The position numbers and the translations under genes are program-made. From a virus: DNA of 39,792 nucleotides. The stretch is from the IMG/VR virus record IMGVR_UViG_3300013767_000083, positions 1 through 39,792 of that record; one strand, 5' to 3'. The notes under the pieces are model-generated. The model searched no databases and was not told the DNA's origin. It saw only the letters and a list, made by a program, of their open reading frames with translations. This document shows, one piece after another, positions 1 to 39,792 of this stretch (positions are counted from its first letter, which is position 1; each line of letters begins with the position of its first letter).

Positions 1-127
1 AATAGACGGCAGAATGGTCGAAGGTCCGGCTAGAACGCCGCCCATGCCGCCCTCAACCGCCGCATCGAGGATCTTACCGGCCTCACCCGGCGTGTTCCTT
101 TCCGGTGCCCCCAAACGATCATGGATG
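1..127. repeat. Terminal overlap, copy 1, identical to 39666-39792. It closes the genome into a 39,665-bp circle or permuted unit.
   Basis: Compared base by base: both copies are the same 127-nt string, and a minus-strand ORF is in phase across the junction. Confidence 0.95.
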
Positions 128-432
128 AAGCGCTTGATATCTTCGCTCGATGGCATGATCTGCCCGACAGCCGTAATGGGGTTCGACGCAATGGCCATAT
201 CGGGATTGACGCCGATCATGTTTGCGCCAGACCTAATAAGGTCCGCGCCCATGCGCGGAAGGCCAGCGAAGCCACTAGCAATGTTCGTCAGGCGCGTTCC
301 GACGTAAGATGGGTCAATACCGAACTTTCCCGGCACCATCGTCTGCTGTGGCTTAGCGGGCGCATTGTAGCGATCGAACAAATCGCCACTCGTGCTACTT
401 GGTGCGGTATAGCGGTCGAAAAGGTCAGCCAT
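1..432 (-). CDS. Internal virion/ejection protein, 5' part. It continues across the window junction into 39665..38082, for 671 aa in total.
   Basis: The ATG at 432-430 overlaps the upstream TAA (TAATG). Hand translation gives MADLFDRYTAPSST...FIHDRLGAPERNT with no stop down to base 1. It is in phase with track ORF 38082..39779 through the overlap. Confidence 0.7.
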   Translation of the reverse strand, partial: MADLFDRYTAPSSTSGDLFDRYNAPAKPQQTMVPGKFGIDPSYVGTRLTNIASGFAGLPRMGADLIRSGANMIGVNPDMAIASNPITAVGQIMPSSEDIKRFIHDRLGAPERNTPGEAGKILDAAVEGGMGGVLAGPSTILPSI

Positions 433-2666
433 TAGCGACCTTTCGCCGGTTTAAGTCCCAGACGATTGATGACTTCGTCCGTAGAAATGCCCCGATTCTT
501 CGCCGTTTGCTCAATTTCAGCGAAGCTGATGGGGGCGCCGTCTGGCCCCAGGTAGGTGCTATCGATCGGTGTGCCTGGTGTACTGCCCTTCGCCCCAAAT
601 AGCTTCTTGCCCGCGTCCATGATTGCGCTGTTGTCAGCCGGATTGGACTTTGTTCGCGCAATAACGTCGGATCGTGCCTTCAGCGCCTCCGGAGAGATGA
701 TTGAGGGATCATCCTGCTTGATAGTCTGGTCGCCCTTGTACCCAAGGCCGCGATTGATGCGCGCCACAAGTTCCGTCTGCTGGCCGTTGACTAGTGTCGT
801 CAAGGTGCGAATAGCGGCCTTGATCTGCGCGGGCGACTGGGCGGCATTCAATTGCGAACGCGCTTCAGCCAAGCCAGCCACGGTCGTATGGCCGGCGAAG
901 TACTTCTCAAGTTCCTGATTAATCTTGTTCTTGGTTGTCTCAAGCTCGGTGACACGCGGGTCGCCCGCCCCCACGCCGATCTCATTCATAACCTTGTTGG
1001 CCAGCGGATAGGGCGAGTTGTTCAAGTCGTCGGCCACGTCGAGAGCGTGGTTCATGTGATTGAACAGCGTACCCTGCGACTGAAGCTGCTGCCCGATGCT
1101 TCCCGCCTTGCTGCTGACCATGTCCTTTTTCGTGGCCATGCGGGTGGCATGTATGGCGTCCGTAAAGCCCGGTCCCGCCGCCTGGAACACAAGACGGCGT
1201 GTCTCCTGCGCATACTGGTTGCGGGCGTTCGGAGACGGGATCGGGTTGTCGCCATTGACGATCGAGCGAATTTCCGCCGCACGAGCCGGCGGAAGCGCGG
1301 CGTAAAGGTCTTCGCCGCTCAGATTTGGGTCGAGGTCCGCCGTCCCGCTTTGGGTCTGGTTGATCGGATGGTACTGGTTCGTCTTCTTGTCGCGCTGTCC
1401 AATCAGGGTTCCGGACTTGTCGTAAACATCCTCAAAGTTTTTGGCGTTCGAAGCCGGCGGCTTGAACCACTCCATCTGCCCATCGGGCATACGAAAAAGC
1501 TGGAAGCCGTCCTTGAGGACCGGCACGCCCTTGACGCCCATCATCACGCCACCGCGCGAGCGTGGGTCGCTGGAGTCCGGCGTTGGACCATTTAGCAGCG
1601 GGGCGCTGTCGCCCTGTCCGTTTGCATTGGCGGGAACTGCGTCGTTCGTGGCGACCTGTGGCCCGCGTGGCCGACCACCGAGGATTGATTGGGCGTATCC
1701 GAGCCGCTGCGCATAACCGTTGCCAGCCGCGGGATTTGCCGGCGTGTACCCCTGGGGCCGGAAGTAATGCATCATCGCCATCGTGGCATCTTCCGGCGTC
1801 TTGGCCTGCTGTAGCATCGCATAGGCACGCTGTGCGCCCATGTCGCCACCCTTCATATCGTTCACGAGGAAGTCGAGCTGGGTTTGAGGACTGCCTGCAT
1901 TGCCGCCTGTCGTCTGGGCAAACTGCTGTAGTGCCTGCTGGCGATCGCCACGCCACTGGCCCATGCCACCCGCAGTGCCATTGTCGCCGACAGCGTTCGG
2001 ATTGAAGCCCGACTCCTGATAGAGGCCGCCGACTACGCCCGCAGCCGCAACCGGCGACATGCCATACTTGCCGGTGAGGTACTGGACCATCTGCTGGGCC
2101 CTAGGCATGTCACCCTGCGGGATGACTGCAGGAGCAGCCGCCGCGGGAGTAGGCGGCGCGGAGGCACCACCCACAGGCTGTGGCTGATTCCCTTGCGAGG
2201 TAAAGTATTCGTTCGCCGAACGAGCCTTGCCGTAGTTGTAGTTGACGAAGCCCTGAGCCGCCGGACCCCATTGCTGTGGCCAGCCCGACGTGTCGTATCC
2301 CAGCCTGTTAGCTTCATTCAAAGCGGCAGAATAGGCCGCTGGCTGCTGGTCGGGTGGCGCATTCAAAACACCACCAGCCGCTCTCATCGTGAAGTCCGTG
2401 GCCTGTTTTACGGCCGCGAGCTTTTGCCCACTAAGGCCCTGCAGGATATGCCAGACGGCATTCCCTGCCTGCGGGTTGTTTACCGCTAGCTTGGTCAGGG
2501 CCGTCTGGTCTCCTCGTGTCGCGGGATCGACGTACTGCAAGGCATCGTCGGCGCGTCGGTCCAGATCCTGTTCGCGCTGCGCCCTGGCGGTGAAGTAACC
2601 GGCATGCGCGCCCATGTAGAGCGCGTTGGCGAGGCTGGGCGGGTTGTATTGGGGGAAATCGACCAT
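432..2666 (-). CDS. Internal virion/ejection protein with a lysozyme-like (phage tail lysozyme type) domain
   Basis: 744 aa, from track ORF 432..2702. The ATG at 2666 overlaps the upstream TAA. The block GGLYQESGFNPNAVGDNGTAGGMGQWRGDR...QLDFLVNDM resembles phage tail-lysozyme domains, and the gene lies in the ejection-protein cluster. Confidence 0.7.
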   Translation of the reverse strand: MVDFPQYNPPSLANALYMGAHAGYFTARAQREQDLDRRADDALQYVDPATRGDQTALTKLAVNNPQAGNAVWHILQGLSGQKLAAVKQATDFTMRAAGGVLNAPPDQQPAAYSAALNEANRLGYDTSGWPQQWGPAAQGFVNYNYGKARSANEYFTSQGNQPQPVGGASAPPTPAAAAPAVIPQGDMPRAQQMVQYLTGKYGMSPVAAAGVVGGLYQESGFNPNAVGDNGTAGGMGQWRGDRQQALQQFAQTTGGNAGSPQTQLDFLVNDMKGGDMGAQRAYAMLQQAKTPEDATMAMMHYFRPQGYTPANPAAGNGYAQRLGYAQSILGGRPRGPQVATNDAVPANANGQGDSAPLLNGPTPDSSDPRSRGGVMMGVKGVPVLKDGFQLFRMPDGQMEWFKPPASNAKNFEDVYDKSGTLIGQRDKKTNQYHPINQTQSGTADLDPNLSGEDLYAALPPARAAEIRSIVNGDNPIPSPNARNQYAQETRRLVFQAAGPGFTDAIHATRMATKKDMVSSKAGSIGQQLQSQGTLFNHMNHALDVADDLNNSPYPLANKVMNEIGVGAGDPRVTELETTKNKINQELEKYFAGHTTVAGLAEARSQLNAAQSPAQIKAAIRTLTTLVNGQQTELVARINRGLGYKGDQTIKQDDPSIISPEALKARSDVIARTKSNPADNSAIMDAGKKLFGAKGSTPGTPIDSTYLGPDGAPISFAEIEQTAKNRGISTDEVINRLGLKPAKGR

Positions 2667-3568
2667 TACCAGGTCCCCGTGCCGCCGACGCTGGGCTGCC
2701 ACGTAAGGCCGCCCTGTGCCTGACCGAAGGCCGCTAGATTTCTGGCATTGTTGATGGTGCCGGACCCTCCGCCGAGCCCGCCAAAGGCTCCAAGGGCAGC
2801 GAGATTATTAAGGCCGCCAGCGATACCCGAGCCGAGTGCATTGGCGCTGGTCGCCTGCCCGCCTGCCATCGCATTGATGCCAGGGATCATCGCCGAATTG
2901 GCCGAGTTATTGGCAGATGCGGCTGCACTCGCTCCCTGACCGCTCAGGTTGTAGAGGCCGTTTATGTAGCTGTTCGCGGCATTGCTATTAACGCTGAGTG
3001 CTGTATTGGCATAATTGGTGTAGTTATTTAGCCAGTTTGCGTACTCCTGGCTGGCCGATTGCTGGTTGTAGTCCGTGAGCGCCTTCGCCTGCGGACCGGA
3101 GAACGTCATGCCATTTGCCGCACCACTGTTATTGAGGGCATTCTGGCCCTGCGTGAGGCGAAACTGGTAGCTGGGCGATGCAGTAAAGCTCGTCCCCACA
3201 TTTCCGGCATATTGATCGAGATAGGGCTGCGCCAGAGAGAGAAGCGGCCCACCTTTGATGGATGCAAGGGCCCGATTCTGGGCATCAGACAGATCGCCCC
3301 GCCAATTGGCTCCCGTGGCATAGGAACCGCCGTGACCATCCGGCGTAAGATATCCCAGGCCGGATAATGCATTAAGGATAGACGCGGCATCGCCGCCGGC
3401 GGCCGTGAAGGGACTTAGCGCGTCGCGATTTTCCTGGGCCAATTCCCTCGAGTTGGCCAGGGCTGCGCTCCCGGCGGCACTTGCGCCGCCGCCGCTGATC
3501 AAACCACCGGCTATGTTGCCGAGAGCGCTTGCGCCACCAAGGATTCCGAGTGTTGTGCCGATTGCCAT
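2666..3568 (-). CDS. Gly/Ala/Asn-rich internal virion (ejection) protein
   Basis: 300-aa ORF with low-complexity Gly-rich ends, a GAGG ribosome-binding site and operon coupling. The call rests on its position between the GNAT and the lysozyme-domain protein. Confidence 0.45.
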   Translation of the reverse strand: MAIGTTLGILGGASALGNIAGGLISGGGASAAGSAALANSRELAQENRDALSPFTAAGGDAASILNALSGLGYLTPDGHGGSYATGANWRGDLSDAQNRALASIKGGPLLSLAQPYLDQYAGNVGTSFTASPSYQFRLTQGQNALNNSGAANGMTFSGPQAKALTDYNQQSASQEYANWLNNYTNYANTALSVNSNAANSYINGLYNLSGQGASAAASANNSANSAMIPGINAMAGGQATSANALGSGIAGGLNNLAALGAFGGLGGGSGTINNARNLAAFGQAQGGLTWQPSVGGTGTW

Positions 3569-3577
3569 GCTACTGCC

Positions 3578-4030
3578 TCACAAGCGCTTCCGAAAAACGC
3601 GCTCTGCGGGACTGTAGCCTGCTGCCCGGTATAGCCGGGCCAAAGCATCGCCACGCCTTCCCTCGCCCTCTTCGGCCACCACGTCGAACAACGTAGCGCC
3701 CGCCCGCTTGGCCGCCTGCTCGAGCCCTTCGAGAAGAGCACGGCCCTGACCCTTGCGGTAATCCTTACCGATATACCAGAAAGCCTCGCGTCCGAGAATA
3801 GTCTGGTGATTCCAGAAGGCGCGGCCTACATCGGCACCCGCCATGCCAACCGGCTTTCCGTCTTCTTCCGCGACCAACAGAAGATCGTGCGAGCCAAGTG
3901 CGTCGATGGCGTGGCCGAAGCTCACTGGATCGAAATGGCCTGTCTTGTCGTGATGGCCAGCTTCCCGGAAGAAAGCCTCACCCATGTCGAGAAGCCACGG
4001 ACCGTCATTGGGCGATGCGTACCGGATCAT
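3578..4030 (-). CDS. GNAT-family N-acetyltransferase
   Basis: 150 aa. It has an acetyl-CoA motif A (YRKGQGRALLEGLEQAAKRAGA) preceded by LLLVAEEDGKPVGMAG, and an ATGA start/stop overlap with the upstream gene. Confidence 0.75.
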   Translation of the reverse strand: MIRYASPNDGPWLLDMGEAFFREAGHHDKTGHFDPVSFGHAIDALGSHDLLLVAEEDGKPVGMAGADVGRAFWNHQTILGREAFWYIGKDYRKGQGRALLEGLEQAAKRAGATLFDVVAEEGEGRRGDALARLYRAAGYSPAERVFRKRL

Positions 4031-4302
4031 AGATACGCCCCGATGAATTTCTGGAAGAGCGGCGTCGGCACCCCATCCCTATCGGCCAGTTGAGATGAAG
4101 CGCTTGGGACGTAGTTACCGGCCCCGGCAATGGTCCCGAGCATCTTCTGGAAGATCGGTGTCGCACTGCCGGCCGCCGTCAGGAGAACGACCGAGGCGCG
4201 CGGAGATGACGCGCCAATGAAACGGGAAAGCTCCTTCCAGAAGGACGAAGTTGCAGTACCGTCTGGATTGAACAGCGCGTTCTTTGCCGTCTGGACGGTC
4301 AT
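4027..4302 (-). CDS. Hypothetical virion-module protein
   Basis: 91-aa ORF with ATGA overlaps at both ends and an internal repeat TPIFQKMLG / TPLFQKFIG. Confidence 0.45.
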   Translation of the reverse strand: MTVQTAKNALFNPDGTATSSFWKELSRFIGASSPRASVVLLTAAGSATPIFQKMLGTIAGAGNYVPSASSQLADRDGVPTPLFQKFIGAYL

Positions 4303-6017
4303 GAATTCGCTCCAACGGGCTCGAAGCGATATCCGTAGAAGGCTCGCTTGACCGGATCGCTGATGGAGAATTCGTACTCGCGTTGGCGGAACAGGCCCAT
4401 GCGCCGCACGATGGCACGATCAACCCTGTCCGCCGTTACGCCGATCGAGACCGTGCGCTGGTTACTCCAGGTCGAGCCGCCGTCGTCAGACCATCTGATC
4501 ATCACCTGAGGGACGCTACCCCGACCCGACAAAAGGCCGACGCCGAGCTCTCCCTCAAGTTCTAGGACAGGATTTGTCGCTCGTTTGCCGTCATTATAAA
4601 GCGGCGGCGTACGTGCCGCTGAACGGATCGGAGCGCCGAGCTCGGTGAAGGTATCCAGATCGAGGATACCCACTTGGCCGTTCTGCACGCCGACGTAGAT
4701 AGTGTTATTCATCTTCGCCATGCAGGTGACATTCCACACGGCTGGCGTCAGTTGAGTCCCCGACCACCGCTCGTGCCAGAGTTCCGTGACGATGTCGTAG
4801 CAGAAGGTCATGCCGAACGACGGTAGAGTCAGTATGTAGAACGAATGGCCAGCCTGCGTGTAGACCATGCCGAAGGCATCGGAGACGCCAGTGGTCGCCT
4901 GTGCCTTCCGCAGGAATTCCTCGACGGCGTAATTGGAAATCCGCTGTGGCTGATACCCAGTCGCCATATAGACAACCAGATCATCGCCAAGCCAGAAAAC
5001 CATCCCATTCAGTTCCGCCGGACTAAGAGCGGCGGCCGTGCCGCGGTCCATCACTGCACCCGTCACGCGCTGGAAGGGAAAGGGCGCAGAACCAACGTCC
5101 TGCCACGGCTCAATGGAGCGTTCTCCGAACAGCCAAAGCTCGCGGTTGATGACGACCGCTCGCAGTAGCGCATCGGGCAAGCTCTCGGCTGCGGCGAACT
5201 GCAGGGCATCGATCGTCGATGAATCGTATAGGGCAGAGATGAACCATTGCCCGGTACCCTGAGCGACGATGCGCTTGGCTGTACCTCCTGAGGAGTAACT
5301 GGTGTACCCGGTGCTATCGATGCCGATGAGCTGGAAATTATTGACGTCCACAACACGAACGGTGAATTGGCGGTTGTTGACCTGCGTCATGCCGACAACC
5401 GACTGGATCAAGACCTGCTGGTTGTTGGACAGGCCGTGGTTGGCCGAAGTGACCTGCGCGGGATTCGCCTGCGTGATGGCGGTGATATTGATCGATGGCG
5501 CGTATACAACAGACGGATTGGTGATTGCTGTCGAGAAGATCGTGAAACCGTCCATCGTGTCGATCGAGCCCACACCTGCCGCCGGGAATGCCGGAGACGT
5601 AATCTGGGCGATCGTCGTTCCTACGACGGTGAAGCACAGACCAGCGCTGAGGACGGTGAGCTGCACGCCATTGTCGGTCATCATGGCGACTCCAGATGAT
5701 GGAATGGAAGCGCCCGTGCAGATCGTCTGGTTACCGAATCTATCTTCTTGATAGAGAACGCCTCCGGCTAGCACATAGAGGAAACCCAAGGCGGCACGCA
5801 TCGCTCTAACTGGCGAGTTATTGCCGTGCGACGTGAAAGCCCTGATCCCTGGCGTGCCGTAGAGGGGACCGCCAACAGCCGCTAGTGCTCCCGCCTGCTG
5901 TTTGGGCGCACGCGATCCCAAAGCGCCAGGCTCGAAGTAGAAATTGATGAGGCGAGACGTTGCCAGAGGGCGGGAGCGGCCTTCCTGCAATCCAAGAGCG
6001 ATAGGTGAGCGGGCCAC
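4299..6017 (-). CDS. P22 gp10-like packaged-DNA stabilization / tail hub protein with an E1-FCCH-like insert
   Basis: 572 aa with a GTG start. It shows beta-propeller-like repeats (GTPGIR, LYVLAGGVLY, IYVGVQNGQV) and lies just downstream of a gp4-like gene. Residues 178-250 resemble the ubiquitin-E1 FCCH-type domain common in phage virion proteins. Confidence 0.6.
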   Translation of the reverse strand: MARSPIALGLQEGRSRPLATSRLINFYFEPGALGSRAPKQQAGALAAVGGPLYGTPGIRAFTSHGNNSPVRAMRAALGFLYVLAGGVLYQEDRFGNQTICTGASIPSSGVAMMTDNGVQLTVLSAGLCFTVVGTTIAQITSPAFPAAGVGSIDTMDGFTIFSTAITNPSVVYAPSINITAITQANPAQVTSANHGLSNNQQVLIQSVVGMTQVNNRQFTVRVVDVNNFQLIGIDSTGYTSYSSGGTAKRIVAQGTGQWFISALYDSSTIDALQFAAAESLPDALLRAVVINRELWLFGERSIEPWQDVGSAPFPFQRVTGAVMDRGTAAALSPAELNGMVFWLGDDLVVYMATGYQPQRISNYAVEEFLRKAQATTGVSDAFGMVYTQAGHSFYILTLPSFGMTFCYDIVTELWHERWSGTQLTPAVWNVTCMAKMNNTIYVGVQNGQVGILDLDTFTELGAPIRSAARTPPLYNDGKRATNPVLELEGELGVGLLSGRGSVPQVMIRWSDDGGSTWSNQRTVSIGVTADRVDRAIVRRMGLFRQREYEFSISDPVKRAFYGYRFEPVGANS

Positions 6018-6020
6018 GGA

Positions 6021-6422
6021 TCAGCTTCCGCGATTGAAATCGTAAAACCCCGGCCGGCGCGTGCGGATCGCACGGTCAGGCACGGCGGGATCGCTCGATA
6101 GATAAGCAGCTTGCAGCTCGAGCTTAGCGTCTTCGATCTTCTGGCCGAGGCTTGGTCCGATGGGCATGCCAAACTCATCCGCCAGCTCGCCAGCAAGCGC
6201 CAGCATCACGTTACGGATTTGCTCATCCGGGAAATTCAGCACTGTGGTCGGCGTAAGGGCCGAGTGAACATACTGGATGCCCATAGCCGAGAAGGCGAAC
6301 AGCATGTCGTTCAGGATCGTAAGGGAGTCCTGTGATTCGGCTGCGTCTGGCGCTTCCTGCGCAGCGAGGACATTGATGCGGCGCAGGGCGCGTACGATTA
6401 TGTCATTGGCCGTCGCTGTCAT
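6021..6422 (-). CDS. P22 gp4-like head-to-tail adaptor / tail accessory factor
   Basis: 133 aa from the ATG at 6422 (TGATG overlap). The call rests on the N-terminus MTATANDIIVRALRRINVL...SLTILNDML and on synteny between the coat side and the gp10-like gene. Confidence 0.5.
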   Translation of the reverse strand: MTATANDIIVRALRRINVLAAQEAPDAAESQDSLTILNDMLFAFSAMGIQYVHSALTPTTVLNFPDEQIRNVMLALAGELADEFGMPIGPSLGQKIEDAKLELQAAYLSSDPAVPDRAIRTRRPGFYDFNRGS

Positions 6423-6775
6423 CACAGGATATCCGTCACGCCAATTGCCGGACGCACGCGGAAGCGCCCTACACAAACCGTTGTCACATTGCCTTGGGCG
6501 TCCACGGTCTGTGCCATGTGCTGATAGTCGCCGATGAAAATGCTGGTGGTGTCAGCCGGCAGCACCGCAACGGTGAAAGAGCCGGCCGGCGCACTCACAA
6601 TCGTCCCTGTCTTCGTAAACAATGGTGTCCAGTTCGTGGGGTCGTTGGGGCGACGGCCGACATTCCAATTGATCGTCAGGCCGGTTAGATTGACCGGCAG
6701 GTTGCTATAGTCGCGCGCAAATAGGGTGAACGTCCGATTGTCTCCGGCGAACACTTCCAGATGCTGCACATTCAT
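6422..6775 (-). CDS. Hypothetical virion protein (beta-sandwich-like)
   Basis: 117-aa ORF with a TGATG overlap to the upstream gene, inside the structural operon. Confidence 0.45.
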   Translation of the reverse strand: MNVQHLEVFAGDNRTFTLFARDYSNLPVNLTGLTINWNVGRRPNDPTNWTPLFTKTGTIVSAPAGSFTVAVLPADTTSIFIGDYQHMAQTVDAQGNVTTVCVGRFRVRPAIGVTDIL

Positions 6776-7125
6776 CAGGCCGCAGCCTTCTTGGGCTTGA
6801 GGGTCAGCGTGCCCGACAGGACCTTGGCGTCGCGCTCCAGCGCATGGACTTGCACCGAATCGGCCCAGCCCTCCGGCACATCTTCCGGATTGGCAAAAAC
6901 CTTCCCTTCACCATCAGGCCCGTAACGCCATGCCGGCCAGTCGGTGTGCTCATACTTAGGAGGTGTGGTGCTGCGAGGCCCGCGAGCCATCGCATCTTCC
7001 TGCCTGCGGATCAGATCCATCGCGCTATAGATCGATGCCACAATGGCTTCGTCCGCAATCGGCGCTCGCTTGGCCTTTGCCATCGCGTTAACGCCCGCCT
7101 CCGCCATGCCCGGACTGATCTTCAT
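6775..7125 (-). CDS. Hypothetical virion-module protein
   Basis: 116 aa from the ATG at 7125, which has GAGGG 6 nt upstream. The track ORF starts at a GTG at 7137. Confidence 0.4.
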   Translation of the reverse strand: MKISPGMAEAGVNAMAKAKRAPIADEAIVASIYSAMDLIRRQEDAMARGPRSTTPPKYEHTDWPAWRYGPDGEGKVFANPEDVPEGWADSVQVHALERDAKVLSGTLTLKPKKAAA

Positions 7126-7141
7126 GCAGACCCTCACATCG

Positions 7142-7180
7142 GAGAGAAGAAAGCCGCCCGCAGATGAGCCACGGGCGGCG
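7142..7180 (-). terminator. Intrinsic terminator after the coat gene and its small downstream gene
   Basis: On the minus strand the stem CCGCCCG...CGGGCGG (plus-strand 7153-7160 / 7172-7179) is followed by CTTTCTTCTCTCC. Confidence 0.55.
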
Positions 7181-7186
7181 GTACGC

Positions 7187-7471
7187 TTAAGCCTTCAGGA
7201 GGCCCAGTACCTTCAGGACAGCCACGATGTCGCCCACCGTGTACGCGGTGGAGCCGATCGAGCCGTCAAAGGTCGTGTTCGTGAACACGCTGGTCGTCGC
7301 GCCGGCAGTTACCGTGTGAGTGTTGCCACCGGGCGTCTGGAGAGCCACCGGCCCACCGGTGGTAGACTGGCCGCCGAAGAATGAAATCTTCGGCGAACCG
7401 GTGTTGTTCGGCGCGTTGTTGCCGAAGTTGGAGCCGTCAGAGCGGCCGTCGTCGAGTTGCTGGATAGCCAT
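7187..7471 (-). CDS. Small Gly/Thr-rich protein after the coat gene (possible head decoration or accessory protein)
   Basis: 94-aa ORF with an AGGAG ribosome-binding site, lying between the coat gene and a terminator. Confidence 0.5.
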   Translation of the reverse strand: MAIQQLDDGRSDGSNFGNNAPNNTGSPKISFFGGQSTTGGPVALQTPGGNTHTVTAGATTSVFTNTTFDGSIGSTAYTVGDIVAVLKVLGLLKA

Positions 7472-7483
7472 CTGTCGCTCCTA

Positions 7484-8701
7484 TCAGGTGCCGCTCAGTC
7501 TGCAGGCTAGATCGGGGTAGATGGCCTTCACGCCGTAAAGAACATCCATTCGGATCTTCTCTTCGTCGTTCTCGCCGTCGTACCACTTGATTACGCGGAT
7601 CGAGAAACCGTTCTGGCTCTCGCGCGCCTTGAACACCGCACCATCCGGCATCTCGAGGTCGGCCATGACCAGAGCGAAGGCGTTCTTGTGGAACACCAGG
7701 TTCTGGGCATAGGTCGTGTTGGCCGTGCCAAGCATCGCAATCACGGCGCTATTTGCCGGCGCCGCACTTACCGTCTGGTAGGGACCGGACGTAATGATCG
7801 CCGGAGCGATGGACACGGTGATGTTGCCGGAGCCGTCCGCCGTCACCGGGCTCTGCACCACGAACTGCTGCAGATAGCCGGTCGAGACCTTCGAGCGCGG
7901 GTTGACCGCAAACACACCCGCGATCGTGAACACATCGCCGGCATTGAGCGAAGCCGTGCTCGCCGTCCAGCCGTTGGTGATCAGATTCTGGGTATTGGTG
8001 TTTGCCGCTGCGCCATAGGTGACGTTCTGGTTCGCGCCATTGACAACCGGAGAACCGCCGAACGAAGCGCCCGTCGTGTACATACGGATGTTCTGGTCCA
8101 TCGCGGTCTCGACGCCGCCGATCTCGCCCAGATCACCCTTGTTGTAGGCCTCGCCCACGAGCTTGGGGGAAAAGAGCGTGGTCTGCGACCCGACAAGGCC
8201 CCACTGGTCGGCCGGCGACAGGACCGCATTGCGCATGTCCTGTGGAACAGATGAAGAGTCGAGACGCTGCGGCCCGAGCGCGAAGCCCGCAAAGGACTTC
8301 AAGTTCTGGCCCGGCGTACCCACCCAGTTCCAGACGTTCGAGAACAGGCCGCACAGATCGAAATCGATCTGGTTGGCCAGTGCAATCGCCGCCGGCTGGA
8401 GGTAGCGCTTGTTGTACTCTTCGATGCTCAGGGTCAGGTCCTGAGTATTGAACGACCAGGAGACGTGCTTACGCTTGTTCATCTGAAGGGCGAACTTGCC
8501 TTCCGTCACGTCCTGGTTGATGGCCACAGCACCGTCATTGGCGACAAACTGGACCGGACGACGCACGCTAATCGTGTCGCCGACCTTCACGTACTCTCTG
8601 GAGTAATCGCGATAGACCTTGCGGCCCATCACGAGGTTGTTCTCCAGGTTTGCCAAGCCCACCTTTGCGATGATGCTCGGCGTGATGATTGTATTTGCCA
8701 T
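7484..8701 (-). CDS. Major capsid protein, P22 coat-protein family
   Basis: 405 aa. The N-terminus MANTIITPSIIAKVGLANLENNLVMGRKVYRDYSREYVKVGDTISVRRP is typical of P22-type coat proteins, and the gene follows a scaffold-like gene. Confidence 0.85.
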   Translation of the reverse strand: MANTIITPSIIAKVGLANLENNLVMGRKVYRDYSREYVKVGDTISVRRPVQFVANDGAVAINQDVTEGKFALQMNKRKHVSWSFNTQDLTLSIEEYNKRYLQPAAIALANQIDFDLCGLFSNVWNWVGTPGQNLKSFAGFALGPQRLDSSSVPQDMRNAVLSPADQWGLVGSQTTLFSPKLVGEAYNKGDLGEIGGVETAMDQNIRMYTTGASFGGSPVVNGANQNVTYGAAANTNTQNLITNGWTASTASLNAGDVFTIAGVFAVNPRSKVSTGYLQQFVVQSPVTADGSGNITVSIAPAIITSGPYQTVSAAPANSAVIAMLGTANTTYAQNLVFHKNAFALVMADLEMPDGAVFKARESQNGFSIRVIKWYDGENDEEKIRMDVLYGVKAIYPDLACRLSGT

Positions 8702-8729
8702 CTCAAAGCCTCAAATCGAGGCTTCCCAG

Positions 8730-9551
8730 CTAGGCGCGGCCCTGTTTGCGTACCCATTCCTTCAAGTCCGTGTAGGACATGCGGTCGATGGTCGTCGGGG
8801 CCACGCCACCCGCTCCCTGTACGGAAGGCGGTGGCGGGGGAGCCTTGGTTGTCCGAGGCACGGCCTTGGCCGCGAGGGCCTCGACACGTGCCAGCTCCTT
8901 GACCGCCGCGATTGGGCTGAGGCGCGCTATGCGATGCGCTGAGTCTTCGTTCTCTACCAACCACTTCGCTAGCTGCGCTGAGTGATCGGCATCCTTGAGG
9001 TAGTCGGCCATCACAGGGGAAATCGGGAAACTGCTGTCATCGAACAGGGTGTCCAGCACTTCGCCAAATCCCTCGATGTCCTTGCCATCCTTCGCCAATT
9101 GCTCGCGGAATCCTGTCCGCTGCCGCTCGGCTTCGATCTCCTGTGCCCGCTGCTCGGCTCTCTGGTCGGCTTCTTGCGATTGCCGTCCACTTTCCTGCTG
9201 AGCAACGTGACGCGCCCTGGCGTCGATGTACTCCTCGTAGGTCTTGAACTGTCCGACTTGTGGTTCGGCGTCGTTGGCCGGGACTGGCTTCTGGCGTTCT
9301 TCCAGAAGGGTTAATGCCCGATTGGCGACGTTCCACGCCTGCTCATTTTCGCGGGTTAATCTGTCGATACGTTTCTGAAAGCCCCCGCGAGGCTTTTGGT
9401 CTTGCGGGTCTTTCGCAGCGGTATCCGCTGGGGACGCGGCCGACTCGTCCTTGGTATCGACCTGAGCAGGCGCTAGCGGCGCGCCAGTACCATCTGAGAT
9501 ATGAGCATCGCTCATATTTTGGGTTACGTCAATAGTCTCGGTATCGCTCAC
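8730..9551 (-). CDS. Scaffolding protein (positional call)
   Basis: 273 aa, acidic, with a Glu/Gln/Arg-rich predicted coiled coil, lying between portal and coat. It has a GTG start with a GAGGTG ribosome-binding site. Confidence 0.5.
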   Translation of the reverse strand: MSDTETIDVTQNMSDAHISDGTGAPLAPAQVDTKDESAASPADTAAKDPQDQKPRGGFQKRIDRLTRENEQAWNVANRALTLLEERQKPVPANDAEPQVGQFKTYEEYIDARARHVAQQESGRQSQEADQRAEQRAQEIEAERQRTGFREQLAKDGKDIEGFGEVLDTLFDDSSFPISPVMADYLKDADHSAQLAKWLVENEDSAHRIARLSPIAAVKELARVEALAAKAVPRTTKAPPPPPSVQGAGGVAPTTIDRMSYTDLKEWVRKQGRA

Positions 9552-9559
9552 GCGTCACC

Positions 9560-11632
9560 TCATTGAGGAATAGGTTCGAGTTCTGCCATCTGAGGCATGC
9601 CACCGGGTGGCAATTGCGGAGGCACAGGAGGGGAGCCAGGAACCTGCGTACCGGGAGGCCCGCCAAAGCCCGGCGGCGTTCCCAGCGCGTCGATTTGGGC
9701 CTTGAGCGCCATCACGTTGGCATTCATCTGCTGCATGAGCTGAATGACATTGATACCCGCGCCCACGGCCTCGATCTCGGCCTGCTCGGCTTGTGCCGTG
9801 AACAGCTTCGCCTGTGCCGCGCTCTTGTCTGCATCAGCCTTGGCCTTGGCGGCCTCTGCTACATCCTTGGGATTGGGCGGTGGCGGTGGAACGTCGGGCG
9901 CCTCGCCCGTGATCTGAGGTGGCATCGTGCGCTTGATGCGGGCTGCAATCTCCTCCGCTCCGGGGAAATCCATGTTCTTGATGACGAGGTCGCCAGCGAT
10001 ATCCGCGATTTTGGGATAGCTCCGCACCAGCTCCGTCATGTTCTGCGCTGCTTCCTGACGGCGGGTAGCGAAACTAGGTCCGGTAATGACCGTCACGTCG
10101 TACTCGCCGACGCTCAGATCATTCAGCATCTCCATGATCTGGCCGTCAGGACCCGCGAGCTGCTGATGGTTAGGTTGGTTGACGCCCACCATCTTATGGG
10201 TGCCGTCCTCGCCCAAGACGCGGACGATGCGGGCCGTGTCGTAGATCTTGGGAATCAGATCGACCAGAATCCTTCCGCAAAACTGGATGGCCGTTCCGAG
10301 GTTATCGACGTAGTTGAACGTCCCCGTATCAGCCTGAGCATTCCGGGCATTGATCGCTCGGCCGCTGGTCTCGTTCGACGGTGCTCCTAGCGAGACGTTA
10401 TAGACGCCCACGACAGCCTGTAGATCGGCGCCGGCAATCTGTGCCTGGCTATCCAGGCCCTGCTGGGCAAGGGCGGGTTGAGCACGCGTCGGCGCCCCTC
10501 CTCCCGCCGGATCGGGATTGAATGGCAGATAGGGATGGTTCTTGCTGCCCGCCGTCTTCCAGAAGCGCTCGAGCCCCTTGAACATCTTGACTGTGCCGAC
10601 CCACGGGGCCTTGGGCTGGAGAGCCGCAGCCTCAGCCGCCGCCGTACGCATATAGTTGTAGACGCGCTGCGGATCCTTGGCGTCCCGGATCATCCCGCGC
10701 CGGACAACACGACCCTCGATGAAGATTTCCTCGCCGATCACAGGGCAGATCGGGATGTACTTGCCCGCCCACTCGACTTCCTCGGTCAGGAACTCGCGCC
10801 CGCTCATCAGGCGCATGCAGACCTTGTGGGTTTCGACTTCTCGCTTCTGCTGAACGGTTACACCGGGGTGCGCCTTCTTGGGGTCGTCTAAAACCGACCC
10901 ATCGTCCATTAAGTACAGCGTCTTTTTGACCGGCTTCTTGTACCAGTACTCGGCAACCATGATCGATTGCATCGAGAACCAGGTGATCCCCTGGATCGCA
11001 TTGGGACCTGCCGGCATGCCCTCCGCGACCGCATCAGGCCAGCGCTGCCTGAACGTCTCTTTCGGGATCGGGAACAGGATGAAGACATAGCGCCCATCGG
11101 CCTTGTCGGGCTCGCGCGCCGCTGGGTCATAGAGAACCGCGAATGGATCGGGAATGCGCTCGACCCGGATATCCTGCTCGAAAGCATCGTCGGAACTGTA
11201 CTGCGTCTTAACCCGGAACGATCCCAATCCCGTCACGCAGGCATTCTCAAGGCCCTGTACGTAAGCCGCCTTGGCGTTGCTCTGCACCTCGATATTGCGG
11301 ATCAGGCCGTTGTAGATCTCCGCCACCTCCTCGCTGGCGCCGTCCTTAGCGGGTGCAACCTTGACTGATGGGGTGTTCTTACGAGCGTCGCCCGTGACCT
11401 GATGGATGAAGCCCGGCAGGCGATTGACTGTGATGACCGGCCGGTTGCTGTCCGTGCGCTCCTGTCGGGCATCGGGAAGCCACTGTTCGCCGGCATAAAA
11501 GCGCTGGTCATCGCGGCCGTTATCGAAATTCTCGCTCTCGGCCGTCCACGACTCGTTCGCACGCCGCATAGCGTATTGGAACGGATCGTCCTCCTCCGTC
11601 GAGTTCTCGATATCGCGGCCGGCGTTGGCCAT
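9560..11632 (-). CDS. Portal protein
   Basis: 690 aa. The N-terminal block FYAGEQWLPDARQERTDSNRPVITVNRLPGFIHQVTGDARKNTPSVKV is typical of podovirus portals, and the gene lies directly downstream of TerL. Confidence 0.85.
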   Translation of the reverse strand: MANAGRDIENSTEEDDPFQYAMRRANESWTAESENFDNGRDDQRFYAGEQWLPDARQERTDSNRPVITVNRLPGFIHQVTGDARKNTPSVKVAPAKDGASEEVAEIYNGLIRNIEVQSNAKAAYVQGLENACVTGLGSFRVKTQYSSDDAFEQDIRVERIPDPFAVLYDPAAREPDKADGRYVFILFPIPKETFRQRWPDAVAEGMPAGPNAIQGITWFSMQSIMVAEYWYKKPVKKTLYLMDDGSVLDDPKKAHPGVTVQQKREVETHKVCMRLMSGREFLTEEVEWAGKYIPICPVIGEEIFIEGRVVRRGMIRDAKDPQRVYNYMRTAAAEAAALQPKAPWVGTVKMFKGLERFWKTAGSKNHPYLPFNPDPAGGGAPTRAQPALAQQGLDSQAQIAGADLQAVVGVYNVSLGAPSNETSGRAINARNAQADTGTFNYVDNLGTAIQFCGRILVDLIPKIYDTARIVRVLGEDGTHKMVGVNQPNHQQLAGPDGQIMEMLNDLSVGEYDVTVITGPSFATRRQEAAQNMTELVRSYPKIADIAGDLVIKNMDFPGAEEIAARIKRTMPPQITGEAPDVPPPPPNPKDVAEAAKAKADADKSAAQAKLFTAQAEQAEIEAVGAGINVIQLMQQMNANVMALKAQIDALGTPPGFGGPPGTQVPGSPPVPPQLPPGGMPQMAELEPIPQ

Positions 11633-11633
11633 G

Positions 11634-11834
11634 TCAGGCGCTTACCGAAATGCCGGGATATCGCGACTTCACTTTGCGTCTGATGGTCGCTTGCTGGGCA
11701 GGAGACGCATACTCCGACCCGCGAGCGAGCGCGTTCGTCGCCCTATTGGCCGTGTCGAGCGGATACTTTCGCCCCGGTAGAGCGAATTGAGACGTTGCAG
11801 GCGCATTGCGGCGCTTCGAAGTAAGTTTTGCCAT
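11634..11834 (-). CDS. Small conserved phage protein between TerL and portal
   Basis: 66 aa from the ATG at 11834, with GGAG 9 nt upstream. Sequence starts MAKLTSKRRNAPATSQFALPGRKYPLDTANRATNALARG. Confidence 0.45.
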   Translation of the reverse strand: MAKLTSKRRNAPATSQFALPGRKYPLDTANRATNALARGSEYASPAQQATIRRKVKSRYPGISVSA

Positions 11835-11845
11835 CCATGTGACTC

Positions 11846-14041
11846 CTATGCGGACATCCAGCCGCCACGAACCTTGCCGTAGCGCTCTTCCTGTTCTCGG
11901 GCTTCGATTTCGGGTACTTCGTAGACCACGCACATCAGGCCGAAGGCATCGCTGTTATGGACGACGGCGCCGTTCGCAAGGGAGAAGCAGTGGCCGTCGG
12001 GGACAGTTATGTCCCAAACATCAGACGTTTCGCTTAGCCGCTTGACGCGCGCGATACGCGGCAGCCCATTCGTTCTGCTTTCCGCGAGCGCGATAAGCAG
12101 CGACCTTGCACTTTTGCGAACAGAATTTGCCGGCGTGGCCGCTCTTGCGGACCAAGGCCATATGGGGCTTCCCGCAATGTTCGCAGGGACGCTCTTCGCG
12201 CTTCCACTTTGTCCAACTCTTGGAACGTTTGGCGTGTCGCTTGTGCCACAGCCGGCCTTCAGGCGATCGATGCCAATCTGCTGCCTTGTCTCGCGCAGAT
12301 GCGGCGAACCAGCCACCTTCTGGGCGCTCTCGCTTAGCCCAAGATTCGGACAGATGGATACTGGCTGGGACGCACTCCAAATTTTCGAGTCGATTATTGA
12401 GTGTGTTTCCGTCCCGATGGTGGATGTGGCAGCCAGCGGGAACAGGCCCGAATGCAGCCGCCCAAGCATCTCGATGCAGCTTCTTCCCGCCTCGCGATAG
12501 ATACGCTTCACTCGGCCAAAGACGGTAAAGACCGCCGTCGAAATACTGCGTGATCTCGTCAAGGTAGATTGGATCACGGTATTCGGCGTCAGGGACGCCG
12601 CGGATTTCCACCCGTTCTCTGTCAAGAATAAATGATCCGGCGTGCATTTCACCGAATACCCGCCTGTGAACACCACCTCCACAAGTGGGGCATCCCGCCT
12701 CGTGATCCTTGGATAGATGTATCGCTTCCAGCCGCACGGAGTTAGAACCTCGCCTTCTTCAGGTAACTCCGATATGGGTTGCGTTCCGTAACGCGTCAAT
12801 ACTTCTGCGTGCGGATGGAAACATCCGTGACTTGACCAATCATGGTCTGGCCCTAATCCGATGTTGCGCGTCTCATCGCGCTTCTCGTGATACCAGCCGA
12901 GCGCTTCCAATCCGGGCTTGGTGGTCGCTTCGTTAAACCAGATTGATAGAAAGAGCCGGCGGGCGGCCTCGATGCGAGCAGCCGCGGCGCCCTTGCCCTG
13001 GTTCGGGACTACGGTGACCTCGTAGCCAGCTTCCCGAAGCGCGGACGCGTAGCTGACGTCATAGACCTTGTCGTTGCTGTCGCCGTCATGGGGTAACCAG
13101 AACTGCGCGCGGTTGGGCGTATAGTCCCGTTGGCGACACCATTCGAGATGGGCCCCCAACGGCTGGCCGACGGTCTCGTAGTAGTCCAGCACGCGAATTT
13201 CCCGGCCCACAAACTGTGCTACCCAGATCACGAAGGCATCGGCGCGGGCGCCCGTCCCGCCGATATCGACGAATAGGCGGATAGTCATCAGCGGATCGGC
13301 CGCTACATTGCCAATCCTGCCTTTAGCCTTGGCCTCCGCGAGGCAGCGTGCATAGTACGCACCCGCCAATACCGTGACGTATCCGCCTTCCCAGATATGA
13401 TCGTACTGCTCGGGATTATCCCTTAAGCAGTCCTGCCGCTCCCGTTCAAGGACGCTCGGGAACCAGGGATTGTCCGACCAGTTGGCCCTTACAACGATGG
13501 CGCCCGTGGGCAAATTCTTACCCTTGAACAGCATATCGACCGGATCGGTCTTACGACGCGAGTTCCACGAGAACCAAATCTCCGAGTCTTCCGCGCGGAT
13601 CGTTGGCCGCAACATATTCAGGGAACTCAACGATGCGGTCTGCGCCTCTTCCCACCACGCGCGCTTGAATTTCTCCAGCGACTTCACGGATTCAGCCGTG
13701 TAGTCCTGCATGCCCTTGAAGATGATGACGCCATCACGCGGCGTCTCGATCACGTCCTTGAAGACCTTGAAGCCGTCCGCTTGCCCCAAGCGATGGGTTG
13801 CGAGCTTGTCCTCGATCAATAGCTTCGCGCTCTGCGTCAGATCCTTCTGTACCTCACGGATACAGACCGATCGCAAGCCCTCGCCGCTGACGCCCGGCTC
13901 AGCAAGGCTGTCTTCGACCATCAGGTCGGCGAAGAAGTGGGATTTGCCAGAACCGCGACCGCCCCATGCCGCCTTGTAGCGAGCCGGCACCAGTAGCGGC
14001 TTGAACACCCGCGCTGTTGGGATATCGAGGACCGCGCTCAT
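11846..14041 (-). CDS. terL: Terminase large subunit, interrupted by an intein (about 441-aa extein plus 290-aa intein)
   Basis: Walker A motif WGGRGSGKSH, a PBSX/Terminase_3-like N-terminus, and the nuclease motif DHDWSSHG|..|SDAFGLM split by the intein. ATGA overlap with the upstream small gene. Confidence 0.9.
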   Translation of the reverse strand: MSAVLDIPTARVFKPLLVPARYKAAWGGRGSGKSHFFADLMVEDSLAEPGVSGEGLRSVCIREVQKDLTQSAKLLIEDKLATHRLGQADGFKVFKDVIETPRDGVIIFKGMQDYTAESVKSLEKFKRAWWEEAQTASLSSLNMLRPTIRAEDSEIWFSWNSRRKTDPVDMLFKGKNLPTGAIVVRANWSDNPWFPSVLERERQDCLRDNPEQYDHIWEGGYVTVLAGAYYARCLAEAKAKGRIGNVAADPLMTIRLFVDIGGTGARADAFVIWVAQFVGREIRVLDYYETVGQPLGAHLEWCRQRDYTPNRAQFWLPHDGDSNDKVYDVSYASALREAGYEVTVVPNQGKGAAAARIEAARRLFLSIWFNEATTKPGLEALGWYHEKRDETRNIGLGPDHDWSSHGCFHPHAEVLTRYGTQPISELPEEGEVLTPCGWKRYIYPRITRRDAPLVEVVFTGGYSVKCTPDHLFLTENGWKSAASLTPNTVIQSTLTRSRSISTAVFTVFGRVKRIYREAGRSCIEMLGRLHSGLFPLAATSTIGTETHSIIDSKIWSASQPVSICPNLGLSESAQKVAGSPHLRETRQQIGIDRLKAGCGTSDTPNVPRVGQSGSAKSVPANIAGSPIWPWSARAATPANSVRKSARSLLIALAESRTNGLPRIARVKRLSETSDVWDITVPDGHCFSLANGAVVHNSDAFGLMCVVYEVPEIEAREQEERYGKVRGGWMSA
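11954..12823 (-). mobile_element. Class-1 intein within terL (codons 407-696)
   Basis: Block A is CFHPHAEVLT (TGT at 12823-12821), block B is SVKCTPDHLFLTENGW, and blocks F/G are DVWDITVPDGHCFSLANGAVVHN followed by the +1 Ser. Confidence 0.85.
12021..12737 (-). CDS. HNH homing endonuclease ORF nested inside the intein, in a different frame from terL
   Basis: Motifs KKLHRDAWAAAFGPVPAGCHIHHRDGNTLNNRLENLECVPASIH and a C-terminal CEHCG...FCSQKC zinc ribbon. (14041-12737) mod 3 = 2. The true start is uncertain (track GTG at 12737, ATG at 12647). Confidence 0.7.
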   Translation of the reverse strand: MRLEAIHLSKDHEAGCPTCGGGVHRRVFGEMHAGSFILDRERVEIRGVPDAEYRDPIYLDEITQYFDGGLYRLWPSEAYLSRGGKKLHRDAWAAAFGPVPAGCHIHHRDGNTLNNRLENLECVPASIHLSESWAKRERPEGGWFAASARDKAADWHRSPEGRLWHKRHAKRSKSWTKWKREERPCEHCGKPHMALVRKSGHAGKFCSQKCKVAAYRARGKQNEWAAAYRARQAAKRNV

Positions 14042-14334
14042 TCGGCCTTCGGATCAAAGATGGAGCGGCGGATTTCGTGGATGACCCTAACGCCCGGATC
14101 GTCCGGGCCACCGCCGATGATCGCTTGAGCGGCCTTGCCATAGCCGCGATCTAGGAATTCCCTGGCCGCCGCGACGCGCGCGGCGTCGCTATCGCTACCC
14201 TCCATCACTGTTTTGAGCGTAGCAAGAGCGGCGGCCGTATATTCGCGAGCCAACTCCTTCAGCTCACGGGTAGCCTTATTGGGCGTGCCTTTCTTTCGGC
14301 CACCTCTGCGCTCTCCTGGTTTGGAGCCGCGCAT
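14038..14334 (-). CDS. Putative terminase small subunit or DNA-binding protein
   Basis: 98 aa with a basic N-terminus (GERRGGRKKGTPNK) followed by helices. The ATGA overlap onto the terL start suggests translational coupling. Confidence 0.4.
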   Translation of the reverse strand: MRGSKPGERRGGRKKGTPNKATRELKELAREYTAAALATLKTVMEGSDSDAARVAAAREFLDRGYGKAAQAIIGGGPDDPGVRVIHEIRRSIFDPKAE

Positions 14335-14444
14335 AACTAGTTTTTACTTCTTTTGCGGCTAGGGGACCGCATGCTGACTCTCGCACGCTAGAGAAGGTCA
14401 GCTTCTCTAGTCAAATGCCTTGCGCGAGGAAGTCAAGAGTTTTG

Positions 14445-14684
14445 TTAGTAGCTCATGCAGTTCACGGACGAACCTGTGCGATAGCAGTTCGTAGTGACGA
14501 TTGGATTGCCAAACTTCGGCACAACGAAGTTTGGTGTCTGAAAGAGGGGCGGCGGCACATAGACCGGATATGCCTGGTAGGGTGGGTATGCAATTGTGCC
14601 GTCTGGATTGCGACCGTACAAAACTGAATCGCATGCTGAAAGGGTCGTCATAAGAATTGACATAATGATTGCAAGATATTTCAT
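14445..14684 (-). CDS. Small lipoprotein (moron-like)
   Basis: 79 aa from the ATG at 14684 with a GAGGTG ribosome-binding site. Signal peptide plus lipobox MKYLAIIMSILMTTLSAC. The local sequence is visibly more AT-rich than its neighbours. Confidence 0.6.
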   Translation of the reverse strand: MKYLAIIMSILMTTLSACDSVLYGRNPDGTIAYPPYQAYPVYVPPPLFQTPNFVVPKFGNPIVTTNCYRTGSSVNCMSY

Positions 14685-14702
14685 AATACACCTCGCGCGA
14701 GT

Positions 14703-14730
14703 AGTATAGCTCATCATGCGACGGCTTCAA
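14703..14730 (-). promoter_or_regulatory. Sigma70-like promoter for the lipoprotein gene
   Basis: Minus strand reads TTGAAG, a 16-nt spacer, then TATACT, about 20 nt upstream of the ribosome-binding site and ATG. Confidence 0.4.
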
Positions 14731-14935
14731 TGGCGCGCCACTTTCGGAGCGCTCGAGAAAAACCTACGGCTGGCGGGTGTGGTAATCCTGCCGATGCGCG
14801 ATACCGGCTTACCGTAATGGCCGTAAAGTGCTTGCCGGTTTGGGCCTGGATCCATGCCGCCACCTGGGCGTTAGTGTATCGATCGGCGTTCATGCGTAGG
14901 ATATCGGCGCAACGTTGACACCAAATTGCCCTCAT
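14714..14935 (-). CDS. Hypothetical protein
   Basis: 73 aa from the ATG at 14935, with an ATGA overlap to the nuclease gene. Confidence 0.4.
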   Translation of the reverse strand: MRAIWCQRCADILRMNADRYTNAQVAAWIQAQTGKHFTAITVSRYRASAGLPHPPAVGFSRALRKWRAIEAVA

Positions 14936-15366
14936 CGATGCACCTTCCGATATTCCCAAGCGGGCTCGCAGCCATGGGCGTGGATGCCTAGGTTCTCCTC
15001 CCGTGCTTTGGCCTCCTGGGTGACGTAGTCGTGCGAGTAGCGGATGAACGCCCATGCCAACCCTCGCCTGACCATCTCAGCCTGGACATCGACACCATCG
15101 GCCCTGCAGAGGCCTATGATGCGTCCGTAGCGATCGTGGCCCCTGTTCTCGCAGACGATCGTGTGGCCCTCAAGGAGGCTCCGTAGGGCCTTAGCAGCCT
15201 CGATTCCAGCAAGCCATCGGTCTGGGCATGTTTGGTGCAGCTCGGGTGCGTCGATGCCCCACAATCTGATCTTGTGGCCATCGAGCTTTATCGTATCGCC
15301 GTCGGTCACCGTCTGAGCTGATGCGGATCTGGCGATGAGCAGCAAGGCCATGATGAGCAATCTCAT
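14932..15366 (-). CDS. Secreted staphylococcal-nuclease-like (thermonuclease) protein
   Basis: 144 aa from the ATG at 15366 (ATGA overlap). Signal peptide MRLLIMALLLIARSASAQ, then the SNase motifs DGDTIKLDGHKIRLWGIDAPE and DRYGRIIG. Confidence 0.75.
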   Translation of the reverse strand: MRLLIMALLLIARSASAQTVTDGDTIKLDGHKIRLWGIDAPELHQTCPDRWLAGIEAAKALRSLLEGHTIVCENRGHDRYGRIIGLCRADGVDVQAEMVRRGLAWAFIRYSHDYVTQEAKAREENLGIHAHGCEPAWEYRKVHR

Positions 15367-15704
15367 CGCCAAAACCACAGGTACAATCGCAAGCGCGTGA
15401 TCATCTCGCGCACCTCTCGCTCTGTCTTGCGGGTGGTGAGGGGTGTCATAGCCATCTCGTCTTGTGGGGGGAAGTGCTTCCAATGCGGTCGTTTGCCCTC
15501 GGCCACATTACGGCGACAGAGCTTGCAATCGCCCTCAGAGCCGGGTGGATTGCGAAAAATCGATAGCCGAGTGCCGTTCGATCGATTCCAACCATAACCG
15601 CACATCGGCCAGTAGTTGCCGGCTTCGGTCAGGGCATATGTGTGCGAGAGCGCGTATGGCTCGTTTCGGTCTTGTCCTTCCAGATAGTAAGCAACCTTGC
15701 TCAT
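15363..15704 (-). CDS. Hypothetical protein
   Basis: 113-aa ORF with GGAGG 5 nt upstream of the ATG, downstream of the primase-helicase. Confidence 0.45.
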   Translation of the reverse strand: MSKVAYYLEGQDRNEPYALSHTYALTEAGNYWPMCGYGWNRSNGTRLSIFRNPPGSEGDCKLCRRNVAEGKRPHWKHFPPQDEMAMTPLTTRKTEREVREMITRLRLYLWFWR

Positions 15705-15735
15705 CTCGCCTCCGCTAATGCCTTGTGCCGAAGCC

Positions 15736-17277
15736 TCATCGCATGGCCTCCGGCTCGATTATGGTGTAACGGGTGCGCTCTTCATTCCATGCGCCCCAGA
15801 TTTCGCCCGGTCGGCCGATTGCGTTGTAATAGCGAGACTTGACGACCTTGATCGCCGTCTCGGGCTTATTGAAGTCGGCGCGATGAATGACGATTCCAAC
15901 GTCAGCCTTGTTGCTAAATTGTGCCGAATCAGCGATGTCCCACAGCCCAGGCACCGGATATGTGCCGTCCTTGCTGCGCTGCATCTTGGCTGGATGCGCC
16001 ACGAGGATCAGATGAATTTGGTATTTTCTAGCCAGCTTTTTGAATTGCTTAATCGCATAGCCGACGTATTCCGTCATCGACATGCCGTCCGGCCGATCCT
16101 CGTTCGACATTTCGTTGAAGGGGTCGATGACTACGATCGAAACGCCAAACCGAATGATTGCAGCAGCAATCTTCTCAAGCATCCAGATGAGCGTCGGATC
16201 TTCGTCCTCGTTCGGCACGATGAAAGAAAAATGCTCGTCTATCCACGCATCAGCCTTAGCGAGCTCGTCGGGATTGAGCGCACGCTCAAGCTTGTTGCCA
16301 TGGAAGCTGCGGAGTGCGCGACGATGGTCGATCTGCGGTGTTTGCTCGAAGCTAGCAAAGACCGTGTTCCAGTCGTATGCGGCAGCCATTCGACAGCATA
16401 CTTCGTTAACAAACGAAGATTTTCCATGCCCCGGAAGGCCGGTTACAACGCAGAAATCTCCGCGCCGGACTCGGTAGTGCTCCCAAAGGTTCTGGATGCC
16501 GATGTCGTAAGCCTTCGGCGGATTAAGGGGCGGCAGCTCAGAGAGACGATAGACGCCCTCAACCTTCAGCCATTGGGCGCGCTCTATCGATTTTTTGACA
16601 CCCTGATCGCCGTAGAGGCGAAGAGCATCATTTAGATCCTTGCAGTCCTTCGGATATTGGAGCCACTTGCAGCGATGTCGGCCTAGTCGGATAGATAGAT
16701 CGTGCAATAGATTAGCGCCCGGTCCGTCAGAGTCGGTCGCGAGAATAATTTCACGGCAATTAGCTAGAAGCCGCGCCGCTTCCTCGAGGTAAGCATATTG
16801 TCGTCCCTCCTCGCTTCGTTCCGCTGGCGCGCCACTTGGCACTGAAACCGTTCTTGGAAAGCCTGCCTGAATGGCGGCTATGGCATCCATCTCACCCTCG
16901 GTGATGATCACGGGCTGTGTCTCGAGCGTCTCATCACGAAGACAATCGATGTTCCATAGTATCTGCTTGCCGCCGCCATCCTGAGTAAACCGCTTATCTC
17001 CCGATAAAGTTCGGTACTTTGTCGCGACGACCTTCCCATGCTCAAGAAATGGGATGGCAATGCAATCACCAGGCAGCTTGTTTGATGGCTCGACGCCAAG
17101 CCTCACGAGCAGCTCCGGATCGAGACCGCGAGCCTCGAGCGCCTCGACCGTTGAAGCTGGAAATGGCTTCAGAATCGCGTAATCCGCCGCGCCAGCCACA
17201 GTGCCAGCAATTCCAGACGGCGCCGTCGTCCGTGACGGTGACGCTGAGGCATTTTTCGCGGGAGTGTTTTCGTTCAT
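15736..17277 (-). CDS. Primase-helicase body (TOPRIM plus DnaB/gp4-like helicase). The credible part starts near 17184.
   Basis: TOPRIM motifs PVIITEGEMDAIAA and IILATDSDGPGA, Walker A GLPGHGKSS, Walker B VVIDPFNE. The ATG at 17277 has no Shine-Dalgarno sequence, and the first ~31 codons overlap the zinc-finger ORF. Confidence 0.8.
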   Translation of the reverse strand: MNENTPAKNASASPSRTTAPSGIAGTVAGAADYAILKPFPASTVEALEARGLDPELLVRLGVEPSNKLPGDCIAIPFLEHGKVVATKYRTLSGDKRFTQDGGGKQILWNIDCLRDETLETQPVIITEGEMDAIAAIQAGFPRTVSVPSGAPAERSEEGRQYAYLEEAARLLANCREIILATDSDGPGANLLHDLSIRLGRHRCKWLQYPKDCKDLNDALRLYGDQGVKKSIERAQWLKVEGVYRLSELPPLNPPKAYDIGIQNLWEHYRVRRGDFCVVTGLPGHGKSSFVNEVCCRMAAAYDWNTVFASFEQTPQIDHRRALRSFHGNKLERALNPDELAKADAWIDEHFSFIVPNEDEDPTLIWMLEKIAAAIIRFGVSIVVIDPFNEMSNEDRPDGMSMTEYVGYAIKQFKKLARKYQIHLILVAHPAKMQRSKDGTYPVPGLWDIADSAQFSNKADVGIVIHRADFNKPETAIKVVKSRYYNAIGRPGEIWGAWNEERTRYTIIEPEAMR

Positions 17278-17371
17278 GGGAGCAGTGGGGACAGGTGGTT
17301 CGATGGTTTCCGTGTCGAAAGCTTCGGATCTCTATGCCTCGATCACCGAGGCCGCGAGCTAGCCATTCCAT
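17066..17371 (-). CDS. Primase zinc-binding domain ORF, in a separate frame from the primase-helicase
   Basis: TTCPHCSHERKHSREKCLSVTVTDDGAVWNCWHCGWRGG has a CxxC...CxxC pattern. After about codon 63 the sequence turns Arg/Ser-rich and junk-like. The frame differs by 1 nt from 15736..17277. Confidence 0.65.
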   Translation of the reverse strand: MEWLARGLGDRGIEIRSFRHGNHRTTCPHCSHERKHSREKCLSVTVTDDGAVWNCWHCGWRGGLRDSEAISSFNGRGARGSRSRSGAAREAWRRAIKQAAW

Positions 17372-18033
17372 GCGGCGCTCCGCATCGACGCGGGAGGCCC
17401 GGTGGCATCGGCCAGATCGGCCTTGCTAATCCAGTTTCGCCAGTTGTGGCTCCAGCTATGGGCCGTTCGGTTGTTCGCCCGAGCGTGATTTTTAAATCGC
17501 TCGGTTTCTCGATCGATGTCTTTGGGTCTTAAATCCGGTCTGGACTTCTTCGCCCACTCGAGATCTTCGCCGGAAGGATGGAAATCGTCGGGAATTTCGT
17601 GCGCCGTGCTTGCACGCGTCTTCCCATTCCCTTCCCTTCCTTTCCCTTCCTTTCCCCACTGGGCGTTCATTTCTGGATTTGACGCGTGCAAATCTTGATT
17701 TGCTCCAGTCAATTCCTTCGCGGGATCAGGCAATTTTGAGGCAACTTCCCGAGGGTTGGGCGTCTGGTGCTCGAGAAAAGTCGGAATGAATGCCAGCCCG
17801 TCACCGTATGGGACGACCAAACCCCGAGAGGTGAGCTCGTCGCACACTCCCTCAAGGTCGCAGTTGTCATCCGGCAGGTAGCGGCGCTTAAGCGCTCTAG
17901 GCGCCCATACCAGGCGACCTTCCCTATCGGCCTCGCACCAAAGGCCGATGTAAAGCAGACGGGCGAACGGCGACAAAGCGCAGATATCGTCGCTCGTAAA
18001 GAAATCAGGCTTGATTGTACGGATGCGCGCCAC
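17359..18033 (-). CDS. Putative replication organizer (DnaT/DnaD-like C-terminus)
   Basis: 224 aa with a GTG start. N-terminus MARIRTIKPDFFTSDDICALSPFARLLYIGLWCEADREGRL, C-terminus FHPSGEDLEWAKK...ERFKNHARANNRTAHSWSHNWRNWI. It lies just upstream of the primase. Confidence 0.4.
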   Translation of the reverse strand: MARIRTIKPDFFTSDDICALSPFARLLYIGLWCEADREGRLVWAPRALKRRYLPDDNCDLEGVCDELTSRGLVVPYGDGLAFIPTFLEHQTPNPREVASKLPDPAKELTGANQDLHASNPEMNAQWGKEGKGREGNGKTRASTAHEIPDDFHPSGEDLEWAKKSRPDLRPKDIDRETERFKNHARANNRTAHSWSHNWRNWISKADLADATGPPASMRSAAWNG

Positions 18034-18035
18034 GA

Positions 18036-18182
18036 TTACTCCGCCAAGATCTGGGCCATAGCTTCATCGTCGGTGACGACCATAAGAACGCCTTGGCGGG
18101 CAAAGAAAGCGAGGTTTTCGCGTTCGCTATCCTCGAAGAGCTCGTCCCATTCTTCTTGGGTCTCGGGCTGCCTGGGCTTCAT
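18036..18182 (-). CDS. Small acidic hypothetical protein (48 aa, below the track threshold)
   Basis: Hand translation gives MKPRQPETQEEWDELFEDSERENLAFFARQGVLMVVTDDEAMAQILAE. ATGA overlap with the upstream gene. Confidence 0.35.
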   Translation of the reverse strand: MKPRQPETQEEWDELFEDSERENLAFFARQGVLMVVTDDEAMAQILAE

Positions 18183-18379
18183 AATGCTTCCAGCTTGTTC
18201 TGTTTAATGAGTTCACGGGCGCGTTCCTTGGTGATTGTTCCGTGGAGCGCGGCACCTACGATCATCCGCTTGATGACGGGACGAAGGCATTGAGCGAGGG
18301 ACTTCATGCCTTCAGGAAGCGCGCAATCCTTGTGGGAAGCCAGAGGCTTGATATCACCGTTTTGTGCCAGATCACTCAT
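18179..18379 (-). CDS. Hypothetical protein
   Basis: 66 aa from the ATG at 18379, with an ATGA overlap to the DUF1064-like gene. Confidence 0.4.
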   Translation of the reverse strand: MSDLAQNGDIKPLASHKDCALPEGMKSLAQCLRPVIKRMIVGAALHGTITKERARELIKQNKLEAL

Positions 18380-18699
18380 GAAAGCCTCCATTCGATATCG
18401 GGATAAAGAGCCTTCGCGAGAGCGAATTTGATCTTAAAAACAGGGGTTAAAACGCCCTTTCGATCTTCTACGACACGTTGGCTGCCGTCCTCGAGATCGA
18501 GGTATTCCCAATCACCGACGTAGGTGCAGATCTTCACCCCGCAGACGATCAGGGGGAACCTGGGCTGCCGCTTGACGATCGTGATACTGCCGGCGCGTTC
18601 CAACAGTTTTAGCTCAGCGTCACGAGCCGCTTCAGCCTTGCTGGCAAAGCGCACGCCGTCGATGACGACTGGTTGATTGTTGTATTTGCGCCGACGCAT
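18376..18699 (-). CDS. DUF1064-like protein (putative endonuclease or junction resolvase)
   Basis: 107 aa. The sequence RRKYNNQPVVIDGVRFASKAEAARDAELKLLERAGSI...YVGDWEYL...VEDRKGVLTPVFKIK matches the DUF1064 pattern as I recall it. Confidence 0.65.
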   Translation of the reverse strand: MRRRKYNNQPVVIDGVRFASKAEAARDAELKLLERAGSITIVKRQPRFPLIVCGVKICTYVGDWEYLDLEDGSQRVVEDRKGVLTPVFKIKFALAKALYPDIEWRLS

Positions 18700-18702
18700 G
18701 GA

Positions 18703-19011
18703 TCAAAAAGGCACTTCGTCGTTGAGTACCTGACGGCCAGACGAAGAGCGCTGAGGCGCTGGCGCTTGGCGTTGCTGCTGAGGCTCGTATGGCGGCGCGA
18801 CCGACAGACTCAGGTACGTCTTGCCGTTCTTGTCCTGCTTCTTCCAGCCGCCAAGCTGCACCTTGCATTCGCCGCCGTTGGCTCGATCGAATGCATTGCA
18901 GAAGGCGTCGAGCAATTCCTTGGTGAGATTGAAATTGCCCTGGTAATCCGGATGAGTCTGTTGTGTCTTGCGGCTGTTCTGGAACAGCGCGCCCATGCCC
19001 TTGACTGACAT
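18703..19011 (-). CDS. Putative small ssDNA-binding protein
   Basis: 102 aa with a Gln/Pro-rich linker ending in NDEVPF, which resembles the acidic SSB C-terminal tip DDDIPF. It lies in the replication/recombination neighbourhood. Confidence 0.4.
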   Translation of the reverse strand: MSVKGMGALFQNSRKTQQTHPDYQGNFNLTKELLDAFCNAFDRANGGECKVQLGGWKKQDKNGKTYLSLSVAPPYEPQQQRQAPAPQRSSSGRQVLNDEVPF

Positions 19012-19221
19012 CTATTTTCCTTTCGAGCGACGCTTGAGACGAGGACGATGAACGATGACGGTGACGCGCATTGGCCTAAGATCACCGTTGATTGTCCGGA
19101 ACATTGCCTCTCGATTGCCGAACACCATGCCGGCGAAGCCGTCCTTCAATTGCGACAGGAAGGCCTTGTCATTGGCAATCCAGCCGACATAGCGCGGCTC
19201 TGGTCTGCGTCCGTTAGCCAA
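19012..19221 (-). CDS. Hypothetical protein
   Basis: 69-aa ORF, tightly packed in the operon (a TAG stop directly followed by the next ATG). Confidence 0.4.
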   Translation of the reverse strand: MANGRRPEPRYVGWIANDKAFLSQLKDGFAGMVFGNREAMFRTINGDLRPMRVTVIVHRPRLKRRSKGK

Positions 19222-19660
19222 GGTGAAATATCTCCTGAAGACCCTCGGCCGTGCTCATGCCATCGTTGCGGCAGGCGCGGAGATAGGTGTGCTCCTTGCG
19301 CGTCAGGGAGCGTTTACCCATGGGATGAGGCCCGCGGCGACGCTTGGGCCAATTGTGCGCTACAGCCTGATTGTAGAGACTACGAGGCGAGACTCCGTAT
19401 AGTTCACAGATCGTCGATAAGGGGATATGCGGATCGCGATAAATCTCCCCCACTTCTTCGATCAGGCGGTTGTGCCATTTCTTTGGCTTGCGTCTTCCAC
19501 GAAGTGATTTGAAGTCAGCCGGCACATACTCTCGCGCTTGGAGATAACCGACATCGACGATCAAACAAGCCTTCACCAGCGGTACGCCAGCGAGCATCAG
19601 CCCGCAAATTGCAGCTTTCTGGCCAATCGTCATTCGTCTGGGGGTTCGGAGACCGGACAT
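19214..19660 (-). CDS. Hypothetical protein with HTH-like segments (possible regulator)
   Basis: 148 aa, basic, with several helix-turn-helix-like stretches such as IPLSTICELYGVSPRSLYNQ. Confidence 0.4.
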   Translation of the reverse strand: MSGLRTPRRMTIGQKAAICGLMLAGVPLVKACLIVDVGYLQAREYVPADFKSLRGRRKPKKWHNRLIEEVGEIYRDPHIPLSTICELYGVSPRSLYNQAVAHNWPKRRRGPHPMGKRSLTRKEHTYLRACRNDGMSTAEGLQEIFHLG

Positions 19661-19709
19661 TTACTTACCACCTTGCCATTCGTCCTGATTGAACAGATCC
19701 GGGCTCCAG

Positions 19710-20057
19710 CTAGACGCCAGAAGGTCCCGTTTTGCCCGTTGGCCTGCGTACATCGCGACTCGATGCGCTATGCTGTGCACGCGCTTCCACAGCATTCCGC
19801 GCCAGAACCTCAAGTTCATGGGCTGCTTCCTCGCGCTGAATGGCGCTTGTCTTGAATTGTTCGAAAATGGTCTGAAGATGAATCCATTCGGATGCCGAAA
19901 GCTCGACTCTCTTCAACCACACGTTACGCGTACGCCAGTAATTCCAACCCAATTCCCGCGCGGCGCGAGCAATCCATGACTTCCGGTTGTCACCCCAATC
20001 GTGGGGGCCGGCGATAAACGCCACGCGCTTTGATGCTTCGATAGCCACGTCAATCAT
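19710..20057 (-). CDS. Hypothetical protein
   Basis: 115 aa from the ATG at 20057, which overlaps the stop of the upstream ORF by 8 nt. Confidence 0.4.
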   Translation of the reverse strand: MIDVAIEASKRVAFIAGPHDWGDNRKSWIARAARELGWNYWRTRNVWLKRVELSASEWIHLQTIFEQFKTSAIQREEAAHELEVLARNAVEARAQHSASSRDVRRPTGKTGPSGV

Positions 20058-20544
20058 GTGCTGTCTCCAGCATGATTTGTGCTGTCCACGGCACGACTTG
20101 TGCTGCTTCTGACCCACTTTCCCCTCCACACTGTTGCGCATGGGAAGGGTTGTTCATTCTTGGGTTCCTATTGGCTTCATCGCGAGGCGCTTGGCTGCCA
20201 GGCTCGTGGCGTCTCGCGCCGGAATTTCGAGCCAGTTGCGAGGGAGTGCGCAGACTGGCTCCGGCAATGGTAGCGGCATTGCCGACCGCGCCGACGACGG
20301 GGGAAGCGGGCGCGGATTTAGGGATAGAAAGCCCCAACGGGTTGGGCGGAGAACCCGCAGCAATGAGGGCTGCGCCGTTGGGGAGGTTGCACACGGTTCC
20401 AGCAGCGGTAGACCCGCTGACTGGCGGAGAGGCGGCAATGACCGGGCCGCCATGTGCGATGGGAACAGGGACGCCAGTGAGTGGGCACTGGCCGGGGTGG
20501 CGTCGTGATTGCGCCAGCGCTTGTAGCGGCGTCACCCCTCTCAT
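20050..20544 (-). CDS. Pro/Ala/Gly-rich hypothetical protein
   Basis: 164 aa from the ATG at 20544 (ATGA overlap, GGAG upstream). Low complexity. Competing shadow ORFs exist on both strands. Confidence 0.3.
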   Translation of the reverse strand: MRGVTPLQALAQSRRHPGQCPLTGVPVPIAHGGPVIAASPPVSGSTAAGTVCNLPNGAALIAAGSPPNPLGLSIPKSAPASPVVGAVGNAATIAGASLRTPSQLARNSGARRHEPGSQAPRDEANRNPRMNNPSHAQQCGGESGSEAAQVVPWTAQIMLETAHD

Positions 20545-20642
20545 TCTCCGCTCCCCGCAATCAGGGAGAGGATGGCCAGCAGCAGGCATGCGCCGGCCGT
20601 CATGCCGAGAAGGAACACGAGGATAGCAGCGATACCGATCAT
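20541..20642 (-). CDS. 33-aa single-TM peptide (below the track threshold)
   Basis: Hand translation gives MIGIAAILVFLLGMTAGACLLLAILSLIAGSGE. Its ATG directly follows the upstream TAG. Confidence 0.3.
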   Translation of the reverse strand: MIGIAAILVFLLGMTAGACLLLAILSLIAGSGE

Positions 20643-20837
20643 CTAGTGCCTCTCGGTGATCCAGTTGAGGCACCAGAAGCCAATGGCGTGCAGCGATGGC
20701 AGGAGAACCCAGCGGGGCCAGCCCAACGGCGGAAGCCCCTGCCGCATCAGGAAAGCCTCGAACCAGGCCAGCACGAACAGGGCCAGGAAGAACGAGACGA
20801 TGCCTGTCGCGAGGCTGGAGGTGAAATAGCGGGTCAT
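20643..20837 (-). CDS. Small membrane protein (2 TM)
   Basis: 64 aa with hydrophobic segments GIVSFFLALFVLAWF and VLLPSLHAIGFWCL. ATGA overlap with the upstream gene. Confidence 0.45.
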   Translation of the reverse strand: MTRYFTSSLATGIVSFFLALFVLAWFEAFLMRQGLPPLGWPRWVLLPSLHAIGFWCLNWITERH

Positions 20838-20992
20838 GGCAGCAATGCCCTAGCCAGCTCGACGCCAAGAGCGATCAGCGCCCACATAAAGAGGCTGGGA
20901 AGGATGGCGTTCTTGACGCCGCGCCAGATGGCGGCGTCCATGACGATGCTCTCCTCGAGCTCGGCGCGGTCGCTGAAGCTGATATCAGTCAT
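20834..20992 (-). CDS. Small membrane protein (1 TM)
   Basis: 52 aa from the ATG at 20992 (ATGA overlap with the cro stop). TM segment ILPSLFMWALIALGV. Confidence 0.4.
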   Translation of the reverse strand: MTDISFSDRAELEESIVMDAAIWRGVKNAILPSLFMWALIALGVELARALLP

Positions 20993-21231
20993 TGCTTCCT
21001 CCGGTTTGTGCGACGCTTCTTGGATTTCGTTTGGAAGGCAGGGGCGATGAGTTCGGCCGCCGTCACCTTCCCGCCAGTCGCCGCCTCGATGTCCGCGCAT
21101 GCCTCAGGCGAAGGCCATCCGCGCTGCAGCCATTCCCAGACGGTTGACTGGTTGCGTCCGATCGCTTCCGCTAATCCCACCTGAGTCTTGAAGTGGTTTA
21201 CGGCCCGCTGAATCGGAGTTTGAGTGTCCAT
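20989..21231 (-). CDS. cro: Cro / YdaS-like HTH regulator
   Basis: 80 aa from the ATG at 21231. HTH segment QVGLAEAIGRNQSTVWEWLQRG. It is divergent from the cI-like gene. Confidence 0.65.
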   Translation of the reverse strand: MDTQTPIQRAVNHFKTQVGLAEAIGRNQSTVWEWLQRGWPSPEACADIEAATGGKVTAAELIAPAFQTKSKKRRTNRRKQ

Positions 21232-21304
21232 ACCGGAATTATTATCGGCAAACCGGTACGGCGTCAAGCGGGCAACCGATACGGCTTCCGGTTATCGTTC
21301 CGGC
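21231..21304. promoter_or_regulatory. Divergent cI/cro control region with a PR-like promoter and an array of TAYCGR hexamers (candidate operators)
   Basis: The minus strand reads TTGACG (21262-21267), a 15-nt spacer (16 if the -10 is read as ATAATA), then GATAAT (21241-21246), ending 9 nt before the cro ATG. Hexamers: TACCGG 21231, TATCGG 21243, CCGGTA 21253, CCGATA 21276, CCGGTTA 21288. AACCGGTACGGC and AACCGATACGGC lie 23 bp apart. Confidence 0.45.
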
Positions 21305-22003
21305 ATGACTCAGGGAGAAAAGATCAGAAAGCTCCGCGAAGCCAAGGGCTGGGAGCAAGAGGATCTGGCCAAAGCCGTGCAGGCTTTGGGAGGAAAACTG
21401 TCTCAGTCGTCAGTTTCCGACTTGGAGCGCGACGTTACAAAGCGCCCAAGATACTTGCGCGAAATCGCCATCGCGCTAGACACGACGGAGGACGAGCTGA
21501 AGGACGACGATCTCAAATCCGCGCAAGCGCTACAGCCGAGCGTGCGCATCCCCCCGCGAGCTATGCAACAAAGCACACCAACTGAGGATGGCAAGAAAGC
21601 ACCACTATTGTTACAGTGGCACGTATCGCTTTCGGGCGATAAATTCGGAGGTTGGTTGTTGAATGCAAAAAGAATAGTAGGGGAAATTCCAAGACCAGCT
21701 AAGCACTTACGAGCAGATGAGGCTTTCCAAGTAGAGGTCATCGATAACCGGAATGAACCGGTTTATGAGCTAAGTGATATTTTGACGATTGATCCGGCAA
21801 AACAGTATCAGATTAACCGTAATCATATCTTCGTAAGTGACCCCCATCAGTCCGGGGGATCGCCCTGTATCTTGGCCCGTCTGGTTCGTGAGACTACAAC
21901 TGAGTGGATAGTCCGGCAGTACAACAGCAAGGGAGAGTTCAAGCTGCCGAAGGCGGACTACCCGAATGCGTGGCGCGTGATTGATAGAACCGAGCGCCCA
22001 TAG
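21305..22003 (+). CDS. cI: CI-like repressor (XRE HTH plus an S24/LexA-like C-terminal domain that appears to lack the Ser/Lys dyad)
   Basis: 232 aa from the ATG at 21305. HTH segment IRKLREAKGWEQEDLAKAV. The C-terminus AFQVEVIDNRNEPVYELSDILTIDP aligns by eye to lambda CI AFWLEVEGNSMT. Confidence 0.8.
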   Translation: MTQGEKIRKLREAKGWEQEDLAKAVQALGGKLSQSSVSDLERDVTKRPRYLREIAIALDTTEDELKDDDLKSAQALQPSVRIPPRAMQQSTPTEDGKKAPLLLQWHVSLSGDKFGGWLLNAKRIVGEIPRPAKHLRADEAFQVEVIDNRNEPVYELSDILTIDPAKQYQINRNHIFVSDPHQSGGSPCILARLVRETTTEWIVRQYNSKGEFKLPKADYPNAWRVIDRTERP

Positions 22004-22354
22004 GACCGCTACCCGCTAGTCCCTCCCTCAAGGTCAGACTGGCGGGCTCCTATGTCCACTCTCGATCGGCTATAGCTGCGCTGGCTGTTTTAACGAGTGC
22101 CCGCATCTCGCCCTCCCCGGTTGAGCCGGCTTACGGGACGTTGCCCCATCTAAGGGGCGGCGCAGTTACCCACCTTCGCATGGCCTCCGGTGGCGGTCGG
22201 GTAAGCCCCGGCCGATCTTCGCACCCCTACTCGGCTATGGCGGGCGCATTCCAGGGACCACACATCTGGACAGGATGTCTCTGAGAGCGTACAAATTTCG
22301 TACGGCAATCTAACTGCCTATCCGGTTAAGGGCTGCGGTCACAGACTTAACCTA
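22004..22354 (+). other. ORF-free, helix-rich spacer (candidate ncRNA or long structured cI 3' UTR)
   Basis: No ORF of 60 aa or more in any of six frames, and by hand only ORFs of 34 aa or fewer. Helices: 22042-49/22095-104, 22143-47/22154-58, 22170-74/22189-93, 22194-201/22207-14, 22288-92/22300-04. Confidence 0.35.
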
Positions 22355-22396
22355 GACCCCGTCCGGTTTGTCCCCCGGGCGGGGTCTCCATTTGTT
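22355..22396 (+). terminator. Intrinsic terminator
   Basis: A 12-bp stem GACCCCGTCCGG / CCGGGCGGGGTC (one G-U pair) with an 8-nt loop, followed by TCCATTTGTT. Confidence 0.65.
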
Positions 22397-22482
22397 CCTA
22401 TCACATTTCCGATAAAGCGCAAAGGAAAGTCGATTTGGGTATGCCCCAAATTGGCCACGGGATAGATGCGCTAAAACGAATT

Positions 22483-22533
22483 TACCGATTTATCGATTTT
22501 ACCGGTTGACCCATATCGGATTTCCGGTATGAT
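22483..22533 (+). promoter_or_regulatory. Early-left promoter overlapped by TAYCGR hexamers
   Basis: TTGACC (22506-11), a 16-nt spacer, then TATGAT (22528-33). Hexamers: TACCGA 22483, TATCGA 22491, TACCGG 22500, TATCGG 22514, CCGGTA 22524. Confidence 0.55.
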
Positions 22534-22573
22534 CCCCTCCACAGCCGCCCCACGCGGCACCCCGGAGGGACAG

Positions 22574-22765
22574 ATGGACAGCTTGAAATTCTGGGCAGTG
22601 GCAGACGGAGGCAAGGTCGCCATTCATGCCTCGAACCTGAAAGGCCTGCACTTCACCGCGCCGCTTGATCGCGCGCAGGCAGAATACTTCGCTCAAAGGC
22701 TGCTTGAGGCGATTGAGGCACTTCCCCGCCTCGCCACCGAATCCGATCTCGGCTTAGCAGCGTAA
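22574..22765 (+). CDS. Hypothetical early protein
   Basis: 63 aa from the ATG at 22574, with GGAGGG 4 nt upstream. It is the first gene after the promoter. Confidence 0.5.
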   Translation: MDSLKFWAVADGGKVAIHASNLKGLHFTAPLDRAQAEYFAQRLLEAIEALPRLATESDLGLAA

Positions 22766-22781
22766 CGCGGCACCCCGGAGG

Positions 22782-23117
22782 ATGATGATGGCTCACACGC
22801 CCGGACCCTGGAGAGCAATGTGTTTAAAGCACAACACATTCGTCATCCGTGAGAGTCTAGGACGCAATGACGAAACTGGCAGCGTCCGCATTTGCGAGAT
22901 CGCCGGGTCAAAAGACGACGACCTCCGTCCATTCAACAAAGAGAGATGGGAAGCTGATGCGCTACTGATCGCTGCCGCCCCCGATCTGCTCGCATCTCTC
23001 AAGCAAATGACTTCTCTCTTCAAGAGCGCGCTTCTTTGCACCTCGGTCAAGATTGCGCGTGAGGGCCGGCCGTTCATCGATGAAGCCGAAGCCATCATCC
23101 GCAAAGCCACGTCATAA
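22782..23117 (+). CDS. Hypothetical phage protein (HTPGPW...LIAAAPDLL type)
   Basis: 111-aa ORF with a GGAGG ribosome-binding site. The motif pair TPGPW and ADALLIAAAPDLLASLK recurs in small phage early proteins. Confidence 0.5.
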   Translation: MMMAHTPGPWRAMCLKHNTFVIRESLGRNDETGSVRICEIAGSKDDDLRPFNKERWEADALLIAAAPDLLASLKQMTSLFKSALLCTSVKIAREGRPFIDEAEAIIRKATS

Positions 23118-23144
23118 CGCCCCACCCTCGCAAGGAGAGATGAC

Positions 23145-23975
23145 ATGCCCCTGATCAAATTCCCCGTTCTCAACCGCTGGTCGCTCAAGGTTCAATTCGA
23201 AGCCGAGATTGATTGCGCCGAAGATACGTCTCTGCGCGTCAAGATGGGACTCGCCGTCAGGTGGGCGTGCGAGCGCGATGCCGACCTGCGCGGTGCCGAC
23301 CTGCGCGGTGCCGTCCTGCGCGATGCCGACCTGCGCGATGCCGACCTGCGCGGTGCCGTCCTGCGCGATGCCGACCTGCGCGATGCCGACCTGCGCGATG
23401 CCGACCTGCGCGGTTCCGACCTGCGCGGTGCCGTCCTGCGCGGTGCCGTCCTGAGCGGTGCCGTCCTGAGCGATGCCGTCCTGAGCGATGCCGTCCTGAG
23501 CGATGCCGTCCTGCGCGATGCCGACCTGCGCGATGCCGACCTGCGCGGTGCCGTCCTGCGCGGTGCCGTCCTGCGCGATGCCGACCTGCGCGGTGCCGTC
23601 CTGAGCGGTGCCGTCCTGAGCGATGCCGTCCTGAGCGATGCCGTCCTGCGCGGTTCCGACCTGCGCGGTGTTCCCGTGGTTCCCCATATCGACGCCGCGA
23701 TCCTGCGGGCGATCGAGAATGGCGGGCAACTGGACATGTCTACCTGGCACCGATGTGAGACGACGCACTGCCGTGCTGGCTGGGCGATCACTCTAGCTGG
23801 CGCTGCGGGAGCGGCGCTCGAATTTGCAATGGGTTCTGCCGGCGCCGGCGCACTGATCTACGCCGCCAGTCGGCCTGGCAAGCCAGTGCCGAATTTCTAC
23901 GCCGACAACGAAATGGCCCTCGCCGATCTCCGCGAAGGGGCTGAGGCCGATCCCCTTCCGGTAGAGGTGAAGTGA
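23145..23975 (+). CDS. Pentapeptide-repeat protein (26 consecutive A(D/V)L(R/S)(G/D) pentapeptides) with a Cys/His C-terminal domain
   Basis: 276 aa. Repeats of DADLR/GAVLR/DAVLS type, then a C-terminus STWHRCETTHCRAGWAITLAG. Confidence 0.85.
   Translation: MPLIKFPVLNRWSLKVQFEAEIDCAEDTSLRVKMGLAVRWACERDADLRGADLRGAVLRDADLRDADLRGAVLRDADLRDADLRDADLRGSDLRGAVLRGAVLSGAVLSDAVLSDAVLSDAVLRDADLRDADLRGAVLRGAVLRDADLRGAVLSGAVLSDAVLSDAVLRGSDLRGVPVVPHIDAAILRAIENGGQLDMSTWHRCETTHCRAGWAITLAGAAGAALEFAMGSAGAGALIYAASRPGKPVPNFYADNEMALADLREGAEADPLPVEVK
23277..23666 (+). repeat. 15-bp tandem repeat of 26 units (G[A/G]T[G/T]CCG[A/T]CCTG[CG/AG]C) encoding the pentapeptide array
   Basis: Units counted directly. Only 5 of the 15 positions vary (positions 2, 4, 8 and the 12-13 dinucleotide), and there are no spacers. 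Confidence 0.95.
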
Positions 23976-24307
23976 TGGGCTCGCTCTCCTCGCCTTCGCG
24001 TCCGACGCAGCTGTATATCTCAGGCGGCTCGGCAAGCCACCGCACGCACACATGCGAGGTGGTGAAGGGCCGCTCCTCCTCCGCACACGAAGCCCTGGTG
24101 GGCCTCCTCGCCTTCCTCCGTCATGGCAAGGACGTGATCGCCGATCGGGAAGTCCTCTTCGATATCGCAGGCTGGGCACATGGCGCCCTGTGCGATGTGC
24201 GGGCGGAGAACTCGAAGATGCTGGACGACGAGAACCTACCGACTGACCTCTACCGGCTCGATCTCTCCGAGCTGGTCGAGGCGATGAACAAGCTGGGGGC
24301 GGCATAA
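23975..24307 (+). CDS. Hypothetical protein
   Basis: 110 aa from the ATG at 23975, with a TGATG overlap to the pentapeptide gene. Confidence 0.45.
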   Translation: MGSLSSPSRPTQLYISGGSASHRTHTCEVVKGRSSSAHEALVGLLAFLRHGKDVIADREVLFDIAGWAHGALCDVRAENSKMLDDENLPTDLYRLDLSELVEAMNKLGAA

Positions 24308-24344
24308 TGAAACCGCCTATCAATTTGCTTGCCAAGAGCGAGGA

Positions 24345-25259
24345 ATGACTGACATGAGCAAGCAAGCAGTGACCGAGATCGACTTCGGTACGAGCAATCC
24401 GATTGTGGAGAGTCCGTCTAATCTCCCCGCTCCAGCGCCCGCATCAGCCACGCCAGGGGTCGTCGAACCCGCGACCATCCTTCAGGTTATCGCCCGCGTC
24501 GCCAACGACCCGGCGTCCGATATCGAGAAGATGGAACGGCTCATCGCCATGCAGGAGCGCATGGAGGCTCGGCGAGCGCAGGTCGAGTACGACAACGCCA
24601 TGTCGGCGGCGCAGGAGGAGATCAAGCGCATCGTCGCCGACAAGGATAACACGCACACCAAGAGCCAATACGCGAGCTATGCGGCGCTCGATCGCGCGAT
24701 CCGACCGATCTACACAAAGCACGGCTTCTCGGTGACGTTCACCACGATCGAGGGGCCGGTCGATATGGTTCGTCTGCTGGCCCGCATCGCTCACCGGGCC
24801 GGTCACCGTGAGGAAGCACGGCTGGACATGCCGGCAGACGGCCGTGGCGCCCAAGGCGCCGGGGTAATGTCCAAGACGCACGCCACGGGGGCCGCCATCA
24901 CTTACGGCAAGCGCTACCTATCAGGCATGATCTGGAACCTTGCTATTGGCGAGGACGACGACGGCAACGGGGCCGACTCCGATATCGAGGCCAACGCGCC
25001 CCCCAACGCCCTCCGGGACAGAGAGGGAAAGTTGCTTTCGCACTATGCCTCGGACAAGGCCCAAACCTTCACCTCTCGCGCCATAGAATCGATCAACCTC
25101 TCGGCCAACCCCGAGGCCGTCAAGGATTGGCGCCGCCAGAATTGCAAGGCGCCCAAGGGATCGAACGTCTCCCCCCTCGCGTGGCTTGAGTTCCACGCTC
25201 CCACGGAATTTGTGCGCGTGAAGATGGCCTATGAAAACGCGACTGGGGAGGCGTGGTGA
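24345..25259 (+). CDS. erf: Erf-family single-strand annealing recombinase
   Basis: 304 aa with a GAGGA ribosome-binding site. Motifs YASYAALDRAIRPIYTKHGF, HRAGHREE and THATGAAITYGKRYLSGMIWNLAIGEDDDGNG. Confidence 0.7.
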   Translation: MTDMSKQAVTEIDFGTSNPIVESPSNLPAPAPASATPGVVEPATILQVIARVANDPASDIEKMERLIAMQERMEARRAQVEYDNAMSAAQEEIKRIVADKDNTHTKSQYASYAALDRAIRPIYTKHGFSVTFTTIEGPVDMVRLLARIAHRAGHREEARLDMPADGRGAQGAGVMSKTHATGAAITYGKRYLSGMIWNLAIGEDDDGNGADSDIEANAPPNALRDREGKLLSHYASDKAQTFTSRAIESINLSANPEAVKDWRRQNCKAPKGSNVSPLAWLEFHAPTEFVRVKMAYENATGEAW

Positions 25260-25663
25260 TGAGCGCCCCCCGCACCTTCCGGCTGAGCAGCGAATCGCTT
25301 CGAGATTGGGTGGCGTCTTTCGTCAAGACGGCGCCGCTCGGCTGCTATGTCGAGGTGCGTTCGGAAGCACGCTATAACCTTCAGAACCGACGCTTGCACG
25401 CCATGATCAGAGAGGCAGTTGCCAATGGCTTCGCCGTCAATGGCAGACGTTTCACCGAGGACGAAGCCAAGACGCTTTTCGTCTCCGGCTGGATGATCGA
25501 GCAAGGCTTTACGTCCGATATCGTGCGCGGCCTCAATGACGAACCGGTGCAGCTCCGACGCTCGACAACCACCTTCGACAAAGGCGAGCTGACCAGTCTC
25601 ATGGACTATATCGACAAGGAGTGCGCTGTACGCGGCTATCCGCTTCAGGAGCGCGCCGCATGA
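25259..25663 (+). CDS. ninB: NinB/Orf-like recombination mediator
   Basis: 134 aa (TGATG overlap). The sequence RYNLQNRRLHAMIREAV...RRSTTTFDKGELTSLMDYI resembles the NinB family. Confidence 0.55.
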   Translation: MSAPRTFRLSSESLRDWVASFVKTAPLGCYVEVRSEARYNLQNRRLHAMIREAVANGFAVNGRRFTEDEAKTLFVSGWMIEQGFTSDIVRGLNDEPVQLRRSTTTFDKGELTSLMDYIDKECAVRGYPLQERAA

Positions 25664-26025
25664 GGCACGAATTCAGTAAGCAGACCAAACGCGACGCCCT
25701 GCAGCGTTCCGGGATGCTCTGCGAGGCCGTCGGTGCCTTATATGGGTTGCCGAGCACCAAACGCTGCAATGCTCCCCTATCCTATGGGGTCGAGTTCGAC
25801 CATGTGATCCTGGACGCAAATTCCAAGGACAACAGCCTCGCGAACTGCGCCGCGGTCTGCATCAAATGCCATCGCTGGAAGACGGCGAAGCACGACACGC
25901 CATTGGCCGCCAAGACTGTCCGTCAACGCGACCGACATTCGGGAATCAAGACGCGTAGCTATATGCCCGGCAGTCGGCTCTCTCGCTTCAAGAAAAAGCT
26001 CGATGGTACCGTGGTGTTGAGATGA
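25660..26025 (+). CDS. HNH endonuclease (intact)
   Basis: 121 aa (ATGA overlap). Motif VEFDHVILDANSKDNSLANCAAVCIKCHRWKTAKHD. Confidence 0.75.
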   Translation: MRHEFSKQTKRDALQRSGMLCEAVGALYGLPSTKRCNAPLSYGVEFDHVILDANSKDNSLANCAAVCIKCHRWKTAKHDTPLAAKTVRQRDRHSGIKTRSYMPGSRLSRFKKKLDGTVVLR

Positions 26026-26195
26026 ACCCCAAGCAAGTCGCCGCCGACATCAAGACCGGCCAACGCTGCTGGCTATGCCTTGCCTACATTGTCTGGCCAG
26101 ATGGAGCACCAGGTAAGGAAACGCTCTGCCCCAGATGCGAGAGCGAGAAGCCGTGCCGTGAGTACAAGGCGATCTGGGATGGGAGGGAGGGGTGA
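26022..26195 (+). CDS. Small zinc-ribbon protein (57 aa, below the track threshold)
   Basis: Hand translation gives MNPKQVAADIKTGQRCWLCLAY...LCPRCESEKPC. ATGA overlap upstream and GTGA overlap downstream. Confidence 0.45.
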   Translation: MNPKQVAADIKTGQRCWLCLAYIVWPDGAPGKETLCPRCESEKPCREYKAIWDGREG

Positions 26196-26971
26196 AGGTG
26201 CTGGACCTTTTCTCCGGAATTGGCGGCTTCAGCCTTGGCCTGGAGCGGGCGGGAATGCAGACGGTCGCCTTCTGCGAGATCGATCCATTCTGCCGCCGCG
26301 TGTTGGCAAAGCATTGGCCTGGCGTGCCAATATTCGAGGACGTGCGAACCCTCCGAGGAAGTGATGTCGAAGCAGTTGACGTTATCTGCGGAGGGTTTCC
26401 CTGCCAGGATGTCTCTATCGCAAACGTCGCCGGCGCGGGCCTTGATGGCGAACGAAGCGGGCTTTGGTTCGAGTACGCCCGTCTTATTGGCGAGATACGA
26501 CCGCGCTTCGTCCTCGTGGAGAACGTCGCAGAGCTGCTTGGTCGAGGGATGGGCGAGGTTCTCGGACCGTTGGCCGCCCTCGGGTATGATGCTGAGTGGC
26601 GTATGCTTCGCGGCCTCGATGTGGGACTACCCTTTATCGGAGAGCGGATCTGGATTGTTGCCACGCCCGAATGCCAGGGACGGGAAGGACGTTTCCAGTA
26701 CCTCAGTCCACTTGGCTTCGAGGGAACGCCATCAACCGAGCGCCGCCACCAGGCTATTAGAGCGCGGGGTGAACTGGAAGCTCATTTCCTCGGCCTACGA
26801 GGCGATGATGGGCTTTCCGTCACGATGGAGCGCCGCCGTCTACACGGGCTCGGAAACGCTGTTACGCCGCAAATCCCGGAAGCGATCGGCCGCGCGATCA
26901 TGAATGCAGAGGCGATCTGGGATGGCCGAGCCGACGCACTGGAGCGCCCCACTGGAAGGAGCCGCACATGA
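26192..26971 (+). CDS. C5-cytosine DNA methyltransferase (short, orphan)
   Basis: 259 aa. Motif I DLFSGIGG, motif IV GGFPCQDVS, motif VI VLVENV, motif X GLGNAVTP. No restriction endonuclease partner is visible. Confidence 0.85.
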   Translation: MKVLDLFSGIGGFSLGLERAGMQTVAFCEIDPFCRRVLAKHWPGVPIFEDVRTLRGSDVEAVDVICGGFPCQDVSIANVAGAGLDGERSGLWFEYARLIGEIRPRFVLVENVAELLGRGMGEVLGPLAALGYDAEWRMLRGLDVGLPFIGERIWIVATPECQGREGRFQYLSPLGFEGTPSTERRHQAIRARGELEAHFLGLRGDDGLSVTMERRRLHGLGNAVTPQIPEAIGRAIMNAEAIWDGRADALERPTGRSRT

Positions 26972-27031
26972 GAGATGAGCCACAAGAGAATACCTCCCCC
27001 TCCCTCACTGAGGCCGTAGAGGCGGCGCGGC
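26947..27031 (+). repeat. 85-bp junction repeat, copy 1 (one mismatch to 28213-28297)
   Basis: CCCCACTGGAAGGAGCCGCACATGAGAGATGAGCCACAAGAGAATACCTCCCCCTCCCTCAC[T/C]GAGGCCGTAGAGGCGGCGCGGC, read in both places. Confidence 0.9.
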
Positions 27032-27270
27032 GGATAATTAATTGGGATAAGCGCGCTGCCCATGTGGGCGATCCTGCCCTACTGACGGTTTCTGGTCTGC
27101 TCGTAAAAGATGCCCTTTTAGTCGCCAACACCCTCCCCTCGCTTGTGGCGCAGAACGAGCGGTACAGCGAGGCCCTACGTTCGATCATGCTTGACGCCGA
27201 AGACGATGATGGCGTCTGGGCACGCGACATGGCCCGCGTAGCACTATCCGAGGAGCAGCCTGATGACTGA
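26968..27270 (+). CDS. Hypothetical protein A1 (paralog of 28234..28560)
   Basis: 100 aa. The first 21 aa, MRDEPQENTSPSLTEAVEAAR, are identical to the paralog. It also shares SLVAQNERY and a C-terminal EEQPxD. Confidence 0.55.
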   Translation: MRDEPQENTSPSLTEAVEAARRIINWDKRAAHVGDPALLTVSGLLVKDALLVANTLPSLVAQNERYSEALRSIMLDAEDDDGVWARDMARVALSEEQPDD

Positions 27271-27742
27271 GCGTGACGTGGTGAGGCAACTTAACACGCT
27301 AGCAGACTGGCATAGACTTCGCGCCGTGGAGAAGCTGAATGCAGAAAACGCCGCATGGCATCATAAGCAAGAGGATATTCTACTCGCCGTTGCCGAACGC
27401 CTCCGCCGCCCCGCGCCTGCCGTGGGGGATGTGGCGTCCCATCCGATATTCGCCTTCCTGCAGGGATCAGCGCCTTACGATGGCGTCTGGTTCAGTGAGA
27501 GGCATCCGACCGAGAAAGGCGCGTACTGGTGGCGAAAGCATCTTCGTGCTGCCATCTCAGCCGCCCAAGCGGATAGGGATGCGGTGATTGAACAATGTAT
27601 CGCGACGGGGCGATCGTTGGGCGCGCACATTCCTGCGGATACCACCGATAAATGGGATCACGCCTACAAAACGGCACTTATTAGTGTTGAGGACGCTCTG
27701 CGCGCCCTCAAATCCCCAGCCACAGGAGATGAGAATGGGTGA
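27263..27742 (+). CDS. Hypothetical protein B1 (paralog of 28553..28993)
   Basis: 159 aa. Shared islands: MTERD, LRRPAPAVGDV, QADRDAVI and LKSPATGD(E/K)NG. Confidence 0.55.
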   Translation: MTERDVVRQLNTLADWHRLRAVEKLNAENAAWHHKQEDILLAVAERLRRPAPAVGDVASHPIFAFLQGSAPYDGVWFSERHPTEKGAYWWRKHLRAAISAAQADRDAVIEQCIATGRSLGAHIPADTTDKWDHAYKTALISVEDALRALKSPATGDENG

Positions 27743-28244
27743 GGCGGACTTACACCAAAGCCAGCTTGCGCCCGCCGAGAACAAGTTCCATCGCGGCAAT
27801 GGTGACGATGGCAAGCATTACTGGATCACGCCACCAGACCTCTACGCTCGACTCAATGCCGAGTTCTCTTTCGACTTCGACCCGTGCCCCTATCCACTGC
27901 CGGAGGGTTTCGACGGGCTCACCTGTGAGTGGGGCCAAAGCAGCTATTGTAATCCGCCTTTCGGATCCATCGTTCATCAGGGCCGCAAGAAAGGCCCCAC
28001 CGCATGGGTGCGTAAGGCGATCACGGAGTGGCAGAAGGGCAAGCGCGTCGTCCTCGTCTACCCGATCGACAAGTGGGTCCTGATGCTCGTGAAAACCATC
28101 CTTGGAGAGCATGCCCAGATTCGCAATCTAGGAGACGTGCGCTGGCATGCCATTGAAGATGGATCCGCAGGCAAGGGAACGGGCCGGCACATCGCCTGCT
28201 TCATCCTCTCTCCCCCACTGGAAGGAGCCGCACATGAGAGATGA
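27735..28244 (+). CDS. N6-adenine DNA methyltransferase (phage Dam-like, orphan)
   Basis: 169 aa from the ATG at 27735, with AGGAG 6 nt upstream. Motifs HYWITPPDLYARLNAEFSFDFDPCP and CNPPF. Confidence 0.75.
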   Translation: MGEADLHQSQLAPAENKFHRGNGDDGKHYWITPPDLYARLNAEFSFDFDPCPYPLPEGFDGLTCEWGQSSYCNPPFGSIVHQGRKKGPTAWVRKAITEWQKGKRVVLVYPIDKWVLMLVKTILGEHAQIRNLGDVRWHAIEDGSAGKGTGRHIACFILSPPLEGAAHER

Positions 28245-28297
28245 GCCACAAGAGAATACCTCCCCCTCCCTCACCGAGGCCGTAGAGGCGGCGCGGC
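28213..28297 (+). repeat. 85-bp junction repeat, copy 2
   Basis: Same string as 26947-27031, offset by 1266 bp, with a single T/C difference. Confidence 0.9.
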
Positions 28298-28560
28298 TGC
28301 GCCTAAAGCATGCGGAACAGCATGAGTTCGGATATTGTAATATCCGCACGGAGTACCTGCGCAAGCTCCTCTCGCTTGTAGCGCAGAACGAGCGATATGC
28401 GAACCCCACTCCTGAAATGATCAACGCGGCATGGAACGAGGTTCGGAGGTGGTGGCCAGTCGGTCAGCCGGTCAGGGTCGATCATCCAATGCCTGGTTTT
28501 AGGGAAGCAATGCAAGCGATGGCCCGCGCAGCACTCTTCGAGGAGCAGCCCCATGACTGA
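28234..28560 (+). CDS. Hypothetical protein A2 (paralog of 26968..27270)
   Basis: 108 aa. The ATG at 28234 lies within the shared junction repeat. Confidence 0.55.
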   Translation: MRDEPQENTSPSLTEAVEAARLRLKHAEQHEFGYCNIRTEYLRKLLSLVAQNERYANPTPEMINAAWNEVRRWWPVGQPVRVDHPMPGFREAMQAMARAALFEEQPHD

Positions 28561-28993
28561 GCGTGACATAGTGCTTTGGCTCCGGCACGAAGCGAGAGAA
28601 ACGACTGATGATATTCGGAGGCGCCGATTGAATGAAGCCGCCAATGAATTGGAACGCCTCCGCCGCCCCGCGCCTGCCGTGGGGGATGTGGAGCGGGCAG
28701 CCGAGGCCATCTTCAATGTGGATTACCCCGGCAACAAATGGCCCGAGCACGCAACACGGCAATCTGCGAGAAAGTACCGGGAATATGCCCGCGCCGCCCT
28801 CTCCGCCGTCCAAGCGGATAGGGATGCGGTGATCCGGGAGGCTATCTACACGGTAGATACCGAATTGGAGAATGGCTCTCCGAAACACACATGGGATGGC
28901 GATGAGCGTGCCATAGATGGTGCGAGGGAGCGCGCGATATTGGCGCTGGAAGGTCTCCTCAAATCCCCAGCCACAGGAGATAAGAATGGGTGA
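28553..28993 (+). CDS. Hypothetical protein B2 (paralog of 27263..27742)
   Basis: 146 aa with the same conserved islands as B1. Confidence 0.55.
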   Translation: MTERDIVLWLRHEARETTDDIRRRRLNEAANELERLRRPAPAVGDVERAAEAIFNVDYPGNKWPEHATRQSARKYREYARAALSAVQADRDAVIREAIYTVDTELENGSPKHTWDGDERAIDGARERAILALEGLLKSPATGDKNG

Positions 28994-29180
28994 GCGCATC
29001 GAAATCATGAGCGAGCCTTGCGACTGTCCACCCGGCCGGTGCGCCGCTCTCGTCGAGCCCGACAGCAATTGCATCAATCGCCTGTCTGGCGACGTTCGCA
29101 CGATGCGATGCCCTAAGCACGATGGTTATACTTGGCACCAAGACGGCGTTTGCCTCAGGTGCAAGGCTGGTGAGCCATGA
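28986..29180 (+). CDS. Small Cys-rich protein
   Basis: 64 aa from the ATG at 28986, in the same ATGGGTGAG start context as the Dam gene. It contains 8 Cys. Confidence 0.45.
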   Translation: MGERIEIMSEPCDCPPGRCAALVEPDSNCINRLSGDVRTMRCPKHDGYTWHQDGVCLRCKAGEP

Positions 29181-29710
29181 CGCGCGAACCATTGCCGGCG
29201 CTACGAGAATGTCCCTGTTGCGCGAGTACCGACTTGAAGCGCAGCGATGCGGGTGTGCACTCGGGTTTTTCGCCGGGCATCACCTGTCGTCGATGCAACA
29301 TGAACGGCCCTTTGAAATCATGGAACGCGCGCAGCCCGGCATCAGGGGCGCGGGAGGAGGCGTTAGAATTGGCACTCAAAATTATTCGCGATATGCCCAT
29401 TCGTGAGCAGGACAATTTACTCGCCGCTAACATGCGGAATGTGGCGGAACGCGCCCTCGAAGCCGAAGGAGTGAAGGCGATGTTAGCACGCGAGACCTGC
29501 TGGCGCTGCAGCGGAGAAGGTCACGTTTGGACTGGCGAAGACCTTAAGGTTTGCTGGGCGTGTGATGGGAACGGCTCTCTACCCAAGAGAGATGAGCGCG
29601 AGCGTTTCGTAAAAGAAACCGATGGGGAGGATGGGAGCACAGGAGGGGTGGATGGGGAAAATGATGGTTCGCTCGCTTCGCTCACCAAACGAGAAACAGA
29701 AACATCATGA
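29177..29710 (+). CDS. Lar-like restriction-alleviation domain fused to a DnaJ-type CxxCxGxG zinc-finger region
   Basis: 177 aa. The N-terminus ECPCC...ITCRRCNMNGP...SWNAR fits the Lar family pattern. The C-terminus has CWRCSGEG and CWACDGNG. Confidence 0.55.
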   Translation: MTREPLPALRECPCCASTDLKRSDAGVHSGFSPGITCRRCNMNGPLKSWNARSPASGAREEALELALKIIRDMPIREQDNLLAANMRNVAERALEAEGVKAMLARETCWRCSGEGHVWTGEDLKVCWACDGNGSLPKRDERERFVKETDGEDGSTGGVDGENDGSLASLTKRETETS

Positions 29711-29946
29711 ACTCTCGACGCTCTACTCGAATCAAGGCTGCTGAATTGGCGGCCCAATGCCTCGGAGCTGAACTGGCGGCCGGTGGTGCAGCGGCGGGGC
29801 GCTTGATGGCGCTTGTGGTCTTCTTTGAGACATATATCGATCAGGGTACCGATGCGACAGACAAGGCGATGAAGCTCTTGTCGGGGCGCCGCAAGGCCAA
29901 CCTCAAGGTCATCGCCGGCGGCAATCTTACTAGGGATCTGAGATGA
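29707..29946 (+). CDS. Hypothetical protein
   Basis: 79-aa ORF with ATGA overlaps on both sides. Confidence 0.4.
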   Translation: MNSRRSTRIKAAELAAQCLGAELAAGGAAAGRLMALVVFFETYIDQGTDATDKAMKLLSGRRKANLKVIAGGNLTRDLR

Positions 29947-30404
29947 AGTTTTCACCAACTGCTTGCCGTATCCTGAATGCGCGTCGCTTTGAGCGCGATA
30001 TGCGCGCCGACGGATGGGAGCCGGTCGAATTGCCGTGGCGCTTCCACTGTGGAGACAGATGGCGAGAGCGGGCAATCGAAGTGGTGCTCTCTCCCGACGG
30101 TCGAACCATCTGGTTCAAGTCTGACGGCGGCGTTCTTTACGAGATGCGGACTCGTGACGAAGCAAACCGGCGCACTTGGGAACTGTCGCCGCATACGACC
30201 GAGCAATGCTGCGGCATCGCGTATGGTGGCTATCCATGCGGGGCCAAGTACGGCCATCTCGTCAATGGCCGCTCTTTCTGCAGCCAGCATTGGGTGCAGG
30301 CCTTTGAGTCGGAAACGTCTCCGACGAACGAGATGGGTACGAAGGCCATTCATATGGCCGAAGTCACTTCCCAACCCGCCACCACCCCAGAGGCAGAGGG
30401 ATGA
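29943..30404 (+). CDS. Hypothetical protein
   Basis: 153-aa ORF with an ATGA overlap to the upstream gene. Confidence 0.45.
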   Translation: MKFSPTACRILNARRFERDMRADGWEPVELPWRFHCGDRWRERAIEVVLSPDGRTIWFKSDGGVLYEMRTRDEANRRTWELSPHTTEQCCGIAYGGYPCGAKYGHLVNGRSFCSQHWVQAFESETSPTNEMGTKAIHMAEVTSQPATTPEAEG

Positions 30405-30522
30405 GCGAGTCGGGCGAGCGTGCGGCGTCCTTGGGGGCTAAGGGCTTGACGTTCAGCTGCACACTCACAACTGCACCCCTGCGGCCCGCACCCCCGCTCA
30501 GGCGCCCAGTAGGAGCACGTGG

Positions 30523-30771
30523 ATGAGTGAGCGCGTCGGTCTTCCCTACCCGCCCCGAGGGCTATGCCGCGAGGATGCCGCCCTCTATATCGGCGTGGGC
30601 ACAACGACATTCGATCGCCTAGTCGATGAAGGAAAGATGCCGCGCCCAATCCGGGTGGGCAAACGGGTGCTATGGGACCGGCTCAAGTTGGAGGCGGCCT
30701 TCTCGGATCTGGACGAGGATCGGGAAAACTACTTCGACAGGGCGTTGAAAGTCGTACCGGGTCGCAGGTAG
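30523..30771 (+). CDS. xis: AlpA/excisionase-family HTH protein
   Basis: 82 aa with an AGGAG ribosome-binding site. Motif LCREDAALYIGVGTTTFDRLVDEGKMPRPIRVGKRVLWDR. It lies directly upstream of the integrase. Confidence 0.7.
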   Translation: MSERVGLPYPPRGLCREDAALYIGVGTTTFDRLVDEGKMPRPIRVGKRVLWDRLKLEAAFSDLDEDRENYFDRALKVVPGRR

Positions 30772-30779
30772 CGTGCGGC

Positions 30780-31892
30780 ATGGATCGACCGTTTCTATCG
30801 AGCTACAAAGACCGTCACGGCAAAGAGCGCTGGAGGTTCCGTCGCGGAAAGCTCACCAGAGCCATTCCGGGCCTTCCTGGAGAGCCCCACTTCGAGGTGG
30901 CCTACAATGACGCCCTCGCCGGCCGCACCACTGCAGCGGCCGTTATCCGGCATCCTAACCACGCTCTCCCGCGCACCCTGAAGGCCGCCTGGCGATTGGC
31001 CACGGCACACGACAATATGGACTGGCAAAAGCTCGGAAAGTCATCGAGAGACAGCTACATTGAGCGCGCCGAGCGTCTGCTAGCCATGGAAATCGCTCCG
31101 GGCTGCACCTATGCCGACGCGCCGATCGCCGACCTGAGGCGCCGTCACGTTAAGCAACTGCTGGGGGCCATGTCTGACCGGCCACACGCCGCCTACGATG
31201 CCTTCGTGGTCTTGCGCAAGATGGTCCTGGTGGCACTCGACGAGGAATGGATCGAGATCGATCCCACCCATAGGGTGAAGTATCGGCCCAAGCCGGCTGG
31301 CCACAGGGCATGGACGGACGCGGAGCGCGCGACATTCGAAGCGCGCTGGCCGCTCGGATCGAGACCGCGCACGGTCTACGCCTTGGCGCTCTACACCGGG
31401 CAACGCCGGAGCGATCTGGTCCGCTACCGCTGGAATGATTTCAAGAGCGACACCCTTCCCGTCACCCAACAGAAGACCGGCAAGGAGTTGCGGCTTCCCA
31501 TCCTGCCACAGCTTCGCGAGGCTCTAAATGCCGCGGACAGAAGCAGCGACCTTGTCGTGCCTTTGGATGCCGACACCCTCACCAACTACTGGCTGGCATG
31601 GACCCGCGAATGTGGTCTCGAAGGCTGCACCCTGCACGGCCTGCGGAAGACGCTGGGCAAGATCCTCGCCGAGGAAGGCGCAACCACCCGCGAGCTCATG
31701 GAGATGCTGGGGCACGACAGCATCTCGCATGCCGAACTCTATTCCAAGGAGGCCGAGCAGGCGCGGCTGGCAAAGCGGGCCATGGGCAAAGCCCGGAATC
31801 GGCTGCGTCCTCGCCTTAAGGTTGTCGGTGGCGAACCCTATGGCGAACCGTTGTCTAACCCACAACCTAAAGCATTGAAGCGACGAAAGTGA
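30780..31892 (+). CDS. int: Tyrosine integrase
   Basis: 370 aa from the ATG at 30780. Motifs LYTGQRRSDL, LHGLRKT and GHDSISHAELYSKE, giving the R..HxxR..H..Y pattern. Confidence 0.9.
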   Translation: MDRPFLSSYKDRHGKERWRFRRGKLTRAIPGLPGEPHFEVAYNDALAGRTTAAAVIRHPNHALPRTLKAAWRLATAHDNMDWQKLGKSSRDSYIERAERLLAMEIAPGCTYADAPIADLRRRHVKQLLGAMSDRPHAAYDAFVVLRKMVLVALDEEWIEIDPTHRVKYRPKPAGHRAWTDAERATFEARWPLGSRPRTVYALALYTGQRRSDLVRYRWNDFKSDTLPVTQQKTGKELRLPILPQLREALNAADRSSDLVVPLDADTLTNYWLAWTRECGLEGCTLHGLRKTLGKILAEEGATTRELMEMLGHDSISHAELYSKEAEQARLAKRAMGKARNRLRPRLKVVGGEPYGEPLSNPQPKALKRRK

Positions 31893-32016
31893 GTTACATC
31901 CATTTGTTGCGACACGACGACGGCAATTCATACACTTAGCTAAAGGTTGTCCGCTATATGTTGGCCCGATGTTCTGCCATTTTCCGGCTAACCTCTACAA
32001 CCCAGGAGCCCTAGCC

Positions 32017-32337
32017 ATGCCCATCCCTGATGTCCCCGCCCCGATACGTGAGGGAGATATGGTGGAGAGAGTCGCGCAGGCACTATGTCGGAAGCAATTT
32101 CCCGAAGGCGGTTTCACTTTAGAAGGCAAAATGATTCCGCGAGAAGAATGGGTTGGGCGAAATTGGCATTTCTATGTGCCGCTGGCCCGCGCAGCCATCG
32201 AGGCCATGCGAGAGCCGACCGAGGAGATGATCGATGCTTGCGGTAATGGTGAGTGCGCCAAATGGGCTCCCGGTGCGTGGACTGCCATGATCTCCGCCGC
32301 CCTCGGCGCTGGCCCCATGAAGGGGGATGAGGTATAA
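32017..32337 (+). CDS. Hypothetical protein
   Basis: 106 aa from the ATG at 32017, with AGGAG 9 nt upstream. The track ORF starts at 31969. Confidence 0.4.
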   Translation: MPIPDVPAPIREGDMVERVAQALCRKQFPEGGFTLEGKMIPREEWVGRNWHFYVPLARAAIEAMREPTEEMIDACGNGECAKWAPGAWTAMISAALGAGPMKGDEV

Positions 32338-32823
32338 GAGGAGATGCTGCGGCGGCGTGGAAAGCTTGACTCGAAAATTCAACCCAGCTCACCGGAAGCG
32401 CGAATCAGTGCAATGCATCGTGTGCGACGGAGAATTCATGGCCGTCACATCCGAGATAAAGCGCGGTCGCGGTCGGACGTGCGGGCGTCGCTGCGCCGCC
32501 AAGCTCGCCTCACCCAAAGACCAGCTGGGTCAGCTCAATCCGAACTGGCGCGGCGGCTCAGAGCCCTATCGGGACGCGAAGCGCCGGTACCGCGCACGAC
32601 ACATGGCAAAAGCTCGGGCACACATGCTAGTGCGAGATGCTATTGCGCGCGGAGCGTTGCTTCGCGAGCCTTGCGAGACCTGCGGAGCGCAGTCGAAGCG
32701 CACCACGATGATTACACAAAGCCCTTACGGGTTCGCTGGCTGTGCAAGTCCCACCACGAGGCGCACCACATAGCGATGCGCGCGGCCGGTCGAGAGCGGT
32801 ATCATAAGCACGAGCCGGGGTAG
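32327..32823 (+). pseudogene. HNH-type endonuclease-like gene split by a 1-nt frame break near 32684-32700
   Basis: Frame A (from 32327) reads ...NPNWRGGS...REPCETCGA. Frame B (ending at 32823) reads VEAHHDDYTKPLRVRWLCKSHHEAHH. Together they form one canonical CxxCG...HHxDY...WLCxxxH domain. Confidence 0.55.
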
Positions 32824-32845
32824 CATCCGGCCCGCGGCTACTTCC

Positions 32846-33010
32846 CTACATCCTGGCAATTCGCTTTAGCCAGCCCGGCAGGGAGATAAGCCAATCCCAT
32901 GCAACCTCTGGTGCCACCTCGATTTCATGGTCAACTCCGTCGATCTGTATCTTAAGCCAGATCTGGCAGCCGCCCTCGTAGACCAGCCGGGGGTATTTGA
33001 GGCTACGCAT
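32846..33010 (-). CDS. Possible 54-aa protein (below the track threshold)
   Basis: Hand translation gives MRSLKYPRLVYEGGCQIWLKIQIDGVDHEIEVAPEVAWDWLISLPGWLKRIARM. The ATG overlaps the upstream stop by 8 nt. Confidence 0.25.
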   Translation of the reverse strand: MRSLKYPRLVYEGGCQIWLKIQIDGVDHEIEVAPEVAWDWLISLPGWLKRIARM

Positions 33011-33197
33011 GGCCTACAGCCCCATCCCCGATCGGTATCAGCTTCATCGTATAGCTCTCGCCGTCGTCGCTGAGATCGATGTGCAAGAGGTAGTCATCTA
33101 CGTCCAAGCCAACGGGGATTTTTACCTCACCGCCCGCATTGACGAGCGTCCGCTTTAACAGCGTCAGCAAGTATTCGGCGGGAGGGTAGATGATCAC
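33003..33197 (-). CDS. Hypothetical protein
   Basis: 64-aa ORF with an ATGA overlap to the upstream gene. Confidence 0.4.
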   Translation of the reverse strand: MIIYPPAEYLLTLLKRTLVNAGGEVKIPVGLDVDDYLLHIDLSDDGESYTMKLIPIGDGAVGHA

Positions 33198-33424
33198 GCC
33201 TTCAATTCCTCTTCACTTACGATCCAGGGAAGAGGAATCGTCACATCCTGACTACCTTCCTCGCCGCTGACGGAGGCCACCAGAGTAAGCTTGGTCTTGG
33301 TGCGCTTCAGCTCCCAGCCTACAGACTTGACGATACCCGGCCCCTGCTTGGCGATTTCCTTGAGGCTGGCCCAGCCGGCATGATTGGTGACCGCATCACG
33401 CCAGGTAATCAGTAGGAGCTTCAT
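33194..33424 (-). CDS. Hypothetical protein
   Basis: 76-aa ORF downstream of the metallophosphoesterase. Confidence 0.4.
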   Translation of the reverse strand: MKLLLITWRDAVTNHAGWASLKEIAKQGPGIVKSVGWELKRTKTKLTLVASVSGEEGSQDVTIPLPWIVSEEELKA

Positions 33425-33461
33425 GCGGCTGCTCTTATACGTTCTCCGCAGATTACGTACA

Positions 33462-34439
33462 TCATGCGGCCTTCTTTCTGGCGCTGACTACCCGCTGGCC
33501 ACGGAAGTACGCCGTCCCGTCGATCACCTCAACCATCTCCGGCTGGAGGAGCCTGCCGCCCTTGTCGAAATTTAGGACAAGGAAGCCAGCACAAGCTCGC
33601 GTTGGGTTATCTTCAGCGTAGGCGAACTGTGGACCATAGGGGTCCGCCAAGGTGCCATCCTGACCAGCGTAGCGACGACCGCGATAATCGCCGTAGGGCT
33701 TAACCTCCAAGTCGTGTGTATGCCCCGTGATCATGGACATGCCGGACCTGACCACGTTGTTCCATGCTGCGTGGATTCCGCCGTTCCAGCGATGCTTGAT
33801 CACCGTGTGGCAGTTGATCCAAAGCGACATCGTTTCTCGCCACTCCACCAGATGATCGGCCAGGCGGAAACCTTTGATCCCGGTGAATTGCGCGGCGCGG
33901 CTGGCTAGTGTGCTATCGTACCTGAGATCATGATTACCTATCGTTCGGATGTGCGTTGCATGACGTGCTGCTAGGCGTATGGCCGTCATCCGCATCCCGA
34001 CTTCATCAAGTTCAGCTTTAACGTCTGGCGTCTTTGCCCAGCCGATGGGACTGAAACGGGAGATTTGCGCTCCGTCCAAAATATCGCCATTGGCCACGAT
34101 CAGCTTGGGTCTGATCTCACGGACAACCTCCAACAGCGCCCAATATGCCACCGTATCGCTGATGCCGGGCCACCAATGGCAATCGGAGAAGCTGATGGCC
34201 GTCCCGGCAAAACCATTGATCTCAAGTCTCGGCTTATAATTATAGGCCGGAGCGCCAGCATCACCACGACCTATGCTGCCGCCGTCTCCGGCGCTCGGCA
34301 GATGAGTGCCGAGCTGACCCTCCAGTGTGTTCCTGCGTTTGTACGTTCCCCTGAGGGACATTCCTAAGCGGTCGGCCACCTCTCTGGCTCGACCGCCACT
34401 ACTGCGCCATGCGGCAATGAACTCCGCGTCTGTGATCAT
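33462..34439 (-). CDS. Calcineurin-like metallophosphoesterase with an N-terminal HTH-like segment
   Basis: 325 aa from the ATG at 34439 (ATGA overlap). Motifs ANGDILDG, GNHD and GHTHD. N-terminus AREVADRLGMSLRGTYKRR. Confidence 0.7.
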   Translation of the reverse strand: MITDAEFIAAWRSSGGRAREVADRLGMSLRGTYKRRNTLEGQLGTHLPSAGDGGSIGRGDAGAPAYNYKPRLEINGFAGTAISFSDCHWWPGISDTVAYWALLEVVREIRPKLIVANGDILDGAQISRFSPIGWAKTPDVKAELDEVGMRMTAIRLAARHATHIRTIGNHDLRYDSTLASRAAQFTGIKGFRLADHLVEWRETMSLWINCHTVIKHRWNGGIHAAWNNVVRSGMSMITGHTHDLEVKPYGDYRGRRYAGQDGTLADPYGPQFAYAEDNPTRACAGFLVLNFDKGGRLLQPEMVEVIDGTAYFRGQRVVSARKKAA

Positions 34440-34888
34440 AGGGCACCTGTCGGCGGACGGTCGCAAAGCACCTCATGGGTATAGTGATTCCAGCATAAAT
34501 GCCCCGTTACGCCGCTGGGATCTGGATTCTTCTCGTGAAGAATCAGATGCTCGGGCACGTTTATCCATTCTCCACCGTCCTCAGGGGAAAGCTTGGCCTG
34601 CCAATGACCGTCTACCAGACGATGCGGTGTTGGATAGCAGTGACCGACAAATTCGCCGCTCTTGAAGACGATCCTTGCATCGCAACAAGAGTAACCTGTA
34701 CCGGGCTGTTTCCAGTCCTTGTACACATCGTGGTACTTGGCGTGCCCCTGGATATGACCCGGCATGTCCTGTGCAAATGCTGATCCCAGCAATAGGGAGC
34801 CAAAGACCGTCACCGTCATCACGGCCACGAAGAGCGCGACCCAATCATCGCGCCGCATCGTCAGGATATGGCGTGCGAGGCGGCTCAT
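34436..34888 (-). CDS. Secreted Cys/His-rich protein of unknown function
   Basis: 150 aa from the ATG at 34888 (ATGA overlap). Signal peptide ending in ...LLLGSAFAQD. The mature part has 5 Cys and many His. Confidence 0.5.
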   Translation of the reverse strand: MSRLARHILTMRRDDWVALFVAVMTVTVFGSLLLGSAFAQDMPGHIQGHAKYHDVYKDWKQPGTGYSCCDARIVFKSGEFVGHCYPTPHRLVDGHWQAKLSPEDGGEWINVPEHLILHEKNPDPSGVTGHLCWNHYTHEVLCDRPPTGAL

Positions 34889-35178
34889 TTCGGCGCCCCC
34901 ATCACCCACTGCTTCAGCTTGGCGAGCGTCGAGCGGCAATCACGGCCGGAATAGATCGCCCCTGCTGCCCATCGGTAGCGCTCAGCTTCGTCGGCGAAAG
35001 GCTCGGCCATGGGAGGTTCGGGCAGGCAATCAGTGAGCGCCGGGCCCGGCGGATCGCGCTGCACCAGCACCGGGCGCGTCGCCGGGGCGCAGGCGGACAG
35101 AATCATCAAAGGCACGAGAAGCGGGAGTGTTGGCGCAAGCGGCCACGCTCCCGACTTTAGAGAGGGTAATCTGGGCAT
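34885..35178 (-). CDS. o-spanin (outer-membrane lipoprotein)
   Basis: 97 aa from the ATG at 35178. Lipobox LMILSAC. It overlaps the 3' end of the i-spanin gene in another frame. Confidence 0.6.
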   Translation of the reverse strand: MPRLPSLKSGAWPLAPTLPLLVPLMILSACAPATRPVLVQRDPPGPALTDCLPEPPMAEPFADEAERYRWAAGAIYSGRDCRSTLAKLKQWVMGAPK

Positions 35179-35416
35179 TGGTGAGCCTCTGTTGAAGGAT
35201 GGCCTTCTCTTGGGCCGCTTGTTCGGTGAGGACGCGGGTACGGGCTGCATCGGCCTGAGTGGCCAGCAGAATGGCTTGTCTCGCTTGGGCGATGTCAGCA
35301 ACTCGCGCCGCCTTTTCCTCGATGTAGTTCATGCGCTCGACAGTCCCGTAGGCGAGCGCCAAGCCGCAGAGAATGGTCGGGAAAATCCATCTCCAGTTCA
35401 TGAGCAGGAAAGTCAT
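35030..35416 (-). CDS. i-spanin
   Basis: 128 aa with an N-terminal TM segment (WRWIFPTILCGLALAY) and then a coiled coil. ATGA overlap with the endolysin stop. Confidence 0.6.
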   Translation of the reverse strand: MTFLLMNWRWIFPTILCGLALAYGTVERMNYIEEKAARVADIAQARQAILLATQADAARTRVLTEQAAQEKAILQQRLTNAQITLSKVGSVAACANTPASRAFDDSVRLRPGDAPGAGAARSAGPGAH

Positions 35417-35961
35417 GTGAACGCCTCGAGGAACTGGGCATGAATGGCCGCGATATCGTTGGCGCGGTCCAGCCCGTTGATGATTTTTCTCGCCGCCACT
35501 GGGGCATCGATATTTGTGTTGAAGTAGGTCGGTAGACCCACTCCGGTGAACAAGCCGCCTTTCATGCCCTCGAACATGATTAACGAGGCGATCTTGGGAT
35601 CGAGCGCCAGCTCCGGATGGTTGATCAGGTCAGCGCCGGTTAGTGCCGCCATGCGCTGATAATTCCTCTTCCATGTGAGCTGGACGAGACCGCGACCGTA
35701 ATAAGCCTGTCCTGTATCTGGATCCTCATTGCCGTAGGGCCGGCCCAACCCATGGCCGTACTCCTCGATCGGCTGCATGGTGTTGGCGGTTTCCCACTTC
35801 GCCGTCGCCAGCATGTAGGCAAGCCAGCGTTTGTCCTTCATATCGTCGCGGGACTCCCACGCATCGAGGATGGCGTTTATCCCATCTACCTGCTCTTGGG
35901 TCATACGGCCGGCAAAGGGCTTTTCGCGGACAGCAGAAAAGAACCTGTCGCGGTCGATCAC
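35413..35961 (-). CDS. Endolysin, glycoside hydrolase family 19-like
   Basis: 182 aa from the GTG at 35961 (GTGA overlap with the holin stop). Motifs LATAKWETANTMQPIEEYG and AYYGRGLVQLTWKRNY. Confidence 0.8.
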   Translation of the reverse strand: MIDRDRFFSAVREKPFAGRMTQEQVDGINAILDAWESRDDMKDKRWLAYMLATAKWETANTMQPIEEYGHGLGRPYGNEDPDTGQAYYGRGLVQLTWKRNYQRMAALTGADLINHPELALDPKIASLIMFEGMKGGLFTGVGLPTYFNTNIDAPVAARKIINGLDRANDIAAIHAQFLEAFT

Positions 35962-36185
35962 TGGTCCGCGCTCCCAGTCTTCGCGCCGCCACGCACCCAG
36001 TAATTGATGACGCTGGTAGCCATGGTCGCGAGTGCACCAAACAGGACATTGGCGAGGTCCTTCGATTCGGCCGGGACGGAGTGGAAGAAGATCAGCACGC
36101 AGATGGCAGTGAAGGCCGCTAGCACGAACAGGCTGACGAGCGGCGCACCCCACCCTCCGAGGTATTTGGAGAAGCTATCGATCAT
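35958..36185 (-). CDS. Holin (2 TM)
   Basis: 75 aa with TM segments APLVSLFVLAAFTAICVLIFF and LANVLFGALATMATSVINYWV and a charged C-terminus. It lies upstream of the endolysin. Confidence 0.7.
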   Translation of the reverse strand: MIDSFSKYLGGWGAPLVSLFVLAAFTAICVLIFFHSVPAESKDLANVLFGALATMATSVINYWVRGGAKTGSADQ

Positions 36186-36382
36186 GGATGCACCGAGTGG
36201 GTGAAGAAATACCAGGCGACAAAGCCAAGGCCGCCGATCATGCTAGTGAGGGTTGACCAACCCAGCGCCTCGATGCGCGACACACGGGAATTGATGGTGC
36301 CCCAGCGCTCGGCGCACACCGCCTCATGCTTCTCGACGCGCCCCTCGAGGCGGATCAGGTCTTCGCTGGTGGAGTCGGCCAT
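36182..36382 (-). CDS. Small C-terminally anchored membrane protein (possible holin partner or antiholin)
   Basis: 66 aa from the ATG at 36382, with a helical N-terminus and TM segment TLTSMIGGLGFVAWYFF. ATGA overlap onto the holin. Confidence 0.45.
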   Translation of the reverse strand: MADSTSEDLIRLEGRVEKHEAVCAERWGTINSRVSRIEALGWSTLTSMIGGLGFVAWYFFTHSVHP

Positions 36383-36386
36383 GGGA

Positions 36387-36866
36387 TCACCAGCCCTTCG
36401 TGGAATCGATAGCCGTGAGATCGGCCACGGTTTGGGCAGCAGCAACCGCATCCTTGAGCGCGCGCGCATTCAAAATCATCGCTGTCACCCGGGTTGCTGC
36501 AGCCTCGGCAAAGGCGAGGAATGTGGCCGCCGTCGCAAAGGGCGTTCGCGTATTGTTGGCCGCAACCCAGACAAAATTCGACGGCCACGCCATGCCGCTT
36601 ACGTTCGCAAGAGAGCCCCATGCCGCGATGCGCTGCTGCGAGATATCATCGATCTGATAAACGGTAGCGTTATAGGTGAACCCGGCGGAGACAGCCGCGC
36701 CATAGGCGGATTCAATTGCAGAGACCTTCGCCGCCTTGACATCGATTAATTGCAGCGCCGACATGGCGGGTGTGCCGTCAGAGATATATTCCTGCCCCGC
36801 ATACTGCTGCACGGCATAGCGAGCAGTGACGTTTCCCAGGGAGTCTCGATCCACATACCAACTCAT
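36387..36866 (-). CDS. Tail-fiber-associated protein (DUF4376-like)
   Basis: 159 aa from the ATG at 36866 (ATGA overlap). The sequence KAAKVSAIESAYGAAVSAGFTYNATVYQIDDISQQRI resembles the DUF4376 pattern. Confidence 0.45.
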   Translation of the reverse strand: MSWYVDRDSLGNVTARYAVQQYAGQEYISDGTPAMSALQLIDVKAAKVSAIESAYGAAVSAGFTYNATVYQIDDISQQRIAAWGSLANVSGMAWPSNFVWVAANNTRTPFATAATFLAFAEAAATRVTAMILNARALKDAVAAAQTVADLTAIDSTKGW

Positions 36867-37921
36867 GAATCCCTCCCACGATGATCGATCCACCCGAGCG
36901 TGTTGAGCGTCAGCGTGCAGTTGGTGTTTCCCAGGCTCTCACGGCTTCTGATCTGGGAGGATGTATTGGTCCGAACGGACTTGAGGAACGCGCCGCGAGC
37001 GATAAATCCTGCAGCCGACGAAAGCGCGGGCGTGTCCCCTATGCCATTGGCGACCATGTTAGTCGGGGTGCTGTCTGTCGTAGCGAGATCGCTGAGATAA
37101 ACGACGCTGGCCGTCGCGCCGTCAGAGTTGGCGTACAGGCCCTGTATCAGGGCGATGACGTTTACCCCCGGCGGGACGCTGAGCGTCCGAGTCACGGCGG
37201 CGCTGCCCGAATTGGTTACGCCATTGACATCGGAAACCAGCGTCTTCCATTGGAAGAGATCGCCGTCCTGAACAAAGGCAGTGAAGTGCGCGGAGCCGTC
37301 TGTCAGCAAGCTACCGATGCGGCGCTTGTAATTGTAGTTCGCTGGCATGGTCGGGGAGGTCGAGAGGGAAATCAGGCTATCAACCGCGCCCGTATCGCTG
37401 CGCTGGATGCAAAAAACGTGATACCAGGTGTTCGTGGAGATCGAGCCGGTATCCAGCGCGCCATTGCCCGAACCCACCACCCACGCGTTCGTGTTCTTGG
37501 CCATGGAGGAAAGATTCATCGTGACAGCGTTTGTGCTGTCTGCCGCGGCTCCAGCGGCAATACTGAATATATTGGAGCCGCCTCCGGTCGATAGCACCAG
37601 GCCGTCGATATATCCCCTGAGAGCTGGCAGTGCGCCCGGAAGAGCGGGGGCCGGAACGGGGTCGCGCGTGGCAATTGTGACGCTGTTCTGGTCCTGCAGG
37701 ATCGCCTTGTAGTCCGGACCGGGCGCGAAATAGATCGGCGGAAACAGGCCGTTGGCGTCCGCAACCACGGGATTGGAGTTGAGCGATACCAAGCCCCCAT
37801 CTGCGTAGGTTGCCTGCGGGGTCGTGGTACCCGTCTGGTAGAAAAACAGCTTCGCCCCAGCGCGGGGAACGCCGTTACCGTCGAAAGTGGCCAGAATGGG
37901 CGTAAAAATGCCGTAGGTCAT
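36863..37921 (-). CDS. Tail fiber / receptor-binding protein
   Basis: 352 aa from the ATG at 37921. The N-terminus FDGNGVPRAGAKLFFYQTGTTTPQATYADGGL...NPVVADANG is typical of phage fiber N-domains. The C-terminal half is Ser/Thr/Asn-rich. Confidence 0.7.
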   Translation of the reverse strand: MTYGIFTPILATFDGNGVPRAGAKLFFYQTGTTTPQATYADGGLVSLNSNPVVADANGLFPPIYFAPGPDYKAILQDQNSVTIATRDPVPAPALPGALPALRGYIDGLVLSTGGGSNIFSIAAGAAADSTNAVTMNLSSMAKNTNAWVVGSGNGALDTGSISTNTWYHVFCIQRSDTGAVDSLISLSTSPTMPANYNYKRRIGSLLTDGSAHFTAFVQDGDLFQWKTLVSDVNGVTNSGSAAVTRTLSVPPGVNVIALIQGLYANSDGATASVVYLSDLATTDSTPTNMVANGIGDTPALSSAAGFIARGAFLKSVRTNTSSQIRSRESLGNTNCTLTLNTLGWIDHRGRDS

Positions 37922-37948
37922 CGGCCACACTTTTTGCTAGAATGGGGC

Positions 37949-38149
37949 ATGCGAATTCTCTTGATCTGCCTCGGATCATTGATGGCCGGCCTGTCATCCC
38001 TGCTCTGGTATGATCCCGACAAAATGGATCCTGCCGGCGCAACGCTGGCCACGACTGTGCTTATGATATGCGGAGGGGTCTTCATCGCTCGCCGCCTTGA
38101 GATGCGCCGTACAAGGCAGGAACAATCGGACCATACGTCAGGGCATTGA
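37949..38149 (+). CDS. Opposite-strand small 2-TM membrane protein (moron-like)
   Basis: 66 aa with TM segments ILLICLGSLMAGLSSLLWY and TLATTVLMICGGVFIA. An extended -10 element TGCTAGAAT lies at 37935-37943, and the gene fills a 150-nt gap in the late operon. Its 3' end overlaps the convergent gene by 68 nt. Confidence 0.4.
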   Translation: MRILLICLGSLMAGLSSLLWYDPDKMDPAGATLATTVLMICGGVFIARRLEMRRTRQEQSDHTSGH

Positions 38150-39792
38150 ATCTCCCCTGAGCGCGCGCCGCGCCATGCAGGCGAGCACGCTCAGCAAGCG
38201 ACTTCACCAATCCGATCTTTTCTGGATCAGTTGCGGTGAGCCAGTCCGCCAGAACGTTATTGACCGCTTCCGTGCGGCCTTCCACGAGCCGACCAGCCAA
38301 CGCATTGGCCGCCCGACCACCGGCCGACAGAAAACGTCCCCTCCCTAAGTCCCCTAGGATGCCTGCCGTCTGAGAGGCGTTGTCGGCCGCCTCCAGCCCC
38401 ATCGGAACGGTGCGCGATCCCTGCGTTACCTGACGCGAGACATCGGCGGCGAGCTTTTCATTGCTCATCGCCGTAGCGAAGGCATTGAACTCCTCTGACG
38501 GCAGAATCGCCCTTAGGCGATCGCGAACGTTCGAACCGTTCCAGATGCGCTCGGCGGCGACACCTCGATCGCTATTGCCAATGCGAGTGCGCAGATAGTC
38601 GGCCACGCCGCCGAGAAATTCCTTCTTTTGGTCGGCCGGCATAGCGCCGTAGTTGCGGGCCACCTCTTCGGCATTCACGTTCTTGCGGAAGACATCGGAC
38701 CCGAGTTTGGCTGCATCCATCAGTTCTGATGGCTCGGAGTATGCCGCCAGCGCCTCGCCATAGGCGGGATTGGCCGTCGTGAGCGCATTCTTGAAATCGG
38801 TGCGAAGATTGTGCAGGTCAAAGGCGCGCGTTCCATTGCCGGTCCTGATTGCTTCCTGCTCCATCCCATTCAGATGCTTGTACGCCTTATCGAGCATCAC
38901 CATGGAATTGGCGGGAAGATCCTTGAAATCGGGTAGCCGACGAGCCGCAGCGATAGCTGCCTTAACGTCGGGACTATTCTCCAGGAAGAATTGAACACCA
39001 GAATCATTGATGGTCGGCGTGTTGAAATTCTTGGTGACAACATCCGGCCCACGTTCGCTAACCGTTACCGGTTTTCCTTCGTAATCTAGAATGGAGGATT
39101 GGCGAGTTGTGACCGGACCGGGTGTCACGGTCTCACTGGGAGTAAATACACGGTCGGGGATACCAGCCGCCTCATATGCTGGACCAGCCGCAGCAGCGCG
39201 ATCAGTTGCCAGAGCATTCGTACGAGTAGAGAGCGGAGGCAGATTGGAGATATTCTGGTCAATCGCTACGTTGGCGCGCGCGTCTCCGCCCGACAGATAG
39301 CTATCGAGAGCATTATTGACGGTCGTGCGGGCTTGCCCTGGTGCGGCAATACTGCCGCGTAGGGCGCCCTTAACATTTTCACCACCGCCAATCACAAGGG
39401 GCTGACCTAAGGCCGGCGCCTTCAGGTCGGCTGCCGTCATCTCGTCGCGCGTAAGGGCGCGACCAAGGATGTTTGCGGCACTATCCTCTGGAGCGCCGAG
39501 CGCCAGAGCGTTCTTTGCAACCCTGAGACCAGTACCGGCAACGTTCTGCGCCAGTCCAGTTCCGCCACCAGCCAGCAGAGCGGTTCCAGCCCTAACTAAT
39601 GGCTCGTACTTGGTGCCCTTGATGCCCGGAATATCGCCCGCGCCCTGTGAGGCCGCAGATCCGACAATAGACGGCAGAATGGTCGAAGGTCCGGCTAGAA
39701 CGCCGCCCATGCCGCCCTCAACCGCCGCATCGAGGATCTTACCGGCCTCACCCGGCGTGTTCCTTTCCGGTGCCCCCAAACGATCATGGATG
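38082..39792 (-). CDS. Internal virion/ejection protein, 3' part (same gene as 1..432)
   Basis: Track ORF 38082..39779. The frame continues through the 127-bp overlap into bases 128-432. Gly/Ala-rich N-terminal region, in the ejection-protein cluster. Confidence 0.7.
   Translation of the reverse strand, partial: IHDRLGAPERNTPGEAGKILDAAVEGGMGGVLAGPSTILPSIVGSAASQGAGDIPGIKGTKYEPLVRAGTALLAGGGTGLAQNVAGTGLRVAKNALALGAPEDSAANILGRALTRDEMTAADLKAPALGQPLVIGGGENVKGALRGSIAAPGQARTTVNNALDSYLSGGDARANVAIDQNISNLPPLSTRTNALATDRAAAAGPAYEAAGIPDRVFTPSETVTPGPVTTRQSSILDYEGKPVTVSERGPDVVTKNFNTPTINDSGVQFFLENSPDVKAAIAAARRLPDFKDLPANSMVMLDKAYKHLNGMEQEAIRTGNGTRAFDLHNLRTDFKNALTTANPAYGEALAAYSEPSELMDAAKLGSDVFRKNVNAEEVARNYGAMPADQKKEFLGGVADYLRTRIGNSDRGVAAERIWNGSNVRDRLRAILPSEEFNAFATAMSNEKLAADVSRQVTQGSRTVPMGLEAADNASQTAGILGDLGRGRFLSAGGRAANALAGRLVEGRTEAVNNVLADWLTATDPEKIGLVKSLAERARLHGAARAQGRFNALTYGPIVPALYGASQGGER
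39666..39792. repeat. Terminal overlap, copy 2 (identical to 1-127)
   Basis: Identical 127-nt string. Confidence 0.95.

Follow-up and report, generated by a model that had tools for sequence, protein, structure and literature searches.

A phage terL intein that probably carries a separately translated HNH_3 endonuclease gene in its +2 frame

Introduction

Inteins are thought to have gained homing endonucleases when free-standing genes invaded mini-inteins. To our knowledge, intermediates of this acquisition are scarce. Inteins with the endonuclease in another frame or on the other strand have been published (Gorbalenya 1998, cited in bioRxiv 10.1101/2025.01.02.630785 and 10.64898/2026.09.14.751524; Gosselin 2025; Phillips 2026). 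The terL intein analysed here lies in the window, which is the whole 39,792-nucleotide stretch of IMG/VR virus record IMGVR_UViG_3300013767_000083. An earlier note on this DNA had held that the layout fits no known type, a view that these publications overturn.

In the account of Gosselin (2025), the actinophage "endonuclease VII-like" out-of-frame HENs occur in contiguous inteins, many of them in terL, as an ORF in frame 3 (+2) that encodes a His-Me-finger-type nuclease and is flanked by the splicing blocks, and the host frame is open and predicted to be unstructured. The window intein is like them in these respects. Their layout was read there as a free-standing HEG invading an intein. Unlike the HENs of that account, the nuclease here is HNH_3 / I-HmuI-like with a C-terminal zinc ribbon, its hosts are proteobacterial-type podoviruses and many other phyla, and the coding sequence of the N-terminal splicing domain contains a start codon, a Shine-Dalgarno (SD) sequence, a promoter-like element and about 50 codons of the nuclease. 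Homology between the two groups was considered and rejected: a tblastn search at E<=1e-3 matched 104 records of deposited phages, and the four named actinophages were absent among the 60 of these records listed.

A cyanobacterial dnaX intein carries a LAGLIDADG endonuclease in the +2 frame (Phillips, DeSimone & Gogarten, bioRxiv 10.64898/2026.09.14.751524), an ORF first noted by Gorbalenya (1998), as cited there. According to that preprint the dnaX intein is functional. Like the terL intein, it is sporadically distributed and has a +2 overlapping ORF that is under purifying selection in the endonuclease frame and relaxed in the host frame, and a secondary invasion of a mini-intein was proposed for it, as it is here. 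The two differ in the nuclease (HNH, not LAGLIDADG), in the host gene (phage terL, not cellular dnaX) and in the embedded expression signals, which are not known to be reported for the dnaX intein.

In fractured genes, a free-standing homing endonuclease gene stands between the halves of a split intein (Dassa et al. 2009, PMC2677866), and the order of parts (N-extein-IntN, endonuclease gene, IntC-C-extein) is the same as here. Fractured genes are interrupted and must trans-splice, whereas the host frame in the window is stop-free, so its intein is contiguous and predicted to splice in cis; the single open 731-codon terL ORF rules out a fractured gene or split intein for the window. ShiLan-type hidden HNH insertions in phage methylase genes (Arsenault et al. 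2025, PMC11855218) also consist of a GTG-started out-of-frame HNH ORF in a host gene whose frame is open. Splicing domains are missing from ShiLan, and the insert is therefore believed to remain in the host protein, whereas here an intein surrounds the HNH ORF. A conserved SD precedes the start here, whereas ShiLan has no detectable RBS and leaderless initiation was proposed. I-HmuI and the free-standing phage HNH_3 enzymes share the HNH_3 catalytic core, and I-HmuI is the best, though weak, PDB fold match. These enzymes are intron-encoded or intergenic, whereas the nuclease here is intein-embedded and has an overprinted N-terminal extension and a zinc-ribbon tail.

Results

A contiguous class-1 intein in the large terminase gene

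The terL precursor and its intein consist of the following parts.

11846..14041, minus strand: terL precursor ORF from the ORF list, 731 aa (406-aa N-extein, 290-aa intein, 35-aa C-extein)
11954..12823, minus strand: class-1 intein, 290 codons (Cys1, block B TPDH, block F DVWDITV, terminal VVHN, +1 Ser)
12557..12823, minus strand: N-terminal splicing domain with blocks A-B, intein codons 1-89 (AF2 models its HINT strands with confidence)
12074..12556, minus strand: read-through linker, which is the HNH gene in its intein-frame reading (stop-free)
11954..12073, minus strand: C-terminal splicing domain, blocks F-G, ending in HN (tblastn frame match)

The precursor matches Terminase_3 of Pfam (E=8e-22) and belongs to a P22-like packaging module that is intact and continues directly downstream with the portal gene. 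It also matches Intein_splicing at 39.0 bits, above the curated cut-off of 35.8. Every splicing residue is present in the window. Cys1 (TGT, 12823-12821) directly follows ...DWSSHG and is Cys in 79/79 relatives, TPDH occupies intein residues 61-64, with T61 and H64 100% conserved in the alignment of relatives, and the C-terminal VVHN supplies the terminal His-Asn before the +1 Ser. At the listed junctions of relatives, the intein ends in HN and the next residue is S, C or T. The intein that the earlier note had recognised in terL by its blocks B and F is thus confirmed by the Pfam score and by the motifs read directly.

Without the intein, terL encodes 441 aa that are colinear with, and 64% identical to, gp16 of EBPR podovirus 2 (438 aa), the closest deposited phage terL found, which has neither intein nor HNH at the site. 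The spliced junction joins HDWSSHG to SDAFG in the window, compared with HDWSSHGADAFG in gp16. The predicted insertion point is the nuclease-domain motif HDWxSH/DAFR of phage large terminases, and protein splicing of the intein is predicted to rescue TerL.

In the AF2 model of the intein, residues 1-89 (pLDDT 88-98) and 251-290 (pLDDT 85-98) form beta-strand halves, and residues 90-250 have a pLDDT of only 28-58; the HINT reading is taken from the model itself. A group I/II intron or other RNA element was rejected, as an Rfam scan of 11500..14300 at E<=0.1 was empty and the flanks are in-frame intein blocks.

An HNH_3 gene nested in the +2 frame

The second reading frame of the intein holds a complete ORF.

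12021..12737, minus strand: nested HNH homing-endonuclease ORF, 238 aa, GTG start, TGA stop, in the intein frame +2 (equivalently -1)
12354..12485, minus strand: HNH catalytic core, residues 85-128, LHRDAW...GCHIHHRDGNTLNNRLENLEC...H (the Pfam HNH_3 stretch)
12108..12185, minus strand: C-terminal four-Cys zinc ribbon, C185, C188, C206 and C210 (all four invariant in the alignment)

An out-of-frame HNH ORF with these ends, an offset of 2 and a C-terminal zinc ribbon had been described in the earlier note, and the identical ORF is in the list. The HNH HMM check that was named there gives a significant result: residues 85-128 match Pfam HNH_3 at 60.8 bits (cut-off 24.8, E=1e-16). The ORF also matches phrog_15471 of PHROGs, an HNH endonuclease family (E=1e-21). 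H88, H104, H106, H107, D109, N114, N115, N119, C122 and H128 are invariant in 39 HNH sequences. The homologues form 243 protein clusters, and the best 120 of the 243 are 188-317 aa long, most of them 220-241 aa and many exactly 238 aa. The stop codon TGA (12023..12021) overlaps 'tcT GAt', where the Asp codon opens block F (DVWDITV).

The AF2 model of the HNH protein has a mean pLDDT of 80, with low values in the first 30 residues (45-63). In a Foldseek comparison with PDB folds, the best match was I-HmuI (1u3e; probability 0.94), a weak match with E=0.07 and TM 0.25-0.32. The zinc ribbon gives a weak YacG-like fold match, and one source labels a homologue 'YacG/DUF329'. A PDB sequence-profile search with the HNH family had no endonuclease among its matches and was uninformative. 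The nested endonuclease is predicted to belong to the I-HmuI-like HNH_3 homing family.

The layout is kept among relatives

In 89 of 90 close relatives compared by tblastn (89 correspond to 80 non-redundant loci), the intein halves lie in one frame and the HNH always lies at +2. In L090, a decayed prophage copy, both frames are lost. The check on relatives named in the earlier note gave no relative with the HNH in the intein frame (80/80 non-redundant loci are +2). The +2 layout is also present in 17 distant MAG loci, all nine of those scanned having a long frame with terminase and Hint domains, and in the three cultured phages checked, TJE1, phiCDHM19 and LS06-2018-MD07. Distant nested relatives carry a separate SD and start for the HNH, placed directly behind block B.

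Other homologues are arranged differently. In L103, a Syntrophomonas MAG, an HNH homologue 40% identical to that of the window lies between the halves of a split terL intein, and these halves, unlike those of the window, are on separate ORFs as in fractured genes; L102 and L107 have the same split-intein pattern. Among free-standing homologues, the HNH lies between terL and the next structural gene in PAE1 and SN1, upstream of terS in BP10, and between terL and the portal gene in PhiSTP1; those in T7-like and other phages are annotated as HNH homing endonucleases. Judged by sequence, three states of a single HNH family exist: on its own next to terL, flanked by the two halves of a split intein, and inside an uninterrupted one.

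The host terL genes of the element belong to three Pfam terminase families. Pairwise conservation is 66% for the splicing domain, 54% for the HNH and 35% for the N-extein. Gene callers pick the HNH ORF and drop or truncate terL, and no terL was called in L001, L005 and L007. In the deposited records of the three cultured phages, terL is annotated as 680-800 aa and the intein and nuclease are unmentioned. Public data therefore mis-annotate the terminase as well as the endonuclease.

The intein frame stays open across the HNH gene

The read-through stretch is Ser-rich (14.6% versus 5.7% in the extein). Identity among relatives over the linker is 26-54% in the intein frame versus 49-80% in the HNH frame. 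In 79 relatives, the third position of intein codons is the most variable in the N-terminal splicing domain, and variation over HNH-frame codons 90-259, numbered from the intein start, peaks at the third position of HNH codons. Constraint thus moves from the intein frame to the HNH frame in the codon-position comparison that the earlier note had named, and this switch indicates that the linker is only the HNH gene in the other frame, free of stops. A functional linker domain in the intein frame is ruled out by the lack of a confident AF2 fold, the low identity and the wrong-frame periodicity. That the stretch has no folded domain and no stop codon had been noticed before, and both observations stand.

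The open frame of the window is weak evidence alone, as the earlier note had cautioned: when the synonymous codons of its HNH ORF are shuffled, 1.29 stops are expected and P(no stop)=0.15. The comparison across relatives is decisive. No intein-frame stop was found in any of the 80 non-redundant relatives (GC 34% to 62%), versus about 125 expected in total, or about 1.6 per locus by synonymous shuffling. The third frame has 4-29 stops, as expected. Contexts prone to stops are absent in the relatives (NTG before A 0/180, NTA before A/G 0/732, Met before A 0/74), and the avoidance of NTG and NTA is confined to contexts that would make an intein-frame stop. Free-standing homologues have 4, 1, 12 and 10 stops in the frame used by the intein. 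Because there is no stop, ribosomes on terL can pass through the HNH gene in frame 0. The splicing blocks are under selection in the intein frame, the centre in the HNH frame, and an overlap of about 50 codons in both.

A dual-coding zone with putative embedded expression signals

Three further elements lie within the coding sequence of the N-terminal splicing domain.

12557..12737, minus strand: dual-coding zone with frozen synonymous sites, about 60 N-terminal HNH codons (MRLEA..CPTCGG..RR..GEMHAGSF..RVEIR) over intein codons 29-89
12748..12754, minus strand: Shine-Dalgarno-like GGCGAGG, 10 nt upstream of the GTG, doubling as intein codons G24-E25-V26
12771..12799, minus strand: promoter-like element in intein codons 9-18 (-35 TTGACG 12799-12794, 17-nt spacer, -10 CATATC 12776-12771)

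In the dual-coding zone, synonymous sites of the intein are frozen: Leu47 is CTT in 75/75, Asn44 AAT in 61/61, Pro62 CCG in 72/72, Asp63 GAT in 65/65 and Thr61 ACG in 77/79. The HNH-frame residues that result are C (100%), C (99%), G (100%), R (99%) and I (99%), and several HNH-frame residues in this zone are more conserved than the intein residue sharing their bases. HNH-frame stops are common in relatives before intein codon 25, and none occurs after codon 36. Free-standing and distantly nested HNH homologues begin about 55 residues later. Only where the HNH ORF overlaps the splicing domain, over roughly 50 codons at its N-terminal end, is there true overprinting.

GGAG or GAGG lies 5-20 nt upstream of the HNH start in 63/79 relatives, versus a background of 8.8%. 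The start at the homologous site is ATG in 66/79 relatives and GTG in two more (68/79), and the loci without the ATG also lack GGnGAGG and intein Cys30. The promoter-like element has the family consensus TTGACr-N17-(G/C/T)ATAAT. Criteria of a sigma-70 scan were passed at this position by 62/79 relatives, versus 0.005 expected, and L001 scored 10/12. The same scan gave no pass in the window, where the -10 is degenerate, and the promoter inference rests on the relatives, not on the window copy.

The signals of the window copy are weaker than those of the family, with GTG instead of ATG, GGCGAGG as SD and CATATC as -10. A second in-frame ATG ('GEM', intein nt 176) is unlikely to be the true start: its sole SD-like sequence is GGTG 2 nt upstream, and in every locus the HNH frame is open and its residues are conserved from nt 86-107 on. 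The promoter spacer (GACGCGTTAC and GGAACGTGTC) was also considered as an RNA hairpin or operator, and this was rejected: in the alignment, inspected by eye, conservation is confined to the inner CGTT/AACG and the outer pairs show no covariation.

Discussion

We consider it very probable that the locus is a composite mobile element, in which a contiguous class-1 terL intein holds a complete, separately translated HNH_3 gene nested in its +2 frame. The layout might instead come from an assembly or sequencing error, or from two compensating indels, as the earlier note had proposed, that displaced the HNH of an in-frame HNH-intein and left a frame open by accident of high GC. The window taken singly would allow this, as its open frame is insignificant and it holds many long shadow ORFs. 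However, the identical frame relation recurs in the 89 independent close relatives, which come from different samples, in about 20 distant relatives and in cultured phages. Stops are absent from the intein frame in all 80 non-redundant loci, down to 34% GC, the HNH ORF has its own conserved start and SD, and none of the best 120 of the 243 HNH clusters is long enough for an in-frame fusion. This explanation is refuted as an artefact and is almost certainly wrong. Translational recoding, another reading of that note, would mean programmed -1 frameshifting, in which ribosomes on terL slip and give a TerL(N)-IntN-HNH fusion ending at the TGA before block F. The HNH frame is indeed -1 to the intein frame, and in the window it is open from intein codon 22. 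But in a scan of 79 loci for a conserved slippery heptamer (X_XXY_YYZ) none was conserved, the maximum being 6/79 at one position. In most relatives, moreover, stops close the HNH frame just upstream of the conserved SD and ATG, which is the signature of initiation and not of slippage, and the SD and start of distant nested relatives directly follow block B. Frameshifting is therefore highly improbable.

HNH proteins are an established class of packaging cofactors. The free-standing relatives always adjoin terS or terL, so the nested HNH is conceivably a packaging-related accessory nuclease that is not, or no longer, homing and is kept by terL for co-expression. Against this stand the domain, which is HNH_3, a family of free-standing phage homing endonucleases, with I-HmuI as the best fold match, and the element itself, which is more conserved than its host genes and occurs in three terminase families. 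EBPR podovirus 2 has neither intein nor HNH at the site, so an essential packaging role is doubtful, and we regard this explanation as unlikely. That the element is a decaying relic, with intein splicing lost or the HNH a pseudogene, is very unlikely: the window keeps all splicing residues and all invariant HNH residues, purifying selection is seen in both frames across the family, and terL is essential and here lies in an intact packaging module, although the GTG start and degenerate -10 hexamer of the window, and the clearly decayed relative L090, would fit decay.

In the composite element, read-through of the HNH gene yields an unfolded linker of about 160 residues, placed at the usual loop of intein endonuclease domains, and removal of the intein restores the 441-aa TerL colinear with intein-less homologues. 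The earlier note had also considered an endonuclease gene overprinted on the linker of a mini-intein. A gene nested on the linker is retained from that reading, and overprinting of the centre is not, because there a pre-existing HNH gene is passed through in a stop-free second frame. The HNH protein would arise by independent initiation at the SD and GTG (12754-12735), which lie within the region coding for the N-terminal splicing domain. The sigma-70-like promoter would, in most relatives, additionally give it a transcript of its own, separate from the late transcription of terL; in the window, expression of the HNH may be poor or depend on the terL transcript alone. The HNH protein may be a site-specific homing enzyme, which would cut or nick the conserved motif in terL alleles that co-infecting phages carry without the intein, and the subsequent repair would copy the intein and the HNH gene together.

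There is about an even chance that the N-terminal HINT coding sequence is a complete, terL-independent expression cassette for the nested endonuclease, with candidate promoter, SD, start and N-terminal extension. Such a cassette would comprise the sigma-70-type promoter in intein codons 9-18, the SD in codons 24-26, an HNH start codon that would dictate intein residue 30 (Cys or Trp), and an N-terminal HNH extension of about 50 residues, probably newly born by overprinting, with an invariant CxxC and a beta-hairpin and apparently under purifying selection in both frames. Neither transcription nor translation of the selfish nuclease would then depend on the late terL message. The overlap zone offers a clean example of selection for two proteins on the same bases, and their relative age is known.

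Inteins of this type are rare and already described; what is new here is an HNH_3 family member with putative embedded expression signals. The HNH-terL intein family provides hundreds of sequenced examples of an intermediate state, nested yet unfused. It adds free-standing and split-intein homologues, together with codon-level signs of a minimal host-frame constraint ("no stops"). If this reading is true, the three HNH states would form a testable series for the acquisition of endonucleases by inteins.

A nested HNH ORF in the terL intein

The large terminase gene (terL) of the window is interrupted by an intein, and an HNH ORF lies inside this intein in a different frame. The features of the region are:

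14041..11846 (-), terL, a single 731-codon ORF by ORF listing
12823..11954 (-), intein, 290 codons, placed by reading the sequence
12737..12021 (-), HNH ORF, 238 codons with a GTG start, nested within the terL ORF
12635-12657 (-), terminator-like hairpin (2124-2146 in the related locus L001)
9560-11632 (-), P22-like portal gene, beginning about 210 nt past the terL end

A profile search matched the terL ORF to Terminase_3 and Intein_splicing. Cys1 of the intein directly follows ...HDWSSHG, blocks B and F read TPDH and DVWDITV, and the C-terminus is VVHN followed by Ser. TerL without the intein is 441 aa long and colinear with the intein-less EBPR podovirus 2 gp16 (64% identity), the spliced junction being HDWSSHG|SDAFG in the window versus HDWSSHGADAFG in gp16. 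The locus is a P22-like / EBPR-podovirus-2-like packaging module. A 98-aa ORF (14038-14334, -) without Pfam match, whose end overlaps the terL start by 4 nt, could be the small terminase, judged from its position.

The HNH ORF is in the +2 frame relative to the intein, and its TGA stop overlaps the first codon of block F, which encodes Asp. Its product was taken for an HNH endonuclease in the earlier note, and the profile matches to HNH_3 (60.8 bits, cut-off 24.8, E=1e-16) and to an HNH PHROG (E=1e-21) are significant. ORF listing, domain matches and motif reading also agreed with the coordinates and description of the nested ORF in that note.

Frame usage across the intein

The codon positions of both frames were compared in a codon alignment of 79 relatives, which gave a clean switch from the intein frame to the HNH frame. 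The intein third position varies most in intein codons 1-70, and roughly between codons 90 and 260 the most variable one is the HNH third position. Relatives share 49-80% identity when compared in the HNH frame, but only 26-54% in the intein frame. In the AlphaFold2 model of the intein-frame product, the two HINT halves have pLDDT of 88-98 and 85-98, and the 160 residues joining them have pLDDT of 28-58, consistent with the earlier remark that the read-through stretch looks like no folded domain. The HNH-frame product was modelled with a mean pLDDT of 80, and among PDB structures it is best matched by the homing endonuclease I-HmuI (probability 0.94, but E=0.07). The low intein-frame identity, the periodicity switch and the models therefore indicate that the Ser/Thr/Arg-rich linker is an alternative-frame reading of the HNH gene, with stop avoidance as the only constraint on the intein frame.

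Openness of the intein frame in relatives

The HNH protein search gave 243 clusters, and the best 120 of them showed 56-84% identity and lengths of 188-317 aa; most have 220-241 aa, and exactly 238 aa is a frequent length. At least 490 loci were found in IMG/VR and 32 more in genome assemblies. Both intein halves and the HNH were placed by tblastn in 89 close relatives (80 non-redundant, 34-62% GC). No intein-frame stop occurs across the 483-735-nt insert in any of them, and the third frame contains 4-29 stops, in line with the shuffled expectation. Because the loci were retrieved by HNH similarity only, there is no sampling bias toward open frames. For the window alone, synonymous-codon permutation in the HNH ORF predicts 1.29 stops and leaves the frame open with a probability of 15%, which bears out the earlier caution that an open frame by itself is weak evidence.

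The codon contexts that would create intein-frame stops are absent: Leu/Val NTG before an A-starting codon (0/180, versus 27% in other contexts), NTA codons before A or G (0/732 versus 20%) and Met before an A-starting codon (0/74 versus 25% in control genes). Four free-standing homologues have 4, 1, 12 and 10 stops in the frame used by the intein. At 1800-3750 of L090 (an Acidobacteriaceae MAG, 305-kb contig), terL is split into several ORFs, 4 stops interrupt the intein frame and a frameshift disrupts the HNH, so that both frames are lost. This decayed prophage copy is a natural control for the closing of both frames without selection. These comparisons show that host-frame openness is under selection.

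The HNH homologues P0045, P0046, P0061 and P0094 have the C-terminal CxxC...CxxxC zinc-ribbon module in one or two additional copies. In relatives with such extra modules the longer insert (735 nt in the locus L057) keeps the intein frame open.

Start of the HNH ORF and dual coding

At the GTG site of the window (intein nt 86), 66 of the 79 relatives have ATG, two loci including the window have GTG, and the remaining loci have an ATG 6-21 nt downstream. GGAG or GAGG is present 5-20 nt upstream of the start in 63/79 (8.8% background), and the same bases encode the intein tripeptide G-E-V; in the window the Shine-Dalgarno motif is at 12754-12748. Intein residue 30 is limited to Cys or Trp by the HNH start codon; where the ATG is missing, this position holds other residues and GGnGAGG is lacking too. 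HNH-frame stops are found in up to 27/79 loci per column in intein codons 2-24, and none is found beyond codon 36.

Three other explanations of the layout can be weighed against these data. Two compensating indels in an in-frame HNH intein, as the earlier note considered, are excluded since all 89 close relatives have the intein halves in one frame and the HNH at +2. The identical frame relation and the lack of intein-frame stops in relatives also exclude sequencing error. Translational recoding, the third possibility, did not hold up: a scan of the relatives found no conserved slippery heptamer, and this result, together with the conserved start, the ribosome-binding site and the distribution of stops, supports internal initiation rather than frameshifting.

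Past the HNH start, synonymous sites of the intein are frozen across the GC range (Asn44 AAT 61/61, Leu47 CTT 75/75, Pro62 CCG 72/72, Asp63 GAT 65/65), which holds the HNH-frame residues C-P-T-C-G-G...R-R...G-E-M-x-A-G-S-F...R-V-E-I-R near-invariant. In the overlap, conservation of several HNH-frame residues exceeds that of the intein residue encoded by these bases. PAE1 Orf3 and other free-standing homologues have their first residue near position 55 of the window HNH ORF, and distant nested homologues start just past block B, each behind a ribosome-binding site of its own (AAAGGAG-N8-GTG in phiCDHM19, GGAGGG-ATG in LS06). From these later starts, the N-terminal extension of about 50 residues, partly a beta-hairpin in the AlphaFold2 model, appears to be derived and overprinted on the HINT domain.

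The terminator-like hairpin in block B, ATTCGGTG-AAATGCA-CGCCGGAT followed by a T-rich run, is conserved, and its loop contains the HNH ORF's second in-frame ATG ('GEM'). The hairpin may have arisen as a side effect of dual coding or may act as a regulatory RNA structure.

A promoter-like element in the splicing domain

Unexpected synonymous conservation was observed in intein codons 9-18 (Arg11 CGT 67/70, Gly13 GGA 69/78, Ile17 ATA 66/73), where the nucleotide consensus is TTGACr-N17-(G/C/T)ATAAT. The sigma-70 scan criteria hold at this position in 62/79 loci, versus 0.005 expected. The relative L001, for one, reads TTGACG-N17-GATAAT at 1982-2010. The window, with CATATC as its -10 hexamer, is among the 17 loci without a good -10. 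We have moderate confidence in a putative sigma-70-like promoter embedded in the N-terminal splicing domain.

The 17-nt spacer between -35 and -10 (window 12777-12793; CGTtaCGGAAcG... in the consensus of 79 relatives) is conserved beyond promoter needs and belongs to an imperfect palindrome, GACGCGTTAC|GGAACGTGTC, whose outer pairs showed no co-variation in the 79-relative consensus alignment; this conserved spacer could be an operator. An antisense shadow ORF over intein block A (...AFRNASIL...; window 12709-12936, +; L001 1680-2045, -) is open in several relatives and at times picked by gene callers, and is probably non-coding because the conserved bases lack antisense codon periodicity.

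Three architectural states and spread

Members of the HNH family at 30-45% identity occur in three states. The HNH is free-standing beside terminase genes in PAE1 and SN1 (between terL and the next structural gene), BP10 (upstream of terS) and PhiSTP1 (between terL and the portal gene). The second state, with the HNH flanked by the two parts of a split terL intein, is seen in the Syntrophomonas MAG locus L103 (294-2619), where TerL-N plus IntN stops at 1766, an HNH 40% identical to that of the window occupies 1803-2456, and a different frame then encodes IntC plus the C-extein (...LIVHN|SIDAARY). Such a terL corresponds to the "fractured gene" of Dassa 2009, and L102 and L107 share the pattern. 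A further 17 MAG loci, spread over many phyla, and the cultured phages TJE1, phiCDHM19 and LS06-2018-MD07 have the HNH +2 nested in contiguous terL inteins; the host TerLs are of the Terminase_3, Terminase_6 and T7-type families.

Median identity among close relatives is 66% for the splicing domain, 54% for the HNH and 35% for the N-extein. Extein junctions (L007-L080) place the element at four or more neighbouring sites of the TerL HDWxSH/DAFR motif, HDW|CSH.., HDWS|SH.., HDWSSH|[CS]ADA.. and HDWSSHG|SDAF..., which suggests homing-site slippage or repeated ectopic insertion. An element more conserved than the N-extein, with several insertion points, fits horizontal spread by homing, which would be directed into the conserved nuclease-motif target of TerL.

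Comparison with known inteins

The earlier note held that the layout fits no known type, which is incorrect because out-of-frame intein endonucleases have been published. Inteins with an endonuclease in another frame or strand are known but rare (Gorbalenya 1998, as cited in bioRxiv 10.1101/2025.01.02.630785 and 10.64898/2026.09.14.751524). Actinophage inteins, many in terL, contain antisense LAGLIDADG HENs, antisense VSR-like HENs and a frame-3 "endonuclease VII-like" HEN (Gosselin, Arsenault & Gogarten, bioRxiv 10.1101/2025.01.02.630785), and invasion by a free-standing HEG was proposed there as the origin of such inteins. Phillips et al. (bioRxiv 10.64898/2026.09.14.751524) demonstrate a +2 LAGLIDADG ORF with frame-specific dN/dS in a cyanobacterial dnaX intein, and out-of-frame hidden HNH inserts without inteins have also been reported (Arsenault et al. 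2025, PMC11855218).

The secondary ORFs of the actinophage inteins are stated by Gosselin et al. to lie typically outside the splicing domain, whereas the start, ribosome-binding site, promoter-like element and about 50 codons lie inside it in the window family; this placement appears to be new. No description of this particular HNH family was found in the open-access literature. HNH_3 as an out-of-frame intein endonuclease, its very wide distribution and the three architectural states of one endonuclease family also appear to be new.

The nested HNH in the terL intein is real, functional-looking and under selection, and is best classed with the already published non-canonical inteins whose endonuclease is out of frame. 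Confidence is high for the nested architecture and independent HNH translation; intein splicing, nuclease specificity and homing we only infer.

Public gene calls for L001, L005 and L007 picked the HNH ORF and left terL uncalled, and GenBank records of TJE1, phiCDHM19 and LS06-2018-MD07 annotate a 680-800-aa terL with the intein and nested nuclease unmentioned. The annotation gap for this architecture in public data is systematic. The HNH_3/terL-intein family provides an unusually rich and well-controlled data set on how inteins gain endonucleases.
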